From positions 1 through 30,342 of IMG/VR virus record IMGVR_UViG_3300030330_004490: DNA of 30,342 nt, one strand, 5' to 3'. The notes below the pieces were generated by a model. The model saw only the letters and a list, made by a program, of their open reading frames with translations. It did not search any database and had not been told where the DNA came from. Shown here piece by piece: positions 1-30,342 of the stretch. Both the position numbers and the translations under genes were made by a program. The stretch is from a virus. Its lineage: Duplodnaviria; Caudoviricetes. Numbering within the stretch: position 1 is the first letter of the stretch; every line of letters begins with the position of its first letter.

Positions 1-896
1 GGACAATGGGCAATGGCGCGCGTCAATGGGCTTCTGTTTGCTCTTCGTAATGGAAGATACAAAAGAAAGCCCTACGACACGGACCTGCTCCCCGAAGCGC
101 ATCCGCTAAAGAATAGCGCAGATAAAAAAAAAGATCAGAAAATAACAAACTTTCCGCAAGCCGGAGATGACCAAGTCATTTCAATGCGCAATAGCAAGCA
201 TCCGACATTTGATCCTGAGTATGCGCAGGACCTGAAAGAGAACTGGCCGCAGATATGGAAGAGGGGCGGGAACATAGAAGGGGACAACCAATATAGAAGG
301 CTCCTGCCCGTTGTTACGCGCAAAGACAAGAAAGCGCAGACAGAGACGGAAGAGATGGCCATAAAGAAGCGCGAAGCATGGGCCGCACGTCACTCGGAGA
401 ACTTCAGGATTGCGGGCGTTGTGGCGCAGATAAAATGGTTTGTTATTGGCGAAAAGGGTCAGCCTTACATGAAGAAGCTCATTAACGATGAGAAGAAAAG
501 GTTAAGCAAACATCAGAAAGAGATCGACTATAGACAATGGACAGAATGGATCCAGATGTCGCACGGTCCCGCAGAGCGCAAACTTGAAAGAGTGGTATCT
601 GATTATCTTGAGGGTGCTCAGGCCAGATACAAAAAGCGCATCCGTGAATATGTTCGCTCGGAGAAGAGCGGGCCTGATTATATTGCAAAGGGTGTGATTT
701 CTTGGCCGGATCTCTTGGCTCTTGGCGAAGAGGTTGCACGATTGACCTCAGATCTTGGCCGCGACTGGCTAGGCGTTTGGACGATCTCCGGCAATCGTGA
801 GCTTGAAAATGTATATCGTAGAGCAAAAAAAGAGAGGCCTCTTGATCTGGTATTTGGAGAGAGGGCGATTGCTGAATCTGCTATCGATCTAAGTGC
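1..896 (+). repeat. Terminal direct repeat copy A (imperfect)
   Basis: Ungapped alignment to 29447-30342; about 56 substitutions by hand count (~94% identity), mostly synonymous. Confidence 0.97.
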
Positions 897-1308
897 GTTT
901 GAGATTGCAAGTACCACCGCAAAAGAGGTGCAAAAGCTTATCGAAAGAGGGCTCCTCTCTGGTCTTTCTGTGAGAGATATAGCCAAGAGTATCGACAAAG
1001 ATTCAAGGTTCGGAAGGAAGAGAGCGCAGATGATAGCCAGGACGGAAGCGACAAAAGCAATTAACCTGGCGACGAGTCAGAGCTACCAGACCGCAGCGAA
1101 TGAGGGTATCAAGATCCGAAAACAATGGCTTACCTCTGGCGATGACAAAGTGCGCGACACACACAGAGAGCTTAACCGGCAGATCGTTGGAGTTAATGAG
1201 GATTTCGTGATCCCTTCAACGGGTGAGGCGGCCCCTTCTCCGGCAGAGTTTAGCAATCCTGCCGAGTCGATAAACTGCCGATGTACAATCATACCGGTAA
1301 TTGATTAA
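1..1308 (+). CDS. C-terminal part of portal-gpF fusion: SPP1 gp7 / Mu gpF-like head morphogenesis domain
   Basis: Motifs RAQMIARTE, KQWLTSGDDKVRDTHRELN, ESINCRC are typical of gpF/gp7. The frame is continuous with the portal ORF starting at 27953 across the repeat, so ATG 13 is probably not a real start. Confidence 0.88.
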   Translation, partial: GQWAMARVNGLLFALRNGRYKRKPYDTDLLPEAHPLKNSADKKKDQKITNFPQAGDDQVISMRNSKHPTFDPEYAQDLKENWPQIWKRGGNIEGDNQYRRLLPVVTRKDKKAQTETEEMAIKKREAWAARHSENFRIAGVVAQIKWFVIGEKGQPYMKKLINDEKKRLSKHQKEIDYRQWTEWIQMSHGPAERKLERVVSDYLEGAQARYKKRIREYVRSEKSGPDYIAKGVISWPDLLALGEEVARLTSDLGRDWLGVWTISGNRELENVYRRAKKERPLDLVFGERAIAESAIDLSAFEIASTTAKEVQKLIERGLLSGLSVRDIAKSIDKDSRFGRKRAQMIARTEATKAINLATSQSYQTAANEGIKIRKQWLTSGDDKVRDTHRELNRQIVGVNEDFVIPSTGEAAPSPAEFSNPAESINCRCTIIPVID

Positions 1309-1338
1309 AAATATTTTGCTTCTTTGTGAAAATAGTTC

Positions 1339-1376
1339 TTGCCGTATGTTACTAAGTCGGGTATGTTAGTAACATA
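1339..1376 (+). promoter_or_regulatory. Sigma70-like promoter with overlapping 11-bp inverted repeat (operator)
   Basis: TTGCCG(1339)-17 nt-TATGTT(1362); TATGTTACTAA(1345-1355)/TTAGTAACATA(1366-1376). Confidence 0.65.
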
Positions 1377-1400
1377 ATAACAAAATAAAGGAGCACAACA

Positions 1401-1607
1401 ATGACGTACAAAAATAATCAGCACTATACACATAAAGAGTCAATAAAAGAAATTAATCATATTATTGAAAATGTGGCAAGATCTGGAGAGGTGTACATTT
1501 TCACAAATTTAGAGGGTAAAAACGGAGGATCGTTTACTATCACCATCAAAGAGTCAAAATATAGTGGATGGCAGATCCACAGTCAGGAAAATAAAGGAGC
1601 AAAATAA
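1401..1607 (+). CDS. Hypothetical protein, 68 aa (moron-like cassette)
   Basis: Strong RBS AAAGGAGCACA at 1387-1397, AT-rich, upstream promoter. Confidence 0.75.
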   Translation: MTYKNNQHYTHKESIKEINHIIENVARSGEVYIFTNLEGKNGGSFTITIKESKYSGWQIHSQENKGAK

Positions 1608-1720
1608 TGGGCACTCTCATCTTTATCGCCGTCAATGTAGTCAAGCCGGCACTTCTCACACTCACGATTACTGCAACACTCGCTGCCGCAATCATCATCA
1701 CAAAAGGAGCACAACCATGA
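1607..1720 (+). CDS. 37-aa hydrophobic peptide MGTLIFIAVNVVKPALLTLTITATLAAAIIITKGAQP (not in ORF track)
   Basis: TAATG stop/start overlap and AAAGGAGCA RBS at 1593-1601. Confidence 0.6.
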   Translation: MGTLIFIAVNVVKPALLTLTITATLAAAIIITKGAQP

Positions 1721-1752
1721 AAACCATTATCGTAATTACATATCAATCCTGA
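1717..1752 (+). pseudogene. 11-codon mini-ORF MKTIIVITYQS, possible truncated cassette gene
   Basis: Full AAAGGAGCACA RBS (1703-1713) and ATGA overlap, but stops after 11 codons where it meets the convergent unit. Confidence 0.4.
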
Positions 1753-1808
1753 ACGTAGACCAAAAACAAGAGAGCAATGATTAGGGTGGCCATAACAAGG
1801 TCAATCAT
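1743..1808 (-). CDS. 21-aa single-TM peptide MIDLVMATLIIALLFLVYVQD (not in ORF track)
   Basis: ATGA overlap with the stop of 1805..2215; uninterrupted hydrophobic core. Confidence 0.45.
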   Translation of the reverse strand: MIDLVMATLIIALLFLVYVQD

Positions 1809-2215
1809 TTTCGTTTAAAAAATAGATCCGTACAACTTTCAAGGGCTTCTTCTGTGAGGCCCTTGCATGCGTCTTGAATCTCTTTTGTATTGGCAATATT
1901 GGCGATCTCGCTGCAATCCTGCTGTGATGTTGCGGCGTCGATTCCTCTCTGTTGCATTCTGCAAAACATCTCACGACAGAGGAGAGAGTCTTTCTCTTTG
2001 ATGAACTCCTTTGAGCACGGCTCAACAAGGAGATCCAGATCGATGAGCTCCTTCTGTACTTCGGTTTGGCCCTTGGCGACCTCATCCCCGCCGACGGCGA
2101 TAACAACCGGATCGGGCTTTGGTTTTGGCCTCGTCGCCTGCTGGATGCCTACTGTGCCACCGATGCCGACGACCAGACCAACGACGGCCGCGATAATTAT
2201 ACTTGTCATACTCAC
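1805..2215 (-). CDS. Membrane-anchored Cys-rich protein (likely start 2209, MTSII)
   Basis: N-terminal TM IIIAAVVGLVVGIGGTVGI, Pro-rich linker, 6 Cys; RBS GAGGTG; TGtTATATT extended -10 upstream. Confidence 0.8.
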   Translation of the reverse strand: MSMTSIIIAAVVGLVVGIGGTVGIQQATRPKPKPDPVVIAVGGDEVAKGQTEVQKELIDLDLLVEPCSKEFIKEKDSLLCREMFCRMQQRGIDAATSQQDCSEIANIANTKEIQDACKGLTEEALESCTDLFFKRK

Positions 2216-2264
2216 CTCTTTTTAGGATAGAAGACAATATAACAAATAATTTATAATACTTCTG

Positions 2265-2309
2265 ATTCTTGCAATTCTTGCAATTCTTATATTGCTTGCA
2301 ATTGTTACA
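2265..2309. repeat. Five tandem 9-bp units (ATTCTTGCA consensus) in divergent promoter region
   Basis: ATTCTTGCA, ATTCTTGCA, ATTCTTATA, TTGCTTGCA, ATTGTTACA. Confidence 0.85.
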
Positions 2310-2342
2310 ATTTAGCTGTATATAGTATGAAGTGAGGTAGAT

Positions 2343-3251
2343 ATGGAGATTCGTAGTCTTGACGCTGAGATCGTCACCCGTGCGGCCAAAAAGGGAGAGC
2401 GTGAGATCGTCTCTTTCGTCGCCAGCACCGCAAGCCCCGATCGATATGGAGACGTCATAAATCAACGAGGATGGTCGCTTGCAAAATTTCAAAGAAATCC
2501 CGTGATTTTGTTGAACCACAACGCAAATCAGCTCCCCATCGGACGCGGTGATGTTGAGATCGTGGACGGCAAATTGATGGTTGATGTTGAGTTCGATATG
2601 GGCGATCCAGTTGCCGCAGAAGTTGCCCGCAAAACCAAAGCCGGATTTATGTCGGCGGTATCCGTGGGGTTCAATGCAATAGAGAGCACACCCCGATCCT
2701 CACTGAGCAAAGACAATCCATATTATGCAAAGAGCGGATACTTCTTTGATAAAGCCGAACTTCTGGAGATTTCGATCGTGACCATTCCCGCAAACGGCGA
2801 GGCTGTTGCGGCTAAGTCTTTAGATTTTAATCTTGAATTAATTATTAAAGACAAAGTGAAATCTTATATTAGCACCATAATTGCAGACTATACAAAACAA
2901 GAAATCACGCGACAATTTATTGATGTTGATGCTCCTGAGGGGCATCACTGGATGGATTATAAGGACGGGCCGGTTTTGATGGCAGGAGACGACATCGATC
3001 ACGATGGCGCCTCGTCATCGTTTAGGTTTGAGCTTATAGAAGAGCATGATCCTAGTCGATTAAAAAATCAAGAAGATAAAGAAGAGATCGAAGAGATGCA
3101 AGAGCAGATCGACGAAGAGATCGAAATGGAAGCCGAAGAACAAGAGACTTACGGATACGACGACGAGGACAGCGACGAGGATAAGGAAAAGAACTTTTTA
3201 ACCAACCAAGAGCGCGATCTTTTTGCGCTCATTACTACTAACGGAGAATAA
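2343..3251 (+). CDS. HK97-family prohead protease with acidic C-terminal extension
   Basis: DRYGDVI, NPVILLNH, SAVSVGF, ELLEISIVTIPAN motifs; directly upstream of capsid gene. Confidence 0.93.
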   Translation: MEIRSLDAEIVTRAAKKGEREIVSFVASTASPDRYGDVINQRGWSLAKFQRNPVILLNHNANQLPIGRGDVEIVDGKLMVDVEFDMGDPVAAEVARKTKAGFMSAVSVGFNAIESTPRSSLSKDNPYYAKSGYFFDKAELLEISIVTIPANGEAVAAKSLDFNLELIIKDKVKSYISTIIADYTKQEITRQFIDVDAPEGHHWMDYKDGPVLMAGDDIDHDGASSSFRFELIEEHDPSRLKNQEDKEEIEEMQEQIDEEIEMEAEEQETYGYDDEDSDEDKEKNFLTNQERDLFALITTNGE

Positions 3252-3256
3252 TAGCG

Positions 3257-4750
3257 ATGAGTGATACTAATGACCGCGCTATGGTAGAAGAGGCCAAGGG
3301 TATCCTTGAAGGCATCCGAAACCATCAAAAAACATCGGCTGAGAAACTAACTCAGTTTGAAAAACAAGTAGACGACCTGAAGAAAGCGCAACGCTTGATC
3401 CAAGAGTCACAAACCCATATCCGAGACATGGAGCATCTTGACCAAGGTGATCGCGCTCTTCAGCAGTTCGTTGAGACTGATGGCGTGCGTTGGACCTCTA
3501 AAAGTGTTGATGTTGCGGTAACCGGACGCGGCACAATCAAGACCGAAGTTGAGGGACTTCTGGATAGCAAAGAGCCCGTTAATCAATGGCATGCCGACCT
3601 GATCAAAATGAATCGTGATCGTGCCTTCACTCGTTTGTTGATGGGAAGCCCTCACACGCCAAAGAGCGATCTCAAAGTTTGGAAGCATTTGCAAAAAGCT
3701 CCTCGCTTTATGAAGCCCGCTATAAACAAGGCTTTCACAGATTCCGCCGGAGTCGGTGGCGACTGGATTCCTGATCAATTTGCTGCGGATCTCTATTACA
3801 ATCTTGAGGATCAAATTCAACTTCCTCGAGTTGTAGCCGATAATCTTGAGCGTCAATTTGTAGATCGACAAACCATCTTAGTCCCTCGGCTTGATCGCGG
3901 CGGGCGTCCTTATATTAAAGGAAGAGTCGTCAGTGACAATCCGGCTCAGTTTCAAGCGAGCACTCCCGCAACAAGCACAAAAACCATCTCAATGGCGGGC
4001 CTTGCTTGTCGCTATGTTATTGATGATCAGGCCGCAGAAGATTCGGCGGTATTGGCAATCCCTCAACTTCAAAAGCAGATCGTAATGGATTTGAACGACG
4101 CGATGGAGGATGCGATCATTAATGGTGATACAGCAGCCACGCATCAGGATGATATCGCGAACTGGGATATCCGCGGACGATGGGGATCTGGATCTCCCGC
4201 TCTCGGTGGGTCAAGCGATCATCGTCGCGCCTTTATTGGTCTACGTGCCGCAGCATTCGATCGCTCTTGTACAAGTGACGCAAACAGTCCAAGTCCCTAC
4301 GCATTTAGCGACTTTCTGACCGCGCAATCTCAACTTGGGGAGATTGGCCTTATGGGTTTGATGGCTATCGTTTCGCCTGAAATGATGGTTGCAAATCTTC
4401 TCTCAATGTCAGAAGTAAAAACCCTTGACGTGTTCGGGCCTTCCGCGACAATATTGACCGGACAACTTGCCAGCATCGCCGGCGTGCCAATCGTTATGAG
4501 TCGGTTTATGGGTGCGGATCTTAATGCTTCGGGCCTATATGATAACGTTACAAAAACCAAAACAGGTATGCTCCTTGTTCATCGCCAGTCTTGGCGAATC
4601 TTTGAGCGTCGCGGCATCCTTGTAGAATCACAACGCAAGATCGATGTCGGTGCGACTGAGCTGGTTTGTACCAGAAGAGCCACTCTTGATACCCTTGATT
4701 TGGATACGACAAAGAACGTCTGCTTCCAATTTGATCTTGACATCGCATAA
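3257..4750 (+). CDS. Major capsid protein, HK97 fold, with N-terminal delta/scaffold domain
   Basis: Coiled-coil N-terminus, KAFT...GGDWIPDQF cleavage-region motif, EDAIINGD, IAGVPIV; position. Confidence 0.9.
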   Translation: MSDTNDRAMVEEAKGILEGIRNHQKTSAEKLTQFEKQVDDLKKAQRLIQESQTHIRDMEHLDQGDRALQQFVETDGVRWTSKSVDVAVTGRGTIKTEVEGLLDSKEPVNQWHADLIKMNRDRAFTRLLMGSPHTPKSDLKVWKHLQKAPRFMKPAINKAFTDSAGVGGDWIPDQFAADLYYNLEDQIQLPRVVADNLERQFVDRQTILVPRLDRGGRPYIKGRVVSDNPAQFQASTPATSTKTISMAGLACRYVIDDQAAEDSAVLAIPQLQKQIVMDLNDAMEDAIINGDTAATHQDDIANWDIRGRWGSGSPALGGSSDHRRAFIGLRAAAFDRSCTSDANSPSPYAFSDFLTAQSQLGEIGLMGLMAIVSPEMMVANLLSMSEVKTLDVFGPSATILTGQLASIAGVPIVMSRFMGADLNASGLYDNVTKTKTGMLLVHRQSWRIFERRGILVESQRKIDVGATELVCTRRATLDTLDLDTTKNVCFQFDLDIA

Positions 4751-4765
4751 TCGGAGATTTTAAAA

Positions 4766-5128
4766 ATGGATTATAGATTACACATACCCGCAGTCAAAAG
4801 CTCGGCTTTAACAGCTACAACCGTCCTCGCGTCTATACCTTGCGATCGCTTGGCGAGACTGAAAAAAGTTATAATTTCATCACGTGGCGGGATTACCCAT
4901 GACGGAACAAATTATAGCCAAATCGCCGTAAAGAACGGATCAACCACTTTAGCGGTTCGTTTGTTCAATGCGCAATCGCTCGCGGCATTGACGCCGGAAG
5001 AGTTGCCCGTTTCAAACGGTGATGTTTCATCAAGCACATGCCTCAAAGTCGAATATGATTTTTCAGCAAGCGGTCTTGCTGTAGATTGCGATTTGATTTT
5101 AGTATTTGAGTTAGCTCGAGAGTATTAA
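4766..5128 (+). CDS. Putative capsid decoration / small virion protein
   Basis: 120-aa beta-rich ORF immediately after MCP, with RBS GGAG; function from position only. Confidence 0.55.
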   Translation: MDYRLHIPAVKSSALTATTVLASIPCDRLARLKKVIISSRGGITHDGTNYSQIAVKNGSTTLAVRLFNAQSLAALTPEELPVSNGDVSSSTCLKVEYDFSASGLAVDCDLILVFELAREY

Positions 5129-5130
5129 TT

Positions 5131-5739
5131 ATGGCAATGGTATCCGCGGCAACATTGAAGACATATCTACCAGAAATCACCGGCTCTTTGGCCGATAGTG
5201 ATTTGAGTGATCTTCTTGAGCGTGTTGAGTGTGCTACGGCTCGTTATTTCGGATGGGTAAAACCAGACGGAGCAAACGATCCGCAGCTCCTCGCGGCGAC
5301 CTATACTTTTTATCTTAACGGGCCGACGTTCGGGAATCCCTCTGTTTTACAGATCCCGATCCGGCCCGTTAATTCTATCACCTCAATCCACAGCGATCCC
5401 AATCGGCAATATACCGACGACACACAGGTATCGAGTGATGATTTTGATCTTGATTCACTTTTGGGTCAGGCGATTTTAGATCCAGTAAATGCGACCGATT
5501 CTTTTGAGTACGCATTTCGAGCGATCAAAGTTGTTGCAAACTGTGGTTATACAACATTGCCCGCAGATCTGGAGCATGCGATCTGTGTTTGGGCTAGTCA
5601 GCTCCACCGAAACAAAGCGACGCAAGGAAAGGAATCAATTACACAACGGGCCGCGACCGTGAGCATCTCACCGAAAAGCATGCCGCCCGAAGTCAAGGAG
5701 TATCTCGCTCCATTTCGCGAATCTCGTCAAATACTGTGA
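5131..5739 (+). CDS. Head-tail connector (adaptor)
   Basis: LKTYL...D..LSDLL, LQIPIRPVNSITSI, GY..LPADLEHA, MPPEVKEYLAPFR pattern of gp6/gp8-like adaptors. Confidence 0.8.
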   Translation: MAMVSAATLKTYLPEITGSLADSDLSDLLERVECATARYFGWVKPDGANDPQLLAATYTFYLNGPTFGNPSVLQIPIRPVNSITSIHSDPNRQYTDDTQVSSDDFDLDSLLGQAILDPVNATDSFEYAFRAIKVVANCGYTTLPADLEHAICVWASQLHRNKATQGKESITQRAATVSISPKSMPPEVKEYLAPFRESRQIL

Positions 5740-5743
5740 GTCT

Positions 5744-6139
5744 GTGATGGGTAAACAGTTAACATTTGATGATTTTATGAACCGAATGGACAAAGCGGAC
5801 AAGAAGCTCTTGAAGAATCTAAGAAAAAGACTCATGGTTATCGCTCTCAAAAGCGAGAGAGAGGCCAAGATAAACGCCACCGATTTTCCGCAAGTTAGAA
5901 CCGGACGCCTTCGCTCTTCTATTACCGCGATTGTAGACGCAGAGGGCGGCAGGATGCGCGCTCTGCTTCGCGCTGGGGGCAACAGCGGCGGGGATCCGGT
6001 AAACTATGCGAGATACGTCGAATTCGGGACTCGCAAGATGTCGCCTCGGCTGTTTATGGGTAGGGCAGTCGATACAGTTTCAAAGACGATCCCCAAAGAT
6101 TTAAGAGAGGTGCTCTCTATGTCTCTTGAGGCGTCATAA
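5744..6139 (+). CDS. HK97 gp10-like neck/tail component
   Basis: VRTGRLRSSI and YARYVEFGTRKMSPRLFM motifs. Confidence 0.88.
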   Translation: MMGKQLTFDDFMNRMDKADKKLLKNLRKRLMVIALKSEREAKINATDFPQVRTGRLRSSITAIVDAEGGRMRALLRAGGNSGGDPVNYARYVEFGTRKMSPRLFMGRAVDTVSKTIPKDLREVLSMSLEAS

Positions 6140-6591
6140 TGGCAGACTCAAAAATAAGACAGATCGCGAACGCAATCAAAACAAAGATACAGCTGTCAGA
6201 GGGCGGGGCGTACTCTAGTCAAACCCTTGCAAATGCCATCGTTATCGGTGCGGTTATAGAGCCGCCTTTTGTTCCCTATGCGAGTATCGTGTTTGCGCAA
6301 TCCTCCTCTGATTTTGGTCAAACGCTGGGACGGTATCGAATCACCGCAACATTTGAAATATATCTTTTTATTGGCGGCACTTCTGTATCAGATAGGACGC
6401 TTAACGCGATGGATCTTGCGGCCGATGTTATTGACGCATTGACCGCAGATCGTCAACTAGGCATCCCCTCTGTTGTTGATGACATAAAATGTGCGTTTAC
6501 CGCAGAAGATGGCGATCGATATGGGATTGAGGGAATCGGGATCGGTTATGTTCAAATAGAGGTATACTATCAAACGGATACAGGATCATGA
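6139..6591 (+). CDS. Putative tail terminator/completion protein
   Basis: 150 aa, TAATG-coupled, follows gp10-like gene; IRQIANAIK...P.ASIV pattern. Confidence 0.65.
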   Translation: MADSKIRQIANAIKTKIQLSEGGAYSSQTLANAIVIGAVIEPPFVPYASIVFAQSSSDFGQTLGRYRITATFEIYLFIGGTSVSDRTLNAMDLAADVIDALTADRQLGIPSVVDDIKCAFTAEDGDRYGIEGIGIGYVQIEVYYQTDTGS

Positions 6592-7343
6592 CTTGGTACG
6601 ATAGCGATTTTAAACAACGACAGCCGATTGCTTTGGATGCCCTCACCGGCGATGGTAGTGTGCAGACAAAAGAGCTGCAATTTACCGTTCCGTCCGAGTG
6701 GGATCTGTTCTGGAATAACATACGATCCGACATGTTCGATGTTGTGCCGGTCGATGTGAATGGGGATCTTTTGCCATTCAAAAGATCGTCAGAGAACTTC
6801 TCAACGAGAACCTTGACCATTCAAGTACAAGCGCATGATTGCAAAACGCAAGCAATCAATTTTATATATTTGTATTTTCAAAACGCAAGCGCATCAAACC
6901 TTGCTACGAGCTTTAGCGTAACAAGCCCGATCACGGGATACATTGACCTGTCACGCGCGGGCGGTTTTGTAGTGAAGAACGGACTAAATCAGCCCGCAAC
7001 GCAGATGCCAATTAAGTCGTTTATGAAGAGCACCGATGATGTGATCGATGTTTACTTTTCTACGGCGGGACTCTTTCGCAAAATGGCATCTCCGTACAAT
7101 AGTCGCCTCGGATATGAGGGCATCTCTTATGTTTCCGTTCAGAGCCTAGACAATACCGGAACGGACAGCAGCGCGAGATATGACGAGGATAAAACAAGAT
7201 TCATAAACGGATATGTAAAAGCACGCACGAAAGCAGGATCTGATGGTACTGACTATGCTTTTATGGTGACCGTAGCAACATCAATCGGACAGGTAATTGA
7301 CATTAGATGTCTCATACAGGTCCGCAACCAATTACCAGAATAA
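6588..7343 (+). CDS. Virion structural protein (N-terminus resembles DUF2341-type domains)
   Basis: MTWYDSDFKQRQPI...FWNNIRSDMFDV..D.NGDLL pattern recalled from DUF2341 proteins; located in tail operon. Confidence 0.55.
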   Translation: MTWYDSDFKQRQPIALDALTGDGSVQTKELQFTVPSEWDLFWNNIRSDMFDVVPVDVNGDLLPFKRSSENFSTRTLTIQVQAHDCKTQAINFIYLYFQNASASNLATSFSVTSPITGYIDLSRAGGFVVKNGLNQPATQMPIKSFMKSTDDVIDVYFSTAGLFRKMASPYNSRLGYEGISYVSVQSLDNTGTDSSARYDEDKTRFINGYVKARTKAGSDGTDYAFMVTVATSIGQVIDIRCLIQVRNQLPE

Positions 7344-7358
7344 TAACGGAGAAAAACA

Positions 7359-8306
7359 ATGCCTTTAGTGTTTGGACGATCTGCTTTTATAGCACTTAAT
7401 GAAGAAAGCACCTACGGAACCGCAAACGGATCGCCCTTCGGTGTCAATAACAGAGTTTTCTCTGTATCAATGGCAAGAAGTCAAGAGCGGGAGCGAACAA
7501 CGCACCTTTCTCAGTCTGCGGCGGCGTTTGCGGTCAATACTTTTGACGGATTTGAGATTGCGGGCGGGAGCATTGAGACCCCTCTAACATACAAGGGTCT
7601 CGGAATGCTGATCAAGGCGTCTCTCGGCTCTGCGGCTAGTACAGGATCAGGGCCATATACGCACACATATACCGCATCCGCGACGCTTCCGAGTCTAACC
7701 ATAGCCGTACAGCGCGGAACCGGACAGAGCGAGCAATTTGAAGGCTGTATGGTGTCGAATATGACCATCTCATGCGAGGCCGGAGAAGAAGCGCGGGCAA
7801 GTTTTGAAATCATTGCAGAAACCGCAACGGCCAGAGCGGCAAGCATTGCGCCGGCGGGATTCGGAAACGGAGCGCAGGTGTTCCATTTTCAAAGCACAGC
7901 GGCGGGTCTTTCTTATTCTGGAAGCAATTTCAAAATGCGATCTTTTGAACTGTCCTTAGATAACAAATTGGAGCGCGTTAATTATCTCGGATCAAAGGTA
8001 ACCTCGCAGCCGCAAATCTCCGACGTGAGAGAAGTCACCCTGACCGCCACATTTGATTTGGAGAATGATGTTCTTTACAATGCGCAACTTAACGGTACAG
8101 TAGGTGATGTTGTTGTAACGTTTACCGGCGGTGCTGACAGTTTTAAAATCACGGTAAAAGACGCACAGATCACAAGTTACGACGATGCGGTTAATTCTTT
8201 TGGAAGAATCGAACGTACAGCGACATTCTTTGGACTGTCCGATAGTACAGCCGAGGCCATAGAGATTGAGATCATAAACGACGCAAGTAGCGCAGTTTCA
8301 AACTAA
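7359..8306 (+). CDS. Major tail tube protein
   Basis: EESTYGT N-terminal motif, YTHTYT, LPSLTI, FEGCMVS, FELSLDN; precedes chaperones. Confidence 0.85.
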   Translation: MPLVFGRSAFIALNEESTYGTANGSPFGVNNRVFSVSMARSQERERTTHLSQSAAAFAVNTFDGFEIAGGSIETPLTYKGLGMLIKASLGSAASTGSGPYTHTYTASATLPSLTIAVQRGTGQSEQFEGCMVSNMTISCEAGEEARASFEIIAETATARAASIAPAGFGNGAQVFHFQSTAAGLSYSGSNFKMRSFELSLDNKLERVNYLGSKVTSQPQISDVREVTLTATFDLENDVLYNAQLNGTVGDVVVTFTGGADSFKITVKDAQITSYDDAVNSFGRIERTATFFGLSDSTAEAIEIEIINDASSAVSN

Positions 8307-8331
8307 CCAACAACATAGAGAGAGGTGAGCG

Positions 8332-8844
8332 ATGGGTGGAGACATCCTCAAGGAGATCGCAGAAGCCGCAAAATTTACCATGCAAATTTTTGACGGTGCA
8401 TTAACAATTGAGGGGCGCATTTTGTCCCCATCCGAAGTAGAGGCCGCAGGTCTTGCGAGTGCGCTTTTGGCGTCCCAAGTAATCAAGGGAAGGAGTCAAG
8501 AGCAACTTGAGCAGCTTAAAGAGATGAGCGAGAAGGCGCAGGATGGAGAGACGGATCAGCTCGAGGCGATTCTTGAGATGGCCAACACAATCCGGCCGCA
8601 AATGCTCGAGGAGATGGCAGAGAAGGAAGACCGCCTGATCATAAAGTGTATCAAAAGATGCAGCAAGGACGGCGCAAAATGGGAGCATCTCTTTTTAGTA
8701 GACACTATTGAGAAGCAAGACGCCCGTCAAAATCGTCTATGGATCGGGATGCTCTGGCCGGAAGACCGCAAAAAGATTCTTGATCGTGCCATGAAGGGGC
8801 ACAAGGAGGCAGCCGATCGGCTAAAATCCTTTCGTGGGAGATGA
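8332..8844 (+). CDS. Tail assembly chaperone (gpG-like)
   Basis: Between tail tube and tape measure; helical and acidic; RBS GAGGTGAG. Confidence 0.75.
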   Translation: MGGDILKEIAEAAKFTMQIFDGALTIEGRILSPSEVEAAGLASALLASQVIKGRSQEQLEQLKEMSEKAQDGETDQLEAILEMANTIRPQMLEEMAEKEDRLIIKCIKRCSKDGAKWEHLFLVDTIEKQDARQNRLWIGMLWPEDRKKILDRAMKGHKEAADRLKSFRGR

Positions 8845-9055
8845 GAATTTGGTTCATTTGTACGACATAATAGGCCGCACATATGGCAAACTCCCCAGCG
8901 AGGTCGCCGATCTTCCGTGGTCGGATTTGATGATATGCTTTAAATGCGTACATGCTAGATCCGATCGTGTGAAAGAAATCCTCAGACGAGGCAAGAGAAA
9001 AAAGAATATGGTATTCCCAAACATTAGCCTCTTAGACATAGCGGATCTATTATGA
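8834..9055 (+). CDS. Tail assembly chaperone extension (gpT-like), probably made by frameshift
   Basis: YGKLPSEVADL motif typical of gpT segments; +1 frame overlap with gpG; no well-spaced RBS. Confidence 0.7.
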   Translation: MGDENLVHLYDIIGRTYGKLPSEVADLPWSDLMICFKCVHARSDRVKEILRRGKRKKNMVFPNISLLDIADLL

Positions 9056-11370
9056 GTACTACAGTCGAATACAAGATACTCGTTGAGGTTTTGAGTGCTG
9101 TCAAAGACCTAAAGAAGGTTACTCAAGAGACAAAGAAAACCGGCTCGGAACTAGACAAGACCAACAAGAGCGGACTGAGAATGGCGGCGGATCTTGGCTC
9201 CGCTTTCACCGGTTTAAAGAATGCGGCGAGCACGGTTGCAAATGCCTTTAAACAAATAGCAGGAACGGCATCAGCAGCCGCACAGGGAGCATTTGAACTA
9301 ACTCGATCAGTCGTTGATCAAATAAATGATCTGAATGATCTCTCTGTTGTGTCGGGCGTATCGGCGCAAAACATTGAAGCTTTAAAGCTTGCATTCGTGA
9401 GTTCTGGTCAGGCTGGATCTAACGCAAACATTGCCCTTAAGTCATTCCCTAGGGTACTTAATGAATTATCAAACAATAGCTCAAGGACATCAAAATTATT
9501 TAAGGCTTTAAAGATCTCTTTTAGAGATGCAAACGACCAACTTAAAGACGGCGATACAATATTTAAGAATACAATTCAGGCCTTGCAGGGCATTGAAGAT
9601 AAAACCTTGCGAGCACGAGCCGCACAGGAGATTTTTAAAAGAAGTGGTGCCGCTGTCGTTCAGGCTCTTGGGGCGGGCGCGTTCAATGAGATGGCAGATG
9701 CGGCCGATCGTCTTGGTACAAAGTTATCGCCGGACGCTAGCGAGAAGGCTGCTATTTTTCAGAAGAGGCTTGCTCTCATGGCCCTCATCACAACGCGGGT
9801 GAAACAGACCCTCGTTGAGGCGACTGGAGGTGTGGAGTTTTTTGATAGTGCTTTAGTCAATACGATTGCAGGCCTTAAAGCGTTTACTGTCGGAGTTAAG
9901 ACAGGATCAAGTGGTCTTGGTACGTTTGCGCGAGGTGTTATTAGATTTGCAAATGTGGCAATTGGCGCGCTAATAGATGCCGTTGTGAGGGCTAATTTCT
10001 TTTTGTTTGACTTGGTTCAAAGGGGCATAAATGGCTTTGTCGGTGGCTTAAACAGAGTATCAAAAGCCATAACAGGAAAAGCTCTTGTTGATATGAGTTC
10101 TTTCAAGAAAACACTTGGCGAATTTACTATTGAACAATTGGGTCTTACAGAGGCCGCCGCCAAAGTTCAAGAGGCTTTCAAGGGCGAGGTTAAAGCATTA
10201 AACGCTTCGACCGACGGAAAAGAAGCGGACAAAAAGTCTACAAGTACCCTCACCAGCGAGATGAAAGAGCTATCAAATGCTCTTGATTCTATTTTTAACA
10301 AGCAGGACAAGACCACCAAGGAAACCAAGAAAGGCACCAAGGCGACCAACGACGCCAAGAAAGCAGAGAAGGCGCGAGCGAGTGGCATGCGGGGTTTTGG
10401 TCGTGCTTTTGGATCTGCTTTAAAAGCTCAAACCGAAGCATTCAAACAAGCGGAAGAGATTAGCAAATCCGCAACGAGTGATATAATCTCAAACCTTCAA
10501 AAGATAAACGACTTAGAGTCTGAAAGACTATCGAATCTTTTAAAGATTGAAAAGACGACCGGAGTAAGTCAAGAGGCAATTCGTGAGCAGGTAAAAGCAC
10601 GAGCGCAAAGAGATCGTATTGTTGAAGGTGTCGGTGTTGGCACCCGCGCTGTCGGTGCTCTTGGGGATCCCTCCTCTCTTATTGATGTTGCGGGATCTTT
10701 GGCTGGTCCGATAGGATCGGCGGTTGCCGGTGCTGTTAATGCCCTTTCTGCTTTGGGTCAAAAAGACCCCGCCGAACTCAAGGCGGAGTTTGAGGCGACC
10801 TTTCAAGGTATCGCGAAGGGGCTTAATGTTGCGATTCCTCTAATTTTTGAGATGCTCCCGCCGATCTTATTTCAGGCCGCAGGGATGATCATTGACGCGA
10901 TTATACAGCTACCCTTTCAAATAATCGCAGGCATAGCAAGCGGATTCCGAGATGCCATAACAGGCCTTATCAAGTTCTTTGAGGGCGGATTCTTTGAGGG
11001 GCTCGGAAACTTCTTCTCAACTCTGTTTGAAAATCTTATGGGTCTAATCACATCTCCTTTTGAGGCGGCTTTTGGTGGTGGCTTTCTTGGTGGCGGTCGC
11101 ATGCTATCGGGTCAAGGTGGGCTGAGATTCACTGGAAAAGATCAGGGCCTGGCTCTTTTACATCCTGGGGAAACTGTCGTGCCCAGATCCGGACAGGTAT
11201 CATCAACGGTAGCGCAAGACATTCAAGCGCAAGCCGGCGGCGGTTCGATTGTCATAAACATAAACAGCGCAATAACAGAGAGATCTGCTATCGATGCTTT
11301 GGTGCGCAAAATAGAGGATCGCTTTGGCTCATTCGGCCAAAGTACATCGCCTCTGTTTGGGGGTCTATGA
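9052..11370 (+). CDS. Tape measure protein, 772 aa
   Basis: Long Ala/Gly-rich helical ORF; LNDLS..SGVSAQ, ALLHPGETVVP C-terminal motif; position. Confidence 0.92.
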   Translation: MSTTVEYKILVEVLSAVKDLKKVTQETKKTGSELDKTNKSGLRMAADLGSAFTGLKNAASTVANAFKQIAGTASAAAQGAFELTRSVVDQINDLNDLSVVSGVSAQNIEALKLAFVSSGQAGSNANIALKSFPRVLNELSNNSSRTSKLFKALKISFRDANDQLKDGDTIFKNTIQALQGIEDKTLRARAAQEIFKRSGAAVVQALGAGAFNEMADAADRLGTKLSPDASEKAAIFQKRLALMALITTRVKQTLVEATGGVEFFDSALVNTIAGLKAFTVGVKTGSSGLGTFARGVIRFANVAIGALIDAVVRANFFLFDLVQRGINGFVGGLNRVSKAITGKALVDMSSFKKTLGEFTIEQLGLTEAAAKVQEAFKGEVKALNASTDGKEADKKSTSTLTSEMKELSNALDSIFNKQDKTTKETKKGTKATNDAKKAEKARASGMRGFGRAFGSALKAQTEAFKQAEEISKSATSDIISNLQKINDLESERLSNLLKIEKTTGVSQEAIREQVKARAQRDRIVEGVGVGTRAVGALGDPSSLIDVAGSLAGPIGSAVAGAVNALSALGQKDPAELKAEFEATFQGIAKGLNVAIPLIFEMLPPILFQAAGMIIDAIIQLPFQIIAGIASGFRDAITGLIKFFEGGFFEGLGNFFSTLFENLMGLITSPFEAAFGGGFLGGGRMLSGQGGLRFTGKDQGLALLHPGETVVPRSGQVSSTVAQDIQAQAGGGSIVININSAITERSAIDALVRKIEDRFGSFGQSTSPLFGGL

Positions 11371-12269
11371 TGGGTAATGCAAAGTTTTGGTTTCATCCGC
11401 ATCCGGCCAAAAGTGCCAATAGTGGGCAACTTATAAGTATTGATATGGGCGAGGCTCTTGGCGAGCTTTCTAGCTCCATATTTCACGATGTTGTTGATGG
11501 GATCGGGTATAGCGGTGGAGTTCGTCGCAGCGTTGCGAGAGGCGGCGAGATTGTAACCATTCAGCGCGATAGAATGAGACTCTCCGAAGATTTGGCGCAT
11601 CAGTTCGACGCTCTCCAGAACCAACTTGATCGGGGCTTCTCGGTTTCGTTTTCTGCGGATGCGGATAAATGTTGGTCGGGATTTTGCGCAAGATCTCCAG
11701 AGCAGGGCGATCGAATTATCAGCGTAAACAGCGACACTTTTCGAAACATGACCGGAAACACCTACACGCCAGTAGGAGGCGATTATCTGGTCTTGGAAAC
11801 CGGATCGCCTAAATATGTTCGAGAAACCGTCAAGGTTCGAAGCAGTTCAACAACCGTCACAACGGGCGGATCGATTGATATAAATTATGGAGGCTATACC
11901 GATAAGGTTGTTTTTAGCTATGCAAATAGACCGGCTTTTTTGCGCTGGTATCGGTGGTGGCCGGTTCTAAAGCGGGCACAATCAGAGGTCGGCAAACCTA
12001 TAATTACAAATGAGGGCGGCCGTCTTTGGTCGCTCAATGTTACGCTTTTCGTTGATTATGCAACCCTCTTTGCAAACTACAACGGCGAGGAGTTCGGAGG
12101 AGATGAGACGCCTCTGATCGGCGACTCGAGCACAGAGGACAACAACACCGAAGGACAAAGAACGGTTGACGGTAACGGCCTCAAAACGTATGAGGACGAT
12201 GATGGTGGAAGCATGCAGGGCTTTGAAGTCGATGCGGAGTTCTCTGGCGATTTCAGAGAAATGCCATGA
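11367..12269 (+). CDS. Putative distal tail / tail tip protein
   Basis: ATGA-coupled to tape measure; position only. Confidence 0.55.
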   Translation: MMGNAKFWFHPHPAKSANSGQLISIDMGEALGELSSSIFHDVVDGIGYSGGVRRSVARGGEIVTIQRDRMRLSEDLAHQFDALQNQLDRGFSVSFSADADKCWSGFCARSPEQGDRIISVNSDTFRNMTGNTYTPVGGDYLVLETGSPKYVRETVKVRSSSTTVTTGGSIDINYGGYTDKVVFSYANRPAFLRWYRWWPVLKRAQSEVGKPIITNEGGRLWSLNVTLFVDYATLFANYNGEEFGGDETPLIGDSSTEDNNTEGQRTVDGNGLKTYEDDDGGSMQGFEVDAEFSGDFREMP

Positions 12270-13834
12270 CGTGGAGTAGTGGATTTGTCGATTCTCTCAG
12301 GCTTCCAAGCATAACGCCGATTTATCGTTTACAGTTCTGGAAGCCTCACCCGACGAGATCGGTCGGAAGCGCGCAATCTTGGGTAATCCGGTCCGATGAT
12401 AAGAGGCTACGCATATCAACCGGAGGCGTCAGAATTCAGGGAACGGCAGTTATTCCGTCAAGGTGGTCCGTTTCGTTTGGAGGGTTTGAGGTTTCACTGA
12501 CGGGCGATATATCTCGATTGGATCCGTACGTTATGCGCGGGTCTTTTGCGTTTATAGAATGCGCATTTGCAGGGAGAACCGGATTCGAAATAATCGCAAT
12601 GGGTCAGCTAATGCAAATATCTGGGACTCGTGGAAATTACACAATGGTATTTAGAGATCTCCTGAGTGCATTGCAATCAAGAAACGACAACCGGATCGGG
12701 ACGCTTCCAGATCTAATTAAATACCAAGAATTCTTTTTTAGCACATATAAAACCACTACAACAACGAGCGCATGGAATGTTGGAAGCGCAACGATGAACG
12801 TCAGCACCTCAACAATTTTTGAAAAAGCTCAGGGAAAAGACGGGACAATTTTCTGCACACCCTCAAGCGGTGGCGATCCGTTTTATCTTAATTGGTCATC
12901 AGCTCCCACAACAACAACTCTCACAATAAGCAGTCCCTCATCAGCTGCGCACCCCTCAACGACCTCCGCTTCTACGCTGCCGACTGGTTCAACAATACAA
13001 AATACGGTCCGTTTACCATTTCCTCCATACTCTCTTTTGGGGCAACTGCTAACGTCTACCGGAACAGGGACGAATGGACCGCGCGATAGCTTGCCGTTTG
13101 ACTGGTCGAGCGGTTTGCAACTTCCGGCGGCCCTATACGATGACGCAGATGCGCAGACGACAGCGGCATATCTTGACTCAAGGCCGACAGGTATATACTC
13201 ATGGGATCTCGTATACAAAGAGCCCTTAAGCAATGGCCTAAGAGGTATCATGGATCAGGTTTCAAAAACGGGACAGTGGCCGGTTTTCCGTCAAAACTCT
13301 TTTAGTTGGCGCGGATGCTATGATCCAACAGGTCGCAGATCTTCGACGCCGCAAGTCGTTCGGAAAATAACAGATTTTGACATCATATCGATCGATCAGC
13401 ATCTCATGTATGATCCTTCTTTGGCTGCGGTATATGGTAGATCAAGAATAAAGTATAGCTCGAGTGCGACATTTGGCGTCAGTACAAACCCAACAAACAC
13501 CCTACCTGCTGAGTTGCAAATTGAGCGGGATAATTCTGCAATATACGACCCTTCATTTGACGAAAGAAATATGGCTCAGGGCGATATTTCTAGGATGCGC
13601 GTTTGGGATATGTACCCGTGGCAGCGTTTGACGTTGAGATTAAATCTATCTTTTGCTGTTCTGGTTGCGGGTGATTTGGTTGAAATTACATCCGCATATA
13701 TTAGCGCGCCTGATTCGGATTTTAAGAAGACATTTAAAGGTCGAAGGGGTATGGTGCTCTCTTCCGAGTACAACATAAACGAGCAATTTTGTGTTATAGT
13801 TATAGGCATAACACCGCACAACGGGCCGATATAG
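12266..13834 (+). CDS. Putative tail tip hub protein
   Basis: 522 aa, Ser/Thr-rich insert, C-terminal LVAGDLVEIT OB-like motif; position. Confidence 0.6.
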   Translation: MTWSSGFVDSLRLPSITPIYRLQFWKPHPTRSVGSAQSWVIRSDDKRLRISTGGVRIQGTAVIPSRWSVSFGGFEVSLTGDISRLDPYVMRGSFAFIECAFAGRTGFEIIAMGQLMQISGTRGNYTMVFRDLLSALQSRNDNRIGTLPDLIKYQEFFFSTYKTTTTTSAWNVGSATMNVSTSTIFEKAQGKDGTIFCTPSSGGDPFYLNWSSAPTTTTLTISSPSSAAHPSTTSASTLPTGSTIQNTVRLPFPPYSLLGQLLTSTGTGTNGPRDSLPFDWSSGLQLPAALYDDADAQTTAAYLDSRPTGIYSWDLVYKEPLSNGLRGIMDQVSKTGQWPVFRQNSFSWRGCYDPTGRRSSTPQVVRKITDFDIISIDQHLMYDPSLAAVYGRSRIKYSSSATFGVSTNPTNTLPAELQIERDNSAIYDPSFDERNMAQGDISRMRVWDMYPWQRLTLRLNLSFAVLVAGDLVEITSAYISAPDSDFKKTFKGRRGMVLSSEYNINEQFCVIVIGITPHNGPI

Positions 13835-14437
13835 ATGGAGATAAAAACCTTTGATTTGGGCGATACGCCGCCACTTTTACGAAGATGTAAGGATCTGGGA
13901 TACGCTATTTTTTTAAAGCACAATTACGATCTCAACCTTGTCGCCTGTCGTTCTCCGTCTCGGGAGAGCGGAAAGTTTGACGATGTGTTTCACGTGATTT
14001 ATCGAATGGGAGATCGATATATACAAGAGAGCTACCCATGCACAACAGACGCGGGCCTGTACTGGATGCGCAACCCTTCTCGAGTTGAGGGCACAGCAAT
14101 CCTCGTTGCGGGACAGTATCGCAATGTATACAAACTTGATTTACACGCCGGAAAATACTTGGCTTTGTGTCAAAGAAATGGGCCGGTTCGTGTATATCGA
14201 GACAACAACAGAGATCACATTTTAGATCACGATCCTGAAACAATACAAGAGGGCTATTTTGGGATCAATATTCACAGAGCGGCAAGATCTTCCGTAGTGG
14301 AGGACGTGGGTAAATATTCGGCGGGTTGCATGGTGATCCAGGAGCCGGACGACTTCGATCGACTGATTGCCCTTGCAAAAAAACAACGCGACCAATTGGG
14401 ATTCCATACATTTAGTTTAACGTTACTAGAGGATTAA
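13835..14437 (+). CDS. Putative lysin with YkuD / L,D-transpeptidase-like catalytic motif
   Basis: GINIH-x12-SAGC His/Cys motif; directly upstream of a holin-like gene. Confidence 0.6.
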   Translation: MEIKTFDLGDTPPLLRRCKDLGYAIFLKHNYDLNLVACRSPSRESGKFDDVFHVIYRMGDRYIQESYPCTTDAGLYWMRNPSRVEGTAILVAGQYRNVYKLDLHAGKYLALCQRNGPVRVYRDNNRDHILDHDPETIQEGYFGINIHRAARSSVVEDVGKYSAGCMVIQEPDDFDRLIALAKKQRDQLGFHTFSLTLLED

Positions 14438-14438
14438 A

Positions 14439-14795
14439 ATGGACCCTTCAACAATGCACGAGGTTTGGTTGAATCTCGCAACCAACTCCCCTTTTTTGGC
14501 CTTTTTGGTTTATAATTGGTATCAAATGAGCAAGAGAAACGAAGAATATCGCCTTGAAATGAAAGCAGATCGCGACGAGTATGAACGCAAAAGAGAGGAT
14601 GGCATAGAGAAGATTCGACAGAGATATATGCAGGTCATCGAAGAGCTAAAGAGTGAGCGATCGAACGGTATCGAAGAGCGTCTTAATGGGCTAGAGAAGG
14701 GCATAAAGAAGCTCTTTCACTTGATTGATAAATTAAAAGAAGAGATCAACGAGCTTAAGCTTAAGGATAAGGTTAGGAATCTTCGTGATGTATGA
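14439..14795 (+). CDS. Putative holin (single TM plus coiled coil, BhlA-like layout)
   Basis: Hydrophobic VWLNLATNSPFLAFLVYNWY then charged coiled coil; RBS GAGG. Confidence 0.55.
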   Translation: MDPSTMHEVWLNLATNSPFLAFLVYNWYQMSKRNEEYRLEMKADRDEYERKREDGIEKIRQRYMQVIEELKSERSNGIEERLNGLEKGIKKLFHLIDKLKEEINELKLKDKVRNLRDV

Positions 14796-14807
14796 TATGC
14801 TTTTTTT

Positions 14808-14881
14808 GTGGCGGTAGCGTATCGCCACGGATGAGAATGTGTTTAGGGTCGTCTTGTTTTGAGGCGGCTCTTTTCGTTTTT
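14808..14881 (+). ncRNA. Candidate sRNA-2 (hairpin-linker-terminator); may double as late-operon terminator
   Basis: TGaTATGCT extended -10 (14793-14801); 9-bp 5' stem 14808-14828; 11-bp stem 14845-14871 plus U tract; shares TTAGGGTCGTC...GGCGGCYCT with sRNA-1. Confidence 0.5.
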
Positions 14882-14885
14882 GGTC

Positions 14886-14913
14886 AATAAAAAACCCCGC
14901 CGAATCAGCGGGG
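14886..14913 (-). terminator. Intrinsic terminator of minus-strand tail-fibre operon
   Basis: CCCCGC/GCGGGG stem followed by U6 on the minus strand, ~35 nt after the stop. Confidence 0.8.
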
Positions 14914-14946
14914 CAAAAACCCAAGGAGTGGTTTTTTATGGTTGGA

Positions 14947-16482
14947 TTAAGTGAAATACTTAATTACAACGGCGTCATTTTGTACAAGATTAGCACCAAA
15001 GGAGATGCGACCGACTGATCCTGCTCCATTATTGGCGATTTCATACTCTGTATTGTTTGACGCAGAACCGGATCCGGTTGCGGTACAGTTCAGAGCGGCC
15101 AGACCGTTAATGAAAACCTCTGCAGAACTGAAGAAGTTTGAATCAAGCGCACGCGCAAGATCCAAGGTGCTTGTAGTGCCGTTTGCAATCTGGAACGCTT
15201 CTTGATAGAATCGCGCGCCGATCTTGCTGGCGACAACCGCATTAGAGGCAATTTTTGCACTCTCGACGGCGTTGCTTTGGAGCATGCTCGCAGCAATACC
15301 GAGAGCCTTGACGTTGATGCTATCACCAGTGATTTGAATAGAGGCATCATCAACGGAAACCGCAAGAGCAGAGCCGCCGCCACCACTCAAGCCAGATCCG
15401 GCAACAGATGTGGCAATCTTGGACTCGTCGACGCTGTTTGATGCGAGTTTCGCAAGAGTGACCTGAGCCGATCCAATTTTGGCGGTTACGATTGAGTTTG
15501 CAGCGAGCGCGCTTGAATCGACAACGCCAGCGGCAAACATGCCGGAATCTCCGATCGCACCGTCTGCAATGGCTGCGCCGGTTACGCTGTTAGATCCGAG
15601 CTCGGAACTTGTGATTGTTCCGACTTTGAGGCCGTTGCTATCAAGGGCGAGCGTGCTGCCGTTGATCTTTGCCATGAGGGCCTTTGTGGACCCGTCAAGC
15701 ATGACACCGTTGCCGAGTTTAACCTGTAGCTCACCGCTTGAGAACTCAAGACCGGAAGAGCTGGAGAGATCAACGGCGATCTCATTTCCACTTTTAGCCA
15801 AACCATTTCCGGCGGTAACCTGAGAAAGTCCAGTAAATTGAGTCCAAACTTGGTTCGCGTTAAGGTCTGCAAGGGTTGCGGTTTGAACATATCCTTGATC
15901 TTGACTGGTTGCGCCGGCCTGAACGAATACCGCCGCACCACCTGAGAGCTCTTCGGCTGCGTTTGCATCCGAGGATCGTGTAAGAGCAGATCCAGCGGAG
16001 GAGAAGTCATAAATACCATTTTGAGATGCTGTAGACTGGTTTTTGACTAGAATTCTGTCATTTTCTGCAAGCGTGATGCCATCAATCGCAGAGGGTGCGC
16101 TTGAGATATCGATGTTTGCGGTGGTAGCGACTCGAACCGATTCCTTCCATCGAACGCCCTCGCTCACGCCGTCAACATAGCTTTTTGTAGCTACATCGCT
16201 GGAGTTTGTCGGGCTGGATGCTCTCAGCGTACCGCCGTTTGAAAAGTCGAACAACCCGTTAAGATTGATCTTTGCTGCGGTGATCACCGAATTAGCGAAC
16301 ATATCCGCATCACCGATCGCGCCGTCTGCGATAGCGGCGCCGGTTACACTATTGGCCGCAAGAGCCGAAGAAGTGACAACCGAGCTTGCAAAAAGGTTGC
16401 TATTGTCGATTGCTCCGGTCGCGAGTTGCGTACCGGAAATGCTGGCGGACTTTATCTGACCGCCTCTAATTTGAATTGACAT
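14947..16482 (-). CDS. Tail fibre / appendage protein, 511 aa
   Basis: DVATKSYVD, WKESVRVATTANI, DRILVKNQ...QNGIY, AGNGL and repeated VT.A.IA units typical of phage fibres. Confidence 0.8.
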   Translation of the reverse strand: MSIQIRGGQIKSASISGTQLATGAIDNSNLFASSVVTSSALAANSVTGAAIADGAIGDADMFANSVITAAKINLNGLFDFSNGGTLRASSPTNSSDVATKSYVDGVSEGVRWKESVRVATTANIDISSAPSAIDGITLAENDRILVKNQSTASQNGIYDFSSAGSALTRSSDANAAEELSGGAAVFVQAGATSQDQGYVQTATLADLNANQVWTQFTGLSQVTAGNGLAKSGNEIAVDLSSSSGLEFSSGELQVKLGNGVMLDGSTKALMAKINGSTLALDSNGLKVGTITSSELGSNSVTGAAIADGAIGDSGMFAAGVVDSSALAANSIVTAKIGSAQVTLAKLASNSVDESKIATSVAGSGLSGGGGSALAVSVDDASIQITGDSINVKALGIAASMLQSNAVESAKIASNAVVASKIGARFYQEAFQIANGTTSTLDLARALDSNFFSSAEVFINGLAALNCTATGSGSASNNTEYEIANNGAGSVGRISFGANLVQNDAVVIKYFT

Positions 16483-16508
16483 GTTGGATCTCCTGTATGT
16501 CTATTTGT

Positions 16509-16787
16509 TTATGATGGTGTGACCTCGTATCTAACTTCGAGCACGTCTCCCAATAGAGGCGCCGTCGGTAGCGTAAAACCATTCAATCCAACCTGTCCTA
16601 CTGTGTTTTGTCGTTGCCGCAATCCATTGAGATATACGATAATGGTATTTGCGTCGTAGTTTTGCGATGTTGCAAATTGGGTGCGGTTTCCGTCACAATT
16701 TGCCGTGAGATCCTCAAAGACAATTGTGATCGTGCTGCTCTCTTGACCCGTGCCGCCGGAGCGGTTGAATGCGTTTCCTATCGCCAT
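16509..16787 (-). CDS. Small fibre-associated beta-domain protein
   Basis: VYLNGLRQ...FTLPTAP..GDVLEVRY resembles the C-terminal domain of the adjacent fibre (VFING...NDAVVIKY). Confidence 0.65.
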   Translation of the reverse strand: MAIGNAFNRSGGTGQESSTITIVFEDLTANCDGNRTQFATSQNYDANTIIVYLNGLRQRQNTVGQVGLNGFTLPTAPLLGDVLEVRYEVTPS

Positions 16788-16794
16788 AACTACC

Positions 16795-17193
16795 CTAATA
16801 TCGGAATGTCAAACCGGCCGATACTATGTCAAGATTACCCGCATTTGTCTTGACATGCAAGTAGAGAATTTTATCATTTACGTCGCGAATAATTACATCA
16901 AGACGAATGAGTGCGGATCCCTTAGTGTCGTCGTTGAGCCCTGTTTGGATCGTTGTTTCCGTGGCCGTCAAAACAAAGTCATCGCCGAGAGGATCTCTTG
17001 ATATGCAGCACGTCACGGCACTCGCTCCCGATATGTTTTGACATTGAATCTCTAGCATTGACGCGAGAATATTGATCTGTGATCTTGCGAACAGATCCAT
17101 TTCAAGCGCGACCTTTTTGCTTAGGTCGTATCCGGTTGATATCGTGGTCGCGGTGTTCGTGTTGCTGAGTACGCTAAGATTTAAATTGGCCAT
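16795..17193 (-). CDS. Hypothetical protein, probably virion-associated
   Basis: 132-aa beta-rich ORF in the fibre block. Confidence 0.65.
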   Translation of the reverse strand: MANLNLSVLSNTNTATTISTGYDLSKKVALEMDLFARSQINILASMLEIQCQNISGASAVTCCISRDPLGDDFVLTATETTIQTGLNDDTKGSALIRLDVIIRDVNDKILYLHVKTNAGNLDIVSAGLTFRY

Positions 17194-17819
17194 GAAATAC
17201 CCCAGAACATCACGAAAGCCCCCAAGATCGACAGATATGGGTTGGTTACACCTCGTAATTTAGCATATAACACGATCATTTGTACTTTAAGCGCGGTTTT
17301 TATGCTGTTCGGGTATAGGAGACGGAAAAGAGCGACCGTCATGATCGCATCTGCTTCAGCGCGATGTTTTTGACGAGGCCAACCAAGGAGCGCGCCGATC
17401 GACTCAAGAGAGTAGGATTTCATGTCATAGGGTCCGAATGCGGCAATCGCGAGCGCGATGGTGTCGATCCCTCTGCGCATGATTTTGAGATCGGTGCGTC
17501 CCGTTGTTTTAAAAAGAGCGAGGATGAAACCACGGTCAAAGGCCCAATTGTGCGCAACGGGTGTGCAATCCTTCATAAACTCGGCGATCTTTGGGGCGGC
17601 TTCGTCGGGCGTGAGTGCTCCGGCCCATCTTGCCGGAGAGTATCCATTTATTTGAATCGCTTGGCCGTCGGCTCTCTCCGGATGTAGTGGGCGAATCTTG
17701 ATCACGAGCCTATCGATTTCTTTGAGGTTTCGATCAAGTTTGATTCCCGCAAAAGAAACGCACTCATGATAATAGGCCCTGAGGCCGGTTGTTTCGGTGT
17801 CTAAAACTACAAATTTCAT
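17181..17819 (-). CDS. DEDDh 3'-5' exonuclease (DnaQ-like) with hydrophobic C-terminal tail
   Basis: ExoI LDTETTGL, ExoII AHNWAFD, ExoIII HRAEAD. Confidence 0.93.
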   Translation of the reverse strand: MKFVVLDTETTGLRAYYHECVSFAGIKLDRNLKEIDRLVIKIRPLHPERADGQAIQINGYSPARWAGALTPDEAAPKIAEFMKDCTPVAHNWAFDRGFILALFKTTGRTDLKIMRRGIDTIALAIAAFGPYDMKSYSLESIGALLGWPRQKHRAEADAIMTVALFRLLYPNSIKTALKVQMIVLYAKLRGVTNPYLSILGAFVMFWGISWPI

Positions 17820-17846
17820 TTTTTTGTTCCTTTTTTAAAAATTAAT

Positions 17847-17937
17847 TGGACAGTCAAGAATGTATCCTATAAGGTGTTTATATCAAGTTAATAACTTACT
17901 TGATATAACAAAACAACCGGCCCGCCACTCCGGCGGG
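17847..17937. promoter_or_regulatory. Divergent control region: promoters, 11-bp inverted repeat, leader hairpin
   Basis: TGGACA-17-TAAGGT rightward; TTGATA-16-TACATT leftward; TTATATCAAGT(17878)/ACTTGATATAA(17898); CCCGCC/GGCGGG hairpin 17921-17937. Confidence 0.6.
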
Positions 17938-17958
17938 TCATCTTAAAGGAGCAAAACA

Positions 17959-18210
17959 ATGAAACTAGAGCACGAATTAAAACCGATAGCGGCCCTCTGT
18001 GTAGCTTACAGTAAATCAAAAGAAGACATAATTGATTTATGGAATAGCGGCGAGATACTGGTCTTTGACAAGGAAGGCTTGAGTGTCTACTATGACGAGG
18101 TCTTTGAGGGATACACGGCGGCAAGCATTGCCCGAATTAGATGCGACGATCTGAGGGCTGGCAAGCTTGTTGAGATAGACAATATATTCTTTTATTGTGA
18201 ATGGGTTTAA
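17959..18210 (+). CDS. Hypothetical protein, 83 aa
   Basis: AAAGGAGCA RBS 17945-17953. Confidence 0.75.
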   Translation: MKLEHELKPIAALCVAYSKSKEDIIDLWNSGEILVFDKEGLSVYYDEVFEGYTAASIARIRCDDLRAGKLVEIDNIFFYCEWV

Positions 18211-18227
18211 AACAAAGGAGCAAAACA

Positions 18228-19361
18228 ATGAAAAAGGAACAATTTACACAAATAACTCTTGAGGATCTTCGTGGTCTTGGAACGCTGGACCGATCTGCAA
18301 TACTCACGTATCTTGCAATGCGTATTTACGGCGGCAAAGATGGCCAGACGTGGGCCTCTCAGGAAAGAATCGGACAAGACACGGGCGTGAGTACTCCGAG
18401 CGTTAGGCGGTCATTTTCAAGGCTTCGGCAGGCGGGTTTGATTGTCGAAGATTCCAAACAATCGCGGGCGACCTCAACACACATCGTTAAGGATCTCTCT
18501 GTTCTTGACATATCAGATATGAGATCTGGACATATCAAATCTGAGATCCCCGACATATCAAATCCGATATCTGAGGATCTCATATCTGATATACAAATAG
18601 ATAAAGAAAATATAAAGAACATAGAAACTAAGAATATAATTAATAAAACAGATCAGGAAGATGTAACAGGAGGGGAGGTGATTGATCTCGGCAATCGTTA
18701 CAAAGATTTAATGTCATTTGAAGAAGTGCAAAAAATGAGTCTTGAGTTTTTGGAAACAAAAAAGGGGACCTCCAAGGAGGTCGCGATCGATGAGCTTGAT
18801 CTTTTATTTGAAAAGTTGTGGAGTCGCCACAGCGTGGCGAAGGGCTGGATCGCAGAGCGAACACCGATAGAAGACTTTCAAAAGGTTAGAGTTGGATACA
18901 CAAGAACACAGATCACGAAGGGATTGAAGTCGATCGATTATAAGATAAGCTCCAATCAGGTTGGATCCGGAAAATGGACCGGTCTCCGGTGGATTGATGG
19001 CATGAGAGTATGGTTTGGAAGACAGAGCGAAGTTTGGACCGAGAGAGAGCGGAAACAATACATGGACTGTATCCACGTCTCTCCGGCAGAGGTAGAACAA
19101 CGAAAGCGCGAGATCATACAAGAGCGCGAGAACAGAAGAGAGGAGCGGGCCAAGAATCAAACCGACACGCGGGCGCGGTCTTTGTGGGCGCAGATGCTTC
19201 GGAAGTTTCCAGACTATCAGGATCGATACAATGCGATTTTGAAGGCGGGCATCTACAAAGACGATCTCTTAGTGAAGCAGATCAAAGAGGATCCCGAGCT
19301 TAAGGCCTTCTTTGTTATCGTTGCCACGCATATCGATCTCGCCTCGTTCGGTCTGATATAG
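18228..19361 (+). CDS. Replication initiator (N-terminal HTH, lambda O / DnaD-like layout)
   Basis: LTYLAM...TWASQERIGQDTGVSTPSVRRSFSRLRQAGLI HTH; internal iterons; start set by RBS at 18214-18222. Confidence 0.8.
   Translation: MKKEQFTQITLEDLRGLGTLDRSAILTYLAMRIYGGKDGQTWASQERIGQDTGVSTPSVRRSFSRLRQAGLIVEDSKQSRATSTHIVKDLSVLDISDMRSGHIKSEIPDISNPISEDLISDIQIDKENIKNIETKNIINKTDQEDVTGGEVIDLGNRYKDLMSFEEVQKMSLEFLETKKGTSKEVAIDELDLLFEKLWSRHSVAKGWIAERTPIEDFQKVRVGYTRTQITKGLKSIDYKISSNQVGSGKWTGLRWIDGMRVWFGRQSEVWTERERKQYMDCIHVSPAEVEQRKREIIQERENRREERAKNQTDTRARSLWAQMLRKFPDYQDRYNAILKAGIYKDDLLVKQIKEDPELKAFFVIVATHIDLASFGLI
18507..18650. repeat. Putative replication origin: three 20-bp iterons, one inverted copy, A-rich tract
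   Basis: GACATATCAGATATGAGATC(18507), GACATATCAAATCTGAGATC(18529), GACATATCAAATCCGATATC(18552); 18576-18592 is the exact reverse complement of 18510-18526. Confidence 0.8.
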
Positions 19362-19369
19362 GGGGCGTC

Positions 19370-19621
19370 ATGGTTATCAAAATCGGCGATCGGGTGTTCG
19401 CAAAAACGCCCCTCATTCGATGCGCGATACTTGGAACGATAACCCAAGATCACGATCACAAAGTAAATGTCAAATTTGACCATCCCATTAAAGGGCGGAT
19501 AAGTTGCTGGGTAGACCGGAGCGCATGCAAGCCGGTGCACATCCCCGACCATGTAGAGGTGCGAAATCGAGCCCTCAAAAAGAACACAACGAGCATCATT
19601 GATAAATTGGAGACAGAATGA
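19370..19621 (+). CDS. Hypothetical protein, 83 aa (SH3/KOW-like pattern)
   Basis: IKIGDRVF...GTI...VNVKFD; operon position. Confidence 0.6.
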   Translation: MVIKIGDRVFAKTPLIRCAILGTITQDHDHKVNVKFDHPIKGRISCWVDRSACKPVHIPDHVEVRNRALKKNTTSIIDKLETE

Positions 19622-19833
19622 AAAAGACCTACAAAAACCGAGCCATGAGAACAAAGCCAGAAGAGCAGCCACCACCAAAAGCGGGAGACGCTCGCGACAA
19701 AATCAAGATCTATCTCGGCGGGGCGCACCGAGAACGGGCGCAAAGAATCGCGGATAAAATGGGCGTATCTTTGGAGGATCTGATCTCTCGATACGTCTCG
19801 GAAATGGTTGCAGATAACCGATGGCCGAGATAG
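19618..19833 (+). CDS. Putative ribbon-helix-helix DNA-binding protein
   Basis: KIKIYL...RAQRIADKMGVSLEDLISRYV; ATGA coupling. Confidence 0.6.
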   Translation: MKKTYKNRAMRTKPEEQPPPKAGDARDKIKIYLGGAHRERAQRIADKMGVSLEDLISRYVSEMVADNRWPR

Positions 19834-19836
19834 TAT
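19808..19836 (+). promoter_or_regulatory. Sigma70-like promoter for candidate sRNA-1
   Basis: TTGCAG(19808)-17 nt-TAGTAT(19831); no ORF between it and the terminator. Confidence 0.6.
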
Positions 19837-19840
19837 AGAT

Positions 19841-19917
19841 GTGAGATCCTAGCTGTCTCGCTTTGTTTTGTTATTAGGGTCGTCGGTGTGTTCCTTTCCG
19901 GCGGCCCTTCTTTTTTT
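19841..19917 (+). ncRNA. Candidate trans-acting antisense sRNA-1 (~75 nt)
   Basis: 5' hairpin 19841-19861; single-stranded UUUGUUUUGUUAUU; 11-bp terminator stem with 11-nt loop UGUGUUCCUUU. Both unpaired parts complement the repeated early-gene leader. Confidence 0.62.
19876..19917 (+). terminator. Intrinsic terminator
   Basis: AGGGUCGUCGG/CCGGCGGCCCU stem then UCUUUUUUU. Confidence 0.88.
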
Positions 19918-19919
19918 GA

Positions 19920-19998
19920 TTATTTTGATATAATAACTTTACAACTCTAATAAGATAAGATATATATTCTGTACTAAACAAAACAAAGGAGCAACAAA
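19920..19998 (+). promoter_or_regulatory. Promoter/leader module, paralogous to 27537-27614
   Basis: TTTACA-17-TATATA; shared blocks TTATTTTGATATAATA, AGATAAGATATATAT, TGTAC, AACAAAACAAAGGAGCAACAAAATG. Confidence 0.75.
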
Positions 19999-20226
19999 AT
20001 GGAAAAGACGACTGTTATTTTCAATGTAAAACGCCCGACCGGAGAGTATATGCGAGACGTGCGCATCGTAGATCTCTCCGAGATCGTTTATACCATCAAC
20101 GCATATCTCTCTTGCGGCTGTGAGATTGTCGCACTTGAGGAGATTGACGGAGACATCGCGGACTTTTATGATCGAACCTTGACCGATGACGATATCGATC
20201 GCATGGCTGCGGATGTGCCCGAATGA
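19999..20226 (+). CDS. Hypothetical acidic protein, 75 aa
   Basis: AAAGGAGCA RBS 19985-19993. Confidence 0.75.
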   Translation: MEKTTVIFNVKRPTGEYMRDVRIVDLSEIVYTINAYLSCGCEIVALEEIDGDIADFYDRTLTDDDIDRMAADVPE

Positions 20227-20480
20227 GGGCGCAAATAGACGCCATCTATCGTCGCGTCAAAACACCTGATACATATCGCGGCCAAGGAGACACGGTGATA
20301 GATGCATGCTGTACGGTGCACGATGGATTCATAACGCTCATCGCAAGATCGAACGGGTACCTCGCAACGATATACGCGGGCAAGTTCTCCGGCGCAAAAT
20401 GCGATTGCAAAGGATACCAAATCACAAAGAAATGTAAACACCTCCTTGCCCTCGCAATGTGGGCAAGAGGTGAGCGGTGA
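20223..20480 (+). CDS. SWIM zinc-finger protein
   Basis: CDC-x8-CKHLLAL; ATGA coupling. Confidence 0.8.
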   Translation: MRAQIDAIYRRVKTPDTYRGQGDTVIDACCTVHDGFITLIARSNGYLATIYAGKFSGAKCDCKGYQITKKCKHLLALAMWARGER

Positions 20481-20707
20481 GAGATCCGCTATGGGGGCAG
20501 GCGATCCGGTTGGCGCGCGCTCTTGAGTATGCAAACGCAGCCGGAAACACAGAAGCCGCAAAGATTCATCATGCGGCACTTTTGGAAACACTCAAACAAC
20601 TCGGAGAGATACATGGAAAAGATACTGAAGCACGGCGGCGGCCGGAAGAATGCGAACGGAAAGAAAAGCCCGATGGTGAATCTGGTGATGCCGGAGGAGA
20701 TGCTTAA
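20477..20707 (+). CDS. Hypothetical protein, 76 aa
   Basis: GTGA coupling, RBS GAGGTG; 3' part overlaps the next gene. Confidence 0.5.
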   Translation: MRDPLWGQAIRLARALEYANAAGNTEAAKIHHAALLETLKQLGEIHGKDTEARRRPEECERKEKPDGESGDAGGDA

Positions 20708-20795
20708 GGCCGTTGAAGATATGGCATGGGCTAACAGACTTACCAAGAGCGAAGCGATCCGACAGCTCATCATGAAGGGGTTAAAGAATGACTGA
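20613..20795 (+). CDS. CopG-like ribbon-helix-helix regulator (start reassigned to MEKILK)
   Basis: VNLVMPEEMLKAVEDMA...TKSEAIRQLIMKGL; GGAG RBS before ATG 20613. Confidence 0.75.
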   Translation: MEKILKHGGGRKNANGKKSPMVNLVMPEEMLKAVEDMAWANRLTKSEAIRQLIMKGLKND

Positions 20796-21291
20796 GAGCG
20801 CAGCAATTTGGGAGGATATTAACGCCCTCGTTCCTTGGGGCGATAATCCGAGAATAAATGATCACGCGGTTGAGAATGTGGCGAATAGCATAAAGAGGTT
20901 TGGCTTTGCGTCGCCTATAGTTGCGAGGCTGGCCGATAAAATGGTTATTGCCGGACATACAAGACTAAAGGCGGCGCGGTCTTTGGGCCTTGATAAAGTG
21001 CCGGTTAGATATTTAGATATAGATCCAGCAGATGCAAAGATGCTCGCTCTTGCAGACAATAAAATCGGAGAGCTTTCGGCGTGGGATAACGATGTGCTAT
21101 CTCAGTTATTGCAAGACCTAAAGGATCAAGGTGAGGATCTTAGTGTTACCTCCTTCTCTTCGCACGAGCTAGAGGATCTTTTGGGCGGGCCGGAGGATTT
21201 TGCTGCAAAGGAAGGTGAAGAGATCAGCGTAGGTGCGTTTAACGATTTTAATCACATGTGTCCAAGGTGCGGGTTTGAATGGGATGAGTAG
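20788..21291 (+). CDS. ParB/Srx N-terminal domain protein with C-terminal CPRCG knuckle
   Basis: NPRIND...SIKRFGF..PIV...VIAGHTRLKAA...VPV...LADNK. Confidence 0.9.
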   Translation: MTESAAIWEDINALVPWGDNPRINDHAVENVANSIKRFGFASPIVARLADKMVIAGHTRLKAARSLGLDKVPVRYLDIDPADAKMLALADNKIGELSAWDNDVLSQLLQDLKDQGEDLSVTSFSSHELEDLLGGPEDFAAKEGEEISVGAFNDFNHMCPRCGFEWDE

Positions 21292-22336
21292 TTTGGAAAA
21301 GACAACAGGAATATGGTTCTTTAAAGATACCAAGTTCTCAAAGGATAGGGGGAAAGTCTTCTCTTGTTTTGCTTGCTGTGGCGGATCAACGATGGGTTAC
21401 AAGCTAGCAGGGTTCGATGTTATCGGATGTAACGAAATAGATCCCAAAGTTATGGCGATATATAAGGCAAACCATAAACCTCAATTTTCATTTACTTGCT
21501 CGATTAGGGATATGTTGAAAAGAGAGGAGCTCCCCAGGGAGTTGTTTAATCTTGATATTCTTGATGGCTCTCCGCCTTGCACCTCGTTCTCAACGGCGGG
21601 TGTAAGAGAGAAGGATTGGGGCAAAGCGAAGAAGTTTTCAGAGGGTCAAGCCTTACAGAGGCTTGATGACCTATTCTTTGAGTTTATAGCCCTCGCAGAT
21701 AGGCTAAAGCCGAAGGTTGTTATTGCAGAGAATGTTGCAGGGATAATAAAAGGAAAGGCGAGAGGTTATGTTAAGGAGATTATTAAGGCTTATTTTGAGG
21801 CCGGATATAATACTCAAATATTTAGACTAAATAGCGCTAGTATGGGCATCTGTCAAAGCCGCGACAGGGTGTTTTTTGTGTCTTACCGAAAGGATCTTAA
21901 GTTTCCAAAGATTAAGTTGAGGTTTGCCGAGAAGCCGGTCCCCTTTTACAGGGTTGAGCAATGGATTGGGGGGATTCCTGATTATTATACAGGTCTTTCT
22001 GCAAAAGAGAATAGGATGTGGTTAAAATGTAAAAGGGGAAGCCCCTTTTCAAGTGTTAATCCGAAGGGAAACTATTTTACATGCATTAAGATTCACCCGA
22101 ATAAACCCATAAGTACGCTGGTAAGCGGAAGCCATTACTTTCACCATAGCAAACAAAGGCGTTTATCAGATAATGAATTAATTGCCTGCTCATCTTTTCC
22201 GATGGACTATAATTGGGGCTCTTGGGGGAGTGCGAAAAAAAAATGGGCCCTAGGTATGTCGGTGCCCCCCTTTATGATGGAACGAATTGCTTTGCAGGTA
22301 GGGATTCAGTGGTTATGGCCAGAAGAACAAAGCTAA
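21284..22336 (+). CDS. DNA (cytosine-5) methyltransferase
   Basis: FACCGG, DGSPPC, ENV, QSRDRVF, RRLS..E, GMSVPP motifs in canonical order. Confidence 0.93.
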   Translation: MSSLEKTTGIWFFKDTKFSKDRGKVFSCFACCGGSTMGYKLAGFDVIGCNEIDPKVMAIYKANHKPQFSFTCSIRDMLKREELPRELFNLDILDGSPPCTSFSTAGVREKDWGKAKKFSEGQALQRLDDLFFEFIALADRLKPKVVIAENVAGIIKGKARGYVKEIIKAYFEAGYNTQIFRLNSASMGICQSRDRVFFVSYRKDLKFPKIKLRFAEKPVPFYRVEQWIGGIPDYYTGLSAKENRMWLKCKRGSPFSSVNPKGNYFTCIKIHPNKPISTLVSGSHYFHHSKQRRLSDNELIACSSFPMDYNWGSWGSAKKKWALGMSVPPFMMERIALQVGIQWLWPEEQS

Positions 22337-22743
22337 ATACTGAGGTGCAGCGTCGCATATTGCAAGCGATTCAAGCAGGCGCAACATATGAGTACGCCGC
22401 GCAATTTGGAGGCGTGACGCGGGTGACTTTGTTTTATTGGCTACGGAAAGGAGAACAGCAAAACAAAGGAATTTATAGAACATTTTTTAACGAATTTAAA
22501 AGAGCGGAGTCAATGGCCTGCGTCGGCTCTTTGGCTGTGATAAACAAGGAAGCGAGGGAAGGAAATTGGCAGGCGGCCGCATGGCTTTTGGAGAGGCGTT
22601 TCGGGTATACTCGCGAGGGGCCTCCTCCGGTGCAGATTACAATTGAGACAGAGGGTCTTGACATGAAAACGTTAATCAACGAGTATAATACAGGAATGAA
22701 AGCGATGATCGGTGGTCCGGTTATCGATCTTGATGAAGAATAA
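22315..22743 (+). CDS. terS: Terminase small subunit (start reassigned to MARRTKL)
   Basis: N-terminal HTH and WQAAAWLLERR motif; upstream of TerL. Confidence 0.7.
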   Translation: MARRTKLNTEVQRRILQAIQAGATYEYAAQFGGVTRVTLFYWLRKGEQQNKGIYRTFFNEFKRAESMACVGSLAVINKEAREGNWQAAAWLLERRFGYTREGPPPVQITIETEGLDMKTLINEYNTGMKAMIGGPVIDLDEE

Positions 22744-22756
22744 AAGGAGCAACAAA

Positions 22757-23476
22757 ATGAACAATAAAATCAAATCATATCTCAAATCAAAATACAACCA
22801 ACAACCGCGCACCGATGCCGATCAGAAGATCGTCGCGTGGCTGGACAGCTTCGCCAACAATAAAAGTGTTTGGGAGGTTTCGTATTTAAAAAACGAGCTC
22901 TCAATTCGAGAGAGCAGTCTTTACCGGTGCATCTATCGCCTCGCGTGGCAGGGCAAGATCGGGCTTGCCTCTAAGAAATTCCATGATCTCAAAGCATCGC
23001 CCGACATCGGCGCGCTGTCCTCGGGTGTTTCGATCGTGGTCTGGTCTATAAAACATCGTGTTAGCGTTCCGGTTCTTCCAGAGTGGATCGACACGGATGC
23101 TCCGATTCAGCAGGCTCCCCTTTTTGGTTATGACTTCTCCGCGCTCTCATCTGAAGAGCTTGATGAGGTGATCAAGCGGGCGCAATGGCAGCAAATCGCG
23201 CGAGGTGTTACCGAGAGATATGCGGTGTTGCCGAAGGAGATGCGCAACAAACTCACGGACGTCTTCTGTAAGATCAACATCACCGATCCGGTCTATTATG
23301 CACACTCAGATGAGGATGTCTCTTTTATGACGTACACCGCGATTAAGAACATGCCGATCGATATTGTGATTGATACTGGATTTGGCCCAACTCGATTCAA
23401 CTGTAAAGCATTGACCATCTTTGGAGAGGAGATCCTTAAGGCGACCGGTTCTATGTTCTCCGGATCTTCGTCATGA
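22757..23476 (+). CDS. Hypothetical protein with probable winged HTH
   Basis: AAAGGAGCA RBS 22743-22751; VSYLKNELSIRESSLYRCIYRLAWQGKI. Confidence 0.65.
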   Translation: MNNKIKSYLKSKYNQQPRTDADQKIVAWLDSFANNKSVWEVSYLKNELSIRESSLYRCIYRLAWQGKIGLASKKFHDLKASPDIGALSSGVSIVVWSIKHRVSVPVLPEWIDTDAPIQQAPLFGYDFSALSSEELDEVIKRAQWQQIARGVTERYAVLPKEMRNKLTDVFCKINITDPVYYAHSDEDVSFMTYTAIKNMPIDIVIDTGFGPTRFNCKALTIFGEEILKATGSMFSGSSS

Positions 23477-23793
23477 GGAGAGGGTTTGATCGGTCCATAC
23501 TTCCAACACAGCCACCACCAAAAGGCGAGAGGTATGCAGGAGTAGACAGAGGCAGTCGGTTCAATACATGGTTTCGTGAGAGGTTAGATGAGGCCGGCGT
23601 GACAAACAAGAGGTTTGCCGAGATTATTCAGCAGCCGTATCGAACGGTTATGTGTTGGCGCAAACGATCCGATCCTAGGCCGTGGAGTCAGAAAACAATA
23701 GCGAAGGGTCTCGCCGGTTTGGGGCTCGGTGAATACGAAGAGATCAGAGAAGAGATCAGAGAATTGTGCAGACGTGACAAACGCAGGATTTAA
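23473..23793 (+). CDS. XRE-like HTH protein
   Basis: GVTNKRFAEIIQQPYRTVMCW...P.....TIAKGL; ATGA coupling. Confidence 0.65.
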   Translation: MRRGFDRSILPTQPPPKGERYAGVDRGSRFNTWFRERLDEAGVTNKRFAEIIQQPYRTVMCWRKRSDPRPWSQKTIAKGLAGLGLGEYEEIREEIRELCRRDKRRI

Positions 23794-25234
23794 CAAAGCC
23801 CGCGAGCGTCTCTTGATGGTTGCACGGTGCTATCCGCTTGCCCTTGCGCGTCTTTGGGGCCCTCATTGCCATCGGTGGGACGGCTTTGCAATGAAGAGCG
23901 GACGATCGCGCGGTTGCGGTCGTCAAATGCTTCGTGTTGGTCTTGGTCGTTACCGCTGCAACTCCTGTGCGATAGAGGAGGGCCGCACATCGCAACAGGA
24001 GGCTTTGATTCGATTGCACAACGCAAATGAGGCCTTTCTTTGTACCGGTGGAAACCGAGCCGGAAAGACCGAGGTCGGCGCAATGCTCGCGATCGCCGTG
24101 GCTGCCGGATCTGGCGAGTGGTGGGTTCGTGAGTGGCTCTCTCTTAATGGGCTGCCGGAGAACCTAATCCAGAAGGAGCCACAAACGGTCTGGTATGTCG
24201 CTCTCAGTTATGGCGACGCTTTAGAGTACGGACGACCGAAGCTTGAGCGGTACGCGCCGCAAGGAACAAAATACACGCGATGGAGGGCGCAGGACAGGGC
24301 ATCTATGAAGCTCCCGAACGGCGGGCGGGTTGTGAGTCTCTCAAACTCAGCAGGCCGCGAGGCGTTCCAAGGATCGGCGGTTAAGCTTTGCTGGATTGAC
24401 GAAGAGCCGGATCAGGAGGTGTTTGAAGAATGCATGCTCAGGATCATCGACAAGAAGGGGCGCATCCTCATCACCGCGACTCCTTTGAAGGGACTCACCT
24501 TCTTGCATGATATTTTTGTAGATCAGAAGCCGGTCGGGTTTGACCACTATGCGATTTCAGGTCTTGACAATCCTTATGTGAGTAGCCCGAAGCTCCGGCG
24601 GGCGGTGTCGCATCTATCGGAAGCATCCCAACAGGCGCGCCTTTTTGGGGCGTTTACCAGTCAGAGCGGTCTTGTGTATCCCGAGTTTGATCGGGCCGTT
24701 CATACGTGCAAGCCCTTCGATGTTCCGGAGGACTGGCCGCGTGATGTTGCGATCGACTTCGGGGTGCGCAATCCCTTCGCCGCGCTTTGGTTTGCGCACG
24801 ACATGAAAACCGACACTCTTTATATTTATCGAGAGTACTTTAAAACAGAGAAAACAACGCTTGAGAACGGCCGCATGATAATCGCTCTTGGTGCGAGAGA
24901 TCCTGATCTGCGGTGGATTGTCTGTGACCCTGAGAGCAAGGACGGCCGGCTCCTACTGGCGAGAGAATTAGGCTTAAACAACAAGCCCGCGCCAAAACAT
25001 ATTGGGGTTGTTGAGACAATAAATCTCGTCAAGGAGCGTCTCAAATTGGATGTCGAAGGACGGCCGGCTCTTGTGGTCTTCGATACATGCAAAGAGCTTC
25101 TTAAGGAGTTTCGTAAATATAAGTGGGCAAAAACAACCAAGAAGGACGCGCCCGAAAAGGTACACGATCACGGTCTGGATGCTCTCAGATACGAGATCGC
25201 CTTTTTGCACAGGTGGCAAAAATATCGATCTTGA
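23729..25234 (+). CDS. terL: Terminase large subunit (start uncertain, possibly GTG 23774)
   Basis: Walker A GGNRAGKT, Walker B WIDEE, TATP, DNPY, nuclease IDFG and DHGLDALRY. Confidence 0.95.
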   Translation: MNTKRSEKRSENCADVTNAGFNKARERLLMVARCYPLALARLWGPHCHRWDGFAMKSGRSRGCGRQMLRVGLGRYRCNSCAIEEGRTSQQEALIRLHNANEAFLCTGGNRAGKTEVGAMLAIAVAAGSGEWWVREWLSLNGLPENLIQKEPQTVWYVALSYGDALEYGRPKLERYAPQGTKYTRWRAQDRASMKLPNGGRVVSLSNSAGREAFQGSAVKLCWIDEEPDQEVFEECMLRIIDKKGRILITATPLKGLTFLHDIFVDQKPVGFDHYAISGLDNPYVSSPKLRRAVSHLSEASQQARLFGAFTSQSGLVYPEFDRAVHTCKPFDVPEDWPRDVAIDFGVRNPFAALWFAHDMKTDTLYIYREYFKTEKTTLENGRMIIALGARDPDLRWIVCDPESKDGRLLLARELGLNNKPAPKHIGVVETINLVKERLKLDVEGRPALVVFDTCKELLKEFRKYKWAKTTKKDAPEKVHDHGLDALRYEIAFLHRWQKYRS

Positions 25235-25254
25235 AAAATAAATAAAAATAATCC

Positions 25255-25316
25255 TTGACTTATTATCTTGTTATGTTACTTATCTAAGTACAACAACAAA
25301 ACAAAGGAGTAACAAA
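25255..25316 (+). promoter_or_regulatory. Promoter/leader module of cassette after terL
   Basis: A-rich UP-like tract, TTGACT, TATGTTACT shared with the 1345 operator, leader GTACAACAACAAAACAAAGGAG shared with 27586; -10 is weak. Confidence 0.6.
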
Positions 25317-25541
25317 ATGACTAGACAAGAAGCAATCAATCTTATTCTCTCTCAAATTAAAAACAAAGCACAGTCTTATAAGTTTGACTCTGTAATCATT
25401 AAGCCAATAAAGGATGCAAACACAAACGAATTATCCGGCTACTACATAACATCCGATTTCTCAGCAAAGCACAAGGACTACACTTCAAACTATAGCGTCA
25501 AGATGATCTGTGATAATGATGGATCAATCTTCAAGTTATAG
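25317..25541 (+). CDS. Hypothetical protein, 74 aa
   Basis: AAAGGAGTA RBS; AT-rich. Confidence 0.75.
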   Translation: MTRQEAINLILSQIKNKAQSYKFDSVIIKPIKDANTNELSGYYITSDFSAKHKDYTSNYSVKMICDNDGSIFKL

Positions 25542-25583
25542 AGCTATCGCATTTCGCAGCAAAGAAAACAAAGGAGCATAACA

Positions 25584-25790
25584 ATGAAAACATACAAGTA
25601 CCCAAGCGCAGCAATTTCAAGACTACGAAATCGAAATAAAAAGCTTCTCGAAGCAAAGATGACTCTTCAAGTTTGTCTATGGGACAGCAAAAGCGCAGAA
25701 AAAACAATACAGGAAATATCCAATCAAATTCTTTTGAATTGCAAAGAGATCGAGTATATCGAAAACAACTACATCACTAAAGGAGCATAA
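25584..25790 (+). CDS. Hypothetical protein, 68 aa
   Basis: AAAGGAGCA RBS 25570-25578. Confidence 0.75.
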   Translation: MKTYKYPSAAISRLRNRNKKLLEAKMTLQVCLWDSKSAEKTIQEISNQILLNCKEIEYIENNYITKGA

Positions 25791-25792
25791 CA

Positions 25793-25939
25793 ATGAAAAC
25801 AGACAAAACAATACTTGAGAGCAAGCTTGAGAGGCTGGAAAAGCGCAGACGCCAAGCCATCAAAGAAAAGGACAATCTTCTGGCTCTTGATCTCGAGTTT
25901 CGTATTGAGCGAACAAAAGCAAAGATCGAAAAGCTATGA
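25793..25939 (+). CDS. 48-aa coiled-coil protein (not in ORF track)
   Basis: AAAGGAGCA RBS 25779-25787; ATGA-coupled to the MTase. Confidence 0.7.
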   Translation: MKTDKTILESKLERLEKRRRQAIKEKDNLLALDLEFRIERTKAKIEKL

Positions 25940-27207
25940 GCTACACAGATAAAGAGCTTGCGGACTGGGCGGATATTGCTTCCGCTCGTGTTCTTTTTGG
26001 CGACTGCACGGAAAAGATGAGGGAGATCCCCTCCTGCTCTATAGATGCGATTGTATGCGATCCGCCCTATGGTCTTTCTCCGGATGGCGTGGCGCGCACA
26101 TGGTCCGACATCGAAGAGGGGCGCAGGATTGGCGGTTTTATGGGCAGGGGCTGGGATGCGGCAGTCCCTTGTCATAACTTCTTCGCGGAGTGCTTTCGGG
26201 TGTTGAAACATGGCGGGCATCTTATCGCCTTTAGTAGTACACGCACCGTTTTTGCGCTTGGTATGGCATGCCAGAAAGGAGGTTTTGAGCTTCGTGATCA
26301 AATCTTCTGGTGTTATTTTAGCGGGTTCCCAAAGTCACACGATATAAGCAAGGCGATCGATCGAGAGGCGGGGGCGGTGCGTGAGGTTGCACACCTTAAA
26401 GGCAAGAGCGGAAAGGAACGAATGTGCATGCAAGGAGACTATAAGGGAGAGTATTTTGAAACAAACCCAGCAACCAAAGAGGCCGAGCGATGGTCTGGCT
26501 TTGGAACCGCCTTAAAACCCGCCGTTGAGCCCGCATTGCTCGCACGCAAACCGCTTGAGAAAGGCTTGACGATTGCACAGAATGTCTTGAAACATGGGAC
26601 AGGTGCGCTCAATATAGATGGGTGTCGTTTTGGTTATGGTGATCCTTGCTGGGTTGGGCCTCAAGATGGTTACGGTAGATCTGCAAAAAGATCAAATGGT
26701 ACAATCGCAAATATTAGAGTTGGCGGCGCTGTGCCTATGGGTACAAATAGAGACAATGCGGAATATGCACACGCTCAAGGCCGTTGGCCCGCAAACCTCT
26801 ATCAATGCGCCAAAGCATCAAGATCCGAGAGAGAGGCGGGCCTGTCTCATCTCAAAGCCAAGAGCGGAGCGGATGCCGTACAACGGAAAGAGGGATCGGC
26901 GGGCATAGATAATCCAAGAGCAGGCGCGGGCCGTACTGCTGACGAGATTAAGAACTTTCATCCGACAGTAAAGCCGCTCAAGTTGATGCGGTGGTGCTGT
27001 CGTCTCGTTGGCGGCCAGAAAGGATCGGTTATCCTTGACCCGTTTGGTGGGAGTGGTACAACCGGAGCGGCGGCGATTTTAGAGGGCTTTGATTGTATCC
27101 TGATAGAGAGAGAGCCCGAATATCTTCCAATCATTGAGGGGCGTTTGCGGTGGGCGCGTCAAGAGTATAAGAGAGAGAATGCGCAGCTTAAACTCTTCGG
27201 GGGTTGA
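25936..27207 (+). CDS. DNA N6-adenine / N4-cytosine methyltransferase, beta class
   Basis: DPPY precedes HPTVKP and DPFGGSGTT. Confidence 0.93.
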   Translation: MSYTDKELADWADIASARVLFGDCTEKMREIPSCSIDAIVCDPPYGLSPDGVARTWSDIEEGRRIGGFMGRGWDAAVPCHNFFAECFRVLKHGGHLIAFSSTRTVFALGMACQKGGFELRDQIFWCYFSGFPKSHDISKAIDREAGAVREVAHLKGKSGKERMCMQGDYKGEYFETNPATKEAERWSGFGTALKPAVEPALLARKPLEKGLTIAQNVLKHGTGALNIDGCRFGYGDPCWVGPQDGYGRSAKRSNGTIANIRVGGAVPMGTNRDNAEYAHAQGRWPANLYQCAKASRSEREAGLSHLKAKSGADAVQRKEGSAGIDNPRAGAGRTADEIKNFHPTVKPLKLMRWCCRLVGGQKGSVILDPFGGSGTTGAAAILEGFDCILIEREPEYLPIIEGRLRWARQEYKRENAQLKLFGG

Positions 27208-27208
27208 T

Positions 27209-27499
27209 ATGGAAACCGAGCGACTAGAGGCGGCAATCCTAAAGACGATTGATCACCTCAAGAAGAGCCATGATCTCAAGATGCATGTCGATCGCAAATA
27301 TCTCCGGTATCTATCCACTCTAAGAAACCAGGTCGCGGCGTACAAGCTCGACCGCACCCAGTTCGAAGTGGATGATCTGGTGTTTGCAATCCTGAGAGAT
27401 GATGCTTTGACCATTGAGCAAATCAAGATCGCTTTTGATCTCAATGATATGCTCTTTGCGATGATGATCGAAAGAATGCGAGAGCGCGATCGTCTCTGA
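27209..27499 (+). CDS. Hypothetical protein, 96 aa (METERLE...)
   Basis: ATG 1 nt after the MTase stop, G-rich RBS. Confidence 0.6.
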   Translation: METERLEAAILKTIDHLKKSHDLKMHVDRKYLRYLSTLRNQVAAYKLDRTQFEVDDLVFAILRDDALTIEQIKIAFDLNDMLFAMMIERMRERDRL

Positions 27500-27536
27500 G
27501 AGGCGCAGAATAGCGATCTGATAAAATAAATTAATT

Positions 27537-27614
27537 TATTTTGATATAATATGTTGCTATCTTGTACAGATAAGATATATATATTGTACAACAACAAAAC
27601 AAAGGAGCAACAAA
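27537..27614 (+). promoter_or_regulatory. Promoter/leader module, paralogous to 19920-19998
   Basis: Same conserved blocks as the 19920 module; TTGCTA...TATATA. Confidence 0.75.
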
Positions 27615-27866
27615 ATGAAAAACTTTACCGCACAAGAAAAAGTAGAAATAGCAAAATCCCTAAGCGATTACATAGACGGCTCGCTCTACTCTTATGTGTC
27701 ATTTCTCGGTCATGTTGTTGTTGGTGTTTATACCGACTTTGACCTTGACGGGATCGACTGCATCCTTAGTGACTGGGGCTTTGATTGCGTTATCGATAAC
27801 AAATTCAACAATAGAAGTAAGCACATAGAGGGCGGCAAGCGCTTCGGATTTCGCCTCACATTTTAA
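27615..27866 (+). CDS. Hypothetical protein, 83 aa (single-gene moron)
   Basis: Own promoter, RBS 27601-27609 and terminator. Confidence 0.78.
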   Translation: MKNFTAQEKVEIAKSLSDYIDGSLYSYVSFLGHVVVGVYTDFDLDGIDCILSDWGFDCVIDNKFNNRSKHIEGGKRFGFRLTF

Positions 27867-27886
27867 TAACTTCAACGGCCAAGCAA

Positions 27887-27915
27887 GCCCGCCTTTGAGC
27901 GGGCCTTTTTATTTT
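27887..27915 (+). terminator. Intrinsic terminator
   Basis: GCCCGC/GCGGGC stem then CUUUUUAUUUU. Confidence 0.85.
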
Positions 27916-27926
27916 CTGCTAAAACG

Positions 27927-27950
27927 TGCTATATTATGCGGGAGAGGTGA
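27927..27950 (+). promoter_or_regulatory. Extended -10 promoter and RBS for portal
   Basis: TGcTATATT at 27927-27935 just after a terminator; GAGGTGA RBS. Confidence 0.55.
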
Positions 27951-27952
27951 GC

Positions 27953-30342
27953 ATGTCTAAGAATCTACCCGTCAAACGTCCGTCTATTTGGGCGCGCATT
28001 GTCAAGGCCCTGTATCGTGTCGAAGAGAAGCCGGAGCGACCCGCGCACGGTGCGAACTGGTCAAGGCCTCAAGGGCAAAACAACCCATATCCCGCGCGGA
28101 TCTCCATGTCCGCATTCGCCTCTCATGGTTATGTTTTTGCAGCGGTGTCTCGTGCATCTCAAGATCTCGCCGCGCTTCCGGTCAAGCTTATTCGGGGAAA
28201 GGGAAAGGCGGCGACGATCATCGAAGAGCATCCCTTTCTTGACCTGATGGAGCAACCTTCGAGCTATGTTGATGGGTTCTCTTTAAGAGAGCAGCTCATT
28301 GTTGATCTCATGCTGACCGGCGGATGCTATCTGTTACTCGCGGGTACAAACGAGGCCCCCGCCAGCCTTTTTCGGCTCCACCCAGAACAGACAAAGATTA
28401 TCACCGATCCGATCTTGGGAATTAAGGGGTTTGAGTTCAGCGACTCCGGCAAGATCGTAGAGTATCCGATCGATCGGGTCGTGTTTGCTCAGAATGCTTC
28501 GTGGGCTTCCGGTGTTGATTCGCTTTATGGTCTTGGAGGAATCCAGCCACTCGCCAAGGAGATCGGCGCGGACCTTAGTGCGCAAAAGCTCGCGAGCGAT
28601 GCAGCCAGAAAGGGCCGGCCGGATATCTTGATCTCTCCTGCCGATGAAGCGGATATCTGGGACTACGATCAAAGAAGGTCGATCCTTGACGCGTATCGCG
28701 GAATGTCAAATGAAGGCGGAGCAATGGTGCTTAGTGGTCAGGTCAAAATCGAACCTCTTCAGGTAACACCGAGGGATCTAGAATTTCAAGCTGTGCGCAC
28801 CTATGCAAGAGAGGCGATTTCAGCGGTCTTTGGTGTTCCTCCCTCTGTGCTCGGAGCGGGCGATCTCAACTACGCCGTTTCTCGACAGCAGGCGTCGAAT
28901 TATTGGGAGGTACAAACAAAGAGAGGCAAGAAGCTCTCGCACCTCCTCACGCAGATCGCAAGGAAATTCGATCCGTCTTTAAGGGTTGAGATTGATTATT
29001 CAGGCGTTGAGGCGTTGCAATCTGTGAGAGATGCGCAGATAAATCGCATTGTTCAGCACGTAACGATCGGCATGCCGATTGCTGAGGCGTATGCCTATGA
29101 GGGGCTTGAGGATGCGCCGGTAATACCGGAAAGTGAAAGAGAAGATCCGGCTGATGACCTTGGAGACGAAGAGAGCCAGAACGTGCGCGCGCTTGATGCG
29201 CTTCTTCGTAGTATGACCAAAGACGTAGATCTTGGAAAGAAGAGCAACGCCCGCGAGGCGATGGCGGCATTGAGTGAGGCAACACAAAAAGGTCTAAAAA
29301 AAAAGGGTAAAGACCACAACGAAGAATATGGAGACAACAAAGAAAAGCGTTTGACGAATGTAAATTATTTGGCCGTCTCTTATCACCGAGGCCTGTCCGC
29401 ATTTTACAACAACCCTGCCTCGGTCCGTCCCACTGTCCAAAGTGCCGGACAGTGGGCGATGGCTCGCGTCAATGGATTTCTGTTCGCTCTTCGTAATGGG
29501 AGATACAAAAGAAAGCCCTACGACACGGACCTGCTCCCCGAAGCGCATCCGCTAAAGAATAGCGCAGATAAAAAAAAAGATCAGAAAATAACAAACTTCC
29601 CGCAGGCCGGAGATGATCAAGTTATTTCAATGCGAAATAGTAAGTATCCGACATTCGATCCTGAGTATGCGCAGGACCTGAAAGAGAACTGGCCGCAGAT
29701 ATGGAAGAGGGGCGGGAACATAGAAGGAGACAACCAATACAGAAGGCTTCTCCCGATTGTTACGCGCAAAGACAAGAAGGCGCAGACGGAAACGGAAGAG
29801 ATGGCCATAAAGAAGCGCGAAGCATGGGCCGCGCGTCACTCGGAGAACTTCAGGATCGCGGGTGTTGTGGCACAAATAAAATGGTTTGTTATTGGCGCAA
29901 AAGGTCAATCTTACATGAAGAAGCTCATAAACGATGAAAAGAAAAGGCTAAGCAAACACCAGAAGGAGATCGATTATAGACAATGGACAGAATGGGTCCA
30001 GATGTCGCACGGTCCCGCAGAGCGCAAACTTGAAAGAGTGGTATCCGATTATCTTGAGGGTGCTCAGGCCAGATATAAAAAGCGCATCCGTGAATATGTT
30101 CGATCCGAGAAGAACGGGCCTGATTATATTGCAAAGGGCGTAATCTCTTGGCCGGATCTCTTGGCTCTTGGCGAAGAGGTTGCCCGATTGACCGCAGATC
30201 TTGGCCGCGACTGGCTAGGTGTTTGGACAATCTCCGGCAATCGCGAACTTGAGAATGTATATCGCAGAGCAAAAAAAGAGAGGCCTCTTGATCTGGTATT
30301 TGGAGAGAGGGCGATTGCTGAATCTGCTATCGATCTAAGTGC
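27953..30342 (+). CDS. HK97-family portal protein fused to inserted domains and gpF; 933 aa when circularised (absent from ORF track because it has no stop in the window)
   Basis: Hand translation: YVFAAVSRASQDLAALPVKL, HPFLDLMEQP, LTGGCY, LYGLGGI, DLEFQ..R...REAISAVFGVPPSVLG...NYA; open to the window end and in frame with 13..1308. Confidence 0.92.
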   Translation, partial: MSKNLPVKRPSIWARIVKALYRVEEKPERPAHGANWSRPQGQNNPYPARISMSAFASHGYVFAAVSRASQDLAALPVKLIRGKGKAATIIEEHPFLDLMEQPSSYVDGFSLREQLIVDLMLTGGCYLLLAGTNEAPASLFRLHPEQTKIITDPILGIKGFEFSDSGKIVEYPIDRVVFAQNASWASGVDSLYGLGGIQPLAKEIGADLSAQKLASDAARKGRPDILISPADEADIWDYDQRRSILDAYRGMSNEGGAMVLSGQVKIEPLQVTPRDLEFQAVRTYAREAISAVFGVPPSVLGAGDLNYAVSRQQASNYWEVQTKRGKKLSHLLTQIARKFDPSLRVEIDYSGVEALQSVRDAQINRIVQHVTIGMPIAEAYAYEGLEDAPVIPESEREDPADDLGDEESQNVRALDALLRSMTKDVDLGKKSNAREAMAALSEATQKGLKKKGKDHNEEYGDNKEKRLTNVNYLAVSYHRGLSAFYNNPASVRPTVQSAGQWAMARVNGFLFALRNGRYKRKPYDTDLLPEAHPLKNSADKKKDQKITNFPQAGDDQVISMRNSKYPTFDPEYAQDLKENWPQIWKRGGNIEGDNQYRRLLPIVTRKDKKAQTETEEMAIKKREAWAARHSENFRIAGVVAQIKWFVIGAKGQSYMKKLINDEKKRLSKHQKEIDYRQWTEWVQMSHGPAERKLERVVSDYLEGAQARYKKRIREYVRSEKNGPDYIAKGVISWPDLLALGEEVARLTADLGRDWLGVWTISGNRELENVYRRAKKERPLDLVFGERAIAESAIDLS
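29447..30342 (+). repeat. Terminal direct repeat copy B (imperfect)
   Basis: See 1-896. Confidence 0.97.

Follow-up and report, generated by a model that had tools for sequence, protein, structure and literature searches.

A conserved sRNA-like gene in a tailed-phage genome is a probable trans-acting repressor of dispersed early genes

The window analyzed here, a 30,342-nucleotide stretch of a tailed-virus genome (Caudoviricetes; IMG/VR record IMGVR_UViG_3300030330_004490), contains a conserved sRNA-like gene that is probably a trans-acting translational repressor of a dispersed set of early genes, a reading that draws on predicted RNA pairing and on comparison with related phages. The element itself is real, conserved, and uncatalogued in Rfam. 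The window encodes head, tail, terminase, replication-initiator, exonuclease, and methylase functions (26 proteins scanned) and corresponds to a phage record of ~29.4 kb with an 896-nt terminal repeat, 840 positions of which are identical between the copies at 1-896 and 29447-30342. The 56/896 positions that differ suggest an assembly in which two strains were joined, and a portal-like ORF starting at 27953 continues into a head-morphogenesis domain located at 13-1308. The closest cultured-phage terminase is 30% identical, and DNA similarity is confined to a methylase. A host genome search gave two hits, a 1-kb contig match to a Puniceispirillales-labelled MAG and a match at 23% identity, both of which were discarded as host evidence.

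The predicted RNA lies directly behind a small gene, the end of which carries the putative promoter, and its parts are the following.
19618 to 19833, plus strand: small gene hosting the promoter, likely encoding a ribbon-helix-helix (RHH) DNA-binding protein
19808 to 19813, plus strand: predicted -35, TTGCAG, within Val-Ala-Asp codons of gene 19618-19833
19831 to 19836, plus strand: predicted -10, TAGTAT, overlapping the stop codon of gene 19618-19833
19841 to 19917, plus strand: predicted small RNA of ~75 nt, its start placed from the -10
19841 to 19861, plus strand: 5′ hairpin (7 bp), the 3′ arm of which is predicted to prolong the linker helix across the Shine-Dalgarno (SD)
19861 to 19876, plus strand: seed 1, a linker rich in U and G that can pair with the A/C-rich leader 5′ of the SD
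19876 to 19917, plus strand: intrinsic-terminator-like hairpin and U tract, stem 19876-19886/19898-19908
19887 to 19897, plus strand: seed 2, the terminator loop UGUGUUCCUUU of 11 nt, able to pair with the AAAGGAGCA Shine-Dalgarno block

An earlier, sequence-only reading had described this region as an ORF-free unit of hairpin, linker, and terminator, and the analysis bore this out. No ORF was found within 19841-19917, and the fold of 19841-19919 comprises a hairpin of 7 bp, a linker of 14 nt, and an 11-bp stem whose loop has 11 nt, followed by a U tract. Its stability of -27.2 kcal/mol (z -5.3) was equalled by 0/200 shuffles, and the minus strand gave a z of -2.1. The Rfam comparison proposed in that reading was run and gave no match at 19808-19917 up to E=1, and four relatives gave none at the gathering score. 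The promoter it had named, TTGCAG-17-TAGTAT, scores under the consensus scan threshold, with its -35 in the last codons of gene 19618-19833, but has comparative support in relatives. The product of this gene had no Pfam or PHROG match; protein-atlas look-alikes with RHH families at 0.92-0.93 are a lead only. Elsewhere in the window, a terminator past the lysis genes, at 14844-14885 (+), has a stem (AGGGTCGTC...GGCGGCTCT) much like that of the sRNA terminator and a short U/G-rich loop, and is preceded by another strong hairpin. It pairs weakly with the leaders (apart from the sRNA unit, no terminator region exceeds -3.6), and since the sRNA of one relative (G015) occupies the equivalent position, it may be a paralog or relic.

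In the window, 12 ORFs are each preceded by a copy of the leader AACAAAACAAAGGAGCAACAAAATG. Pairing energies were computed with a custom gapless-helix seed model with accessibility penalties (other than IntaRNA), and the predicted target sites are listed below.
1372 to 1403, plus strand: best predicted target leader, gene 1401-1607 (-13.1 kcal/mol)
1593 to 1609, plus strand: predicted target SD, 37-aa ORF at 1607
1703 to 1719, plus strand: predicted target SD, 11-codon ORF at 1717
17817 to 17833, minus strand: predicted target SD, DnaQ-like exonuclease gene 17181-17819, a partly conserved target in relatives (median -4.1)
17905 to 17916, plus strand: site complementary to the linker, at the start of the replication operon
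17945 to 17961, plus strand: predicted target SD, gene 17959-18210
18209 to 18230, plus strand: predicted target leader, replication initiator (rep) 18228-19361, with PHROG replication-initiation hits
19977 to 20001, plus strand: predicted target leader, adjacent gene 19999-20226, preceded by a promoter-like site at 19938
22743 to 22759, plus strand: predicted target SD, conserved gene 22757-23476 (median -7.3 over 13 genomes), its product by eye a putative winged-helix regulator with no family hit
25295 to 25319, plus strand: predicted target leader, gene 25317-25541, linker only
25565 to 25586, plus strand: predicted target leader, gene 25584-25790
25779 to 25795, plus strand: predicted target SD, gene 25793-25939
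27593 to 27617, plus strand: predicted target leader, gene 27615-27866

The matches quoted in the sequence-only reading were all located: the linker pairs with 1375-1390 at 16/16 positions, one of them G-U, and has perfect 12-mer matches at 17905, 19977, 25295, and 27593 and 9-mer matches at 18209 and 25565. For the loop, 11/11 positions pair at each of 1387 and 1703, one of them G-U, and 9/9, all Watson-Crick, at 17825-17833(-). Two of its generalizations needed trimming. Loop pairing had been claimed for 12 genes, but only the linker reaches the gene at 25317 (the loop gives -0.9) and the ORF at 1717 is just 11 codons long; and of the five leaders called promoter-proximal, four have a promoter-like site but 17905 has none that is convincing. 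In the replication-operon leader, a GC-rich hairpin (17917-17937) separates the linker site (17905) from the SD (17945). Two perfect 11-bp inverted repeats, at 1345-1376 and 17878-17908, lie across or next to two target promoter regions, and palindromes are found in promoter spacers of relatives; the inverted repeats in the window may be operators, as in the extended start-associated sequences of cluster K phages.

When 41 gene starts were ranked by pairing with the RNA, some late-gene start positions being approximate, the 12 genes sharing the AAAGGA leader took ranks 1-12, at -7.2 to -13.1 kcal/mol against -5.6 for the best other start. The comparison of start regions with shuffled controls that had been proposed at the outset gave, under our model, 0/200 shuffles reaching the observed mean for the 12 genes with each of three shuffle types. 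Because the 12-gene set is defined by its motif, the ranking and shuffle tests are partly post hoc. Taken alone, the loop value was reached by 1/300 shuffles and the linker value by 13/300, so the original caveat that the target motif is of low complexity does hold for the linker. Across the genome, 15 non-self sites reached -8.0 or better, of which 11 are leader sites, one falls within the opening codons of rep, and the remaining three are elsewhere; the best sites are dispersed across 1387-27601 on both strands.

Conservation was followed in relatives gathered with terminase and small-gene (19618-19833) queries, at terminase identities down to ~50%; the rep protein query recovered no relatives directly, and a two-seed DNA pattern search gave two loci (L055 and L056) for which kinship to the window phage was not established. 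After removal of duplicate records (L104, L113, L126, L128), a hairpin-U-tract unit was found directly after the stop of the 19618-19833 homolog at 42/45 anchored loci, representing 26 distinct sequences, and the three misses were two loci cut by contig ends (L106, L107) and one under the stem threshold (L129). Among relative contigs fetched in full, 14/15 carry the element. The -35 reads TTGC(G/A/C)G in 29/29 distinct promoters, a constancy that is partly protein-coded, and the free third codon base within it is T in 29/29, compared with 122/408 background codons; a -10 of the form TAnnnT follows at exactly 17 nt in 26/29. For seed 1, UUGUU-type words occur in 26/26 distinct homologs. In the two-hairpin form the terminator stem shows compensatory changes at 6/11 pairs (11 homologs), and in a single-hairpin form, which lacks the 5′ hairpin and holds both seeds in one 20-25 nt loop, 5/12 stem pairs covary. 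The 5′ hairpin sequence is not alignable between lineages (MAFFT). A longer variant was seen in L006 (786-933, +) and L105, with a second U/G-loop terminator downstream and a leader-like 3′ insert predicted to fold back onto the linker and mask it, which counts against our preferred reading.

The RNA follows the RHH-like gene in most lineages and a lysis-region gene in G015, and in G013 and L041 a structural gene lies downstream of its terminator on the same strand. Such an arrangement, together with single-hairpin lineages in which the whole terminator loop is seed and pairing extends to as much as 22 bp (L011), would fit a reversed flow of information, in which early mRNAs bind the nascent element and alter its termination, making it an RNA-sensing attenuator or a sponge; P4 CI does control termination through RNA pairing (PMC4825925, in the part of that source available). 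We regard this as very unlikely, given that the promoter stands 5-8 nt upstream of the first stem in the homologs, as for a stand-alone RNA, that in most cases a separate promoter-like site serves the following gene, and that the terminator stem of the window RNA stays intact when it is cofolded with a leader.

The sequence-only reading had named covariation of RNA and leaders in relatives as a check, and between lineages such co-change was found. Leader words differ among lineages and the seeds of each lineage match its own leaders: AAAGGAGCA is accompanied by UGUUCCUUU, UGCUCUUU, or GCUUCUUUG; AAAGGACAA by UUGUUCUUU or UUGUCCUU; AAGGACAA by UUGUCCUU; ACAAGGA by UCCUUGU; AGAGGACAA by UUGUCCUCU; AACGGAG by UUCCGUU; and ACACUCAAC by GUUGAGUGU. 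In a 22 x 22 matrix of RNAs and leader sets, pairing within a genome beat pairing with foreign leaders, and 0/100000 permutations did as well. For four synteny-defined lineages the cognate assignment was the best of 24, and for seven lineages it was the best of 5040 permutations, a figure that is partly circular because three added members were picked by pairing; tail-fibre starts had been removed from the leader sets of the 22 x 22 and seven-lineage comparisons. Within lineages covariation was weak (p=0.13, 0.016, and 0.55), so the covariation evidence rests on few independent events, and one RNA (L088) ranked 13 of 17 for its own leaders. In a TerL tree the lineage groups are clustered, not all of them monophyletic. 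At a start near 11395 (+) in L011, the RNA loop and one leader form a continuous 22-bp helix that includes an otherwise unique GUCGA word.

A blind scan of six further records placed a hairpin-U-tract unit carrying the seed of its own lineage as the top hit in G010, G011, G013, and G015, with seeds UUCCGUUGU and UCUUCGUUGUUG against ACAACGGAG leaders and UUGAUUAUCCUUGUUGAGUGUUU against ACACUCAAC...AAGGAUAAUCAA leaders. The scan excluded overlaps with antisense leaders, incompletely in L025 and G013; an earlier scoring of 93-nt windows ending at terminators had missed the known element in G008, G010, and G014 and ranked antisense leader copies first in G014 and G011. No element was detected by the blind scan in the complete G012 or in the fragment L025. 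G012 (L078, L079), a complete relative, has few A/C-rich leaders (four found) along with no detectable element, a pattern that fits joint loss or divergence of the two.

These co-changes bear on two further explanations. The usual 16S anti-SD resembles UUCCUUU, and the loop could accordingly be imagined as an anti-SD segment aimed mainly at host mRNAs, causing host shut-off, with the phage leader matches incidental. We consider this the least probable of the explanations, since the seeds track phage-specific leader words past the SD core and differ between lineages. The other is that there is no RNA function at all and that the unit is an ordinary terminator with low-complexity U/G matches, or an inverted DNA copy of the leader that persists as a protein-binding site or duplication relic. 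The simple motif and the weak significance of the linker alone speak for it, and we nevertheless hold it to be highly improbable: the change of the leader from AAAGG to AACGG is mirrored in the seed by CCUUU to CCGUU or UUCGUU, just as ACACUCAAC goes with GUUGAGUGU, and the other 15 terminator-like regions of the window pair at -3.6 or weaker, compared with -8.8 for the sRNA unit. Mismatches point the same way. In alignments chosen by Watson-Crick matches, wobble-type mismatches (45/253 G, 23/80 U) exceeded their mirror images (37/1558 A, 16/561 C), with wobbles opposite different Gs in different lineages, so that RNA pairing is kept and DNA identity broken. The excess favours plus-strand RNA pairing over a DNA site, with base composition contributing and with counts that are not independent; on the side of the no-function view, C-U mismatches are also common (49/561) and G-U pairs are favoured by AT-biased mutation. 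The minus-strand site GAGACA-16-TATACT is not conserved as such, and only 7/26 homologs have a minus-strand promoter-like site.

Selectivity was also seen with targets chosen by orthology. In 16 relatives, 21/40 starts of rep, exonuclease, and gene-22757 orthologs reached -5.5, compared with 4/243 starts of morphogenesis, packaging, and lysis genes. Targeting is most consistent for the rep leader (median -7.9 in 14 genomes), and several lineages no longer have the exonuclease as a target (0.0 in 3/16). The adjacent leader ranks first in only 4/22 genomes and is absent from G013, where a structural gene follows the element, and both points favour action in trans. The original proposal of one RNA silencing a genome-wide early regulon that includes the replication initiator is thus strongly supported, by conservation, lineage covariation, and the ortholog test, as far as trans antisense pairing is concerned, whereas its two suggested purposes, early shut-off and immunity, are not separated by these results.

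In the mechanism we propose, the host sigma-70 polymerase would transcribe the sRNA from TTGCAG-17-TAGTAT, and the replication operon probably terminates at the sRNA terminator too. Repression could take two routes. In the first, the linker would serve as a toehold on the A/C-rich leader and the helix would then invade the 5′ hairpin and cover the SD, and in the second, the terminator loop would itself pair with the SD; both routes occupy AAAG on the target and are, therefore, alternatives. The first route is suggested by cofolding with the leader of gene 1401 (-43.3, compared with -27.2 for the RNA alone), in which the 3′ arm of the 5′ hairpin may prolong the linker helix, an extension over the SD that the folding model allows and that the sequence-only reading had overlooked. 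Either way, the SD and an ACA enhancer would be occluded and ribosome loading blocked, which would shut down the replication initiator, the exonuclease, a regulator, and accessory genes, while late genes, with other SD registers, would escape. We propose that the sRNA, made alongside its targets and more stable than they are, would accumulate, cap early expression, and then end it.

The same pairing could serve another purpose. By silencing the replication initiator and early genes, the RNA might maintain a non-integrated carrier or plasmid-like state, or exclude superinfecting kin, an alternative that we judge unlikely, though the most substantial of those considered. The consistency of rep as a target suits it, as do the position of the RNA after the RHH-like gene in most lineages and the palindromes that overlap two target promoter regions; with the RHH-like gene, the system would resemble copy-number control by CopG and an antisense RNA, which jointly act on repB (PMC4485353, as far as the text available goes), and would be compatible with the repressor reading. 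Lineage-specific seeds likewise recall the heteroimmunity of P1 and P7 c4 described in the available portion of PMC12197685. Pairing across lineages is often still strong, so that immunity would be leaky, and in G015 the RNA follows a lysis-region gene instead of the RHH gene. Searches with positive controls found no tyrosine integrase or resolvase in 5/5 complete genomes, which argues against classical prophage immunity, and no ParA among the 26 window proteins scanned. Iteron-like GATATC/AGATAT repeats at 18485-18592 (+), within the replication-initiator gene, likely mark the origin.

Returning to translational repression of early genes as the preferred reading, its nearest functional parallel is the sRNA GcvB, which represses by blocking ACA enhancers adjoining the SD (PMC3879156, from the section available). 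Like GcvB, the window RNA appears trans-encoded and multi-target, here with ACA-rich leaders and a U/G-rich seed. It has its own promoter, an intrinsic terminator, and no ORF, as judged from sequence and conservation, and its predicted exposed seed can pair, imperfectly, with many translation-initiation regions. It differs in being phage-encoded, in targeting the phage's own genes, in its length of ~55-85 nt, and in its lineage-variable seeds, and the absence of an Rfam match for the window unit extends to the GcvB family. It is, then, likely a GcvB-like, trans-encoded sRNA that would block translation of the phage's own early regulon. In outcome, the system resembles T4 RegB, a protein endoribonuclease that cuts GGAG and inactivates many early mRNAs, according to the part of PMC3014915 available: one phage factor addresses a shared SD motif of early mRNAs and late ones are spared. 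RegB is a nuclease protein, whereas the window candidate is a pairing RNA.

The sequence-only reading had offered P1 c4 and P4 CI as its analogy, and this holds for size and for pairing in trans, but GcvB-type sRNAs and the start-associated sequences of cluster K phages are closer by anatomy. In the sections of the sources at hand, c4 is 77 nt long, CI is processed from a precursor (PMC4825925), and each has a single operon as its target, ant for P1/P7 c4 and the replication transcript for P4 CI (PMC12197685, PMC4825925, PMC2864571). The likeness is one of similar-size, trans-acting phage RNAs with exposed pairing segments and phage-specific pairing, and the difference is that the window targets are a dozen dispersed genes instead of a single antirepressor or replication operon. 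Membership in the c4 antisense RNA family (RF01695) or with P4 CI was rejected, with no covariance-model match and with dispersed targets, and no antirepressor was found among the 26 window proteins scanned.

A second comparison is with plasmid pMV158, in which a small repressor acts together with a small RNA that prevents the replication initiator from being translated. RNAII of this plasmid is a cis-encoded antisense RNA. The available text of PMC4485353 describes joint control of the initiator by CopG and RNAII, with a single-stranded segment of the RNA that binds first and then invades a stem. RNAII is antisense to one gene, whereas the window RNA pairs imperfectly with many predicted targets, and cis-antisense copy control of the CopG/RNAII type was rejected, as the RNA at 19841-19917(+) and the rep leader at 18209-18230(+) are on the same strand and the RNA lies ~1.6 kb from the rep start. 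For the RHH repressor that the comparison calls for in the rep operon, the atlas look-alikes described above, with no Pfam match, are again a lead only.

The closest published anatomy is that of the start-associated sequences (SAS, with extended forms, ESAS) of cluster K mycobacteriophages. In both cases an asymmetric repeat stands at the starts of non-structural genes and a lone copy is reversed, one such site per K1 genome (PMC3203893); the accessible sections of that 2011 report leave open whether the SAS binder is RNA or protein and propose no antisense RNA. Sequence, host, and phage are unrelated, the SAS consensus being GGGATAGGAGCCC and the window motif AACAAAACAAAGGAGCAACAAAATG. In 31.6 kb of the cultured mycobacteriophage Adephagia that were examined, we found 16 forward SAS and one reversed, the latter within the loop of a long hairpin that lies between genes 92 and 93, at 58612-58755 (L132 30613-30756). 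This hairpin lies downstream of another strong hairpin.

A literature search over titles and the openings of abstracts, with most subscription journals outside its coverage, found no description of a phage sRNA directed against a shared early leader, and in the available parts of the sources cited above the known phage antisense RNAs target single phage operons or host genes. The window structure may be listed, without function, in a catalogue of 10,006 viral candidate structured RNAs (PMC10690425, in the part available). If the reading is correct, phage gene timing would gain a new layer, one RNA that co-evolves with an early leader found across the genome, and the repetition of a single leader before unrelated early genes in many phages would be accounted for. 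The natural seed/leader pairs of seven lineages are ready-made orthogonal controls, and Adephagia, with the same layout and in culture, makes the SAS question open since 2011 testable. On a broader proposal we are almost evenly divided, leaning slightly against: that phages widely and independently build RNA-addressable regulons, placing a private strong leader on each early or newly acquired gene and using a single co-evolving sRNA as the off-switch. In such a regulon an RNA would play the part that RegB plays in T4, with lineage-specific immunity as a further effect, and the single reversed SAS in cluster K mycobacteriophages would find an explanation.
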